Source: a virus | Taxonomy: Duplodnaviria; Heunggongvirae; Uroviricota; Caudoviricetes | Virus record (IMG/VR): IMGVR_UViG_3300042009_000020 | Span: 1-37,779 of that record | Strand: one strand, 5' to 3' | Length of the DNA: 37,779 nucleotides | Shown: positions 1-37,779 of the stretch, in pieces | Layout of the letters: the number at the start of each line of letters is the position of its first letter | Numbering within the stretch: the first letter of the stretch is position 1 | Notes under the pieces: generated by a model | Databases searched by the model: none | Seen by the model: only the letters and a program-made list of their open reading frames with translations | Told to the model about the DNA's origin: nothing | Position numbers and translations under genes: made by a program

Positions 1-333
1 GCTGAAGAAAAACGCCAGATCCGTGATGCTGCTTTGCGTGCAACTGGTTTGGGTCGTGTGAAGCTTGAAGCTGGCGAGCGTGTGAGTATGATCGACAACG
101 AGCTACCAATCTCAAACAACTGCCTTCTGGTTGATAAGGATGAGGAATGCTTTAGTAATTCAGACCTGCACCAAACTCAAGATTGGTGTGAAACGTGTAT
201 GGGTGTAGAACTTACACCAGACGGGCGCGCGTATGTTGACTTCTACGTTTACAGTGTGGGTGAATACAGGCAGCTTGAATGCAATATCGGTGTGTATTAT
301 GCCGATGGTAAGATTCAACGAATCGATAAATAA
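1..333 (+). CDS. hypothetical protein, 5'-partial
   Basis: Frame 1 is open from base 1 ([16 protein letters not shown]...) to TAA at 333; the track start at 34 is an internal TTG. Confidence 0.7.
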
Positions 334-394
334 AAGGTTGACACGTTCTCTAAAGAGTCTAGAATAGAGTACAAGGGAAGCAAAACAGCTTCCC
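331..394 (+). promoter_or_regulatory. early sigma70-type promoter plus leader hairpin (copy 1)
   Basis: TTGACA 338-343, 16-bp spacer, TAGAAT 360-365; hairpin GGGAAGC-AAAACA-GCTTCCC 375-394. Confidence 0.85.
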
Positions 395-413
395 ACAACC
401 AAAAGGTGATATC

Positions 414-521
414 ATGGGAAGCTTTGAAGAAACCTTGGTAGACATAGCATTAGCTGTTGTCACCGCGATTGTGTTTGGTTTGATGATTATGATGCTTGCC
501 GATATTGCAGCGAGCATTTAA
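414..521 (+). CDS. small membrane peptide (35 aa)
   Basis: MGSFEETLVDIALAVVTAIVFGLMIMMLADIAASI; AAGGTG RBS; directly after promoter; one hydrophobic helix; absent from ORF track. Confidence 0.6.
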   Translation: MGSFEETLVDIALAVVTAIVFGLMIMMLADIAASI

Positions 522-539
522 CCAACTGGAAAAGGTAGT

Positions 540-875
540 GTGGAAATGCTAGTTGCTCTTACTTATCAAGGTACAGCGTGTGTTTTAAAGGTGTTAGATG
601 GTAGTGGTAATTTTGTTAGCAACCACACACACAACCCTTTAAAGTGGTTCTATCCTCGTCAAGCTGTAGAATATGCGACAGCAAACGGTATGATTGTTTG
701 TGAGAAAACAAACGTCTATCAAGGCTTGACTATAATGAAAGGCTCAGACAATAAGTTTTACATAGTCAACTCAAGTAGTAATGTTGTATGTATTGACTAC
801 ACATTCAGAACAGCCAACCATGCAATGGAGATTATCGATTGGCATATTGACTATGCAGCAAGGGTGAATAAATGA
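540..875 (+). CDS. hypothetical protein
   Basis: 111-aa ORF in co-oriented block. Confidence 0.65.
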   Translation: MEMLVALTYQGTACVLKVLDGSGNFVSNHTHNPLKWFYPRQAVEYATANGMIVCEKTNVYQGLTIMKGSDNKFYIVNSSSNVVCIDYTFRTANHAMEIIDWHIDYAARVNK

Positions 876-1060
876 AATACTATATTTATTATTATCGTCC
901 TTGGCGTTGCTGGATGGGTTATTGGGAAACTGTAGACGGTGACCAAATATGTGAAGCTGTCAACAGTCCAAGCAAAGAAGGTGTATTGATTGAACTAGGC
1001 GCACAACGTAGCAAAGCTTTGACTCGAATGAATGAGGGGAAAACATATCCCCATGAATAG
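872..1060 (+). CDS. hypothetical protein
   Basis: Start overlaps upstream stop; followed by terminator. Confidence 0.65.
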   Translation: MKYYIYYYRPWRCWMGYWETVDGDQICEAVNSPSKEGVLIELGAQRSKALTRMNEGKTYPHE

Positions 1061-1071
1061 ATCCACAATAG

Positions 1072-1094
1072 AGCCCCGGAAGGGGCTTTTCTTT
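1072..1094 (+). terminator. intrinsic terminator
   Basis: AGCCCC-GGAA-GGGGCT then TTTCTTT. Confidence 0.8.
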
Positions 1095-1100
1095 GCCTGC

Positions 1101-1137
1101 TAATAAAGCTTGCGTTTCTGGCTCATACTGCTAGAAT
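1101..1137 (+). promoter_or_regulatory. sigma70-type promoter (copy 2)
   Basis: TAATAAAGC-TTGCGT 1110-1115, N16, TAGAAT 1132-1137. Confidence 0.65.
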
Positions 1138-1360
1138 AATGGTACGGTGTTAGGTTTGGCACGAGACAAACAGGGAGAGTGGACGCTATTCCTAGTTGGC
1201 ATGATAATAGCATATAAAATGGTGTTCAAACTTGGCACGCTTATTGGCACGACGTTTTAAGCCGAAAGACATGCCAGTGTGAAGGGTAAGTTATAACGTC
1301 GCTCAAACAGGCTTATAGAGCCTTACAGAGCCTATAAACTATTTCTCTAAAGATTTAAAA

Positions 1361-1394
1361 TAAAGCTTGCATAGTTTTCTAAACAGTCTAGAAT
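1361..1394 (+). promoter_or_regulatory. sigma70-type promoter (copy 3)
   Basis: TAAAGC-TTGCAT 1367-1372, N16, TAGAAT 1389-1394. Confidence 0.75.
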
Positions 1395-1433
1395 TAGACA
1401 TAAGAAAGGCAAACAACCTAAAGGAATCAGAAC

Positions 1434-1637
1434 ATGAACACCTCCATCATTGAAAAAGCTTTGAAAACCCTTGCTGATGAAATGACCACTTGCCCGATTA
1501 ATCCTAATGGTAAGTACAATGGTAACGCTCGTAACAAGAGGGTAGATACTTGTGCTACCATGCTTCAAACTACAGGTATGACAAGGGATGAGGCTTGCAG
1601 TATGGCTTTCTCACACGCGCCTAAATCACCTAAATAA
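1434..1637 (+). CDS. hypothetical protein
   Basis: AAGGA RBS; between promoter copies 3 and 4. Confidence 0.7.
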   Translation: MNTSIIEKALKTLADEMTTCPINPNGKYNGNARNKRVDTCATMLQTTGMTRDEACSMAFSHAPKSPK

Positions 1638-1699
1638 AAGCTTGCATATTTCTCTAAAAGGTCTAGAATTCAATACATAGGGAAGCAAAACAGCTTCCC
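1635..1699 (+). promoter_or_regulatory. promoter plus leader hairpin (copy 4)
   Basis: TTGCAT 1642-1647, N16, TAGAAT 1664-1669; GGGAAGC-AAAACA-GCTTCCC 1680-1699. Confidence 0.8.
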
Positions 1700-1720
1700 A
1701 CAACAGACAGGTAGAAGATT

Positions 1721-2215
1721 ATGAACACTATGTCCTTCGCTCACTTCAAAGCCAAACGTTCTGTAGCTAATGGTTCCCGTCGACCATACCGTGAATTGTT
1801 CCGTTTGGCTTTGATGGATGCACACCGTGCTAACAAAGTCGAAGGTCATTTAGAGTCAATTGTCAAACAGTGGAAAGCCATTGACAAACGTATCGAAAAT
1901 GAAAAGAGTGTTATTCGTTCCATCGTTGGAAGTGCAATTGCAATGGGTTACAGTGTAAGTCTGTACGATGGCGAAGAGTGGACGTTGAAACAGTCCGTCG
2001 ATAAAGCAGCTTTGATGGATGCGGTAATGACAACCGATCATGATAAACTGGCTTTCCGCAAGTTGGGTGAATTAGGTGTTTGTGGTTCTGTTCTTCTGGT
2101 CTACGGTAACAGTGCCAGTGAAGTAATTGCGGACTGGTCTGATAACAAAGAAGTCAACAACATTCTTAAAAACGCTATCGCACAATGCGAACGATTCTCA
2201 GCAAAAGGCTTGTAA
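1721..2215 (+). CDS. hypothetical protein
   Basis: 164-aa ORF directly after promoter. Confidence 0.75.
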   Translation: MNTMSFAHFKAKRSVANGSRRPYRELFRLALMDAHRANKVEGHLESIVKQWKAIDKRIENEKSVIRSIVGSAIAMGYSVSLYDGEEWTLKQSVDKAALMDAVMTTDHDKLAFRKLGELGVCGSVLLVYGNSASEVIADWSDNKEVNNILKNAIAQCERFSAKGL

Positions 2216-2252
2216 ATAAAGCTTGTACAGGGAGTATTCTCTAAGGTAGAAT
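2216..2252 (+). promoter_or_regulatory. promoter (copy 5)
   Basis: AATAAAGC-TTGTAC 2223-2228, N18, TAGAAT 2247-2252. Confidence 0.6.
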
Positions 2253-2285
2253 GCTCTCACACCAACCAGAAAGAGGTTTTCTAAA

Positions 2286-2474
2286 ATGGCTAAGCGCAAG
2301 ATTCAAACGTTCGCAAACAACAGCAAAATGGCGAGTGTTTACCGGAATGCAGAGTTTGATGAATACGAAGTTCGGTTTTCTACTGATGGTGAAGATTTTC
2401 CCGATGCCGACTATTTCACCAATGACAAACAGGATGCCATTGAAACAGCAATCAATTGGGTAAACGAAGAATAA
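2286..2474 (+). CDS. hypothetical protein
   Basis: GAGG RBS; fits between promoter copies 5 and 6. Confidence 0.7.
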   Translation: MAKRKIQTFANNSKMASVYRNAEFDEYEVRFSTDGEDFPDADYFTNDKQDAIETAINWVNEE

Positions 2475-2535
2475 AAGCTTGACACGTTCTCTAAAAGGTC
2501 TAGAATTGAATACATAGGGAGGCAAACAGCCTCCC
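2471..2535 (+). promoter_or_regulatory. promoter plus leader hairpin (copy 6, compensatory variant)
   Basis: TTGACA 2479-2484, N16, TAGAAT 2501-2506; GGGAGGC-AAACA-GCCTCCC 2517-2535. Confidence 0.85.
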
Positions 2536-2555
2536 ACACCAAAGGACACACGACC

Positions 2556-2771
2556 ATGAAAGCATTATTTACCGCCTCTATTGTTGCATTGTTCATTGTC
2601 ATCGTTGGTGGTAATGTGTTGCGTGTGTACCTTAACGACCAAACCAAAGCAGCAAATGCTGAAGCTCACAAGGTGTTAGAGGCTGCGAATGATTCTCGTT
2701 TGTCTGCCGCTTGTGACGCTGGTAGTACTGGTGTAGTACTGTTCTATAAAGGCAAAGATTGCTCTAAGTGA
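2556..2771 (+). CDS. hypothetical membrane/secreted protein
   Basis: N-terminal hydrophobic stretch ALFTASIVALFIVIVGG; AAGGA RBS. Confidence 0.7.
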   Translation: MKALFTASIVALFIVIVGGNVLRVYLNDQTKAANAEAHKVLEAANDSRLSAACDAGSTGVVLFYKGKDCSK

Positions 2772-2780
2772 GGTGGTAGC

Positions 2781-2954
2781 ATGAAACACTGGATACTAAC
2801 CCGCGACATGTTACAAACGATCATAACCAATCTCGACACTAATCGTATGACACTAAAGGCTGCAAAGCTTTACTATCTAGCGTATGGTGTTGAGGTGAAA
2901 GGTCGTAGCAAAGAACAGTTTATAAAGAACCTGTCAACCCTTGTAAACGAGTGA
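2781..2954 (+). CDS. hypothetical protein (57 aa)
   Basis: GAGGTGG RBS; MKHWILTRDML...TLVNE; fills gap, absent from track. Confidence 0.6.
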   Translation: MKHWILTRDMLQTIITNLDTNRMTLKAAKLYYLAYGVEVKGRSKEQFIKNLSTLVNE

Positions 2955-2961
2955 TGCTTAG

Positions 2962-3180
2962 ATGAATACTTTTGTAGTGAAACGCATTTATGGTAAAAAC
3001 TCCGATTACTTGCACGACTGGTGTGAAGAATGGGGAACTTCTTGTATGGGATCGGTTGACAAGGCTTTAAAGTTTGAAAGCCTTGAATTAGCAGAGATTG
3101 CAGCACAACATGCACAAAAGGTTTGCATGGGTATTGATGGTGTTGCAACTGGTTTTGTATTCAAAGCAGTCGAGGTATGA
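2962..3180 (+). CDS. hypothetical protein
   Basis: Co-oriented, tightly packed ORF. Confidence 0.65.
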   Translation: MNTFVVKRIYGKNSDYLHDWCEEWGTSCMGSVDKALKFESLELAEIAAQHAQKVCMGIDGVATGFVFKAVEV

Positions 3181-3181
3181 T

Positions 3182-3346
3182 ATGAAAGCTTTCTTCAAAG
3201 GTGACTTTGTTGCTGACTTCAATAACTTAGCTGCTGTGAAGAAATACATGATCGATAATAATATTGGTCACCTATTCGTTGTAACAGATACCGGGAATTA
3301 CAATTGTGTAGTTCGTAATGGTAAGTTTTCAAAAGTCACTGCTTAG
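3182..3346 (+). CDS. hypothetical protein
   Basis: Start moved to ATG 3182 (GAGG RBS, no overlap with upstream gene). Confidence 0.6.
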   Translation: MKAFFKGDFVADFNNLAAVKKYMIDNNIGHLFVVTDTGNYNCVVRNGKFSKVTA

Positions 3347-3349
3347 GGG

Positions 3350-3559
3350 ATGTATCGAATGAATATCAAAGATAAACCCGCTTTCCGTCGTATCGAACCA
3401 GATGTATGCGGTACATGGTCTGGATATGCTGGTACGGAATTCCGTGCCCGTTTCTGGTATGCGTCTGATGCTATCGAATGGCGAGCCAATGATCCACTCA
3501 ACAAGGGAACAATTGACGAACTGTTAGAGCGCGAGGAATGGCGTAATAAGCCTGATTAA
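3350..3559 (+). CDS. hypothetical protein
   Basis: Co-oriented, tightly packed ORF. Confidence 0.6.
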   Translation: MYRMNIKDKPAFRRIEPDVCGTWSGYAGTEFRARFWYASDAIEWRANDPLNKGTIDELLEREEWRNKPD

Positions 3560-3643
3560 CTCTAAAGTAAGCCTCTGGTGAAGGGTAATGTCTAACGCTC
3601 TGTAAGAGGCTTACAGAGCGTTACAGAGGTTTGAAAATAATGT

Positions 3644-3671
3644 TTGACACCTTTTCTAAACCTGCTAATCT
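3644..3671 (+). promoter_or_regulatory. promoter (copy 7)
   Basis: TTGACA 3644-3649, N16 containing TTTTCTAAA, TAATCT 3666-3671. Confidence 0.6.
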
Positions 3672-3718
3672 GAATACAAGAAAGGCAAACAACAGAAAGG
3701 GTACAGGGGTACAGAATC

Positions 3719-3988
3719 ATGGCTTTCATTAAATCAGAGATCCAAGTCAAAGATATTTTGAAAGGCGACATCTTTCGTCTGATTGAATCCGTTGGTAACC
3801 TGAAACAAACCTTCGAATATGAGGTTGTCAGTAATGTGATGGGTACACAAACCATGCACGTTGGCGATAGTGGTGCAACACGCCAAGTCGATCAATGCAT
3901 TGTCCGTGTGAAGAACCGCAAGAATGGTGCCGGTAAGACCAAAAAGTATAACCCTGAAACCGTTCTGACTGTGTGGCGTACGGTGTAA
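3719..3988 (+). CDS. KOW/SH3-like beta protein resembling EF-P domain I
   Basis: IQVKDILKGDIF ... IVRVKNRKNGAGKTKKY pattern; resemblance judged by eye. Confidence 0.5.
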   Translation: MAFIKSEIQVKDILKGDIFRLIESVGNLKQTFEYEVVSNVMGTQTMHVGDSGATRQVDQCIVRVKNRKNGAGKTKKYNPETVLTVWRTV

Positions 3989-4025
3989 AATAAAGCTTGT
4001 ACCCTTTTCTAAATGTCGGTAGAAT
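3989..4025 (+). promoter_or_regulatory. promoter (copy 8)
   Basis: TAAAGC-TTGTAC 3997-4002, N17, TAGAAT 4020-4025. Confidence 0.7.
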
Positions 4026-4058
4026 GGCTTTACACCCACTCAACAACGAGTAAAGAAC

Positions 4059-4280
4059 ATGAATACGCCAGTTAACCAGAATCATGAATTGATCAAAACC
4101 GCTGTTACCAAGGTGATTGCAGATGCTGATGAATTCGGTTATGACTGTGACCTTAACGCTTTTCACCTTCAATTGATGCTTGACGTGTACGTTCAAGGTA
4201 TGGAACCTAAATTGATCGTTGAAGAGATGAAAGCTAGCGATGATACAAACCGCGCCTTCTGGATGGTGATCAATCGTTAA
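4059..4280 (+). CDS. hypothetical protein
   Basis: Fits between promoter copies 8 and 9. Confidence 0.7.
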   Translation: MNTPVNQNHELIKTAVTKVIADADEFGYDCDLNAFHLQLMLDVYVQGMEPKLIVEEMKASDDTNRAFWMVINR

Positions 4281-4347
4281 ATAAAAGGTTGACACCTTCT
4301 CTAAAAAGACTAGAATGATTAACAGAAGGGAAGCAAACCAGCTTCCC
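4281..4347 (+). promoter_or_regulatory. promoter plus leader hairpin (copy 9)
   Basis: TTGACA 4289-4294, N16, TAGAAT 4311-4316; GGGAAGC-AAACCA-GCTTCCC 4328-4347. Confidence 0.85.
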
Positions 4348-4368
4348 AAATCTTCAAAGGGTATGATC

Positions 4369-4851
4369 ATGAAAGCATTCAACGCCACTCTGCCTATGGG
4401 TTCTGTTGTTGTAGCTATCGACCACAAATATAATGATAACGATGGTGCATACTCGGTTGCATGGGTTTGGGATGGTGAGACGTTAACTTCTGAATCTTAT
4501 GCCAACGGTTATAACAACCGCTCGTTTGAGGATGCTGAAGTTGATGCCTCATTCTTGCAAATTCAAGAAGCGGCTGAAGCCTTCGCAATCGGTAAATTCG
4601 ACCTGTCTAAATCCCACTTCACACAATACAGTACATTCATCGGTTGTACTGTGAAGCTGAAACGCTCTCGCAAGGCGCCAAACAATGTCGAATTGTTGGT
4701 TATGGGTCATGCTGATAGCTACTACGACCACGCCAACAATCGTCGGGTAGACGCTCAAACAGCTGTAAATGTTGAAGGTGTGAAAGTTTGGGTTTCTCAA
4801 GGTTGTGTTAATGAGATTGTCAAAGGTGCCTATCCTTGGTGGAAAGCATAA
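4369..4851 (+). CDS. hypothetical protein
   Basis: Start moved to ATG 4369 because the track start 4315 overlaps the -10 box; AAAGGG RBS. Confidence 0.7.
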   Translation: MKAFNATLPMGSVVVAIDHKYNDNDGAYSVAWVWDGETLTSESYANGYNNRSFEDAEVDASFLQIQEAAEAFAIGKFDLSKSHFTQYSTFIGCTVKLKRSRKAPNNVELLVMGHADSYYDHANNRRVDAQTAVNVEGVKVWVSQGCVNEIVKGAYPWWKA

Positions 4852-4870
4852 GAGTTAGAGAAAATAAGAG

Positions 4871-4892
4871 AGCCCCTTAAATGGGGCTTTTC
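4871..4892 (+). terminator. intrinsic terminator closing the early block
   Basis: AGCCCC-TTAAAT-GGGGCT then TTT. Confidence 0.8.
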
Positions 4893-5420
4893 TATGTATG
4901 TCGCTATTCTATACGAATGTGTCTCAATAACGTCTAGACTGAACTGCCTGTTCAAAGGTATAATGCCTTTATTCCGCCGGTAGCTACCGGCGAAGGCACT
5001 ACTAGAGAGAGCAGGAAAGAGTGGGGATAAACCCCACAAGATAAAGAGTATGTATTAAAGAACTAATATTATAACGTATAACGTTATAGAGTAACTATTG
5101 TTATGTATACATAACAGGCTATCATATCAGATATAAAAGCAGGGTTGTCACCCCTGTTCTCTTCCATTGTATGCGGTAGCATACCCTCTATAACCTCCTG
5201 CAACACCACTCACTGCGTAGCAGTGTAGCACCCCTACTATGGGCATAGCCCATCATATACCTCTTCTCACAAAGCCTTATAGATCATGGCTTATAAGCCA
5301 TAACACATACCGATCATGTCGTAATAACGACATGAATAGAACATATTCACATATATGACTATTCTCGGGTATGCTGAACATTGGGACAATAGTCTAAGCA
5401 TCCATAACTAAACATTCACG

Positions 5421-5436
5421 TGTTCCACGTGGAACA
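5421..5436. promoter_or_regulatory. parS: chromosomal-type parS (ParB-binding) palindrome
   Basis: Perfect 16-bp palindrome TGTTCCACGTGGAACA, matching the parS form known from Pseudomonas; general consensus TGTTNCACGTGAAACA. Confidence 0.8.
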
Positions 5437-5460
5437 ATAGTAATTCTTTTATACATAAAA

Positions 5461-5479
5461 GATAATGATAGCCATTCGT
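5461..5479. promoter_or_regulatory. Fur-box-like site
   Basis: GATAATGATAGCCATTCGT, 14/19 to GATAATGATAATCATTATC. Confidence 0.35.
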
Positions 5480-5687
5480 ATCTACGTCATTCTGACGAAA
5501 GGTAGTGATATAGTTAGACATTCAGCCTAGACAGGCGTAGTATGTGTGTTATGGGTGATGAGTCTGTGCAATGCAGACAGATAGAGCCAGTCACCTAATC
5601 CAAGCCAATCGATAGAGAAAGCCTTCCCGGAGAGTGACAGGGAAGGACCACGAGCTGTACGCATAATAGGTATTATGTTAAATTGCA

Positions 5688-5706
5688 TTGAATGAGAATC
5701 ATTAAC
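5688..5706. promoter_or_regulatory. Fur-box-like site
   Basis: TTGAATGAGAATCATTAAC, 14/19, core AATGAGAATCATT. Confidence 0.4.
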
Positions 5707-5740
5707 ACACCATTCGCAAGGGTAATCAGCTGAATGGATA

Positions 5741-5756
5741 AGCAAGTTGTGTGCCA
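5741..5756 (-). promoter_or_regulatory. sigma54 (-24/-12) consensus site
   Basis: Minus strand TGGCAC-ACAAC-TTGCT matches TGGCAC-N5-TTGCW. Confidence 0.55.
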
Positions 5757-5900
5757 TGTCATAGGGATTCGAGAAAGATATCGACGGGTGGTAGCTCGTG
5801 GAAGTCCGGGGCGTTAAACCCATTTACTCTATATCCAGAGTAATAACCCATTCGATCAATATCTGAGGATTTCAGGTAGTTGAACACCTAACGAATAGGG

Positions 5901-5976
5901 ATTTTTGGGAAGTGGATTTACAGGGAAAAGTGTAAATCAGGGAATTGAAAATACAGGGGAATGGAATTTTGGGTAA
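5901..5976. repeat. ~16-bp periodic GGG(A) array
   Basis: GGG runs start at 5907, 5923, 5940, 5956, 5971; the three central copies read CAGGG(G)AA. Confidence 0.55.
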
Positions 5977-5999
5977 AAAGAAACCCTCCGAAGAGGGTT
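5975..5999 (-). terminator. intrinsic terminator closing the leftward block
   Basis: Minus strand AACCCTC-TTCG-GAGGGTT-TCTTTTT. Confidence 0.85.
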
Positions 6000-6567
6000 A
6001 GTTTGCGAGATTCAGAAGTGCGTCTCGGATTCGAATGTCTGTTTGGATTGCTGCGAGTGATTTGATCGATTGAGCCCTCATATCTTTAATAGCAACCGAT
6101 GCTTCTTCTTTTGTTTTAAACACCGCTGTAATGCGATTATTTGTTTCACCATAAAGAGGAACACTTGCCTGCCAGTTTCCATTTAGTGTAGGGTAGACAC
6201 CTCGAATACCACTACTTGATGGTCGTTGTGTTATAAATGAATTAACTTGACGACTAACGAACAAGCAAATGTCAGGAGAGTAATTCATATTTCCAATTAC
6301 AAGAAGGTCTTTATCCAACTGATTACCTTTCCAGTCCTGTGTTTCCATCCATTGCTTGAAATCACTGAACAAGTGCCATCTAGGATCGACACTACTACCA
6401 ACACGCTTACTGTCTTGCTTGTGGTAAGCTTTTGAGTAACAACGAGCTAGCATGTTCTTCCATTGTTTATAGTAAGGACAACGCCACACTTCCTTACCAT
6501 TGTCCTTGATTGAAACTTGATATGTTGAATCATTAATCCCCACACCATAAACCATCCTACTTTTCAT
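5998..6567 (-). CDS. HNH homing endonuclease with AP2-like C-terminus
   Basis: W..ML.RCY...W..F..F..W...LDKD.L..GN..YSP..C.FV...N pattern, then SSSGIRGVY...W.A. Confidence 0.85.
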   Translation of the reverse strand: MKSRMVYGVGINDSTYQVSIKDNGKEVWRCPYYKQWKNMLARCYSKAYHKQDSKRVGSSVDPRWHLFSDFKQWMETQDWKGNQLDKDLLVIGNMNYSPDICLFVSRQVNSFITQRPSSSGIRGVYPTLNGNWQASVPLYGETNNRITAVFKTKEEASVAIKDMRAQSIKSLAAIQTDIRIRDALLNLAN

Positions 6568-6782
6568 TTACCCTCCCTCATGTCTGCAATCATATTCAAC
6601 ATGCTTTCAGTCAATCGTTGTAACCGTAGCACTTCTGTTTCAGCTTTAGTCAATTGCTCTCTCATCAAACTAACAACAACAGCATGATCAGCATAATACA
6701 TGTAGTGTGCATCTTTATCGTTTGTCGATGGTTGTAGTGAGTTGTCATACCCACTTTGTCTGAACCGTTGTACGTCAGTCAT
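6564..6782 (-). CDS. hypothetical protein
   Basis: Coupled overlap with neighbours. Confidence 0.6.
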   Translation of the reverse strand: MTDVQRFRQSGYDNSLQPSTNDKDAHYMYYADHAVVVSLMREQLTKAETEVLRLQRLTESMLNMIADMREGK

Positions 6783-6952
6783 TATCTCTTCCCCAGCAAT
6801 TGTTTAATTTGAGCAAGGTCGTTTGCTTTGTCTTTTAGTAAGTATATCTGACCGATAGCATTTTGGATTGCCAACACTACGTCAGGTAACTCAGCAAGAC
6901 GGGCAATGTGAATAACCCTTGTCAACTCATGTTCCCACGGTTCACGATCCAT
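6782..6952 (-). CDS. hypothetical protein (56 aa)
   Basis: MDREPWEHELTRVIH...LLGKR; ATGA and TAATG couplings. Confidence 0.55.
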   Translation of the reverse strand: MDREPWEHELTRVIHIARLAELPDVVLAIQNAIGQIYLLKDKANDLAQIKQLLGKR

Positions 6953-7176
6953 CAGTACCACCGTGTATCTTCATGAACTATAAAGTTTGAATATTCAGGA
7001 TGATACTTATCAATGTATTCACGTAGTTCCTCTTCGTCTTCCATGATTGGTACACTGAAACTAGACATGTAAGCGTCTAACCGATTGTGAAAGATTTCAA
7101 CCGATGATTCGGAATCTGAACAGCAACCACAACTCTCTTCCCACGAATAATATTCATATTTGATTACGTATTGCAT
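6952..7176 (-). CDS. hypothetical acidic protein
   Basis: GGAG RBS; SCGCC motif. Confidence 0.65.
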   Translation of the reverse strand: MQYVIKYEYYSWEESCGCCSDSESSVEIFHNRLDAYMSSFSVPIMEDEEELREYIDKYHPEYSNFIVHEDTRWY

Positions 7177-7179
7177 ATC

Positions 7180-7464
7180 TCATTTACTCCTGTATGTACC
7201 AACATGGTATGTACGCATAGGTGGTGACGGTGGAACCTCACCCATCATTAATGCAGTTAGTGAGTCGCGTTCATAATCAATCATGTCGCTACAATGACTT
7301 ACTGAGCAACAGCATGATGAGCATGAATAACGATGGAAATTCCAATGGGGCCATTTGTAACCATTCTCTCTTCGAAACTCTTGATCACAGAAGTGACATG
7401 TCTTCCAAATGAACAAAGCATAGTGTGTACTCACTTCATGTACGTTTGTACGATGTCGTTTCAT
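7180..7464 (-). CDS. Cys-rich hypothetical protein
   Basis: CxxC (CHFC) plus CSSCCC; ATGA coupling. Confidence 0.6.
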   Translation of the reverse strand: MKRHRTNVHEVSTHYALFIWKTCHFCDQEFRRENGYKWPHWNFHRYSCSSCCCSVSHCSDMIDYERDSLTALMMGEVPPSPPMRTYHVGTYRSK

Positions 7465-7943
7465 GCAGGAATACCCGCATAAATTTCATTGAAGTGACCA
7501 CGGATAACCATCCGACGTAGTGCACTGTACATATAATCGCATTCAGCCTGCTTATTAGCATGAAATGGCTTGTCATGCCACCCGGTATTAGGTGGAAAAC
7601 CATGTACTTTATACACACGTTTACCGTCTGTTTCAAGCAATCCCCAACCTGTTGGAAGTTCATCAACTTTGATTAAGCCTCGTGGTGTCAGCATAAAACG
7701 CCAATTACCCATACCAAGCGAAGGATTTATCCTGAATTTCTTCTTCCTGTCAGCTAGGAAGTCTGAACGGCTTGTCTTGCATTCAATTAGACAGCTTACA
7801 CCATTACGAAAGCCAAGGCAATCGGGCATTTCACCACTATTGGTCTGTGCACGAAACTTATCGTGAAATATAACACCGAATGCATTTGCACGCAAGAATG
7901 TTTCAGCCTTTAGGCAAAGTGAGTCATGAGTTATAACATTCAT
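7461..7943 (-). CDS. PD-(D/E)XK nuclease-like protein (MmcB-like)
   Basis: MPDCLG...LIECKTSRSDFLAD motif. Confidence 0.65.
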   Translation of the reverse strand: MNVITHDSLCLKAETFLRANAFGVIFHDKFRAQTNSGEMPDCLGFRNGVSCLIECKTSRSDFLADRKKKFRINPSLGMGNWRFMLTPRGLIKVDELPTGWGLLETDGKRVYKVHGFPPNTGWHDKPFHANKQAECDYMYSALRRMVIRGHFNEIYAGIPA

Positions 7944-8242
7944 TTATTCAAACCCGGTCGGAAACGAGTCATGATGTACCATTTAGCCTTCGGGTCAATT
8001 ACCTCTGAAAAGATTGCATCAAACTGAATCCCAGCAATGTCATTAATTCGACTGTCATCCTCAAATGTGTAATACAACCACTTACAGTCATCTACTATGA
8101 TTTTCATTTCTGAAGGATTTACAGTTACTACACCATATTGACGTGCCAAGCTTTGGACATTTTGAGAATGTTTACGGAAGGCTTCGATCGTGTCATGTTT
8201 GTTATTGTAAAACATTCCAATGTTTTTCATGGTGTGCACCAC
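7940..8242 (-). CDS. hypothetical protein
   Basis: Co-oriented ORF; true start may be MKNIG at 8230. Confidence 0.6.
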   Translation of the reverse strand: MVHTMKNIGMFYNNKHDTIEAFRKHSQNVQSLARQYGVVTVNPSEMKIIVDDCKWLYYTFEDDSRINDIAGIQFDAIFSEVIDPKAKWYIMTRFRPGLNK

Positions 8243-8502
8243 TGACTACCACCGCAGTAGTTCTCACCTTCAAACATCTCACTGAGTTCACAGTCAGGTT
8301 GATAACTCTTACCACATGATCGACAAGTCATAGACCACCCACATTCACGAGCAACGTCGTTCATGAATTCAATCTGTTCAATAAATTGGTATTTCACATT
8401 TCTCTCATCGTATAACTTACCAACAAGATCAAACACAAGTTCACCTTGTGGTGCCAATGCTGCACCTTCAAGGAATGTTTGTATGTACTCTTCTCTTTTC
8501 AT
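8227..8502 (-). CDS. hypothetical protein with C-terminal Zn-ribbon-like motif
   Basis: CRSC...YCGGSQWC. Confidence 0.6.
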   Translation of the reverse strand: MKREEYIQTFLEGAALAPQGELVFDLVGKLYDERNVKYQFIEQIEFMNDVARECGWSMTCRSCGKSYQPDCELSEMFEGENYCGGSQWCTP

Positions 8503-8939
8503 TAAATACTCTCCAATTCAATTACTTTTCCTTCGCTGATGTCTACCCGTTGTGGTCCACAAGTGTGCTCTTGCCAAAACTTACCAACCAAGTGACGTAG
8601 TTCCTTGAACTCTTTACCCCACGGACCAGTGATTAACAATGTACGGCAACCATTACTCTTGGTAATCCGGTGATAGCTGTCTTTAGGAATGAATAACAAG
8701 CGCTTACGACTACGTTTCAGTGGAACAATCTGACCATAGTCAATAATCTCTTCCATGTAATCACCAGACAACAGAATACTAACCGCATTGAATGCATGAT
8801 TGTGGAATCGATCCTGATCACCAGTAGTTGGATGGAAATTGAACAACTTGATGCTGAAGAATCTCTTCCATTCAAGGATTGTCAACTCTGTAACTGACTG
8901 ATCACCAAGGTCAATCGTCTTTCGTTTCCAGAACGCCAT
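8502..8939 (-). CDS. cupin-fold protein
   Basis: RFHNHAF...LLSGDYMEE...YHRI cupin metal motifs. Confidence 0.65.
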   Translation of the reverse strand: MAFWKRKTIDLGDQSVTELTILEWKRFFSIKLFNFHPTTGDQDRFHNHAFNAVSILLSGDYMEEIIDYGQIVPLKRSRKRLLFIPKDSYHRITKSNGCRTLLITGPWGKEFKELRHLVGKFWQEHTCGPQRVDISEGKVIELESI

Positions 8940-9136
8940 TATTCAATCTCGATATTTATATGTTCTTCTAGGATTGACAACATGTGACTTTCACTCTCAC
9001 ATCGGCTAACATCAATACCGTGTGCACGACCAATCGTCAACAGATGATCACCAACGAACTTCGAAACACTCAAATACTCTCCGTTGCGATACAGACTAAA
9101 TACAGTACATGCGTCGTCCAGCTTAATTAGATACAT
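8939..9136 (-). CDS. hypothetical protein
   Basis: Start moved to MYLIK (9136) to limit overlap. Confidence 0.5.
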   Translation of the reverse strand: MYLIKLDDACTVFSLYRNGEYLSVSKFVGDHLLTIGRAHGIDVSRCESESHMLSILEEHINIEIE

Positions 9137-9299
9137 TATCTTCCTCAATTTGTGTTCCCCAGACAGACATGGCATCATCCAAGGTGTGGTGGTAAATGTT
9201 AGCGTGACGTTGATAGGTTAGATGTTTACGAATCTCTTCGTTCATCGGTGCATCACGCCAGAATTTTAGTTCATTATTGAAGCATTCAGGACATGTCAC
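9123..9299 (-). CDS. hypothetical protein
   Basis: GTG start coupled to upstream TGA; CPEC motif. Confidence 0.5.
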   Translation of the reverse strand: MTCPECFNNELKFWRDAPMNEEIRKHLTYQRHANIYHHTLDDAMSVWGTQIEEDNVSN

Positions 9300-9526
9300 C
9301 GACGACTCTTGATTTTGATCAAAGTGTAGACAGACATATAGGTAGTGTATGCAAAGAAAGTGAGCACAGCACCTATACAAAATAAGACCATAAAGTCTGT
9401 GAAATTAACGAACATAAACACCACAAACCATATAGCAAAGAGCACTCCAACAATCCAACCAACAGTTTTAAGGTGTAGGATTTGATTTGGCGTCAGTTTA
9501 TTGTACAGTGATTTCAGTTTTTCCAC
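9296..9526 (-). CDS. membrane protein, two TM helices
   Basis: Two hydrophobic stretches and a basic C-terminal tail. Confidence 0.65.
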   Translation of the reverse strand: MEKLKSLYNKLTPNQILHLKTVGWIVGVLFAIWFVVFMFVNFTDFMVLFCIGAVLTFFAYTTYMSVYTLIKIKSRR

Positions 9527-10038
9527 GGTTTACTCTCCATTATGTATTGTAGTTCTTCAAGTGTATACTCGTCCAAGTCTACGTGAGACTGAAACCCATG
9601 TCCAGCAATCTTTGGCATCCAACTACCGGCTTTATCACCATCGCCAATCCCAATAAGGTTGTATGGGAGCGTGTGCAACCAACTTTTCATTGGTACAGGG
9701 TTACATGTTAGCAGAGCTAGAGCATTATGTCCAAGCATATGCAACGCACTCGCTTTGAAGATCCCTTCAACAATGTATAGGTCTTTTTTATGTGTGTCAA
9801 GCGTTTCCAATCCCCAACAGGCCGAAACACCACGTTGACTGTATGTGAAATAACGTCCTTCTGTTGCATTGTTTACCCTCTTCTCTTTCACAAGTGGTCT
9901 GTACTGTTGAAAGCCAACGAATTGACCAGCAAGGTTGGTAAGATACACGGTGAGGACGTTGTTGTCAACATCCAACACCTGATTTACATACCGACTTGGA
10001 TCATAATGACGTGTCAGTAGATGCTTAATTAGATTCAA
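9514..10038 (-). CDS. TOPRIM-domain (primase-like) protein
   Basis: LYIVEGIFKA (TOPRIM Glu motif) and IGDGDKAG (DxD). Confidence 0.7.
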   Translation of the reverse strand: MNLIKHLLTRHYDPSRYVNQVLDVDNNVLTVYLTNLAGQFVGFQQYRPLVKEKRVNNATEGRYFTYSQRGVSACWGLETLDTHKKDLYIVEGIFKASALHMLGHNALALLTCNPVPMKSWLHTLPYNLIGIGDGDKAGSWMPKIAGHGFQSHVDLDEYTLEELQYIMESKPWKN

Positions 10039-10421
10039 TCGTATCCATTCCTTATGTTAAAGTGCCTAAGTAGAATGTCACTCATCTCAGCAAACAACTT
10101 TGGACTACTCCCCGGCATGTTAGCCATCCCCGTCCCAATCCCATTCGTTGGGAAAACGATTGTACGATTCTTTCCAAGTACATAAAGTTCACGAAGTGCC
10201 TTCAAAACATGCTCACGCTCGCATTGTCTATCGGTAAAGAATGATCCAGCTTCCATTGATGGGTATCGTTTAGTTGGAATACCAAATGCATTGGGTTCTT
10301 TTCGGATACACGCTTGCCCAGCTGTACCGTATCCAGCGAGGTTATCACCAAATACAAATACATAGCCGGGAAATTCGTGACACTTACGAACCGTTAAGTC
10401 GTTAGTGTATTCGATGTTCAT
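10035..10421 (-). CDS. phage protein with FVFGDN motif (possibly macro-domain-like)
   Basis: FVFGDNLAGYGTAGQA...GIPTK...FPTNGIGTG; fold assignment uncertain. Confidence 0.5.
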   Translation of the reverse strand: MNIEYTNDLTVRKCHEFPGYVFVFGDNLAGYGTAGQACIRKEPNAFGIPTKRYPSMEAGSFFTDRQCEREHVLKALRELYVLGKNRTIVFPTNGIGTGMANMPGSSPKLFAEMSDILLRHFNIRNGYD

Positions 10422-10594
10422 TGTTCTTCTGTAACCTTACCACTTGAACGAACATAAGCCTCATGCCACGATTCATAGTGGAGTGCTGCGATTTGCTCAT
10501 CTGTCAGTTTTGAAATGTCACGAACTACTCGCTTAAACAGATTGAACACATTACGGTCTTGACCTAATGGTTGTATATGTTTGAACTTACTCAT
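10418..10594 (-). CDS. hypothetical protein (58 aa)
   Basis: MSKFKHIQPLGQDR...; coupled at both ends, absent from track. Confidence 0.55.
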   Translation of the reverse strand: MSKFKHIQPLGQDRNVFNLFKRVVRDISKLTDEQIAALHYESWHEAYVRSSGKVTEEQ

Positions 10595-10791
10595 CGCATA
10601 CCCTCACTACCTGTAAAATGTAATTGCCAACCAATGGCTTCAACACCATTAAATATTCGCTTGATTGCAAGTTCATCTGGTTTAACAAACCTGCAATAAG
10701 CAAGTGCTGCATCAAGATCCTTGAACATCTGATCCTTCACAGTTGGACTTTGTACTTCACCTTCTAAAACTACAGTCTGTTCATCACCCAT
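10591..10791 (-). CDS. hypothetical protein
   Basis: Co-oriented ORF. Confidence 0.5.
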   Translation of the reverse strand: MGDEQTVVLEGEVQSPTVKDQMFKDLDAALAYCRFVKPDELAIKRIFNGVEAIGWQLHFTGSEGMR

Positions 10792-11507
10792 TTCTCATTA
10801 ATCTCCACCAAATTGACTTTATCGTTAAAGAAACTACCACCATCGATAAACACCATGTTGCCGTACTGCTCAACATCACCGCTATTAGTTGGAGTATGAC
10901 CAACTAGAACAAGGTCAACACCTTTCACATCACCTTGATACTTCGTAGAGTACCAACTGCGAGCCCATTGTGCTGTAGCCATACCATCCCACTCAAGTTC
11001 AGCCTTACTGATGTTCAACCACTTGTTCCAATCATTGTACGGGACTTCGGCGTGGATCATACCTAGTTTATGACCAGAAGGCAACAACAATTCCATACCA
11101 AGTGGCATATTGCTGAACGCTTCATGAATCAGTATCTTATCAAGGTCAGTCAATCCACTATTCCAAATCCAATCACCACCGTGTGCCTTCAATGTCAGTA
11201 CACTTCGGTTGTTTGGATGCCAGTGAGCTTCAAACCCATCAATGTACATACGCTCGTGGTTGCCTTGCAGACTACCAATCCAAGGTTCGTTGACGTAATC
11301 CAGAACATAACGACTGTCCGGTCCTCGGTCTGTCCAATCTCCGATAACGAACAACAAGTCTGTTTGTGAGTTAAACCCAACTTCGTTGAGAGCTTCATGC
11401 AACAGATCATAGTGACCGTGCAAGTCGCTGACTGCGAATATGCGACCTTTGAAGTTTCTCAAGTCGTATTGAGCTACATGATTACACGATCCTATAAGTT
11501 TACACAT
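10770..11507 (-). CDS. Ser/Thr protein phosphatase-type metallophosphoesterase (NinI/PphA-like)
   Basis: DLHG, GDWTDRG, GNHE, HA, GHT motifs. Confidence 0.9.
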   Translation of the reverse strand: MCKLIGSCNHVAQYDLRNFKGRIFAVSDLHGHYDLLHEALNEVGFNSQTDLLFVIGDWTDRGPDSRYVLDYVNEPWIGSLQGNHERMYIDGFEAHWHPNNRSVLTLKAHGGDWIWNSGLTDLDKILIHEAFSNMPLGMELLLPSGHKLGMIHAEVPYNDWNKWLNISKAELEWDGMATAQWARSWYSTKYQGDVKGVDLVLVGHTPTNSGDVEQYGNMVFIDGGSFFNDKVNLVEINEKWVMNRL

Positions 11508-11518
11508 GTTATCTCCTA

Positions 11519-12136
11519 TCAGTTAGTTACATCAAACTCTTCGTATACAACCCAACCACCTTCGGTTTCTGGTCCTACATTGTCGATCACATAAGCACCA
11601 GCTTTAAAGTAGAAGGGATAAACGTTCCATCCGCTGTCTACATCGAGCCCATAGTACGATTCATTAATTGTAACATGTAGAACACCATCACTCCCCATTA
11701 CAAGACTGTATTCAAAGGCTTCACCAAGTGCACATGGAACAGACAATACTTTGGTTGTCGGACTAGTGGGTGTAACTCTCAAATCAACCCGTGCAACTCC
11801 GTTCCACCATGTAACCATTAAGAAGGGGTTAGGTGCTTTACTCGCATGAATTTGACCAACAATCACTTTACCACTACTTGGTGCCAATTCAACTCGCACC
11901 TTAGCAAACATTGCATGTAGATAACCATCGGCTGTCCAATTGTACGGTTCACTTGACTCGGGAAGTGTCTGACGACTCTCTGTGCGTGGACTACTACTTG
12001 AACCAGATGTATCACCTTGTACAGAACACCAGTAGTTGGTGTGTCCTTTAGGATCTATCCACACTAAATCAGATGGTGGCTTCTCTGGATACAAATAAAC
12101 TTTCCCATGTGCTGTTATGTTGCCGAAAATGTACAT
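11519..12136 (-). CDS. polysaccharide lyase family 7 (alginate lyase-like)
   Basis: PRTESR, GQIH, YFKAGAY match PL7 motifs RxELR, Q(I/V)H, YFKAGxY. Confidence 0.8.
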   Translation of the reverse strand: MYIFGNITAHGKVYLYPEKPPSDLVWIDPKGHTNYWCSVQGDTSGSSSSPRTESRQTLPESSEPYNWTADGYLHAMFAKVRVELAPSSGKVIVGQIHASKAPNPFLMVTWWNGVARVDLRVTPTSPTTKVLSVPCALGEAFEYSLVMGSDGVLHVTINESYYGLDVDSGWNVYPFYFKAGAYVIDNVGPETEGGWVVYEEFDVTN

Positions 12137-12144
12137 TATTTACC

Positions 12145-12675
12145 TCATACATACTGATTGATTATTTCCATGATTTGTTCTGGTGTATGATTGACATCAA
12201 TACCGTTTTCAAACCTCATCTTGTAACCACGCGGCCAAAGTCCTGTACAATCAATGTCGAGTTTGGCTGCTGCAATCAATCCAGCAAGGTCAGCACCAGT
12301 CTGACCTCCACTTACAACATGATCCAACTTCCAGTGTTGGTGTACTTGGTTTAGGATTCCATACACCATATGGTTAACACCTTGTTGAGTGAATCCATGT
12401 TTGGTATACGTGTAGATACCATTACCTGCTACGTTCACAACCCGACAATCTGACTCTTTCAGCTTCTTGTACAACTCACGCGCTGATCGAATCCAGTCAG
12501 TTGCAAAGTTCTTAGCATCACAATGAATTATACCATTCTTTTCTGCTGCTTTGGTAGTTAATTTCTCACCAGCGGTGGAAAAGTCCACCGCAATAGCAAG
12601 AGTTACACCCTGAGCGGCGTTGTGATACGTTCTGGGAGCGTATGACGAACTACTGTGCTCACGGATATTAATCAT
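12145..12675 (-). CDS. SLOG-fold nucleotide-binding protein (cpYpsA/MoCo-carrier-like)
   Basis: YAPRT..N, NVAG and VVSGGQTGADLAG motifs; start moved to MINIRE (12675). Confidence 0.65.
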   Translation of the reverse strand: MINIREHSSSSYAPRTYHNAAQGVTLAIAVDFSTAGEKLTTKAAEKNGIIHCDAKNFATDWIRSARELYKKLKESDCRVVNVAGNGIYTYTKHGFTQQGVNHMVYGILNQVHQHWKLDHVVSGGQTGADLAGLIAAAKLDIDCTGLWPRGYKMRFENGIDVNHTPEQIMEIINQYV

Positions 12676-13912
12676 ATGGAATGAACGTCCCTTCGACCAG
12701 ATAACCATCACGAATGTACTGACCAACAGGGAACTGTGGAAGCAGAGTTCCCTTATATCGAGTCTGGAACTTAACGTTCAACCATTTACCTTTTAGTGTT
12801 CCCTTTTGCAACAGGAATGCTTTACGCTCACCCATGTCACCCATTACACAAGTGAACTGGTTGTCGTTCAAGTTGTTCTTCAACACGAATACAGCATTGC
12901 CTTGTTTGTCTTCAATGATATCCAGAATCAGAAACTCTTCGTCAATGAATGTCTTGAACTTTTGAAGATCACCACTGCGTTTACCACTTTCGTAAACACC
13001 CTTTTTGTTACGAAGCATGTAACCTTCGAAGCCGTCACTGATCGCCCGAGGGTGATAAACTGCACGAAGTGAGTAATCACTAGTTATAATATCATAGTAG
13101 GTCAGGAAAATGAATTCACTGATATCCTTTCGCTCAGCATGAACTACATCCATTGCACGCAAGCGTGTTTCAAAATCACCATCCATTGGAATGTCGAATA
13201 TGTGAAATTGCAATTGTGGACGAATACGATGAATCAACTCAGCATTTTCAAGCTCTTCAGCCAGAGCAGGGTTCTCAATTCTATCCTTAGTTGGGCGACG
13301 GTATTCAGGTCCACGCTTTGCAATTTCACGGGTTACTTTGTCAATCTCTTTCTGCGTGTCGGTTCGTTTAGTTGCGGACGTGATGTCTTGCAAAGCATAG
13401 TTGTGCAGATAAATCTCACCATCAAAGATTTCACTGTCATGCATGAACTCATTCAATGCTTCCTCAAGATGAGGGACACTATAATGTTGACCAGTACGCG
13501 AGATGAGGAAGACCTGACCGGCGTGCTTAGTTGCAATACAACGAACACCATCATACTTCACAGAGCCGTAGCACGGGAATTCAATACGACCACCAACTTT
13601 GTTATAGTCAGACGCTAGCATTGGAAGTAGTGGAACGTCGGTCAACTCTTCTTTCGTTGGTCGATAGTTTTTATCCAACTGTTTTTTAATTCGACCTTCT
13701 GCTTGATTCACGGCTTGTTCGTAAGCATTCCGGCCTTGTTTGCCTTCTTTTACAATTTCACGCTTTACTGTTTTCTTACCGTTCTCTTTACCGTGCGTTA
13801 TAATAATTTCAGGATACCATACAACACAGTCATGTTCGCAATCAATAACTTCAATAGACCAAACCTTTACATCACCATTCTTTTCCAACCCAAACAGGTT
13901 CTTCTCAAACAT
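12668..13912 (-). CDS. lig: ATP-dependent DNA ligase
   Basis: PMLA, KYDGVR, DGEIY, EGYMLR, KRS..LQKFK motifs. Confidence 0.92.
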   Translation of the reverse strand: MFEKNLFGLEKNGDVKVWSIEVIDCEHDCVVWYPEIIITHGKENGKKTVKREIVKEGKQGRNAYEQAVNQAEGRIKKQLDKNYRPTKEELTDVPLLPMLASDYNKVGGRIEFPCYGSVKYDGVRCIATKHAGQVFLISRTGQHYSVPHLEEALNEFMHDSEIFDGEIYLHNYALQDITSATKRTDTQKEIDKVTREIAKRGPEYRRPTKDRIENPALAEELENAELIHRIRPQLQFHIFDIPMDGDFETRLRAMDVVHAERKDISEFIFLTYYDIITSDYSLRAVYHPRAISDGFEGYMLRNKKGVYESGKRSGDLQKFKTFIDEEFLILDIIEDKQGNAVFVLKNNLNDNQFTCVMGDMGERKAFLLQKGTLKGKWLNVKFQTRYKGTLLPQFPVGQYIRDGYLVEGTFIPYD

Positions 13913-13925
13913 AATTCTCTCCTAA

Positions 13926-14108
13926 TTATTCAACCACTTCGGAACTAACGAGTTCAGCACCTTCAAGAGTTTTTACTAACTCACGAGCACCCTCAATTGT
14001 ATCCCTTACGGTAATGTTAACCCAACGTGAACTCAGTGACATTTTATCAACAGTGAAGTCTACATTCCCGTTTTTATATGTGTTACGAACGATCCGATAG
14101 TTACTCAC
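13926..14108 (-). CDS. hypothetical protein
   Basis: Co-oriented small ORF. Confidence 0.55.
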   Translation of the reverse strand: MSNYRIVRNTYKNGNVDFTVDKMSLSSRWVNITVRDTIEGARELVKTLEGAELVSSEVVE

Positions 14109-14302
14109 GCAATCACCTTGTAATCAAAAGTACCAGAGAATACAGCCTTACTGTATCCATACTCAACCTCAACAACCGGGATAGATCGAATATACGCAGA
14201 GTTACACTTACCTTCAAAACCTTCAGTATGGATCAGTTCACCACTCTTGTTATAGATCAAGACAGTTGCGTCACCATGTAGTTTATCAACTAGAATCTTC
14301 AT
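14105..14302 (-). CDS. hypothetical protein
   Basis: ATGA coupling. Confidence 0.55.
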   Translation of the reverse strand: MKILVDKLHGDATVLIYNKSGELIHTEGFEGKCNSAYIRSIPVVEVEYGYSKAVFSGTFDYKVIA

Positions 14303-14724
14303 GCGTCATCTCCATAATCGTATTTAACAACAGGTATACCTTTTTCACGTAGATACTTGAGTCCATCATCGCACCGATAATCATATTTGTAAATGACTTT
14401 TTCAACACCTGATTCATATATCTCAATTGCACACGGAAGGCAACAAGCGTGACTTACGATAAGTGTTGAACCAACACTCGTTTCACTGGATCGTCTTAGT
14501 TTATCAAGCGCAGCAATTTCAGCATGGCGAACTTCTGGTGTGGTATTTCCTTTTTCATCTTCACACTTATTTGTCTTCCAGCCAGCACGAGTACCATTTA
14601 CACCTAACGCGATAATGTTACCATCCTTTATCAACATGGCACCAACCTTAAGTCGCTCAGCCTCACTTGTCTGAGCAAACCGAAGTGTCATATCTACAAA
14701 AGCATCTAGATATTTATGTTTCAT
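14299..14724 (-). CDS. dCMP deaminase
   Basis: HAE and CCLPC zinc motifs, KVGA, GVNG. Confidence 0.88.
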   Translation of the reverse strand: MKHKYLDAFVDMTLRFAQTSEAERLKVGAMLIKDGNIIALGVNGTRAGWKTNKCEDEKGNTTPEVRHAEIAALDKLRRSSETSVGSTLIVSHACCLPCAIEIYESGVEKVIYKYDYRCDDGLKYLREKGIPVVKYDYGDDA

Positions 14725-14726
14725 GA

Positions 14727-15182
14727 TCAGAAACCGTATTGACGTTTATCGCGTTTACTCATGAACTTAACATTATGATCATGAACCATAAAACCTTTCT
14801 TGCGGGAGTAGTTGGCTTTCACGGTTTCAACAATCTTGCAAGTACCAGCAAAGATCGAAATAATTTCGTCAACATTATCTTGGTCGGCAACAAACTTTGC
14901 AAACTCTTCGTATGGTGTGAACTTCAATTTGGCATAGTTCTCTTCAGCCATTTCGTTGTGCATACGAATTGCAGAGTTTACCGAAATGCGAGCTTTACCA
15001 ACTCGGTAGAACTTTGGTTGGAAGAAACCACACAGTAGCTCATCACCATCATTGTTCAGTTTATAAGTTGGCTCATAACCAAGTGCAGCAGCAAAGTTGA
15101 CCAGAGATTCTTCTTGAATTGTAGATGTGTCTACCGGTTTGAAATCCATTTCAGGTTTAACGTTTTCCAGATTAACGCTCAT
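14727..15182 (-). CDS. hypothetical protein
   Basis: Start at MSVNLE (15182) with AAGGAG RBS. Confidence 0.7.
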   Translation of the reverse strand: MSVNLENVKPEMDFKPVDTSTIQEESLVNFAAALGYEPTYKLNNDGDELLCGFFQPKFYRVGKARISVNSAIRMHNEMAEENYAKLKFTPYEEFAKFVADQDNVDEIISIFAGTCKIVETVKANYSRKKGFMVHDHNVKFMSKRDKRQYGF

Positions 15183-15501
15183 TTGTTTTCTCCTTGTTAA
15201 GATCATTGATTACGGTCATGTAGTTGTAATAACCGATTTCAGATATTACTTGATTGTGAGTATCTTTGCAACTGTTGCCACGAAGAATTGTGTAAGCATT
15301 AGCTTTAGCCTCATGAATCTTTTTCTCTGCTTTTGTTTCATCTCGATAAGTTACAACATACTCTTCTGTGTCATGACCTGAGCATTCATACTCAGCATCT
15401 CGCCCATATTGTATGGTGAGTTCTTCAGCATAGTCGAGAAGCTCACCGATTGTTCTAACAGAAAGCATACCAAATTGAACGTTGTGTACTTTAACTTTCA
15501 T
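15172..15501 (-). CDS. hypothetical protein
   Basis: Co-oriented ORF. Confidence 0.6.
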   Translation of the reverse strand: MKVKVHNVQFGMLSVRTIGELLDYAEELTIQYGRDAEYECSGHDTEEYVVTYRDETKAEKKIHEAKANAYTILRGNSCKDTHNQVISEIGYYNYMTVINDLNKEKTNER

Positions 15502-15688
15502 CGCTTCTGACCTTTGTATTCAATTTAACAACATGCATTACAAGATCACCATCTTTGTCAAGCCATTCATCCAACTCAACACCAAATAACGCAACATGAT
15601 CATCCTCAAACGGTATTGTTATAGCAACGTCACCATAACCCTCGATTATTTCATCAAGTATTTTACGTAATTCAACAGCCATGATCAT
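15491..15688 (-). CDS. hypothetical protein
   Basis: Start moved to ATGA-coupled ATG at 15688. Confidence 0.55.
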   Translation of the reverse strand: MIMAVELRKILDEIIEGYGDVAITIPFEDDHVALFGVELDEWLDKDGDLVMHVVKLNTKVRSDES

Positions 15689-15999
15689 CGCTTCTGGCCT
15701 TTTCGTGTTGCCGTACCAGTGCAACTAAGACCACCTGATTCTAACCGACTAACAGTCTTCTGGATCTTTGCTGCAACTATTGTGTATTTACCTTTACCAT
15801 ATGTATCGTTTACATACTTCTGTGCAGCAGCACGATCCGATGTTTTCAGGAATAGGTAGTCAGCAAATGTCTCATCATCCATCTTGATGTAGCCAGCCGT
15901 TCGAATATAAAAGCTACCCGGTGGTATGAAATCCCAAGCTGTAAAGGTTTCAAACTTTACTGGAACAGTTTCGATCTTCTTGACTTTCTTCTCAGCCAT
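15685..15999 (-). CDS. hypothetical protein
   Basis: GAGG RBS, TAATG coupling. Confidence 0.65.
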   Translation of the reverse strand: MAEKKVKKIETVPVKFETFTAWDFIPPGSFYIRTAGYIKMDDETFADYLFLKTSDRAAAQKYVNDTYGKGKYTIVAAKIQKTVSRLESGGLSCTGTATRKGQKR

Positions 16000-16163
16000 T
16001 AAAACAATTCCTCAATCATTTCGTCAACAGAGTCTTTATCTGTGTCTCCCATCATGTTCAACCGCTCATAAATCTCATCACTGAATGCTGCAATCTCAGC
16101 GAAAGAGTAACCCAACTCACGAGCCGCATCTAATACATACTTGAATGCTTCGTTAGTTGTCAC
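15999..16163 (-). CDS. hypothetical acidic protein (54 aa)
   Basis: GTG start coupled to upstream TGA; absent from track. Confidence 0.5.
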   Translation of the reverse strand: MTTNEAFKYVLDAARELGYSFAEIAAFSDEIYERLNMMGDTDKDSVDEMIEELF

Positions 16164-16369
16164 AGTCCAAACTCCTCTTTCAATTCATCAACAAGATCGT
16201 CAGCATGACGATTACAAAGTGCATCAAACAGCTTGGTGATTAACAAGTCTGCCTTCTCAGCAATGTTTGCTGCCTCATCAAGAGCGTCAAAGAAACCCTC
16301 CTGATAGATACCTTCACGGAAAACACTCACTTGAATGTTTTCAATCTTTTCAGCAAACTTCATATTCAA
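16160..16369 (-). CDS. hypothetical protein
   Basis: GGAGG RBS. Confidence 0.65.
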   Translation of the reverse strand: MNMKFAEKIENIQVSVFREGIYQEGFFDALDEAANIAEKADLLITKLFDALCNRHADDLVDELKEEFGL

Positions 16370-16556
16370 CCTCCATCTTATTTACTTCAATGAACTCAGG
16401 ATGATCATCAAGCGTGAAGTTAGTCCACGTGTAACGCCAGTATCCATCATGTAGTTCGTAATCTTCGTAGTGTACACCACCAATGTGACTGCGTGCAACT
16501 GGTTTCTTGCCTACTGTGGCATCTAGTTTCGATTGCCAAGTAACGATAGCACCCAT
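16350..16556 (-). CDS. hypothetical protein
   Basis: TAATG coupling. Confidence 0.55.
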   Translation of the reverse strand: MGAIVTWQSKLDATVGKKPVARSHIGGVHYEDYELHDGYWRYTWTNFTLDDHPEFIEVNKMEVEYEVC

Positions 16557-16822
16557 TAAACTTTCTCCTCAACCAACTCGGTCCAACAAGCACCACCATT
16601 GTGATGATAAGTCTCGAAGTGAATAAAACCAGCATCATCAACCTTAACATTATTAATGGAACCCATGTCACCGCGTTTAACTTCCCAATGCGGAATGTAC
16701 AATTCATCATGGATTCGAACAAGTCCCATATCTTCAGCGTCATCAAACGCCTCATCATCAAACAACTCAGTGTCGATACCAGATGGTTCTAGCACACCTT
16801 TGTTGTACTCATAATCACTCAT
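16556..16822 (-). CDS. hypothetical acidic protein
   Basis: ATGA coupling. Confidence 0.6.
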   Translation of the reverse strand: MSDYEYNKGVLEPSGIDTELFDDEAFDDAEDMGLVRIHDELYIPHWEVKRGDMGSINNVKVDDAGFIHFETYHHNGGACWTELVEEKV

Positions 16823-16992
16823 GCATCACGTTCCGAATCGTACTGGAACTCAGCAATATTAATAAGCTCAGCGATTGCATCATCAACCTCGTAACCGGTA
16901 AACCCACCAAGTACTGCTGATACACGTGCTGCCTTCAGATGTACAAGCATGTCAGCCAATGCCATTTCACGAATCTCTTTTTGCGAAATCAT
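16819..16992 (-). CDS. hypothetical protein (57 aa)
   Basis: MISQKEIREMALAD...; GAGGAG RBS; absent from track. Confidence 0.55.
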   Translation of the reverse strand: MISQKEIREMALADMLVHLKAARVSAVLGGFTGYEVDDAIAELINIAEFQYDSERDA

Positions 16993-17150
16993 TTAATCAT
17001 CTCCTCAACTGTTTTTTGCCATGATTGGCCTGAAATGTACTTCTTCATTACATCTTTAACTTCTTTGTCGCTAAGTGGTCGTCCAACAACTTCTTTAACA
17101 TTTGTATTATACCACATCCACCCACCGATTGTATCTTTTGTTACCTTCAT
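16989..17150 (-). CDS. hypothetical protein (53 aa)
   Basis: MKVTKDTIGGWMWY...; coupled at both ends; absent from track. Confidence 0.55.
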   Translation of the reverse strand: MKVTKDTIGGWMWYNTNVKEVVGRPLSDKEVKDVMKKYISGQSWQKTVEEMIK

Positions 17151-17584
17151 TAGAACCCACCAAGTAGTTGAATCTGCTTACTGTATTTGTTGATACGCTT
17201 TGCACTGCAAGCATTGATGCTGTTCATCAAGTTGGCAGCAGTATCACACAGTTTTACTTTAAGAGCAAGCTCATCCATGCGAATATTGTTTATATACTGA
17301 TCGTATCCTACGAATTCATCTTTCGTAAGAAGGCTAATCGCATTAATAACTTGATGTGAAAACCCTAGACTGAACAACTCGTCTGTTGTGGTATTCGTGT
17401 CTTCAAGAATATCATGAAGTAGACAAGTAGCCCTTAGTTCATCGATACAATCAGTACCACAACCATATGTTCGAATTGCAATGTTTTCTACTTGGTAGAG
17501 GTGGTACATATATGGATGCTCACCGTACACTTGACCATCATGTTTCTTGAGTGCCAATTCACGGGCTTTTGTTACTTGAGTCAT
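17150..17584 (-). CDS. HD-domain hydrolase (Mesh1/small alarmone hydrolase-like)
   Basis: A...H.GQ, PY..H, LLHDILED, VKLCD..AN; start moved to MTQVTK (17584, AAGGAG RBS). Confidence 0.8.
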   Translation of the reverse strand: MTQVTKARELALKKHDGQVYGEHPYMYHLYQVENIAIRTYGCGTDCIDELRATCLLHDILEDTNTTTDELFSLGFSHQVINAISLLTKDEFVGYDQYINNIRMDELALKVKLCDTAANLMNSINACSAKRINKYSKQIQLLGGF

Positions 17585-17609
17585 CTCGTATCTCCTTGTT
17601 TGTCCGACC

Positions 17610-17637
17610 ATTCTACCAGAATGAATACCGGTGTCAA
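17610..17637 (-). promoter_or_regulatory. sigma70-type promoter
   Basis: Minus strand TTGACA-N16-TAGAAT. Confidence 0.75.
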
Positions 17638-17655
17638 CCATTTATTTTAGGTACG

Positions 17656-17676
17656 AAAAAGCCCTCCGAAGAGGGC
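17656..17676 (-). terminator. intrinsic terminator
   Basis: Minus strand GCCCTC-TTCG-GAGGGC-TTTTT. Confidence 0.8.
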
Positions 17677-17682
17677 CATTCA

Positions 17683-19491
17683 TTACACCATCAGTTTTGC
17701 ACGAATCTCATCAAGAGATGTTTGGTTGTAGAAACTACCATCCTTGAATCGAATCTTCAACTCGTTAGAGCTATGTTCCTCAATTTCACGAGTTACATTA
17801 TCAGTCAGAACATAATCACCAAGATCATTCTTACCAACGTACAGCAGCCCTTTTGCTGATTTCTTCTTACTATCGGTCTTTGGATCTTTGAAGATGGCAA
17901 TGTCCTTACCATTTACCTTGGTGTAAGTTGCCTTAACAGCGAATCCGAATGTATCACGTGTCACACACTGATAAGTGTAAGAACCCACACCAAACATTGC
18001 ATTACCAGAAGCATAACCCTTGTCAAACAGGCGCTCAAGGATTGTTTGGCAACGATTGGTAGTAATCGAGTCACCATAGATCAGACCAATGTGATCGTCC
18101 AGCAGTTTGTGACCTGTAGAAGTCTCAGTGTATCCGAAGATTTCCATCAATACTTCTACGGCACCCTTCTGTTCTACACTCAAATCAATTTCACGTGCGT
18201 ACCAACCATCAAGGTCTTTACTGTTGTAATATCGACTATGGTAACACTCACCCTCAATCACAACAATAACACCATCAGAGGTTCTACCGTAAAAGGATAA
18301 TTCATCACCACCTTCAACTTTATTAGCATATTCAGAACCAATATCTACAATAGAATCAGTAGCATCATCAGACTGTTCATCCAATTCGACAAAGGTGTGA
18401 GGAATATCATGAATCTTAACACCACACAGAACTTCTACTGGATCACCTGAATCTGGACGAATTACCAATCGTCCGGGAGTTACACCATTTGATTGACGAC
18501 GCATAATTACATCTTTCAGATATGGTAGACCACGAGAAATCAAACCGTAGAAGTCAAAGCTATCAGCGACATACGACAGGATACCAACCGGGAACTTCAG
18601 CATCAGTTCATACATGAACATGATTTCAGCAATCAGTCGATCATCTTCTTTTGCGTTAGACATCTTGTTGAAAATGTCGAATTGTTCATCATTTGAAAAC
18701 TCGTAAACACCATCGTACAACTCTTGCTCAATTCGCAGAATGTTACTTGTGCTTACAGCGTGCTCAGTTGCTGGAACAGAACAAGCAACAAAGTCACCAG
18801 CACGGTAATACTGTTGAGCGTACAACACAGTACCAAGTGAGTCACTACCCAAGAAACTACCAACGTGACCGAAACCACTACGTGCAGCGTCTTCAAAACC
18901 AGACATACCACGGTCAGCAAAACAGTGAGACTGAATGTTAACAACTTCCAAAGGAGTACCTGTACGAATCGCATAGTCCGTCAACATTGCACGGTATTCA
19001 GCAGCGATAGTTGCTGTAGTCGAAGGTTTCCAAGTGAGGTTACTGATTACAGTTTCGAGGAAGTTAACCAACCAGAAAGCGTGGTCAACAGTGTTGCGAA
19101 TTGTCAACACTGGAATTCCCATATTTACTTTGGTGCCTTCTTTCAGGGTACGGATTTCCAGCGGCAAGTAACCAAGATCGTGCAGTTTAGCAAGACGGTC
19201 AGTTGTAATAACTGGGTAACCGAAGTATGAATCACACAGAAGTTTGAAACGAGCGAGTGCAATACCCTTGTCCATCTCGAAGAAATCATCCCACATTTCA
19301 ACGATTTCAGCAATAGCGCCTTGGTGACCGATAACAACCAACTTACCATCGTAATACTTGGTGCACGAGCGACGATAGATACTATCTGAACGTGGTGTCA
19401 GGTTGGAAGATACTACTTCCGTACCTTCAGCATACATATCTGGGTGACCAAGTTTGTATCCATCTGACAGAAAAGCTGCGAACAATTTCAT
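17683..19491 (-). CDS. nicotinamide phosphoribosyltransferase-like protein (probable NARP1 Namat)
   Basis: SDGYKLGH, ADRG, SVPATEH, RPDSG, GLIYGDSI, KDPKTD..KKSAKG. Confidence 0.9.
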   Translation of the reverse strand: MKLFAAFLSDGYKLGHPDMYAEGTEVVSSNLTPRSDSIYRRSCTKYYDGKLVVIGHQGAIAEIVEMWDDFFEMDKGIALARFKLLCDSYFGYPVITTDRLAKLHDLGYLPLEIRTLKEGTKVNMGIPVLTIRNTVDHAFWLVNFLETVISNLTWKPSTTATIAAEYRAMLTDYAIRTGTPLEVVNIQSHCFADRGMSGFEDAARSGFGHVGSFLGSDSLGTVLYAQQYYRAGDFVACSVPATEHAVSTSNILRIEQELYDGVYEFSNDEQFDIFNKMSNAKEDDRLIAEIMFMYELMLKFPVGILSYVADSFDFYGLISRGLPYLKDVIMRRQSNGVTPGRLVIRPDSGDPVEVLCGVKIHDIPHTFVELDEQSDDATDSIVDIGSEYANKVEGGDELSFYGRTSDGVIVVIEGECYHSRYYNSKDLDGWYAREIDLSVEQKGAVEVLMEIFGYTETSTGHKLLDDHIGLIYGDSITTNRCQTILERLFDKGYASGNAMFGVGSYTYQCVTRDTFGFAVKATYTKVNGKDIAIFKDPKTDSKKKSAKGLLYVGKNDLGDYVLTDNVTREIEEHSSNELKIRFKDGSFYNQTSLDEIRAKLMV

Positions 19492-19537
19492 TAAATATTC
19501 TCCTTAATTTGTTGAGGTGTGTATTATGACTTGTCTG

Positions 19538-20368
19538 TTAGAACAAGTCAATAACAATTGTACCATTTTTATCACTGATATAGCTACTTGTAGTGAAAAC
19601 CTTGTCGTAAATATCGGTAACAACTTTAGTCCCTTTTGTGAACAGGCCGTGTGTTACAGCCAAATCCAACCGACTTGGATTATGTTTACGAAGGACTTCC
19701 GCCACTTCTACAAACGTGCGTCCACCATCGATCAAATCATCCAGTACAAGTAGATCAGCATTTGGTGGTACATCGTCAATTACACGGAAGCTGATAATCC
19801 GACCAGTACGCAAGTCACGATTCTTTGCACATGTAATTACACCAGCGGCACCAACAAGTTTTGCAAAGTCTTCACACTTCTTACTCGCCCCTTGATCTGG
19901 TGCAACAATATAAGTTTCACGGAACGATTGGCGAACACCAGCGAATACAAAGAATTGATCGACGGCATAAAGACGATCAATGACTGCCGCTGTAACCGTG
20001 CTGTGAGGGTCTACAGTAGACACTGTTGCAAAGTTCATACCATTGATCATGTTACCGATTACTTTCAAGCTAGCAGCTTCACCGGGGTTACAGGCTCGAT
20101 CCTGACGACCATATGGAACATAAGGCAGACGAAGATGGATATTTGCCAGCGGATACTGAGTTCGCAATGCATCACGAACGAACGCTAGTGCAATTAGCTC
20201 ATCATTGATTGTAAACCCTTCACTACCAAATACTGCTGTAACTGTTACGTTTGAAACATCAACGTCAACAGATTGACTTCCAACATTGATGTCCACACCA
20301 ACACAACTATCTGGGAACTTCCATTGACGCACTGTGGTTTGGATGTTATCTACATGATACTTAATCAT
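19538..20368 (-). CDS. ribose-phosphate pyrophosphokinase-like protein (probable NARP1 Adps)
   Basis: FPD, PYVPYGRQDR, DPHS, APDQGA, VLDDLIDGGRTF, THGLF. Confidence 0.88.
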   Translation of the reverse strand: MIKYHVDNIQTTVRQWKFPDSCVGVDINVGSQSVDVDVSNVTVTAVFGSEGFTINDELIALAFVRDALRTQYPLANIHLRLPYVPYGRQDRACNPGEAASLKVIGNMINGMNFATVSTVDPHSTVTAAVIDRLYAVDQFFVFAGVRQSFRETYIVAPDQGASKKCEDFAKLVGAAGVITCAKNRDLRTGRIISFRVIDDVPPNADLLVLDDLIDGGRTFVEVAEVLRKHNPSRLDLAVTHGLFTKGTKVVTDIYDKVFTTSSYISDKNGTIVIDLF

Positions 20369-20586
20369 TATACAGCCTCAAATTCAGATTTATCTTCATT
20401 CTCGTAGATGTACCAATAGTCACTACCGTCTAGTTTTTCAGCACGATATTCATCAAATACACCATCTTCATCTTCGTAGTTACCATAATGTATTTCAGTA
20501 ATTCTCACAAGCTCACCATCCTCAAACCGATGACCGTTGAAAGAATCAATAATTTTCACAATCTGTCCAACTTCATACTTAACCAT
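20368..20586 (-). CDS. hypothetical protein
   Basis: Start at MVKYEVG (20586) with AAGGAG RBS. Confidence 0.65.
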   Translation of the reverse strand: MVKYEVGQIVKIIDSFNGHRFEDGELVRITEIHYGNYEDEDGVFDEYRAEKLDGSDYWYIYENEDKSEFEAV

Positions 20587-20596
20587 TCTGTTCTCC

Positions 20597-21475
20597 TTAA
20601 AATTCAATGTACGGATCAGCAACTGCAATGACATTTTTGATCTTGAGTTCATGCCACAACCGAATCATCTGAGGTCGGTCATCAACACAGGCAACAATGT
20701 TATACCTATGTGCGAGATGTGTCCAGAAGATTTCTTCCTTCACAGCATTATCTTTTCGGAAATCACCATTCTTACGCATATGCAAAGCGTGCCAGAACAT
20801 ACTACCGACATGTTCGTCAAGCCATTTTGATGTTTCACCCACACAAACATCGTCTCGACCTGAACAGATGATGATAATATAACCCATCATTGCATAATTA
20901 CGCAACATCTGAATTACGAATTCGCGTGGTTTATCCTCACCTACACGCTTCCATTCGAAAGGACCACGACCATCCATCTGAGCGATAGTGCCGTCAACAT
21001 CAAAGATTACAGCTTTAGGAAGAGATTCATCTGCAACATAAGTAACTCGACCAACATAATCATTCCAGTCTTTGAACTGGCGATAAATAACACCCTCACC
21101 AACACCATTTGGTCGCAGACGATCACGCTTGTAAGCTGTTTCCTGTGCTACATGAAACTCTTTGATTTCAACAACATAGCCAAGGTTCTCAAGCTTTTCG
21201 ATAAGCCCATGACGCCTTCCGAAATTCAAGTTGGTATCACTGATTACAATATTCTCTTCACGAGCCCAACTTTCCATGATCATCTGTTCATGAACGCGAG
21301 AAACTTCTTTCTCGTTCTTACCATTGAACTTGTAGTTACTCCAGTTTGAACCCGGACATACGATATTGAATCGTATGTAATCCCGGTTAATATCACGGAA
21401 ACCTTGCTTTACAAGTTCATTTGCAAAAGTAGTCTTACCTGATGCACTTACACCAATTGTAATTACAGCCTTCAA
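20597..21475 (-). CDS. pnk: polynucleotide 5'-kinase/3'-phosphatase (T4 PseT-like)
   Basis: GVSASGKTT P-loop, RD, HAD motif FDVDGT, DDR; TTG start. Confidence 0.92.
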   Translation of the reverse strand: MKAVITIGVSASGKTTFANELVKQGFRDINRDYIRFNIVCPGSNWSNYKFNGKNEKEVSRVHEQMIMESWAREENIVISDTNLNFGRRHGLIEKLENLGYVVEIKEFHVAQETAYKRDRLRPNGVGEGVIYRQFKDWNDYVGRVTYVADESLPKAVIFDVDGTIAQMDGRGPFEWKRVGEDKPREFVIQMLRNYAMMGYIIIICSGRDDVCVGETSKWLDEHVGSMFWHALHMRKNGDFRKDNAVKEEIFWTHLAHRYNIVACVDDRPQMIRLWHELKIKNVIAVADPYIEF

Positions 21476-22611
21476 TTTACATACTCCTTGAGAATATCCA
21501 TTTTGTAACTTTCACGAAGGTCATTGAATGCACTAAGCACAGAACGACCAGCAGCACGAGCTTGAAACAATGCAGCTTTGAATGGAAACGGTTGAGCTTT
21601 GATAGCAAACTCTTTAACCGTTTCAGAATGACGAATCGAATCATACACTGCATCCATATGAGCGTCAAGCTTGATATACGCCTCAACATACGGAGTAAAT
21701 ACTTCACGATCTTCAGGGAAATATTGCAAGTATTCATCTTGTTCATTCACCAACACCAATTGCATGATTCGCTTCGGATTCAAACCTTCCCCGCGAATGT
21801 GATGACAACTGACATATGCTGGCGACTTCACTTTTGCAATAGGAACGCCATCTTGATAGATAACGTAGCCTTCGTCAAGGTCTTTCAACTCACGAGAAGT
21901 ACGCAGACATTCTTCTACGGTGTTGAACCGATATTCTTTCGGATGATGAATCAGTTTCGCCAATGGGCAAGCTTCGTCTTTCAACCACCAATGTTCAAAT
22001 TTAGTTTCGTAAGTACCGTTCTCATTATTACGTGCTGCAAGGAAATGAAGCTTGTAACCGTCATAACGTTTGACTACACGGTTTTCAACACTTGTCAATT
22101 CAAAGATGTAAGTGATATGGTAATGCAAGAGTGAGCCATTCAGCAACGATTGAAACTCTGCATCTGTATCACATCCAAGAGCCTTCAGCACCAGCTCCTT
22201 GAACGTTACACCGTAACCCATACAATCACTCTCACCATAAGCTGTTCCCTTTGTAGAGACGTTCCAGCGGCCTTTGCGGCGATAGATCTTAATCAGGCTA
22301 CCATCAACCTTGTCATAAGCAACCGCTTTGCTCCAATCAATCACAGGCATGACATTCAATGCCTCTCCATAGTTGAAGAATCGTGAGAAACTACGCGACA
22401 CAACATTCAACGTTCCAGCTTCCAGAATCAGGCTGCGACATTCCATCACAATCGGATTTGTTTTCGGGCTATCAATTTGGTTGTAGTTTAGTACCAGAAG
22501 GTCATCCACCTTCTTTACGCTGATTGCGAGCTGTTCGGTGAGTGCAGACAAACCTTCATCTAGATCATGAATGGATGTACTATGTCGTTTGATGAATTCG
22601 ATTACTTGCAT
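21472..22611 (-). CDS. rnlA: RNA ligase 1 (T4 Rnl1-like)
   Basis: ECRSLI, RFFN, KVDGSLI, FELTS..NRVV, EGYV, KVKS..Y. Confidence 0.88.
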   Translation of the reverse strand: MQVIEFIKRHSTSIHDLDEGLSALTEQLAISVKKVDDLLVLNYNQIDSPKTNPIVMECRSLILEAGTLNVVSRSFSRFFNYGEALNVMPVIDWSKAVAYDKVDGSLIKIYRRKGRWNVSTKGTAYGESDCMGYGVTFKELVLKALGCDTDAEFQSLLNGSLLHYHITYIFELTSVENRVVKRYDGYKLHFLAARNNENGTYETKFEHWWLKDEACPLAKLIHHPKEYRFNTVEECLRTSRELKDLDEGYVIYQDGVPIAKVKSPAYVSCHHIRGEGLNPKRIMQLVLVNEQDEYLQYFPEDREVFTPYVEAYIKLDAHMDAVYDSIRHSETVKEFAIKAQPFPFKAALFQARAAGRSVLSAFNDLRESYKMDILKEYVN

Positions 22612-22640
22612 TTTGTTTCTCCGGTTGGTTTATGTCGCTC

Positions 22641-22668
22641 ATTCTACAGCAGTCGAACACGTTGTCAA
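22641..22668 (-). promoter_or_regulatory. leftward sigma70-type promoter
   Basis: Minus strand TTGACA-N16-TAGAAT upstream of RNA ligase. Confidence 0.8.
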
Positions 22669-22677
22669 CGATTATTT

Positions 22678-22751
22678 TCACCACCCTCTGAGGTAGGTCA
22701 AATACAATGTCACCACCCTGTCAGGTAGGTGTGTCACCACCCTCAGAGGGT
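22678..22751. repeat. three iteron-like direct repeats TCACCACCCTnnnAGGKW
   Basis: Copies start at 22678, 22710, 22734; followed by purine-rich AGTAAGAAA tract to ~22800. Confidence 0.7.
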
Positions 22752-22801
22752 CTGAAGTAAGAAAGACTGAGTAAGAAAGAGAAGTAATAAGAAAGAAAAG
22801 C

Positions 22802-22830
22802 TTGCGTACACATCCTAGCATGGGTATGGT
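22802..22830 (+). promoter_or_regulatory. rightward promoter candidate
   Basis: TTGCGT-N17-TATGGT preceded by A-rich tract. Confidence 0.5.
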
Positions 22831-22860
22831 GTATGGAATTACAGAACAGAGTGTAGGAAA

Positions 22861-23322
22861 ATGAGTAGTGAGTTTTACAAGGCACCTAAGAATCTGATGA
22901 GTGCTACTGGATTCGTAAGCAAATCAACAGGTGAGCCAGTAGACCTTACCGCTGTTGATAAGCTGGTGCTGATCTACATGTACGCAAGAACCACATACTT
23001 CAACAACTCAGGAGGAGGTCATTACGAAACACAGGTCACCATTGGTAATGCAATCGGTTTGGAATGGAAGGCCGTAGCAAGATCGTTAAAGAAGATGTAC
23101 GATGGTTGTGTCATAGATGCTGACAAACCAAGATCTAATGGTAACAAGAGTTGGGTGTACAAGAGTGTGAACCTTGACATTCAGTTCTTTGGAACCAAGA
23201 GAATTCAAAAAGAAGTGAGAATAGTCGTTGACAAGGTTGACGAACAGAGTACCATTGAACCACAAGCAAACGATGATATGTTCGAAGACGATGAATTTTT
23301 ATCTAGCATACAATGGGAGTGA
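22861..23322 (+). CDS. winged-helix DNA-binding protein (replication-initiator-like)
   Basis: DKLVLIYM...YETQVTIGNAIGLEWKAVARSLKKM HTH pattern; acidic C-terminal tail. Confidence 0.6.
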   Translation: MSSEFYKAPKNLMSATGFVSKSTGEPVDLTAVDKLVLIYMYARTTYFNNSGGGHYETQVTIGNAIGLEWKAVARSLKKMYDGCVIDADKPRSNGNKSWVYKSVNLDIQFFGTKRIQKEVRIVVDKVDEQSTIEPQANDDMFEDDEFLSSIQWE

Positions 23323-23327
23323 TCGCA

Positions 23328-23570
23328 ATGAGTGATGGTATTATGAAAACATGGGATGTTGTCGAAACATACGACGGACATGTGGTGTTCCGATGTGCAA
23401 GGCAAGAAACCGCAAACTACCTCCGTGATTGGTGTGCCGCCGAAGAAGACAATCGATTCTTCAATTCAAGGAAATATCTGGAAGACCGTGGAATGCCTAC
23501 AGGGATCATACAACGTATGCGAGATGGTTTGGATCAGTTCTCTGTATCAGCAAGCGAGGTGATTCTGTGA
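23328..23570 (+). CDS. hypothetical protein
   Basis: Start at MSDGIMK (23328) with GGGAG RBS. Confidence 0.6.
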   Translation: MSDGIMKTWDVVETYDGHVVFRCARQETANYLRDWCAAEEDNRFFNSRKYLEDRGMPTGIIQRMRDGLDQFSVSASEVIL

Positions 23571-23749
23571 TTGTTGGTTTTGTAGATTCGTATAACTTTC
23601 ACGGTGGTGCAGTACTTGCTGATGCTTCTTGTGGTTCTGTAAGCCTCTCTAGTCGCTCTGGAGACGTTTTAACTATAAACCTAGATCACGACCCAGAATA
23701 TACAATGAGTGGTGTCTATGAGCCTTGTAGCTCGTTTGAGCAATGGTGA
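23567..23749 (+). CDS. hypothetical protein
   Basis: GTGA-coupled start with GAGGT RBS. Confidence 0.5.
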   Translation: MIVGFVDSYNFHGGAVLADASCGSVSLSSRSGDVLTINLDHDPEYTMSGVYEPCSSFEQW

Positions 23750-23753
23750 TAAA

Positions 23754-24053
23754 ATGTGTACAGTAGTTAATAAATACAAGGAACCATTTGATGTCTATAT
23801 TGGACGTGGTAGTGCTTGGGGTAACCCATTCAGCCATCTACCGGAAACCAAAGCATTGTACAAGGTTGAGACACGCGAGGAAGCAATTGATTCATATCGT
23901 GACTATCTCTGGCATCAAATGCGAGAAGGGTATGTTACCCAAGACATGCTTCGATCATTGACAGGTAAGCGTCTCGGTTGTTACTGTAAACCGAAATCCT
24001 GTCATGGTGATGTGATTGTTAAAGCAGTTGAATGGGTGAACAGTAGGTCTTGA
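23754..24053 (+). CDS. DUF4326-family protein
   Basis: VYIGRGS.WGNPF...L.GK.LGCYCKP..CHGDV. Confidence 0.85.
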   Translation: MCTVVNKYKEPFDVYIGRGSAWGNPFSHLPETKALYKVETREEAIDSYRDYLWHQMREGYVTQDMLRSLTGKRLGCYCKPKSCHGDVIVKAVEWVNSRS

Positions 24054-24113
24054 CATTTTCAGACTATTGGGTGTAGAGTGTAGTCTTCTTTAACTAAACA
24101 GAGGAACTACAAT

Positions 24114-24284
24114 GTGAATAAGCCCGATAGCTATGAAAATGTAATGAAAGAAATGGAAGAGGTTAATGATGAACTAGAGTCATGTGAGAATGATGAAGAC
24201 ACTAAGGACTTCAAATTTGAATATGCCTTTGAATCAATCACTGAAAGACATACTGCATACCAACGGCGGATTAGTAATGTTTGA
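24114..24284 (+). CDS. small acidic protein (56 aa)
   Basis: GAGGA RBS, GTG start; preceded by TTGACA 24050-24055 and TAGAGT 24074-24079. Confidence 0.45.
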   Translation: MNKPDSYENVMKEMEEVNDELESCENDEDTKDFKFEYAFESITERHTAYQRRISNV

Positions 24285-24343
24285 GATTACTGGTGTCGGT
24301 GAAGGTTGATTAAAATTAATTTGAAAACAGATTATAAATGGTA

Positions 24344-24372
24344 TTGACAGTAATGAGGTGTTTCTATATAAT
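24344..24372 (+). promoter_or_regulatory. consensus sigma70 promoter of tRNA cluster
   Basis: TTGACA-N17-TATAAT. Confidence 0.88.
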
Positions 24373-24400
24373 GGTCGGTATATCCAGACAAAAGAGCACT

Positions 24401-24459
24401 TCCATTATTGATTAATTGGTAATCGTCCCTCTCCTACGATTATCAGGTGATATAATGGA
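24401..24459 (+). ncRNA. long leader hairpin with CU-rich loop (candidate sRNA)
   Basis: TCCATTAT/ATAATGGA and TGGTAATCGT/ACGATTATCA stems; loop CCCTCTCCT. Confidence 0.35.
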
Positions 24460-24518
24460 TTGCTTGTTGTGATTTGATGTTAGTGTTCATGCCTTCCAAA
24501 TCGTAACAACAAACAAAT

Positions 24519-24591
24519 AGGTTGTGTTCTGGCGAACAGTTGGGGCTCCAAACTCTGACCAGCCGGGTTCGATACCTTGGACAGCCTGCCA
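24519..24591 (+). tRNA. tRNA-Trp(CCA), atypical
   Basis: Acceptor AGGTTGT/ACAGCCT, loop CTCCAAA, TTCGATA, 3' CCA; short D arm, GU-rich anticodon stem. Confidence 0.55.
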
Positions 24592-24598
24592 AACAAAT

Positions 24599-24673
24599 GC
24601 GTGATTAGTGTAATTGGTAACACTTCTGACTTCCAATCAGACATTAAGAGTTCAAGTCTCTTATCCCGCCCCA
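24599..24673 (+). tRNA. tRNA-Gly(TCC)
   Basis: TCTGA-CTTCCAA-TCAGA, GTTCAAG, 3' CCA; one acceptor mismatch, C discriminator. Confidence 0.75.
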
Positions 24674-24777
24674 AGTTATAAAGAATCTACTAAGACCGTG
24701 TAGTGAGCGTGTCCGAACTGATCCCACGTTACCGAGATTATGTGGCTAGGCACATGTCAACTCTCTAGCAGAATTAT

Positions 24778-24864
24778 TGGCGAGTAAGCATAACTGGCAC
24801 TGCACTCCGCTGTTAACGGAGCTTCCGAAAGGTCTTGTTGATTCGAATTCAACCTCGCCAGCCA
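24778..24864 (+). tRNA. tRNA-Asn(GTT) with extra variable arm
   Basis: TGGCGAG/CTCGCCA, CTCCG-CTGTTAA-CGGAG, GTTGA-TTCGAAT-TCAAC, CCA; 87 nt. Confidence 0.8.
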
Positions 24865-24870
24865 ATCAAT

Positions 24871-24991
24871 GCGATCTAGTGAGACATGATACGTTAACGG
24901 TTCGAAACGGAAGCGTGAATTGTTTTAGGAATTAACTCACGAAGGACTTCTTTAGCGGGAAGTTATACAGGTTCGACTCCTGTGGATCGCA
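24871..24991 (+). ncRNA. expanded tRNA-like element
   Basis: Acceptor GCGATCT/GGATCGC and T-arm ACAGG-TTCGACT-CCTGT intact; interior enlarged; no encoded CCA. Confidence 0.55.
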
Positions 24992-25023
24992 CAGTTTCGT
25001 TGTAAACAAAAGAGGAGTTGTAA

Positions 25024-25149
25024 ATGACTAAGTTTTACGATGCAACAGCAGAACACAAGATGATCGAGAAGAGCAAAGAGAAATCGAAAGGTCATCCAAA
25101 CAAAGGTTTGAAAGGTAAGAATCCTTATTCTGGTAAGGTTGTTTCCTAA
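25024..25149 (+). CDS. small Lys-rich peptide within tRNA cluster (41 aa)
   Basis: GAGGAG RBS; MTKFYDATAEHKMIEKSKEKSKGHPNKGLKGKNPYSGKVVS. Confidence 0.55.
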   Translation: MTKFYDATAEHKMIEKSKEKSKGHPNKGLKGKNPYSGKVVS

Positions 25150-25156
25150 GTTATAT

Positions 25157-25232
25157 AGTCCTGTCGTATAGAGGTTATTACACTCGCCTGTCACGCGAGA
25201 GAGGAGGGTTCGATGTCCCTTCAGGACTGCCA
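25157..25232 (+). tRNA. tRNA-Asp(GTC)
   Basis: AGTCCTG/CAGGACT, CTCGC-CTGTCAC-GCGAG, GTTCGATG, CCA. Confidence 0.88.
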
Positions 25233-25353
25233 ATTTAACAACACAGACTGTTGATTCGAAAAGCCGCATATTATGCGATCAGGTTAAAATGTGTTGTGTA
25301 AAAACGCGCTGCATCCTCTGGTATCGACTAGTTTGGTATTACGTTACAGCCAT

Positions 25354-25429
25354 GCCGGTTTAGCTCAGATGGTAGAGCAATTCACTTGTAATGAAAAGGT
25401 CGCGAGTTCGATTCTTGCAACCGGCACCA
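25354..25429 (+). tRNA. tRNA-Thr(TGT)
   Basis: GCCGGTT/AACCGGC, TAGCTCAGATGGTAGAGC, CTTGTAA loop, GTTCGATT, CCA. Confidence 0.92.
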
Positions 25430-25481
25430 AATTCGTAGAAAGGCTATTTGGTCTAAACCAACAATAGCGAACGGGGTATAC

Positions 25482-25532
25482 GCCCCATTATGTGAGATAA
25501 CATTACTGTGGGTTCAACTCCCACACGGGGCT
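25482..25532 (+). pseudogene. tRNA remnant (acceptor plus T-arm minihelix)
   Basis: GCCCCAT/ACGGGGC and GTGGG-TTCAACT-CCCAC joined by a short linker without anticodon arm. Confidence 0.45.
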
Positions 25533-25657
25533 GGTCCTCGTATCGATGGGAAGTAATGGTAAACTCAACAGGTATTCAACTCTCGATACTAGTCAGACTG
25601 TTGTTTACCGGATCTAATTCAAACAGGCTTGAGTGTATCGTCTGTTAAATGCAACAT

Positions 25658-25734
25658 GGTCTATATAGCTTAACCGGGAAAGCGCCGTGACAATATTAAA
25701 CTCGGAGTAGAGTTCGAATCCTCGCAGACCACCA
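25658..25734 (+). tRNA. tRNA-like element with non-canonical 11-nt anticodon loop
   Basis: GGTCTAT/GCAGACC, D arm GCTT/AAGC, CCGTG-ACAATATTAAA-CTCGG, GTTCGAATC, ACCA. Confidence 0.55.
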
Positions 25735-25748
25735 ATTATAAAAAAATA

Positions 25749-25824
25749 CAGAGCGTAGCGAAAGAGGTTATCGTCCCGGTTTGGAACTGGGTACACGTCC
25801 GTTCGACCCGGACCGCTCTGACCA
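25749..25824 (+). tRNA. tRNA-Pro(TGG)
   Basis: CAGAGCG/CGCTCTG, CCCGG-TTTGGAA-CTGGG, GTCCG-TTCGACC-CGGAC, ACCA. Confidence 0.9.
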
Positions 25825-25830
25825 AATTAT

Positions 25831-25931
25831 CTGGAAGTGCTAATATATCAAACTGAGGGTCATGAACTTCAGCAAGACGAAAAGGCTTTAGCAGGATGGC
25901 CATCCTTGGGGTTCGAGTCCTCACTTCTGGT
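25831..25931 (+). ncRNA. expanded tRNA-like element
   Basis: Acceptor CTGGAAG/CTTCTGG, T-arm TGGGG-TTCGAGT-CCTCA; enlarged interior; ends CCG, not CCA. Confidence 0.5.
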
Positions 25932-25940
25932 CCGAACAAT

Positions 25941-26028
25941 GGATAGTTGGCTGAGTGGTTGAAAGCACTGGTCTTGAAAATCAGCAGTCGGAAACGGCTC
26001 GTGAGTTCGAAACTCACACTATCCTCCA
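25941..26028 (+). tRNA. tRNA-Ser(TGA)
   Basis: GGATAGT/ACTATCC, CTGGT-CTTGAAA-ATCAG, long variable arm, GTTCGAAA, CCA. Confidence 0.92.
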
Positions 26029-26138
26029 ACTTTGAAGTGTCTTGCAAAACTATCGTGGTACACATAAAGCGAAATGGGCCACGAGCTTCAAATACAAACA
26101 ATTACCCGACAAGGAATTGTAGCCGAAAGGCAACTAAT

Positions 26139-26163
26139 GACCCCGCCACGAGCGGGGTTTTTT
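26139..26163 (+). terminator. intrinsic terminator of tRNA cluster
   Basis: ACCCCGC-CACGA-GCGGGGT-TTTTT. Confidence 0.85.
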
Positions 26164-26187
26164 GCATCAATATAAAAGGAAATAAAT

Positions 26188-26466
26188 ATGACTATTGCAA
26201 CACGTGATGATTTGGTTGAAGTTCTCGCACTACTCGGTGTAATGGGTGCAGCCCGTAATGGTGACCTTGATGCATTGTTCACTGGTGGTCCGATCCCGGC
26301 AGCAACTACTTCTGTTATTGGTGGTGTGAAGAAAGCCGTTGCTGTTCCTGATCTTGCTGCACAAACAGTTACAGATATTGCAACTGCACAGACTTCGATT
26401 ACAGCAATTGTAAACAAGTTGAATGCTCTTCTTGCTGCAAGTCGAACCGCTGGTCAACTTACTTAA
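26188..26466 (+). CDS. head fibre/decoration-like small structural protein
   Basis: GGVKKAVAVPDLAA...IVNKLNALLAASRTAG pattern; AAGGA RBS. Confidence 0.55.
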   Translation: MTIATRDDLVEVLALLGVMGAARNGDLDALFTGGPIPAATTSVIGGVKKAVAVPDLAAQTVTDIATAQTSITAIVNKLNALLAASRTAGQLT

Positions 26467-26473
26467 TCAACTT

Positions 26474-26497
26474 AGCCCGCCTCGTGCGGGCTTTTCT
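26474..26497 (+). terminator. intrinsic terminator
   Basis: AGCCCGC-CTCGT-GCGGGCT-TTTCT. Confidence 0.8.
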
Positions 26498-26525
26498 GTT
26501 TGTCAAGTAGTATTTACATATGGTA

Positions 26526-26554
26526 TTGACAAATTCACAACAAGACAGTAGAAT
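26526..26554 (+). promoter_or_regulatory. sigma70 promoter upstream of terS
   Basis: TTGACA-N17-TAGAAT. Confidence 0.8.
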
Positions 26555-26586
26555 CGTTTCTATGTCAAGAACATTAGGAGTAATTT

Positions 26587-27018
26587 ATGTCCAACGAAGA
26601 TATGGGTGTTAGCCCACTTCATGAACGTGACACTCGATTCCAACCCGGTGTATCTGGTAATCCTGCTGGACGACCAAAGGGAAGTAAAAGTGGTCCACGC
26701 TCTAAAATGCGTGCACAGCTAGTTAAACTTTGTGAACTACAACCTGACGCACTTGAGATTCTCCGGATCAGTATGACTGGTAAGAACTCAGCAGGTGAAG
26801 CAGTAAATGTACCAGCCAAAGATAAAGTTGAAATGGCTAAGTTCATTGTCAAATCTATCGAATCATTGAACAACACTTGTCTTCGTGAAGAGATGGCAAT
26901 CCTTGGAGTTCGTGATAAAGGTAATGCGGAAGGTGCAGCACAATTGGAAGAGAATCAGAAAGAAGCTGAAGCGACCAGTACAGGTTCATTCAGTCTCGAT
27001 ATGGAAACCCAACATTAA
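26587..27018 (+). CDS. terS: terminase small subunit (DUF5681-type N-terminus)
   Basis: RFQPGVSGNPAGRPKGSK motif; upstream of terL. Confidence 0.75.
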   Translation: MSNEDMGVSPLHERDTRFQPGVSGNPAGRPKGSKSGPRSKMRAQLVKLCELQPDALEILRISMTGKNSAGEAVNVPAKDKVEMAKFIVKSIESLNNTCLREEMAILGVRDKGNAEGAAQLEENQKEAEATSTGSFSLDMETQH

Positions 27019-27027
27019 GGAGTAACT

Positions 27028-27468
27028 ATGAATAAGTATCACCTGCACGTAACCAGTTCCGACTCACTAGGTCTGAATCTGATTGAGAACATTATTGAAA
27101 TGGCAAACTTGGGTGCCAAGCTGAAACCCGGAACTCTCCCAAGTATGCGATTCCCACACAGTTGTTCGCTGGTTCTGGAAGCTGAAGTTCCACCAACACC
27201 AAGTGCCACGCTTCGTGTATTTGAATATGACACATGTAAAGAGGTATTCGCTGCCTTCATTGAACCAGTTGCTGCAACCTTCTCACTGGATACTGAAGAT
27301 GTTGTTGATGCTGTAGACAAGAGTACCAACCAAGGTACACCGTGGACTAAAGAACAACTAGATAACATGGATTGGGAAACAGAGTTTAAAGAAGTTTGTA
27401 AGTCTGTTGAAATCACTGGTCGTTCCCGAGATAAGATGACAAAAGAATATCTTGCAAAATTCGCATAA
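27028..27468 (+). CDS. hypothetical protein between terS and terL
   Basis: AAGGAG RBS; small helical C-terminal domain. Confidence 0.7.
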   Translation: MNKYHLHVTSSDSLGLNLIENIIEMANLGAKLKPGTLPSMRFPHSCSLVLEAEVPPTPSATLRVFEYDTCKEVFAAFIEPVAATFSLDTEDVVDAVDKSTNQGTPWTKEQLDNMDWETEFKEVCKSVEITGRSRDKMTKEYLAKFA

Positions 27469-27483
27469 TCATTACTATACGTA

Positions 27484-27512
27484 TTGACAAAATAATGATT
27501 ATCATTTAGAAT
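27484..27512 (+). promoter_or_regulatory. terL promoter containing a Fur box
   Basis: TTGACA 27484-27489, N17, TAGAAT 27507-27512; spacer holds AATGAT-T-ATCATT (15/19 to Fur consensus on minus strand). Confidence 0.75.
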
Positions 27513-27522
27513 AAGCACTTAT

Positions 27523-29055
27523 ATGGAGAACACCATGAACGAAGTTCAAATGGTGCGTCCTCAATCCCCCTTCCAAGAGAAGTACCTGAAGTCGAATGCA
27601 AAGATTCTGGTAGTTGGTGGTGCAGCCGGTAGCTCTAAGAGTTATGTCGGACTGATGCGACACCTACGTTGGGCGCATGATCCAAAGTATAATGGTTACT
27701 GTATTCGACAACACAGTAATGACTTGATGAAAGCTGGTGGACTCTTCCAAGAAGCAGTCGGGCTTTATTCTCAGGTTTATCCTGACATCAAAGTAAAGAT
27801 TAAAGATCAGATGATTGTTTTCCCAAGTGGGTCATCTGTTTCCTTTGCTCACTATGAAAACGATGCTGCTGGTCGTAAGTATCAAGGTCTTCAACTTTCT
27901 AACGTATTCTATGACGAAGCAACTCACGCTGATGAACAACACATCTGGTGGTTGTTTTCACGTCTTCGTACATCAGCCAGAATGGAACCAAGTATTTGGT
28001 TGTCATGTAACCCTGACCCTGACAGTTATCTTTTCGATTGGGTTAAGTGGTGGTTGTATCCAGAAGGTCATCCTCAGTATGGTATTGCTGATCCGGCAAA
28101 GAACGGTATCACAAGATTTGTACTGCGCATTGGTGGTGAGATGTGCTGGGGTGAATCTCCAGAAGAACTCATTGAGAAGTACGGAAAGAAAGAACTTCCG
28201 TTTGACCACGTAGACCAAGTTAAACCAATTCCATTCCAAGTATTGCTTGGTACTCTTGTTGATAACCCAACGTTGATGAAGCTCCAACCTGACTATAAAG
28301 GTAAGTTGGAAGCGATGCCTGATGTTGAGATGCGTCGTCTGCTCCTCGGAGACTGGACGGCTCGTGAAGAGGGTTCTACATACTTCCAACGATCTTGGTG
28401 TGGTGAAGAGGCTCTTGATGAGCCATCTGCTAGTGAGATTGTACGATCTGTTAGAGCATATGACTTCGCTGGTACATTGAAGTCTTCTGGCAACACAAGT
28501 CCTGACTATACAGCCTGTGTGAAGATGAGCAAACTCAAGAATGGAGATTACTTCGTTCATGATGTTCGTCGTGATCGTATTCTTTACGGTGACTGGGAAA
28601 AGTTCATCATTGACAACGCAGCACAAGATGGAAAGAACTGTGAGATTATTATCCCACTCGATCCCGGTGCTTCTGCCAAAGTTGCTACAAGCCTGCTCAC
28701 ACGCTCGCTGAGTGAAAAAGGATATAGAGTCAGAACAATGAAAGCAACTCAGTCTAAGCTGGATCGCTTCCGTCCTTTCTCTTCTTTGGCTATGAACGGT
28801 CATGTCCAGTTCCTCAAGGGTTGTGCAACCGACTTGGAAAACAAGATTGAATGTAACAACAGCTTCCTGTACCGAGAGCTTGAAGGCTTTAACGGTAAGA
28901 AGCGTAGCGGTGAATCAGGCCACGACGATATGGTTGATGCCATTAGTGATGCCACATCGATTCTCGCTCAGCGTGTCAACGTACCCAATATGGCACAAGC
29001 CTTGGGCAGTGTCAACCTTTTAAATAACACACCCTTCGATAAAGGAGTTGCCTAA
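27523..29055 (+). CDS. terL: terminase large subunit
   Basis: GGAAGSSKS Walker A variant, FYDEATH Walker B, SCNP, RAYDFA nuclease Asp, HDDMVDA. Confidence 0.93.
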   Translation: MENTMNEVQMVRPQSPFQEKYLKSNAKILVVGGAAGSSKSYVGLMRHLRWAHDPKYNGYCIRQHSNDLMKAGGLFQEAVGLYSQVYPDIKVKIKDQMIVFPSGSSVSFAHYENDAAGRKYQGLQLSNVFYDEATHADEQHIWWLFSRLRTSARMEPSIWLSCNPDPDSYLFDWVKWWLYPEGHPQYGIADPAKNGITRFVLRIGGEMCWGESPEELIEKYGKKELPFDHVDQVKPIPFQVLLGTLVDNPTLMKLQPDYKGKLEAMPDVEMRRLLLGDWTAREEGSTYFQRSWCGEEALDEPSASEIVRSVRAYDFAGTLKSSGNTSPDYTACVKMSKLKNGDYFVHDVRRDRILYGDWEKFIIDNAAQDGKNCEIIIPLDPGASAKVATSLLTRSLSEKGYRVRTMKATQSKLDRFRPFSSLAMNGHVQFLKGCATDLENKIECNNSFLYRELEGFNGKKRSGESGHDDMVDAISDATSILAQRVNVPNMAQALGSVNLLNNTPFDKGVA

Positions 29056-30578
29056 TGGCAGATAAAGCCGAAAAAACAGTCTCCTTGACACAGGGTGATT
29101 CCAAAGCTCCACCAATTGTCTATGGCGAGACTGGTTACACTGGTCTTGTTACATTGGGTGGTCAGGTCTGGGATGATTGTCAGCATGAACTTCGCTGGCC
29201 CTTCGCTTACAAGACATTCAAGAAGATGGCAACTGATGGTTCTGTTGGTCCTGCCCTTGAGTTTGTCGAAGGTAAAGTAGCTGAAGCCACTTGGAAAGTA
29301 AAGATTCCAAAGGGTGCCCCGAAAGAACGAGAAGCTACTCTCAAAGCACAACAGCAGTATCTCACCGAAGTAATGGACGATATGCGTCACAGTTGGACTA
29401 CTGGAATTAAAAACGCTGGTACATTCAACCGTTATGGATTCAGTGTCCTTGAAATGGTGTTTCGCTTTCGTAACTATAAATACGGTAGTAAGTTCAATGA
29501 TGGACTGGTGGGGATTGAAGCCCTTTCACCAAGGAGTCAAGGAACTATTGTCCAGTGGTATTGGAAAGACAAAGGTCGTGAACTAGATGGTTTTGATCAA
29601 CGTATTATTATCCCAAGTGAAAACAGCCTGATTAGTCATGATGGTTGGGAAGTTATGCGAACTAGTGTCACACAAGAGACTGGTGTCAAATACATTCCAA
29701 TGAAGAAATGTTTACACTTCCGACACAACCCTCAAAATGATAGTCCTTCTGGTACGTCTCCTTTGATTGCTGCATGGCAACCGTGGAAGATGAAACAGGC
29801 TTACCAAGAGTCTGAAGCAATTGGTGTAGCACAAGACAACAACGCCTTTAAGATTCTGTTTCTTCCTCCTGAATACCTTGTAGAAGATCGTGACGAAGAC
29901 CGCGAAGCATCTTTCAACATGTATACCCGAATGATGGAACGAGCACATCAGGCAAAACAAAGTGGGTTCATCCTACCGATGTTGCTTGATAATGATGGTA
30001 ACAAGATGTTCGACTTTGAGATTAAAAACATCTCCGGTCAGAAGTCTTATGATGTCAATGCAATTATCAACCGGTACGTGCGAGAGATTCAAGTTGCTCT
30101 GTTCGCTGACGTATTGTCCCTTGGTAGTGGTTCTGGTGGTAGTTACTCTCTGGCTGAGTCGAAAGTAAGTATTATCGACATGGCAGTAAAGAGTCGTTTG
30201 AATGAAATCAAAGACCAGCTTAATCATAAGCTTGTTAAGACATTGTTTGAACAAAACTCATGGCCTACCGATGTAATGCCTTACATTGATTTCGATTTGC
30301 CTAACAGTGAGTCATTGGAGAGTGTTGGTAAATATCTACAACAAGCAGCCGCTGTTGGACTTATTCCGCTAGTTCCTGAAGTTGTTAACTTTGTTCTTGC
30401 TCGCGTTGGTATTGATTACAGAGTTCCTGATGACATTGATCCTGAGAAACTTAGAGAAATGATGACCAACTTTGTCTCCGAAGCTGGAGGTGGAATGGAG
30501 TCAGGACTTAATGGGAGCAACGGAAAAGGTACAGGTGCTAATGGTGATGCAAACACAGCAAACAAAGGGAGCAATTAA
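29055..30578 (+). CDS. portal protein
   Basis: 507 aa directly after terL; GETGYTG N-terminus and GGSYSLAE motif. Confidence 0.85.
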   Translation: MADKAEKTVSLTQGDSKAPPIVYGETGYTGLVTLGGQVWDDCQHELRWPFAYKTFKKMATDGSVGPALEFVEGKVAEATWKVKIPKGAPKEREATLKAQQQYLTEVMDDMRHSWTTGIKNAGTFNRYGFSVLEMVFRFRNYKYGSKFNDGLVGIEALSPRSQGTIVQWYWKDKGRELDGFDQRIIIPSENSLISHDGWEVMRTSVTQETGVKYIPMKKCLHFRHNPQNDSPSGTSPLIAAWQPWKMKQAYQESEAIGVAQDNNAFKILFLPPEYLVEDRDEDREASFNMYTRMMERAHQAKQSGFILPMLLDNDGNKMFDFEIKNISGQKSYDVNAIINRYVREIQVALFADVLSLGSGSGGSYSLAESKVSIIDMAVKSRLNEIKDQLNHKLVKTLFEQNSWPTDVMPYIDFDLPNSESLESVGKYLQQAAAVGLIPLVPEVVNFVLARVGIDYRVPDDIDPEKLREMMTNFVSEAGGGMESGLNGSNGKGTGANGDANTANKGSN

Positions 30579-31933
30579 TGGCACATTCACTTATGCGTAT
30601 CAAGGGTTCGCTTGTAAACACTCCACATCTGATTGAGCAAAATGCTTTCAACAGTATTATGGAATATGTTAACCAGCGAATTGAGGGGAACGTTGATATC
30701 ACTCCTCAATCTAATAGTGACGATGGTAATTACAGTCACCGTTATGTATCAGATACAGCAACCGGTATTATGCACATCAATGGTCCACTTACTTACCGCA
30801 CAAGTGGTTGGGAAGCGTTCTGTGGTGGTACATCTTACGAGATGCTGAAAGGACAAATGGAATACTTCGTTGAATCTGGAGCAAAGACTGTCGCAATGAT
30901 GGTTGACTCTGGTGGTGGTGAAGCTCATGGGATGATGGACAGTGCAAACTATATTCGTCAACTTGCTGATGACAACGGTATCAAGATCATTGCTTACGTA
31001 GATGGTATGTCGGCTTCTGCTGCATACGGAATCTCCTGTATCGCTGATGAGATTGTGATGTCGTTTGACAGTCAAGTGGGAAGTATTGGTGTACTGATTC
31101 AGTTGATGAATAACAGTAAGCAACTTGAGAAAGCTGGTGTAGAACGAACCTTCGTTACTGCTGGTAAGGACAAAGTTCCTTTTGCTGCTGATGGTTCGTT
31201 CACTGAAGGATTCATTTCTCGTCTGCAAACACAAGTTGACAAACTGTATGAAGGATTCACAACTCACGTAGCAACTCATCGTTCTCTTGATGTCAAAGCC
31301 GTACAGAACACCGAAGCAAATGTGTTTATGTCTGAAGAGGCAATCTCACTTGGTTTGGCTGATAAGGTTATGACAGTTGAAGAGTTTTACAATTATCTGG
31401 CAGACGTTGCTCAGAACAATATCGAGGGTACTGGTATGGGCATGAAAGACGCCTTCAAATTTATGAATAAAGAGGATAAAGCTGAAATGGCTAAGCTCGA
31501 AGAACTGCAAACCCTGCTTCAAGCAGAACAAACCGCCCGTGGTGTAGCTGACGCTGCTCTGGCTGCTCATGTAACTCAACTGGGTGAAGCACAGGACGCA
31601 ATTGCTGCTCTGACTACTCAACTGGCTGAGTTCAAAGAAGCTCAGGAACTAGCCGTTAAGGCTGCTGCTGATGCAGTTGTAGCTGGTCGTAAAGCTGCTC
31701 TGTCTGAAGTTGTCCCTGAAGCTGAACTGGAAACTTACATGACCAATATGTCCAGTCTGGATGAAGGTGCTTTCACCTTTATGGTCGGTACACTGAAAGC
31801 TGTTAAAGATACACGTGCTGAGAGTTTCAAAGCAGTTGGAGAGGAAGGCGCTGAAGATCAAGACGCTCCTGTCAACACTGCTGATGCAATTCGAATCGCG
31901 GGTGTTGAAGCTGCACGCGCACGTCGCGGTTAA
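30578..31933 (+). CDS. prohead maturation protease (S49/SppA type) with C-terminal scaffold-like coil
   Basis: DSGGGE, SASAAY, GSIGV, TAGKDK, GLADKV; Ala/Glu-rich helical tail. Confidence 0.88.
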   Translation: MAHSLMRIKGSLVNTPHLIEQNAFNSIMEYVNQRIEGNVDITPQSNSDDGNYSHRYVSDTATGIMHINGPLTYRTSGWEAFCGGTSYEMLKGQMEYFVESGAKTVAMMVDSGGGEAHGMMDSANYIRQLADDNGIKIIAYVDGMSASAAYGISCIADEIVMSFDSQVGSIGVLIQLMNNSKQLEKAGVERTFVTAGKDKVPFAADGSFTEGFISRLQTQVDKLYEGFTTHVATHRSLDVKAVQNTEANVFMSEEAISLGLADKVMTVEEFYNYLADVAQNNIEGTGMGMKDAFKFMNKEDKAEMAKLEELQTLLQAEQTARGVADAALAAHVTQLGEAQDAIAALTTQLAEFKEAQELAVKAAADAVVAGRKAALSEVVPEAELETYMTNMSSLDEGAFTFMVGTLKAVKDTRAESFKAVGEEGAEDQDAPVNTADAIRIAGVEAARARRG

Positions 31934-31960
31934 TCACAAACTTATTAGAGGATACAAATA

Positions 31961-32404
31961 ATGGCTTTCACTGAACTGAACTTCCTGAAATATTCTTCGG
32001 ACTTGGTTATCGACCACGCCGACTTCCACTTCAGTAATGAAAATGCAAACATCACTCCGGCTGGTGTTATTAAACTGGGCACCGTTGTTGTCCGTCCAAA
32101 AGATTCTGCATCAACAGTAGCTTGGTCTGTTGTTGATGCTGCCGCTGATGCAGTTGAAACCAATGAATTCGCAGTTGTCTGGGGTGATCACAACTCGTTC
32201 GCTTACGACTTCACGCCTAAAACCATTGCTGCTGGTAAGTGGAACTCTGTTGTAATTGTTCGTCAAGCCGCATTCAAAGAGTTCTACATCAAAGAGAACT
32301 ACGAAACTCTGCTGGGTGCCGCTCCTTACGCTCTGATGAAGCAGCTGATGGCAAACCAAGGTCTGCTGGTACTGCAAGACGTATCCAAATACAAAGCTGT
32401 TTAA
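31961..32404 (+). CDS. head decoration/auxiliary capsid protein
   Basis: Position between protease and capsid gene; 147 aa. Confidence 0.65.
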   Translation: MAFTELNFLKYSSDLVIDHADFHFSNENANITPAGVIKLGTVVVRPKDSASTVAWSVVDAAADAVETNEFAVVWGDHNSFAYDFTPKTIAAGKWNSVVIVRQAAFKEFYIKENYETLLGAAPYALMKQLMANQGLLVLQDVSKYKAV

Positions 32405-32458
32405 ATCCAATTCTAGGGGCGTTACAGCCCCTTAACAAAACATAAGGAAGGAACATAT

Positions 32459-33553
32459 ATGTCTCTGATTATCGATAAGAATATTGATCGCCTGTCGCAA
32501 GGTAAATTTGTTGAACTGACCGACATTCTGGTTGAACTGCCTCGTAATATTTCAATCATCGACCATCTTGGTCTGTTTGAAGAAGTCTTCGTTACTCAGA
32601 AGAAAATCGAAATTCAACGTACTCAGTACAGCAACCACCTGATCAAAGATAAGAACTGGGAAGCTAAAGCTGACACAATGGTTTCCAAGTCAAAGCGTGG
32701 CTTCATTCAGGCTCGTATCCCTAACTTCGAACTGCAAGATGCAATCAAGCCACAAGACATTGATGGTGTTGCACAAGTTAGTTCGATCCAAGAAGCTGCT
32801 CAACTGGCTACCGTGATGGATGTTCGTCTGGAGAAGCTGGCTTATCTGAATAACGCCTTTGACCTGACTGCTGACGTTGCTCGTATGCAACTGCTGATGA
32901 AAGGTACTGTATACGCACCAGAAGGTACGCTGGCAACTTCGTATGGTGATACAATCGACTTCTATGAAGAGATGGGTGTTACTCGTCAGACTCACGACCT
33001 GAAGCTGACTGGTTCGAATGATCCACGTATTACTTGCTCGCAACTGATCCGTAAGGTTCGTGAATCGCTGCGTCATGCCAACGGTGGTAATTACACTCAA
33101 CTGGTTCTGCTGTGCGGTACTGATTTCTTCGACGCTGTTTACACCAACCCATTCGTTACTGAAGCTATCAAATACTTCGCACAAGATTTGAATAAAATCC
33201 TGCTGAAGCCAGTTGACCAAGCTGCTGGTCTGGATGCTAACTTCCGTACCCTGTCCCTGTGGGGTCTGGTGTTTATCGACGCTGGTACTGGTGGTTACGA
33301 AGATGCCGATGGTGTGTTCCAACCGTGGATCGCCCCAACTAAGGCTGTTGCAATCCCAACTGGTGTTCGTGGTATGTTCAAGACTTACTTCGCCCCAGCT
33401 AACACCTTCAGCACTATCAACAAGAAAGCTGCTGGTCGTTACTACTTCGAACGTCTGAACGAGGAAGATGACCTGATCCAAATGAAGGTTGGTTCTAACT
33501 TCATGAACTCGACCATTTATCCGGGTGCGATCTTCGACGTAACCTTTAGCTAA
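32459..33553 (+). CDS. major capsid protein (lambda E-like)
   Basis: 364 aa, strong codon bias, followed by terminator; YFAPAN motif. Confidence 0.85.
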   Translation: MSLIIDKNIDRLSQGKFVELTDILVELPRNISIIDHLGLFEEVFVTQKKIEIQRTQYSNHLIKDKNWEAKADTMVSKSKRGFIQARIPNFELQDAIKPQDIDGVAQVSSIQEAAQLATVMDVRLEKLAYLNNAFDLTADVARMQLLMKGTVYAPEGTLATSYGDTIDFYEEMGVTRQTHDLKLTGSNDPRITCSQLIRKVRESLRHANGGNYTQLVLLCGTDFFDAVYTNPFVTEAIKYFAQDLNKILLKPVDQAAGLDANFRTLSLWGLVFIDAGTGGYEDADGVFQPWIAPTKAVAIPTGVRGMFKTYFAPANTFSTINKKAAGRYYFERLNEEDDLIQMKVGSNFMNSTIYPGAIFDVTFS

Positions 33554-33570
33554 GTTGTAATACCTCAATA

Positions 33571-33594
33571 GGGCTGGCGTCAAGCTGGCCCTTT
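33571..33594 (+). terminator. terminator after capsid gene
   Basis: GGGCTGGC-GTCAA-GCTGGCCC then TTTGTTGTTTT. Confidence 0.65.
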
Positions 33595-33613
33595 GTTGTT
33601 TTAGGAGAATGAA

Positions 33614-34024
33614 ATGACAGACGAAGAAAAGATTTCTCTCCTTGCTTTGATGATTGGTGATATTCCGGGTGGTCCATATTACCCGATGTTTACATCAGAA
33701 CAATACAGTCAGTTCCTTAAAGCGAAAAAGGGGAATGTAAACAAAGCTGCTGTAATGGCTGCAATCTCTGCTGGTTACTTTGTATCCGGTGAGAGTTCAC
33801 GCGAAGTTATTGGTGAGCTTCAGATTTCAAGCAGTACCAGTACAAACTACATAAAGCTTCTGGATTACTTGATTGCAACAGAGGGTAATGTTCCACCAGA
33901 CAGTTTGATGCCGTGGTTTGCGGGTGCTGATGAGTGTGATCAAAACAAACTTCTGAACTATGAACGATGTGATGTTGACGGTGATCCTTCTTGCCAAGGG
34001 GTTGCTAATGTCTGGATTTCATGA
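33614..34024 (+). CDS. head-tail adaptor
   Basis: Synteny; IGD....YPMF..EQY..FL pattern. Confidence 0.6.
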   Translation: MTDEEKISLLALMIGDIPGGPYYPMFTSEQYSQFLKAKKGNVNKAAVMAAISAGYFVSGESSREVIGELQISSSTSTNYIKLLDYLIATEGNVPPDSLMPWFAGADECDQNKLLNYERCDVDGDPSCQGVANVWIS

Positions 34025-34400
34025 TAGAATGAGGTCAATGGTAATTAGACAACTTGGACTTCAACCGAAAGGTAAGGGTTGTCCAGTGGTATTTACCAAA
34101 CGTACAGGTGGTGGTTATGACAAAGTTACTGGTGGGGTTTTCCCAGAAGTTACAACTGAGTTTAATGGCTCAGGTGTCAGAGTTAACTATTCCGAGTATG
34201 CCTATAAAGACGTTACCATCGAATACGGTGACTTCCAGATTTATCTCTCCCCAGTTCAAACCAATGGTAGTGAAATGCCTCGTCCAGCAATTGGCGACAT
34301 AATCACATTCATTGATAAGAGTGTTCGTGTAATTAACCTATCTCCATTCAATGACAATGGTGTTGACTGTGGATGGAAGTTGCAGGTTCGATATGGCTGA
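34008..34400 (+). CDS. head closure/stopper protein
   Basis: Start moved to MSGFHDRMR (34008); GGYD..TG, W.LQVR. Confidence 0.6.
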   Translation: MSGFHDRMRSMVIRQLGLQPKGKGCPVVFTKRTGGGYDKVTGGVFPEVTTEFNGSGVRVNYSEYAYKDVTIEYGDFQIYLSPVQTNGSEMPRPAIGDIITFIDKSVRVINLSPFNDNGVDCGWKLQVRYG

Positions 34401-34833
34401 TTTCCTCGACACTATTAACCAATGGGTTGAAGAGACAGAACATCAAATCAATGAAACCTTACAGACAATCGTCCTTAAAGTTGGTCAAGTTCTCGTAACG
34501 TTATCCCCTGTTGATACTGGTTTATTCAGAGGTAACTGGCAACTCAGTATTGATAGTACAACTTCGTCAAGCTTACTGCGTACAGACCCTGACGGGTATG
34601 CAACCATCGCAGATATTGCATCGAAAGTTAATTCATTCACTGCTGGTCAAGTTGCTTATCTTCAAAACCATGTTCTATATGGTTATGATCTTGAATACGG
34701 TACTTACAGTGGACCTACCGCTAAAGTAACTGAGGATGGTTTTAGCCGACAAGCACCTGCTGGTATTGTTCGGATTACAGAACAACGCTTCTTACGGATT
34801 GTAAATGAAGCTGCTGCACTTCACCGTAAATAA
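34393..34833 (+). CDS. neck/tail completion protein (HK97 gp10-like)
   Basis: SPVDTGLFRGNWQ...LEYG...S.QAPAG.VR; start MADFLD (34393). Confidence 0.75.
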   Translation: MADFLDTINQWVEETEHQINETLQTIVLKVGQVLVTLSPVDTGLFRGNWQLSIDSTTSSSLLRTDPDGYATIADIASKVNSFTAGQVAYLQNHVLYGYDLEYGTYSGPTAKVTEDGFSRQAPAGIVRITEQRFLRIVNEAAALHRK

Positions 34834-34845
34834 TAGGAGACAGAA

Positions 34846-35253
34846 ATGAGCCACGCAAGGATTCGTAAAATCTTCTCTGCTCTCCTTGCTGACTATGCTG
34901 AGAGTAAGAACATTGATGTATCTTTCGACAATGTTACATTAACATCTGACGGAGACCGCATTGAGTCACATTTAATTCCATCTGATACATTCTCAGATAC
35001 CCTATCTGGCGATCACAACGCATACATTGGAATGTTTCAAATGACACTTGTTGTGCAATACAACAATGGGCTTCTTGAAGTTGAGAGTATGGTAGAGGAA
35101 CTTCAGGTCATCTTTAAAAATAACAAGGTGTTCACTGATTCATCTGGCTTCTCAGTACAAGTAATTAGCCCCATCAAAACCCCCGAGGGTAGACAGTCTG
35201 GAGTTCAATGGCGAGTTCCTTGCTATTTTGAATATCGAGCTGACACAAACTAA
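34846..35253 (+). CDS. tail terminator protein
   Basis: Synteny; G.FQ..L......G, W.VP...Y.A.T pattern. Confidence 0.65.
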   Translation: MSHARIRKIFSALLADYAESKNIDVSFDNVTLTSDGDRIESHLIPSDTFSDTLSGDHNAYIGMFQMTLVVQYNNGLLEVESMVEELQVIFKNNKVFTDSSGFSVQVISPIKTPEGRQSGVQWRVPCYFEYRADTN

Positions 35254-35277
35254 ACATTTCACAAGAGGATTTACATT

Positions 35278-35931
35278 ATGGCTTTTCGTTTGCCTAACGG
35301 TTCTACATTCGACTTCGCTGCAACATACAGTACTGCTTTGACTGTAACTGCAATCTCTAACGCTGCTGTTCCAATTGTAACGGCTACCGGTCACACCTTT
35401 GTCGCTGGTGACATTGTTGTACTACAGTCGGGTTGGGTTAAAGCAACTTCCCGTGCTTTCCGTGTTATCGCCCCAATCGTCGCCAACACTAGTTTTGGTC
35501 TGGAAGGTCTGAACACCACATCTACTACTAAGTTCCCAGTTGGATCTAGTGCTGGTACTGTTAAGAAAGTGGCAACTTGGGTTAACATTCCTCAAATCAC
35601 TGGTATTACATCGTCTGGTGGTGAGCAACAATTCTACACCTTCGGTTTCTTGGAAGAAGAAGATGACCGTCAAGTTCCAACAACTAAGTCACCTTCACTG
35701 TTGACTCTGACTGTTGCAGATGATCCTGCTGCTCCTTATGTTGCTGTAGTTGAAGCTGCCGATGACCTCAATGAAGAGCGTGTACAACGTCTCAATTTGA
35801 TTAACGGTGCAACAATCTATTACAACAGTATTGCCTCGATCACCAGTACTCCGACAATGACTCGTAACCAACTGATGGAGCGTACTATTACGCTCGCTCA
35901 ACAAGGTCAAATTACACGTTATATCTCGTAA
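35278..35931 (+). CDS. major tail tube protein (siphovirus)
   Basis: MAFRLPNGST...SGW...W..I.QI....SSGGEQQF..F.FLE. Confidence 0.85.
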   Translation: MAFRLPNGSTFDFAATYSTALTVTAISNAAVPIVTATGHTFVAGDIVVLQSGWVKATSRAFRVIAPIVANTSFGLEGLNTTSTTKFPVGSSAGTVKKVATWVNIPQITGITSSGGEQQFYTFGFLEEEDDRQVPTTKSPSLLTLTVADDPAAPYVAVVEAADDLNEERVQRLNLINGATIYYNSIASITSTPTMTRNQLMERTITLAQQGQITRYIS

Positions 35932-35946
35932 GGGTTGTTCAATCCC

Positions 35947-35974
35947 AAGCCCTCACAATAGTGGGGGCTTTTTT
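35947..35974 (+). terminator. intrinsic terminator
   Basis: AAGCCCTCAC-AATA-GTGGGGGCTT-TTTT. Confidence 0.8.
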
Positions 35975-36000
35975 CATTTTAATTTAAGGAGATACACCAA

Positions 36001-36381
36001 ATGGCTAAGTCGTTCAAAATTCAAATTAATCCTACATTCAAAGCAGTTGTTAAAGTTCCACGAGTTGGTGCTGATGCACTTGATGTCCAATTCACATTCA
36101 AAGTGAAAGACCGTAAAGAACTGGCAAAAATGTTTGGGGAGTGGAAGAAAGCTCACGAAGAACTAGTGAAAGACTCTGAAGAGTATTCGCTGGAAGATTG
36201 GGCAGAGAAAGAGATTGCAATGCAAGTAAAGCAATTGAAAGATATCGTTGTTGGTTGGGGTTTTGATGATGAATTCAATGATGAGAACATTGAAGCACTG
36301 GTTAGTTCGGTAATCTCCGTAACTGATGAAATCCAATCTACTTACAATGAAGCTTACACACGGGCACGCTCGGGAAACTAA
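36001..36381 (+). CDS. tail assembly chaperone (gpG-like)
   Basis: F.I...PTF...V.VP..G, IV.GW..D.EF..EN...L; between tail tube and tape measure. Confidence 0.8.
   Translation: MAKSFKIQINPTFKAVVKVPRVGADALDVQFTFKVKDRKELAKMFGEWKKAHEELVKDSEEYSLEDWAEKEIAMQVKQLKDIVVGWGFDDEFNDENIEALVSSVISVTDEIQSTYNEAYTRARSGN
36372..36378 (+). other. -1 programmed frameshift slippery site G GGA AAC
   Basis: XXXYYYZ heptamer just before TAA; the -1 frame (GKLITAAHA) is open into ATG 36399. Confidence 0.8.
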
Positions 36382-36398
36382 TAACCGCTGCACACGCT

Positions 36399-36710
36399 AT
36401 GTATGAGAAAGATGCTGATGCCCACCAAGCTTCATTGTTTGGTTTGTCTCTGGAAGAAATCCCAGCAGAAGTTATTGAAGTTTGGGATATTAACTGGCCT
36501 GCGTTTAGTGTCTTTCATTCATTGTCTACACAATGGCGTGTGGGTATGGGCGGTGCTACTGGTTTAGATTATTCAGCAATCCCAGTTGTTGCAAAGATGA
36601 TCGGATATAAGAACAAAGAAATACAAGACATGTTCCCCGACATTCAAGTGATGGAGAACGAAGCACTCATCACTATGGGAGAAAATAAACAAGATGCCAA
36701 CAATAGCTGA
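36399..36710 (+). CDS. tail chaperone extension (gpT-like, DUF1799-like)
   Basis: W..NWPA..VF..LSTQWRVGMGGATGLDY. Confidence 0.8.
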   Translation: MYEKDADAHQASLFGLSLEEIPAEVIEVWDINWPAFSVFHSLSTQWRVGMGGATGLDYSAIPVVAKMIGYKNKEIQDMFPDIQVMENEALITMGENKQDANNS

Positions 36711-37779
36711 GTTACAGGTAAATGTAGACACTACACAGATGGACCACGGTACTACATCAATGAATGCTTTTGCCGTCGCTGCTGAGAAAGCAGCTAAAGC
36801 ACGAAAAGCTTTAAATGATGCAAACGCTGGTGGTGGAGGTCCGGGTGGTGGAGGCGGTGGGTCTGACGATCCTGCCACCAAGAAAGTTAAGAACTTGTCT
36901 GAAGCAATCGATAACCAGACCAAGAAACTATCTGATCTAAATGCACAACGTAAAGCCTTAGCTGATTCCAAACTCAAGACTGAGAATCCAGAAGAGTATA
37001 AACGCCTCAACACAGTCCTTGATACACGAATTGAGTTAGTGCGTAGACAAGGCAATGCTTTAGACACTCTGGCGGCAAAGCAAGCACAGTCAGCTAAAGC
37101 CGAAGCAGCACTACAAGAAACTGCCAAGAAAGCAGTAGAGTCAAGAGAAGCACTTGAGTCTAGGTTTGCATTAGCCCAACAACGTCAACTTGATTCTACT
37201 ATCGCTGGATTGTCCAAACAAGTTAAAGCTCAACAGGAATATAACCGAACAGTTGAACAACTGAATACAGCTCGTGTAACTGGTGGAATGAATGGTGGTC
37301 CATCCATGTCGTCTGCTGAGCATGACACTTGGGTTAAACTTGCTGCTGCCAAACGAGATGCTGCATTAGCTGAAGCTGGTAATACATCGGAAGTAGAACG
37401 TGCCCGTCGTCAAATGGATGCAATGACATCCACATTGGGTAAAGCAGAACTTGCTGAATTCCGATATGCACGAGCGGTTACAGTATTGAATGACGGTCAA
37501 CGACTTGGTTTAATCACCGCTGACGAATACAATACCAAACTCACGGCCTTTGCTGCTAAGCGAGATAAAGCAATCGCTGCTGCTGATCATAACACAGAAT
37601 CCGAACGTAAGTTTGCCTCACAACTTCAAAGTGTGTTGTCTGCTTATGATCCAGTGATTCGAGCAAATGATGTTTATAACTCTTCTGTTAAAACATTGTC
37701 CCAAGGTTTGCAAAGTGGTCAACTGAGTGTAGAGCAATTCAACAAAGCACTGACAGCACAACGTCACGCTCTTGATGAG
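36694..37779 (+). CDS. tape measure protein, 3'-partial
   Basis: MPTIAELQVNVDT start with GGAG RBS; Ala/Gln/Glu-rich helical frame open to window end. Confidence 0.85.
   Translation, partial: MPTIAELQVNVDTTQMDHGTTSMNAFAVAAEKAAKARKALNDANAGGGGPGGGGGGSDDPATKKVKNLSEAIDNQTKKLSDLNAQRKALADSKLKTENPEEYKRLNTVLDTRIELVRRQGNALDTLAAKQAQSAKAEAALQETAKKAVESREALESRFALAQQRQLDSTIAGLSKQVKAQQEYNRTVEQLNTARVTGGMNGGPSMSSAEHDTWVKLAAAKRDAALAEAGNTSEVERARRQMDAMTSTLGKAELAEFRYARAVTVLNDGQRLGLITADEYNTKLTAFAAKRDKAIAAADHNTESERKFASQLQSVLSAYDPVIRANDVYNSSVKTLSQGLQSGQLSVEQFNKALTAQRHALDE

Follow-up and report, generated by a model that had tools for sequence, protein, structure and literature searches.

Host-type parS, dif, Fur-type and sigma-54-type sites in the predicted terminal repeat of a virulent Pseudomonas myovirus

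The gene-free zone 4893–5975 of the window is very probably the junction of the two ends of a linear phage genome, with its central part, 5397–5815, as the direct terminal repeat. Four kinds of site are carried within the predicted repeat: parS, a XerC/XerD dif-type site, Fur-type boxes and a sigma-54-type box. The sites are present, conserved and of host consensus, and no cognate phage protein is detectable; every action of a protein described below we infer from the sites. On balance, the repeat appears to be a landing pad where host proteins would act in cis on the phage's own ends. Binding by at least XerCD and ParB is likely. Catalytic joining or resolution by XerCD is possible and rather doubtful. 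Features of the zone and its borders are listed in Table 1.

Table 1. Features of the gene-free zone and its borders, in window coordinates.
Feature	Position	Strand	Basis or remark
GC-rich terminator-like hairpin closing the early plus-strand block	4871–4888		scored on the minus strand; plus-strand T-run follows
Sigma-70-type promoter directed into the zone, not part of the predicted repeat	4935–4964	+	10/12 match
Array of about 10 short inverted repeats with compensatory changes	4975–5335		fold and covariation
Predicted direct terminal repeat, ~419 bp	5397–5815		homology to SYP end repeat
Host-type parS, perfect palindrome, putative ParB loading site	5421–5436		consensus match
Fur-type box 1 (14/19)	5461–5479		consensus match
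Weak sigma-70-like promoter candidate within the repeat, facing dif	5515–5543	+	9/12 match
XerC/XerD dif-type site, 28 bp, 11-6-11	5656–5683	+	arm match and conservation
dif, XerC arm	5656–5666		
dif, centre TAGGTA	5667–5672		
dif, XerD arm	5673–5683		
Fur-type box 2 (14/19, dyad core), 4 bp past the XerD arm	5688–5706		consensus match
Sigma-54-type -24/-12 box facing back to dif	5741–5756	-	GG/GC with exact spacing
Conserved motif across the predicted right repeat limit, candidate terminase cut signal	5802–5819	+	0.92 identity, partly circular because the motif doubled as search anchor
G-rich, C-poor tract immediately beyond the repeat	5895–5975	+	conserved in relatives
Intrinsic terminator closing the minus-strand block	5982–5999	-	terminator prediction

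Genome, gene-free zone and predicted ends

The window (37,779 nucleotides) opens a complete, circularly permuted virus record of 107.3 kb (G000) and covers its first 37.8 kb. The encoded terminase large subunit shares 78% identity with that of phiPMW and 70% with that of vB_PpS_SYP (SYP), both Pseudomonas phages. The virus is a phiPMW/SYP-like virulent Pseudomonas myovirus of 107 kb; SYP is reported to be virulent (PMC10580904). Small plus-strand genes with strong sigma-70-type promoters form an early block that extends to 4851, and a minus-strand gene block runs down to 5998. Flanked by these converging blocks, as in the gene order of the family, the zone is alignable end to end with IMG/VR relatives, phiPto-bp6g, phiPMW and SYP. 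A rhizosphere contig from a second study (2025; run X2) covers 5336–5985 over 650 bp with zero differences.

The initial annotation described the interval as gene-free, with both flanking operons terminated before it, and both statements hold. The sole sizeable open reading frame (5527–5823, minus strand, 98 aa) is broken by stops or frameshifts in all relatives, and its coding reading was rejected for this reason. Terminator-like hairpins close both blocks ahead of the zone; in relatives, hairpins like the left one follow the early genes. A 39-aa 'major virion structural protein' annotated on the homologous stretch of phiPto-bp6g (L002:5328-5447) crosses the dif region. This annotation is unsupported and probably spurious; the 26-kb record resembles a fragment of a phiPMW-like genome.

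The record of SYP starts and stops inside the homologous zone and has an exact 351-bp end repeat. Both limits of this repeat align to the window, at 5397 and 5815, giving about 420 bp, limits taken from the GenBank record of this one relative and not from reads of the window's phage. The SYP paper (PMC10580904) yielded no match for termini or PhageTerm. The SYP end repeat contains parS, Fur-type boxes and dif. In the rV5-like E. coli phage HdK5, dif lies inside a 459-bp end repeat; the window segment 5649–5709 also matches rV5-like coliphages and in HdK5 falls inside that same repeat. In Klebsiella phage DP, a dif-like match is located within the annotated 514-bp repeat. KPP-1, of the same subfamily as DP (Vequintavirinae), has a read-confirmed 514-bp direct terminal repeat (PMC9862379).

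The SYP record terminates within the homologue of the end motif at the predicted right limit. Loci L266 and L270 and most of the metagenome matches to this motif are without dif and parS; L266 and L270 were dropped because they do not align past the anchor. A 13-kb repeat is not suggested by contig depth (691–748 for the early arm vs 869 for the zone-spanning contig), depths that, at one value per contig, cannot reveal a 0.4-kb repeat. The two ends of G000 overlap by 127 bp, which resembles an assembly k-mer overlap rather than the biological repeat.

Host-type sites in the predicted repeat

Three dyads had been noted initially in addition to the regulator sites, and all are present. The dyads at 5485–5497 and 5825–5842 are unconserved (mean identity 0.53 and 0.43 vs 0.54 for the zone). 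The third, at 5662–5677, is the inner part of the 28-bp dif-type site. The right arm of the site is the XerD arm and the left one the XerC arm. The XerD arm is identical to the chromosomal dif arm of seven Pseudomonas genomes; the XerC arm has 8 matches to Pseudomonas dif among its inner 9 bases. The 11-6-11 layout is as described in PMC7062461. Single copy in the phage genome. The XerD arm is the top-conserved 11-mer of the zone (identity 0.98 vs the zone mean of 0.54), and the XerC arm is less conserved (0.70). Every phage site retains the XerC arm's inner TAA and a spacing of exactly 6 bp. The centre is variable, differs from that of the host at 3 of 6 positions in the window's phage, and is unlike the host centre in all 19 phage sites listed. 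Retained in 10 of the 10 clade sequences; not found in PAK_P1, Amme-3, ventosus and XD2. Dif-like matches occur in about 400 phage records of the BLAST list, including Vequintavirinae, Barba phages and known Xer-exploiting elements. KOPS are absent near dif and number 2 in the whole genome vs 3.3 expected (107 kb); a KOPS adjoins dif in G001 only. Canonical FtsK activation is therefore without support. No matches to DnaA, IHF, CRP/Vfr, FNR/Anr and matS consensus sites were found around dif.

The parS first noted at 5421 was verified as letter-identical to parS2/parS3 of P. aeruginosa, and none of 2000 dinucleotide shuffles of the zone yields such a site. It also equals the perfect parS of three Pseudomonas genomes. 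In P. aeruginosa, parS2 and parS3 are the ParB sites of highest affinity (PMC4368675). The window's parS is 235 bp from dif; 6 of the 10 clade sequences have a parS (up to one mismatch allowed) no more than 300 bp from dif. In whole-genome scans, clusters of 2–5 sites were seen near the convergence zone in SYP, phiPMW, G001, G002, G005, G008, Amme-3 and ventosus, and reversed-pattern controls gave zero. No parS was detected in G007, M1, VCM, PAK_P1 and Barba5S. Perfect parS was found in 0 of 6 phages of enterobacteria; to our knowledge, enterobacterial hosts are without ParABS. The site is real and optional, present in some lineages only. Profile searches (PF02195, PF13614) detected no ParA or ParB in the phage genome, controls being detected, and a ParABS partition system of a plasmid-prophage was rejected on this ground. 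Likewise, no tyrosine or serine recombinase and no sigma-54 activator were detected in the genome, with controls detected.

Further parS observations are as follows. A second perfect parS (G000:C1:106902-106917) lies 5.7 kb off in the early arm, where it forms the end of an early gene and is closely followed by a terminator hairpin; the placement is the same in SYP (963) and phiPto-bp6g. The rV5-like coliphages HdK5 (L417, 6884–6899) and nomo (47311) share a single-mismatch parS-like 16-mer, which in HdK5 sits inside a 143-codon open frame and is probably due to chance. Pseudoalteromonas phage J2-1 (L410/L411) has three perfect parS, two of them about 6 kb from its single dif-like site.

The two Fur-like boxes reported at 5461 and 5688 are borne out: each matches the 19-bp consensus at 14 of 19 positions, and two such sites occur in 0.8% of the shuffles. 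Matches of this quality number 7 genome-wide vs 4.3 expected. In G002, L264, L271 and Pto, an equivalent of box 1 precedes dif by about 190 bp; in SYP it is closer. Box 1 lies about 35 bp upstream of the weak sigma-70-like candidate, in a zone that is gene-free. The hexamers of that candidate have like counterparts at equal spacing in several relatives, as judged by eye only. The core of box 2 is at the same position in 7 of the 10 clade sequences, and HdK5 has a 14/19 box at the same offset from dif.

A consensus sigma-54 site on the minus strand, without a gene to drive, had likewise been proposed, and agrees with the data: the match is full, is reproduced in 0 of 2000 shuffles and has no conserved open reading frame to serve. 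Neither a phage-encoded activator nor an IHF consensus was found as a partner. The box is situated 51–108 bp past the dif start, on the same strand, in 7 of the 10 clade sequences and in HdK5. The window and HdK5 share one order: dif, then Fur at +32, then sigma-54 at about +90 on the opposite strand. Only a spacer of 5 bp yields matches, other lengths give 0, and 2979 of 3000 permuted motifs give 0.

Conservation of motifs above their flanks, a check set out initially, was seen by column for the XerD arm and the end motif and was not seen for the parS, Fur and sigma-54 boxes, because these shift position or turn over. These three were instead assessed as motif classes, by counts set against permuted controls. 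Of 16 dif-bearing phages, 9 have the Fur core (19 sites; 0.07 expected per region), and permuted cores never reach more than 4 phages. A sigma-54 box with varying spacer letters follows dif within 130 bp in 9 of the 16. The counts are not independent trials, since the relatives share ancestry.

Two features elsewhere in the window had been assigned to the same strategy. The 'sigma54 cluster' at 1156–1277 is incomplete: the gap between early genes has five TGGCA half-sites (1157–1276), all of the -24 kind, of which one has GC at the correct distance and none is a full consensus. The Fur box at terL is real here (27491–27509, between -35 and -10), the spacer of the terL promoter (27484–27512) being filled by a 15/19 match; it is absent upstream of terL in phiPMW and SYP. 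Outside the window, some 12.7 kb from the repeat, the early arm has at its far end a second gene-free gap (G000:C1:99520-100220). This gap has no dif; it contains a sigma-54 box of full consensus (99931), a Fur core (99731), a KOPS (99963, one of the two in the genome) and minus-strand G-rich tracts. The matching gap has sigma-54 clusters in phiPMW (8495–8649) and SYP (11811–11978), including a head-to-head pair 19 bp apart, and in Amme-3 and ventosus. In PAK_P1 (L253:7903-8837; record 67902–68836), five sigma-54 boxes are present in the convergence zone, without dif or parS.

Proposed action of host proteins in cis and rival readings

In the preferred reading, virion DNA would carry the repeat twice and so present two identical dif sites in direct repeat, a substrate for XerC/XerD. 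The host XerC/XerD may circularise the genome or resolve its multimers, and the phage-specific centre would disfavour integration into the host dif. Host ParB, perhaps with SMC, may be loaded by parS onto the end and the adjoining early arm, as an optional add-on. Beside the XerD arm, Fur and sigma-54 would be roadblock, architectural or accessory proteins and not gene drivers. Points against the in-cis model include the lack of KOPS near dif. Dif is missing in some relatives and parS in others, so neither is required group-wide. Homologous recombination could join terminal repeats without Xer. Sigma-54 and Fur boxes cluster also in the second non-coding gap, which has no dif. It is improbable that the repeat would be a phage-built Xer recombination unit combined with a mini-centromere, with FtsK-free end joining or multimer resolution by XerCD, Fur and sigma-54 as accessory proteins and ParB alongside.

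According to one rival, unlikely overall, phage proteins duplicate and cut the repeat, guided by promoter, hairpins and end motif; Fur and sigma-54 gate transcription across the ends, and XerCD is a non-catalytic cap or barrier. Consistent with it, a conserved promoter and covarying hairpins lie outside the repeat, a conserved motif spans the predicted cut, and the sigma-70-like and sigma-54 boxes face each other inside the repeat. The -35 and -10 boxes of the outer promoter are retained in 8 of 8 aligned sequences and are near-consensus in L264, L271, SYP and G002. The adjoining array has a fold z of -5.8. Both sides have changed in 24 of its 68 pairs (0 of 500 shuffles; slid controls 4–13), a count biased in favour of the structure, which was drawn from the window itself. 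G-U pairs of the array favour neither strand (10 vs 12), which makes hairpins at the DNA level as likely as RNA; the array may equally be a DNA cruciform or single-strand signal or a structured RNA. The Rfam search of the zone matched no family. In T7, a promoter and a hairpin just outside the terminal repeat take part in end duplication; in the in-cis model as well, the promoter and array may serve end duplication or packaging in a T7-like manner. The missing KOPS and the greater degeneracy of the XerC arm relative to the XerD arm also fit a non-catalytic role. Against this, a cleavable site would be expected to keep the XerC arm's inner TAA and the 6-bp spacing, as every phage site does, and parS is left unexplained.

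The initial annotation had seen in the zone a docking or decoy island for host regulators. Docking is in keeping with motif classes kept far above chance and with the lack of phage cognates; decoy is not favoured. In the decoy reading, amplified phage copies soak up Fur, sigma-54, ParB and XerCD, iron uptake is derepressed, host segregation is disturbed, and the position at the ends is incidental. Each of the four site types is host-consensus and recurrent; SYP has five distinct parS and several Fur and sigma-54 boxes; sigma-54 boxes are clustered in two gene-free gaps of phiPMW, SYP, Amme-3 and ventosus. Infection by PAK_P4, a distant relative, upregulates pyochelin, pyoverdine and heme uptake genes (PMC5563952). 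However, about 90% of host mRNA decays rapidly in these infections (PMC5563952), and PAK_P1, a genus-mate of PAK_P4, is without a Fur core in 33 kb including the convergence zone. Titration is unlikely because the repeat has 1–2 sites of each kind, with no arrays in the window's genome, because the sites keep a fixed order around a recombination site inside the predicted repeat, and because the 1156–1277 cluster and the terL Fur box are incomplete or unconserved. A sponge needs no fixed order or strand around dif, yet both are seen in Pseudomonas and E. coli phages.

That the motifs are sites of phage proteins, or look-alikes in a dyad-rich, AT-rich end, with host proteins uninvolved, is very improbable. 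Dyads with arms of at least 6 are in excess in the zone (35 vs 3.2 in shuffles), the Fur matches reach just 14 of 19 with a small genome-wide surplus, and the parS-like 16-mer of the rV5-like coliphages occurs in an open frame of phages whose host is without ParB. The parS and the XerD arm are nevertheless exact host sequences, and the sigma-54 box has exact spacing with free spacer letters. Consensus sites of DnaA, IHF, CRP, FNR and matS are without matches in the same regions, and cognate phage proteins were not found.

Gokushoviruses and CTX-type phages integrate at the host dif through host XerC/XerD, without an integrase and often with centres unlike the host's (PMC7062461, PMC5357621), and they appear in the same BLAST list. 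That the window's dif is likewise an attachment site is most improbable given the virulence of relatives (SYP), the position in a terminal repeat of a linear genome of 107 kb, the divergent centre and the lack of a prophage of the clade among the loci examined.

Comparison with known systems and significance

The predicted repeat resembles those of the Vequintavirinae (KPP-1, 514 bp; HdK5, 459 bp; DP, 514 bp) and of SYP (351 bp) in being gene-free and placed between converging blocks, and in holding dif, Fur-type and often sigma-54-type boxes in 350–510 bp. It differs from the enterobacterial Vequintavirinae repeats by its perfect parS. The KPP-1 paper makes no mention of dif or Xer (PMC9862379). 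With chromosomal dif of Pseudomonas and other Gammaproteobacteria, where XerC/XerD/FtsK resolve dimers, the phage site shares the 11-6-11 layout, the identical XerD arm, the near-identical inner XerC arm and one copy per unit genome. Unlike chromosomal dif, it has a centre off at 3 of 6 positions, no KOPS nearby and Fur and sigma-54 boxes alongside, and it is predicted to occur twice, in direct repeat, on linear virion DNA.

A phage-borne dif-like site, the lack of an integrase and presumed use of host XerC/XerD are shared with CTXphi, VGJphi, TLCphi and enterogokushovirus EC6098 (PMC7062461). Those phages are small, temperate and integrating, whereas the window's phage is large and virulent, with the site in a terminal repeat; the XerD arm is variable in relatives of EC6098 and invariant in the window's clade. 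Bacillus phage phi29 is likewise virulent and has several host-type parS sites, without its own ParB and with host Spo0J (PMC2731898). Its parS serves spore entrapment, whereas Pseudomonas is non-sporulating and parS here is both in and beside the terminal repeat.

Plasmid cer and psi employ the accessory proteins PepA plus ArgR or ArcA. The phage site is like them in placing a Xer core beside sites of host global regulators and in the prospect of direct-repeat recombination; accessory sequences of cer and psi are on the XerC side, whereas the candidates here are Fur and sigma-54, the nearest on the XerD side. Plasmid Xer sites with accessory proteins are treated in 10.64898/2026.02.23.706985.

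Short terminal repeats are known already, as are phage integration through host Xer (PMC7062461, PMC5357621) and the presence of host parS in phi29 (PMC2731898). New in the window are the co-location of all four sites and an order common to phages of different host genera. The literature search, mostly confined to papers outside subscription, turned up neither a paper that places dif in a terminal repeat of virulent tailed phages nor an account of one repeat combining parS and dif with Fur and sigma-54 boxes.

With four host proteins and their exact sites named, the handling of ends after injection by virulent myoviruses with short terminal repeats becomes testable. As a practical use, dif together with the end motif may predict the genome ends of uncultured members of the phage group. 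If the in-cis model is true, the use of host Xer would reach from small temperate elements to large virulent phages, the use of host parS from a sporulating host to Pseudomonas, and Fur and sigma-54 may have a non-transcriptional role. In the improbable case of a Xer recombination unit with mini-centromere, the dif-Fur-sigma-54 order common to Pseudomonas and E. coli phages would represent an old and widespread route of circularisation and DNA positioning in virulent phages.

Follow-up and report, generated by a model that had tools for sequence, protein, structure and literature searches.

The locus and its two parS sites

We analysed a window of 37,779 nt. It covers the first 37.8 kb of a phage record that is complete at 107,314 bp, with a terminal overlap of 127 bp and a GC content of 42.7%. 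The plus-strand early block ends in this window with a 178-aa ORF that belongs to no Pfam family (4315-4851, + strand) and is followed by terminator-like hairpins. An interval of 1.1 kb then extends from the end of this ORF at 4851 to the end of a minus-strand gene at 5998. It contains a sigma-70-type promoter (4935-4964, +; TAGACT-18-TATAAT), recognized by promoter scan and by its conservation in alignments. This promoter heads a conserved element of about 1 kb (4965-5995, +), which we regard as a candidate large structured RNA. Positions 5982-5999 form a bidirectional terminator hairpin. The minus-strand gene (5998-6567, -; 189 aa) abuts the element as the last gene of a convergent module and is kept in three relatives (SYP, as gp220, G009 and G011). 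Its product gives a weak FLYWCH-type zinc-finger hint (E 0.005, below the cut-off). The same module encodes an alginate-lyase-domain protein (PF08787, E 2e-30; 11519-12136, -), a NAPRTase-family protein of NAD salvage (17683-19491, -), a DNA ligase and a metallophosphatase. Six tRNA genes are found at 24599-26028.

A perfect chromosomal-type parS site, which we call site B, lies in the element at 5421-5436 (16/16 bases, assigned to neither strand). As an earlier sequence-only reading of this DNA had noted, TGTTCCACGTGGAACA occurs in the window as an exact copy. It does so once, and no other stretch of the window matches it even when three mismatches are allowed. Base composition predicts 7e-6 exact copies per window and 2e-5 per whole genome, which bears out the view that the 16-mer is not a product of chance. 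A shuffle figure of 0.27 counts matches with up to three mismatches and says nothing about the rarity of the exact site. Site B is located at a turning point of the GC skew, where the transcribed strand also switches. Examination of 4700-6200 for iterons or other repeats gave nothing convincing.

The complete genome contains a partner site, site A (TGTTCCACGTGAAACA; G000:106902-106917, outside the window), about 5.7 kb from site B across the assembly/circular junction. Compared with the 16-bp parS palindrome (tGTTNCACGTGAAACa / TGTTCCACGTGGAACA), the sequence at 5421 matches at 16/16 bases and the one at G000:106902 at 15/16, with one mismatch. Apart from these two sites, nothing in the whole genome has fewer than four mismatches to parS. 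Sites with at most one mismatch are expected 1e-3 times per genome, against the two observed, and the Poisson probability of two or more is ~6e-7. Site A lies immediately 3' of the TAA stop codon of a 73-aa early ORF and 5' of a hairpin and the next early promoter.

Conservation and turnover of the sites in related phages

Over its structural genes, the phage shares 74% DNA identity with Pseudomonas phage vB_PpS_SYP (SYP), which infects P. plecoglossicida, and 71% with phiPMW (genus Plaisancevirus), which infects P. putida PpG1. Both are virulent phages in culture. SYP forms clear plaques, with a latent period of 20 min and a burst of 178 (PMC10580904). We searched for conserved parS sites in 14 related near-complete genomes, made up of eleven IMG/VR relatives found through their capsid protein, the present genome, SYP and phiPMW. 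Canonical parS-type sites, from one to six each, are present in 10 of the 14, and phiPMW has three core-variant sites. Among the eleven IMG/VR relatives, eight have one to three clustered sites and three (G009, G011 and G012) have none. An additional two-mismatch match far from the cluster in both G004 and G006 is probably spurious. SYP carries six sites within 7.7 kb, of which three are perfect, two have one mismatch and one has two. The three phiPMW sites, spread over 5.3 kb, all read TGTTCCACATGGAACA.

The sites occupy the same place in every genome that has them. In all 11, they fall within one syntenic interval of 1-8 kb at the end of the early region, bounded by a homolog of the early gene at G000:105473-105736 and by the convergent minus-strand module. 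The combined probability of this clustering is ~1e-20. Positional counterparts of site A are found at SYP 4266 and phiPMW 15422, and those of site B at SYP 107116/294/963 and phiPMW 20515/20735. In the two annotated genomes, every site with at most one mismatch is intergenic. The flanks of the sites cannot be aligned, and only the 16-mer is common to them. Even among close relatives the positions differ, always within the same locus. This turnover points to selection for the presence of a site and not for its exact position. The three site-less genomes show that parS sites can be given up, so their function is dispensable or conditional.

We also noted a recurring arrangement around site A. 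In G000:106680-107010 (outside the window), an early stop codon is followed by parS, a GC-rich hairpin and the next early promoter. The same order recurs at SYP 963 and 7655 and at the G002/G003 sites, which suggests that parS may travel with the boundaries of early-gene cassettes.

Sequence specificity and the probable cost of the CACGTG core

The identity of the 16-mer is that first proposed, the parS form of Pseudomonas chromosomes. TGTTCCACGTGGAACA is the sequence of P. aeruginosa parS2/parS3, the sites of highest affinity for ParB (PMC4368675), and is the parS listed for P. putida (PMC7022226). The 29 sites from 11 genomes provide 58 half-sites in which GTT and CA are invariant. Position 5 is C in 41 half-sites and T in 17, and Pseudomonas ParB is reported to bind both resulting forms, GTTCCAC and GTTTCAC (PMC7022226). 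Position 1 is variable but mostly T, and position 8 deviates in phiPMW only. Judged from these half-sites, the degeneracy of the phage sites is that of bacterial parS, with variation only where bacterial parS varies. Half-parS words (GTTCCAC/GTTTCAC) seemed to be enriched, with a 2-fold excess over base composition, but this excess vanished against a Markov expectation, the reversed word and 7-mers of the same composition, and we discarded it.

Across IMG/VR contigs, parS was found in at least 120, compared with 3 for a composition-matched control palindrome. An exact parS also occurs in fourteen other large IMG/VR contigs of 54-351 kb, five of which are complete, and none of the fourteen has a ParB_N match in six frames. 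Two of these 14 have two perfect sites, which in G019 are 500 bp apart.

The CACGTG hexamer forms the core of the site, and its genome-wide count differs between relatives. The present genome, SYP and the eight site-bearing IMG/VR relatives contain 8-52 copies of CACGTG and keep canonical parS. phiPMW has 0 copies in 103 kb, and each of its three sites has a core-only change. CACGTG is also absent from G009 (0 copies) and present twice in both G011 and G012, and none of these three has parS. Many 6-bp palindromes are depleted in all genomes that we examined; in the present one, 19 of the 64 occur at most once. These counts point to a strong, host-specific restriction pressure, and CACGTG was presumably purged from the latter four genomes to avoid restriction.

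The phiPMW sites are informative in this respect. We considered a shifted binding specificity in this phage and rejected it, because the loss of CACGTG from the entire genome accounts for the core change. At all three sites, 15/16 bases are retained and one core base is altered. So small a change at 3/3 sites speaks for a benefit in keeping them. ParB affinity is influenced by the CACGTG core, and P. aeruginosa ParB binds natural sites with a changed core more weakly (PMC4368675); the phiPMW variant therefore probably binds ParB more weakly as well.

Absence of partition and lysogeny genes

Six-frame searches of the whole genome with the ParB_N, HTH_ParB, TIGR00180, AAA_31 and CbiA profiles gave zero matches at E<=1, and the control genomes all gave matches in these ParB/ParA searches. 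The lack of parA and parB reported for the window thus extends to the entire phage, including the search for a phage parB that had been called for. No parAB operon is linked to the sites on the same replicon, and the phage parS sites are therefore orphan. We also found no integrase in the 107-kb genome. Together with the clear plaques of its relative SYP, this agrees with the description of an apparently lytic phage, and by these profile searches the genome as a whole is lytic-type and without parAB. It combines three features of the phi29 type: host-type parS, no ParB of its own and no lysogeny genes.

We compared ORFs across the relatives for a possible phage-encoded partner and found no gene that tracks the presence of parS sites. 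One early ORF of 62 aa (2286-2474) is the sole early ORF that is common to SYP and phiPMW and absent from G009, G011 and G012. We rejected it as a parS partner since it is missing from six site-bearing genomes. The 62-aa protein (2286-2474, +) is acidic, is encoded between both sites, has a patchy distribution and no known function. Its identity of 74% to phiPMW and 85% to G001 is unusually high for the early region. A second candidate was the product of SYP gp20 (L012:7671-9125, -), a 484-aa DndB-family protein (PF14072, E 4e-32) annotated as a DNA sulfur modification protein, whose gene end directly adjoins a parS site. It has no homolog in the present genome and was rejected as well. Because no phage gene tracks the sites, host ParB would be the parsimonious binder.

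A conserved structured element around site B

Site B was initially described as lying in non-coding DNA. That holds in so far as no plus-strand ORF of at least 40 aa spans 5421 or lies anywhere in the element, but the site sits in a variable hairpin of a conserved candidate RNA gene. The element shares ~74% identity over roughly 1 kb with G001-G003, and its promoter reads TTGACA-17-TATAAT in G002/G003. It abounds in hairpins, and the alignments show their arms to covary. RNAalifold applied to seven sequences predicted 119 pairs, 33 of them with compensatory changes and long-range helices among them, with a fold energy of -87 kcal/mol compared with -4 +/- 3 kcal/mol for column shuffles, and with more G-U pairs on the plus strand. 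Across twelve homologs, 86% of cells held canonical pairs, against 37-53% in slid controls. A profile of the element matched SYP, phiPMW, G009, G010 and G011, and so also the parS-less G009 and G011. The element is found in nearly all phiPMW-like phages.

We found no match to the element in Rfam at E<=0.1. A known RNA family could be discarded, since matches at E<=5 were at chance level only, such as one to RsmY at 16.8 bits against a threshold of 57 bits; the chance-level RsmY match lies in the relative G003 (L204:1112-1201). These comparisons make the element a candidate for a new large structured phage RNA without an Rfam family.

Several other properties of the element were recorded. Four of the five perfect 14-bp palindromes in the genome fall in it. 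Its 3' tail (5896-5985, +) has seven GGA motifs in 90 nt before the terminator and ties for the densest such window in the genome. We tested this tail as an RsmA/CsrA sponge and set the idea aside as a weak lead, since the tail was not top-ranked in SYP, phiPMW, G009 or G011. In phiPMW, the three annotated tiny ORFs PMW_59 to PMW_61 (L013:8315-8853) fall within the match to the element profile (20446-21242), and by this overlap they may not be genes.

The position of parS relative to the element varies. A variable segment (5395-5520, neither strand) holds parS in the present genome, G001 and G004 and unrelated sequence in G002/G003, and G008 has its group-B site in another variable hairpin segment. 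The consensus fold of 12 homologs places a hairpin at 5420-5435 of the present genome, with compensatory changes at all five pairs. In G002, G003, G005 and G010, and for one SYP site, group-B sites lie 110-270 bp upstream of the element promoter. Two sites in SYP and two in phiPMW are inside the element. The simplest reason why a site moves between relatives yet stays in the locus would be that only some places, the variable hairpins and the intergenic gaps, tolerate a 16-bp palindrome. ParB and the element transcript may be functionally linked.

Host ParB as the likely binder and its possible purpose

Genome comparisons show clustered, syntenic sites that are selected as ParB-type sites in a phage without ParB or ParA. 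The best reading of sites A and B is that they are functional, selected, orphan copies of the host chromosome centromere. The sequence-only reading had proposed that the phage borrows host ParB. The second site, the conservation and synteny, the ParB-like degeneracy and the retention of the sites under restriction pressure all strengthen this proposal, which is now the best-supported reading of the sequences; the four purposes that it listed came without evidence to choose among them. We consider it highly probable that host ParB binds and loads on the phage parS sites. Given such binding, positioning or segregation of the phage genome is a tentative assignment of purpose that we would put a little short of even. 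The complete statement, in which host ParB loads and serves positioning or segregation, deserves about the same tentative standing when rounded, and a somewhat lower one when the odds of its two components are multiplied.

The mechanism we envisage begins when phage DNA enters the cell and host ParB dimers recognize its parS sites. ParB would then close as CTP-dependent clamps and spread over a few kb at the end of the early region, and a partition-type ParB complex would form on the phage DNA. The host ParA gradient, possibly with SMC, could handle the phage genome like the chromosomal origin region. The likeliest benefit would be that phage genomes are positioned or segregated with host origin domains during slow or stalled infection, such as in stationary-phase cells or in a carrier or pseudolysogenic state. 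It would correspond, in a host that does not sporulate, to the Spo0J-dependent passage of phi29 into the spore.

We favor positioning or segregation because the sites cluster in a centromere-like manner, belong to the top-affinity class needed for clamp loading and occupy a fixed region. The precedent of phi29 and the need of P. putida for ParAB at stationary-phase entry, the stage at which its par mutants mainly fail (PMC7022226), also favor it. Some considerations speak against this purpose. SYP lyses its host so briskly that partition would seem of little use in standard culture, transcription from the conserved and apparently strong promoter upstream of site B may evict ParB, and a single genome that does not replicate reaches one daughter cell only.

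An alternative purpose is that the sites act as a ParB sink. Through centromere incompatibility, hundreds of phage parS copies would strip ParB from the four origin-proximal host sites and, as a form of host takeover, disturb chromosome segregation and ParB-dependent regulation. The sites belong to the highest-affinity class, and 2-6 sites per genome multiplied by a burst of ~178 would give a large excess over the few host parS. Orphan parS of the genomic island SGI1 are known to destabilize its helper plasmid (PMC10954446). Titration, however, needs neither clustering nor a fixed place, and the confinement of the sites to one 1-8 kb interval in 11/11 genomes weakens pure titration. Most genomes have only 2-3 sites, and mis-segregation of the host gains little within a 20-min lytic cycle. 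We regard a sink as unlikely, at something under one-fifth of the weight.

Local regulation seems a shade less likely still. ParB bound at the sites would silence or insulate the early genes and the structured-RNA gene according to host ParB level or growth state. Group-B sites are always inside the promoter-driven element or 110-270 bp upstream of its promoter, group-A sites separate early cassettes, with a stop codon before parS and a hairpin and the next promoter after it, and plasmids that carry parS are not maintained when ParB is in excess (PMC4368675). Yet the placement relative to promoters varies, from upstream of them to inside the transcript to after stop codons, and the element is equally conserved in the parS-less G009 and G011. 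Hairpins and intergenic gaps may also be the sole spots that tolerate a 16-bp palindrome.

We give a low probability to the idea that the sites load SMC or a ParB coat, which would organize or individualize phage genomes during replication or change how SMC-like defences recognize them. In several bacteria SMC is recruited by ParB-parS complexes (PMC7022226), and a clustered arrangement would fit a loading platform. The sequence, though, has nothing that concerns SMC or defence systems, and no condensin-related or anti-defence phage gene tracks the sites.

It is very improbable that the sites are operators of an unrecognized phage DNA-binding protein that shares the specificity of ParB. Many early genes are without known function, and the single core change common to the three phiPMW sites could hint at a shifted specificity. 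Against this, the loss of CACGTG explains the phiPMW change, no ParB-like domain was found in six frames, and the degeneracy of the sites is exactly that of bacterial parS. No ORF tracks the sites, the 62-aa candidate being missing from six site-bearing genomes and the SYP DndB-like protein having no homolog here.

Finally, an origin without any role for ParB, as a chance palindrome, an RNA hairpin or captured or chimeric host oriC DNA, is refuted by the comparative data and has next to no weight: parS-less homologs do hold another hairpin at the same alignment position, but a need for a hairpin does not specify a 16-mer that recurs at 29 sites in 11 genomes and in at least 120 IMG/VR contigs against 3 for the control palindrome, and host capture or an assembly chimera, which the sequence-only reading had raised against itself, is excluded by a local GC of 0.40 around site B compared with ~0.62 for the host, by flanks of phage DNA conserved in relatives and by the same class of site in cultured phages.

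Comparison with known systems and significance

Loading of host ParB on the phage sites would not be a new principle, given phi29 and SGI1, and the suggestion that such an arrangement had not been described must be narrowed. According to PMC2731898, parS sites for host Spo0J are present in phi29 and Nf, two virulent Bacillus phages, and the five host parS of phi29 are used through Spo0J for entrapment of its genome in the spore (Meijer et al. 2005, cited there). Like phi29 and Nf, the present phage has several host chromosomal parS, is of the lytic class and lacks its own ParB. In those phages the genome is handled by the host partition protein, as we infer here. The function in phi29 is tied to sporulation and works with Spo0A boxes, host-regulator sites that suspend the lytic cycle. 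The present phage also differs from phi29 as a 107-kb tailed phage without a terminal protein, whose probable ParB-binding sites are clustered at the end of the early region.

Pseudomonas forms no spores. The spore route therefore cannot apply, and any role in segregation must take another form.

A second precedent is SGI1, a genomic island whose orphan parS copies hijack the ParABS system of its IncC helper plasmid (PMC10954446). Both are mobile elements with centromere copies and without ParAB, and SGI1 uses the partition proteins of another replicon. Unlike our phage, SGI1 borrows from a plasmid and not from a chromosome, has a different parS family, and is a replicating island that gains stable inheritance while expelling the helper plasmid. 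The phage sites also resemble the parS1-4 cluster of P. aeruginosa and the three parS of P. putida in the identical 16-mer, the tolerated variants and the clustering within a few kb (PMC4368675; PMC7022226). The chromosomal sites are neighbours of oriC and the parAB operon and pass on by vertical inheritance, whereas those of the phage are orphan and shift position between relatives.

Self-encoded partition cassettes form a separate class. The phage-plasmids P1 (parABS) and N15 (sopAB) have such cassettes. So do cluster-A mycobacteriophages, with parABS (PMC7157519). The genomes of these phages also carry centromere sites for active partition. Unlike the phage studied here, they are temperate plasmid prophages with their own ParA and ParB and private centromere sequences.

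In the literature, we found no hijacking of host ParB for Pseudomonas phages or for other non-Bacillus lytic phages or non-sporulating hosts, which leaves this part of the novelty claim intact. The phiPMW and SYP papers (SYP: PMC10580904) do not mention parS sites. Three aspects are new here: the sites are traded off against restriction, their positions turn over, and they are associated with a conserved element that is a candidate structured RNA.

A broader statement can be made with considerable reserve, and as a whole we consider it doubtful. Orphan host parS could be a general device by which virulent phages of non-sporulating bacteria plug their genome into host ParABS, so that it would be positioned and inherited during slow or stalled infection. 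Restriction enzymes that cleave CACGTG in the core would set a price on the device, which in this phage group would be physically coupled to a conserved structured RNA gene of ~1 kb.

If host ParB is indeed borrowed, virulent Pseudomonas phages would hold a built-in handle on the chromosome-segregation machinery of their host, and the phi29 principle would reach beyond spore formers. The conflict over CACGTG amounts to a natural experiment, and a clean one, on what parS sites cost and what they bring, and the structured element that hosts site B may be a new large phage RNA. Cultured and genetically tractable pairs are available in phiPMW with P. putida PpG1 and SYP with P. plecoglossicida. 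The parS sites would then be a concrete cis-element, open to mutation, with which to study the persistence of lytic phages in cells that grow slowly or not at all, with a bearing on carrier states and on the outcomes of phage therapy.

Follow-up and report, generated by a model that had tools for sequence, protein, structure and literature searches.

The window analysed here (37,779 nucleotides) covers the initial 37.8 kb of a virus record of 107,314 bp (G000) that has direct terminal repeats and a G+C content of 42.7%. Relatives of the window were found by protein-based searches, and a megablast search of the phage collection returned one distant nucleotide match only. The large terminase subunit (TerL) encoded in the window is 71 to 78% identical to those of the Pseudomonas phages phiPMW, a Plaisancevirus infecting P. 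putida, and vB_PpS_SYP (SYP), which infects P. plecoglossicida. Pseudomonas is therefore the host of the nearest cultured relatives, and we infer a Pseudomonas-like gammaproteobacterial host for the window phage. Four contigs (L004, L005, L006, and L008) encode TerL proteins with 94 to 95% identity to that of the window and form a shallow clade with it; in the terL promoter region and the flanking genes, relatives are 84 to 89% identical to the window at the nucleotide level. Genome-wide comparisons of sites and promoters were based on the three closest complete relatives of G000 (G001 to G003). No signs of lysogeny were found in the region examined, and the window phage is of the virulent type. 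A Fur-family search found no Fur homologue in its genome.

The locus comprises the terL promoter, the genes on either side of it, and the signals that delimit them, as follows:

26474-26492, plus strand: terminator-like hairpin closing the tRNA region, just before the upstream promoter
26526-26554, plus strand: upstream promoter TTGACA-N17-TAGAAT, of the same class as the terL promoter and with a spacer that is not Fur-like
26587-27018 and 27028-27468, plus strand: two small genes driven by the promoter at 26526
27465-27474, unstranded: ATAATCATTA, matching the right half of the Fur consensus over 10 nt and overlapping the stop codon at 27466-27468
27484-27489, plus strand: -35 hexamer TTGACA of the terL promoter, conserved in at least 15 relatives
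27490-27506, plus strand: spacer of 17 nt, read from the sequence
27491-27509, unstranded: Fur-box-like 19-mer (15/19 to the consensus), filling the spacer and the first 3 bases of the -10 hexamer
27494-27506, unstranded: perfect 6-1-6 dyad AATGAT-T-ATCATT within the spacer, core of the putative operator
27507-27512, plus strand: -10 hexamer TAGAAT, read from the sequence
27513-27534, plus strand: 5' leader, with the Shine-Dalgarno sequence GGAGA at 27525-27529
27535-29055, plus strand: terL, terminase large subunit (Pfam Terminase_6N/6C, PHROG 979)
29055-30578, plus strand: portal protein, from family searches
30578-31933, plus strand: head maturation protease, from family searches
Between the protease and the major head protein: 147-aa protein
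32459-33553, plus strand: major head protein, last gene before the terminator
33570-33592, plus strand: first strong terminator-like hairpin 3' of the promoter, where the transcription unit likely ends

The two hexamers of the terL promoter (27484-27512) are 17 bp apart and match the sigma-70 consensus at 11 of 12 positions. The promoter is situated 3' of the stop codon of the upstream gene and 22 nt before the start of terL, which is most likely the ATG at 27535, six bases after the GGAGA, rather than the ATG at 27523. The arrangement TTGACA-N17-TA..AT followed by a conserved CACTTATA motif precedes terL in at least 15 related phages, and an orthologous sigma-70 promoter before TerL was predicted in phiPMW (PMC5587285, Table 2, 45738-45767).

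The dyad occupies the classic position of a repressor site, between the -35 and -10 hexamers. The original prediction had located promoter and dyad correctly in every coordinate, and its count of 15 matches to the 19 positions of the Fur consensus, 15 of them contiguous, was borne out; against the reverse complement of the consensus, the 19-mer at 27491-27509 matches without interruption at 27492-27506. This 19-mer is the best Fur-consensus match across the whole 107,314-bp genome, and its dyad presents the ATGA...TCAT core (G7/C13) as an inverted repeat, which is a trait of Fur boxes. The site passes, at 15/19, the rule that a Fur box should match GATAATGATAATCATTATC at 14 or more of 19 positions (quoted in PMC6922518), a threshold that is used for Pseudomonas Fur boxes. 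Promoters of the same class at 24344 and 26526 are without a Fur-like motif, as had been claimed. A further half-site, ATAATCATTA, had been proposed upstream and is present at 27465-27474, but it is not kept in relatives. It was rejected as a second operator since the corresponding 19-mer matches the consensus at only 12/19, overlaps the stop codon, and in the closest relatives is either replaced or deleted.

The extent of the transcription unit differs from what was first described. The promoter is not dedicated to terL and instead heads an operon that runs to the terminator at 33570 and encodes TerL, the portal protein, the protease, the 147-aa protein, and the major head protein. The designation terS for the gene at 26587-27018 likewise finds no support in the family searches, which gave only a DUF5681 match at the N terminus and a weak hit to a PHROG of unknown function. 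Because no terminator was found between the two upstream small genes and terL, read-through into the operon is expected, and the operon probably also receives transcripts from the promoter at 26526. With such read-through, a repressor bound at 27491-27509 would tune expression and not switch it.

The leader and the beginning of terL vary among relatives. In most of them the terL leader opens with a conserved stem-loop, GGAGATAA-GAAG-TTATCTCC (e.g., L004:773-830 and L036:2957-3003), which has a Shine-Dalgarno-like 5' arm and displays compensatory changes in 3 of 8 pairs. The window leader (27513-27534) is without this stem-loop; between two direct repeats of GGAGA it lacks 22 nt, corresponding to the rest of the hairpin and one GGAGA repeat, so that the ribosome-binding site is now provided by the first arm of the hairpin. 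The SYP leader is also without the hairpin. At the N terminus of TerL (27535-27550), the window and L036 are five codons shorter than the closest relatives, L004-L008, which start ATGACCATGGATGTAAAACATG. The terL match spans 1.75 to 2.2 kb, versus 1.5 kb, in L010, L011, L015, L021, L022, L029-L031, L033, and L034, and these 250 to 700 extra bases in several relatives suggest an intron, an intein, or an inserted endonuclease. In vB_PsaM_M1 (L003:2112-3008), an annotated homing endonuclease is found just upstream, overlapping the terL start, at the place where the other phages have the promoter.

The resemblance to the Fur consensus was compared with chance rates from first-order Markov simulations of G000. 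Sites with at least 15/19 matches are expected 0.38 times per genome, and at least one occurs in 31% of the simulations; a 15/19 match was therefore rejected as proof on its own. These rates are consistent with a dyad that has no function and is a chance AT-rich palindrome carried in a conserved promoter and leader block. The shallowness of the clade fits such an origin, as does the conservation of a whole block of ∼50 to 70 nt, from the -35 hexamer into the leader and not in the spacer alone, and more distant relatives manage without the box. Against this stands the rarity of the core. The perfect form AATGAT-N-ATCATT is expected 0.02 times per genome and was observed 1, 1, 3, and 2 times in G000, G001, G002, and G003, respectively; for the looser form AATGA-N3-TCATT, the expectation is 0.26 and the counts are 2, 2, 4, and 2. 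Sites with at least 14/19 matches to the consensus number 7, 11, 13, and 10 in the same genomes, versus 3.5 expected at the composition of G000, and G002 contains three 16/19 sites versus 0.03 expected. All perfect and looser copies of the core in these four genomes fall in noncoding DNA, at three orthologous places (sites A, B, and C).

Spacer conservation was evaluated with an internal control formed by all sigma-70-like promoters of G000, the orthologues of which were located in G001 to G003. Among the ∼25 promoters with three orthologues, the terL promoter alone shows no spacer change in any of the three comparisons (0/0/0). The other ∼24 spacers have diverged, typically by 1 to 8 bases per comparison, with 8, 2, and 2 differences for the promoter at 26526. 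The terL spacer is also identical at 17 of 17 positions in L004, L005, L006, and L008. The DNA just 5' of the terL -35 hexamer is the most variable part of the alignment, with many substitutions and indels. A large recent recombination tract was rejected as the source of the invariant spacer, given that variable DNA abuts the -35 hexamer and that the flanking genes are 84 to 89% identical. AT-richness was rejected as the source of the Fur match, as the AT-rich orthologous spacers of 11 more distant relatives reach only 10 to 12 of 19 matches to the Fur consensus. The Fur-like sequence is confined to the one shallow clade. Within that clade the spacer is invariant, although in comparisons between clades no other part of the terL promoter is less conserved, a contrast that speaks against chance. 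Because the core is rare, recurs at three orthologous noncoding places, and lies in a conserved spacer, the dyad is not attributed to chance. It is a nonrandom element and the candidate operator of the terL promoter, and a functionless palindrome is an improbable explanation.

Site A is the terL promoter spacer and is present in all four genomes; it is the only one of the three sites that falls within a recognizable promoter. Orthologues of site B occur in G001-G004, and the terminal repeat of SYP contains another. Site C is situated in a second gene-free zone, which borders the early region; G002 and G003 have a perfect core there, and G000 (99731-99743) has a core with one mismatch. Of the six outer positions of the 19-mer, two agree with the Fur consensus at each of the three sites, which means that only the core is Fur-like at the phage sites. 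The core motif at two further conserved noncoding places makes it appear that the phage engages one factor at several sites. More generally, Fur-like boxes with 14 to 16 matches cluster in two gene-free zones flanking the early region, one of which is the terminal-repeat zone, as follows:

5461-5479 and 5688-5706, window: clustered Fur-like boxes
5688-5706, window, unstranded: the second of these boxes is site B (14/19), with its core AATGAGAATCATT at 5691, in the noncoding gene-free zone at the genome end
17496-17746, 18356, and 29088, G002: clustered Fur-like boxes
6060 and 16193-17505, G003: clustered Fur-like boxes

Separately, phiPMW (KU862660.1) presents a 17/19 match to the Fur consensus at 25315-25333, within the small gene gp79. 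Little weight was given to it as evidence, as it is intragenic and may be due to chance or be an intragenic site.

The same sequence is found in bacterial genomes. A scan with the exact 15-mer used one genome per prokaryote species, and among the matches listed, all 18 proteobacterial sites examined are intergenic and near a gene start. Ten genes located 3' of the bacterial 15-mer were compared with Pfam: two encode TonB-dependent receptors, one an Nramp transporter, one a ZIP transporter, and one an extracytoplasmic function (ECF) sigma factor. The remaining tested genes include a DAHP synthase and a class-III aminotransferase, which are kinds known in siderophore pathways. The site upstream of the ECF sigma gene is from Cupriavidus and agrees with the phage 19-mer at all 19 positions, and bacterial sites that share the core also vary in the outer part of the 19-mer. 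Across one order (taken as Pseudomonadales from the seed record's title), 151 genomes together contain 81 copies of the 13-mer core versus 16 of its reversed control, a 5-fold excess. From these sequence relationships, gammaproteobacterial Fur would be expected to bind the putative site at 27491-27509.

The density of the 13-mer is ∼0.15 per Mb in the 151 bacterial genomes versus ∼17 per Mb in the four phage genomes. Such a density, ∼100 times that of bacterial genomes, could be accounted for if Fur does bind and the sites serve chiefly as a Fur sink or as architectural anchors on replicating DNA, drawing Fur away from host promoters or organizing the genome ends, with a secondary effect at the head promoter. 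The several boxes per genome, their location in the terminal repeat and the gene-free zones flanking the early region, and the three 16/19 sites in G002 are compatible with this role. The exact placement of the terL site between -35 and -10, flush with the -10 hexamer, is needed for repression and not for a sink, and we regard a predominant sink function as very improbable.

Sister clades have another dyad, ATAGA-N5-TCTAT, at the corresponding register of the terL promoter, and it too is flush with the -10 hexamer. It is found in SYP and L009 and, in imperfect form, in L019 (G008). Its copies are located as follows:

77831-77845 and 83390-83404, SYP W01: ATAGA-N5-TCTAT
32100-32114 and 35428-35442, G008:C1: ATAGA-N5-TCTAT
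1642-1656, L009: ATAGA-N5-TCTAT

In G008 the motif recurs in the spacer of another promoter and beside the -35 hexamer of a third, and in SYP it occurs once more. With 2 to 3 copies per genome, it exceeds the ∼0.2 that we estimate from composition. A search of G000-G003 did not find it, and it was accordingly rejected as a second motif common to both clades. The presence of a second dyad in the same register indicates that an operator in the terL promoter spacer is, at the level of sequence, a putative family trait, with a sequence that differs between clades. This supports a true operator and also resembles phage repressor/operator pairs.

The resemblance brings forward the possibility that the dyad is the operator of a dimeric DNA-binding protein, encoded by the phage or by another host gene, that times the head operon, with a coincidental likeness to a Fur box. 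Different dyads at the same spot and in other promoters of sister clades are typical of phage regulators, and repetition at three orthologous noncoding sites is what an operator would present. In addition, conservation among the phage sites is limited to the 13-bp core and does not extend to the outer Fur positions. Other observations are harder to reconcile with a phage-encoded binder: the core holds exactly the Fur determinants ATGA...TCAT, and identical sequences front iron genes in bacteria. The protein search, which covered the Fur family only, was negative. Furthermore, SYP contains both motifs, with the Fur-like core in its terminal repeat and the ATAGA dyad in its promoters, which points to two different binders and not to one drifting specificity. 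On balance, a regulator other than Fur is the strongest competing explanation, less likely than Fur but by no means negligible.

Other signals are also carried by promoter spacers in these phages. About 15 promoters of the early region form a family, TTGAC(A/G)-N16-TAGAAT, with the conserved spacer motif ccTTCTCTAAA (members at 338, 2479, 3644, and 4289 of the window and in 100154-106982 of G000), which suggests that the spacers of the early promoters carry a second signal of a different kind. Beyond the window, a promoter of the same class as that of terL (G000:C1:67455-67483) has a perfect 5-3-5 palindrome, GGAAA-TGA-TTTCC, in its spacer, which is not kept in G001-G003.

The terL promoter can be compared with several known systems. 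Classical Fur-repressed sigma-70 promoters of gammaproteobacteria include iucA P1 and fepA-fes of E. coli and prrF and pvdS of Pseudomonas. Like these, the window promoter has an AT-rich inverted repeat of 19 bp, built around the ATGA...TCAT core, over the -35/-10 region, where the bound repressor of the classical promoters excludes RNA polymerase. Unlike theirs, its putative Fur box belongs to a virulent-type phage, precedes packaging and capsid genes and not iron uptake genes, and has outer triplets off the consensus. In the Stx1-converting lambdoid prophages, the stx1 promoter is regulated by iron and Fur. It shares with the window promoter a host Fur operator on a phage genome (putative in the window phage), and in stx1 the promoter is iron responsive. 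However, the temperate phages carry stx1 as cargo (a moron) with a promoter of its own, whereas the window promoter heads a morphogenesis operon. The closest orthologous case is that of phiPMW, which shares the -35 hexamer and the position before terL but has a spacer without a Fur-like sequence (10/19). The virulent Bacillus phage phi29 carries Spo0A boxes overlapping its own promoters, with binding and repression shown experimentally, whereas both are predicted for the window phage. In both cases a lytic phage has sites for a host global regulator (putative ones in the window phage) over its own promoters, linking its development to host physiology, although regulator, signal, and host differ.

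Among the explanations considered, the one we favor is that the dyad is an operator for host Fur-Fe(II) that tunes the head and packaging operon, to which we assign a slightly less than even chance. Fur binding, repression, and an iron response at the terL promoter are what this operator would predict. In the iron-replete cell, Fur-Fe(II) would occupy the 19-bp box (about -31 to -13), keep RNA polymerase away, and so reduce initiation. Low iron, or unavailability of Fur for any other reason, would release the terL promoter. Read-through from the promoter at 26526 would have the consequence that Fur tunes the output of head and packaging genes rather than gating it.

A broader proposal is possible but doubtful, namely, that a lytic clade has wired host Fur into its own program. 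The core would then be deployed at the genome-end repeat zone, at the border of the early region, and in the operator for head and packaging genes, and the output of capsid and terminase would be set by host iron or by the titration of Fur by replicating phage DNA, with the operator being swapped in sister clades. The copy-number timer suggested in the original prediction would gain a little plausibility from the presence of several boxes in each genome.

In bacteria, Fur operators at iron genes are textbook material. To our knowledge, the main known case on phage DNA is that of stx1, a cargo gene of temperate phages, and no description of a Fur operator in the morphogenesis promoter of a virulent phage was found in the full-text literature searched. 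If the Fur operator proposed here is genuine, a lytic phage would read, or be timed by, the iron state of its host. The consequences would extend to phage yield where environments are poor in iron, to phage therapy in iron-limited hosts, and to temporal control in phages that use only the host sigma-70 polymerase. The sequence features of the terL promoter suggest that in this clade the production of virions may be tied to the iron status of the host.
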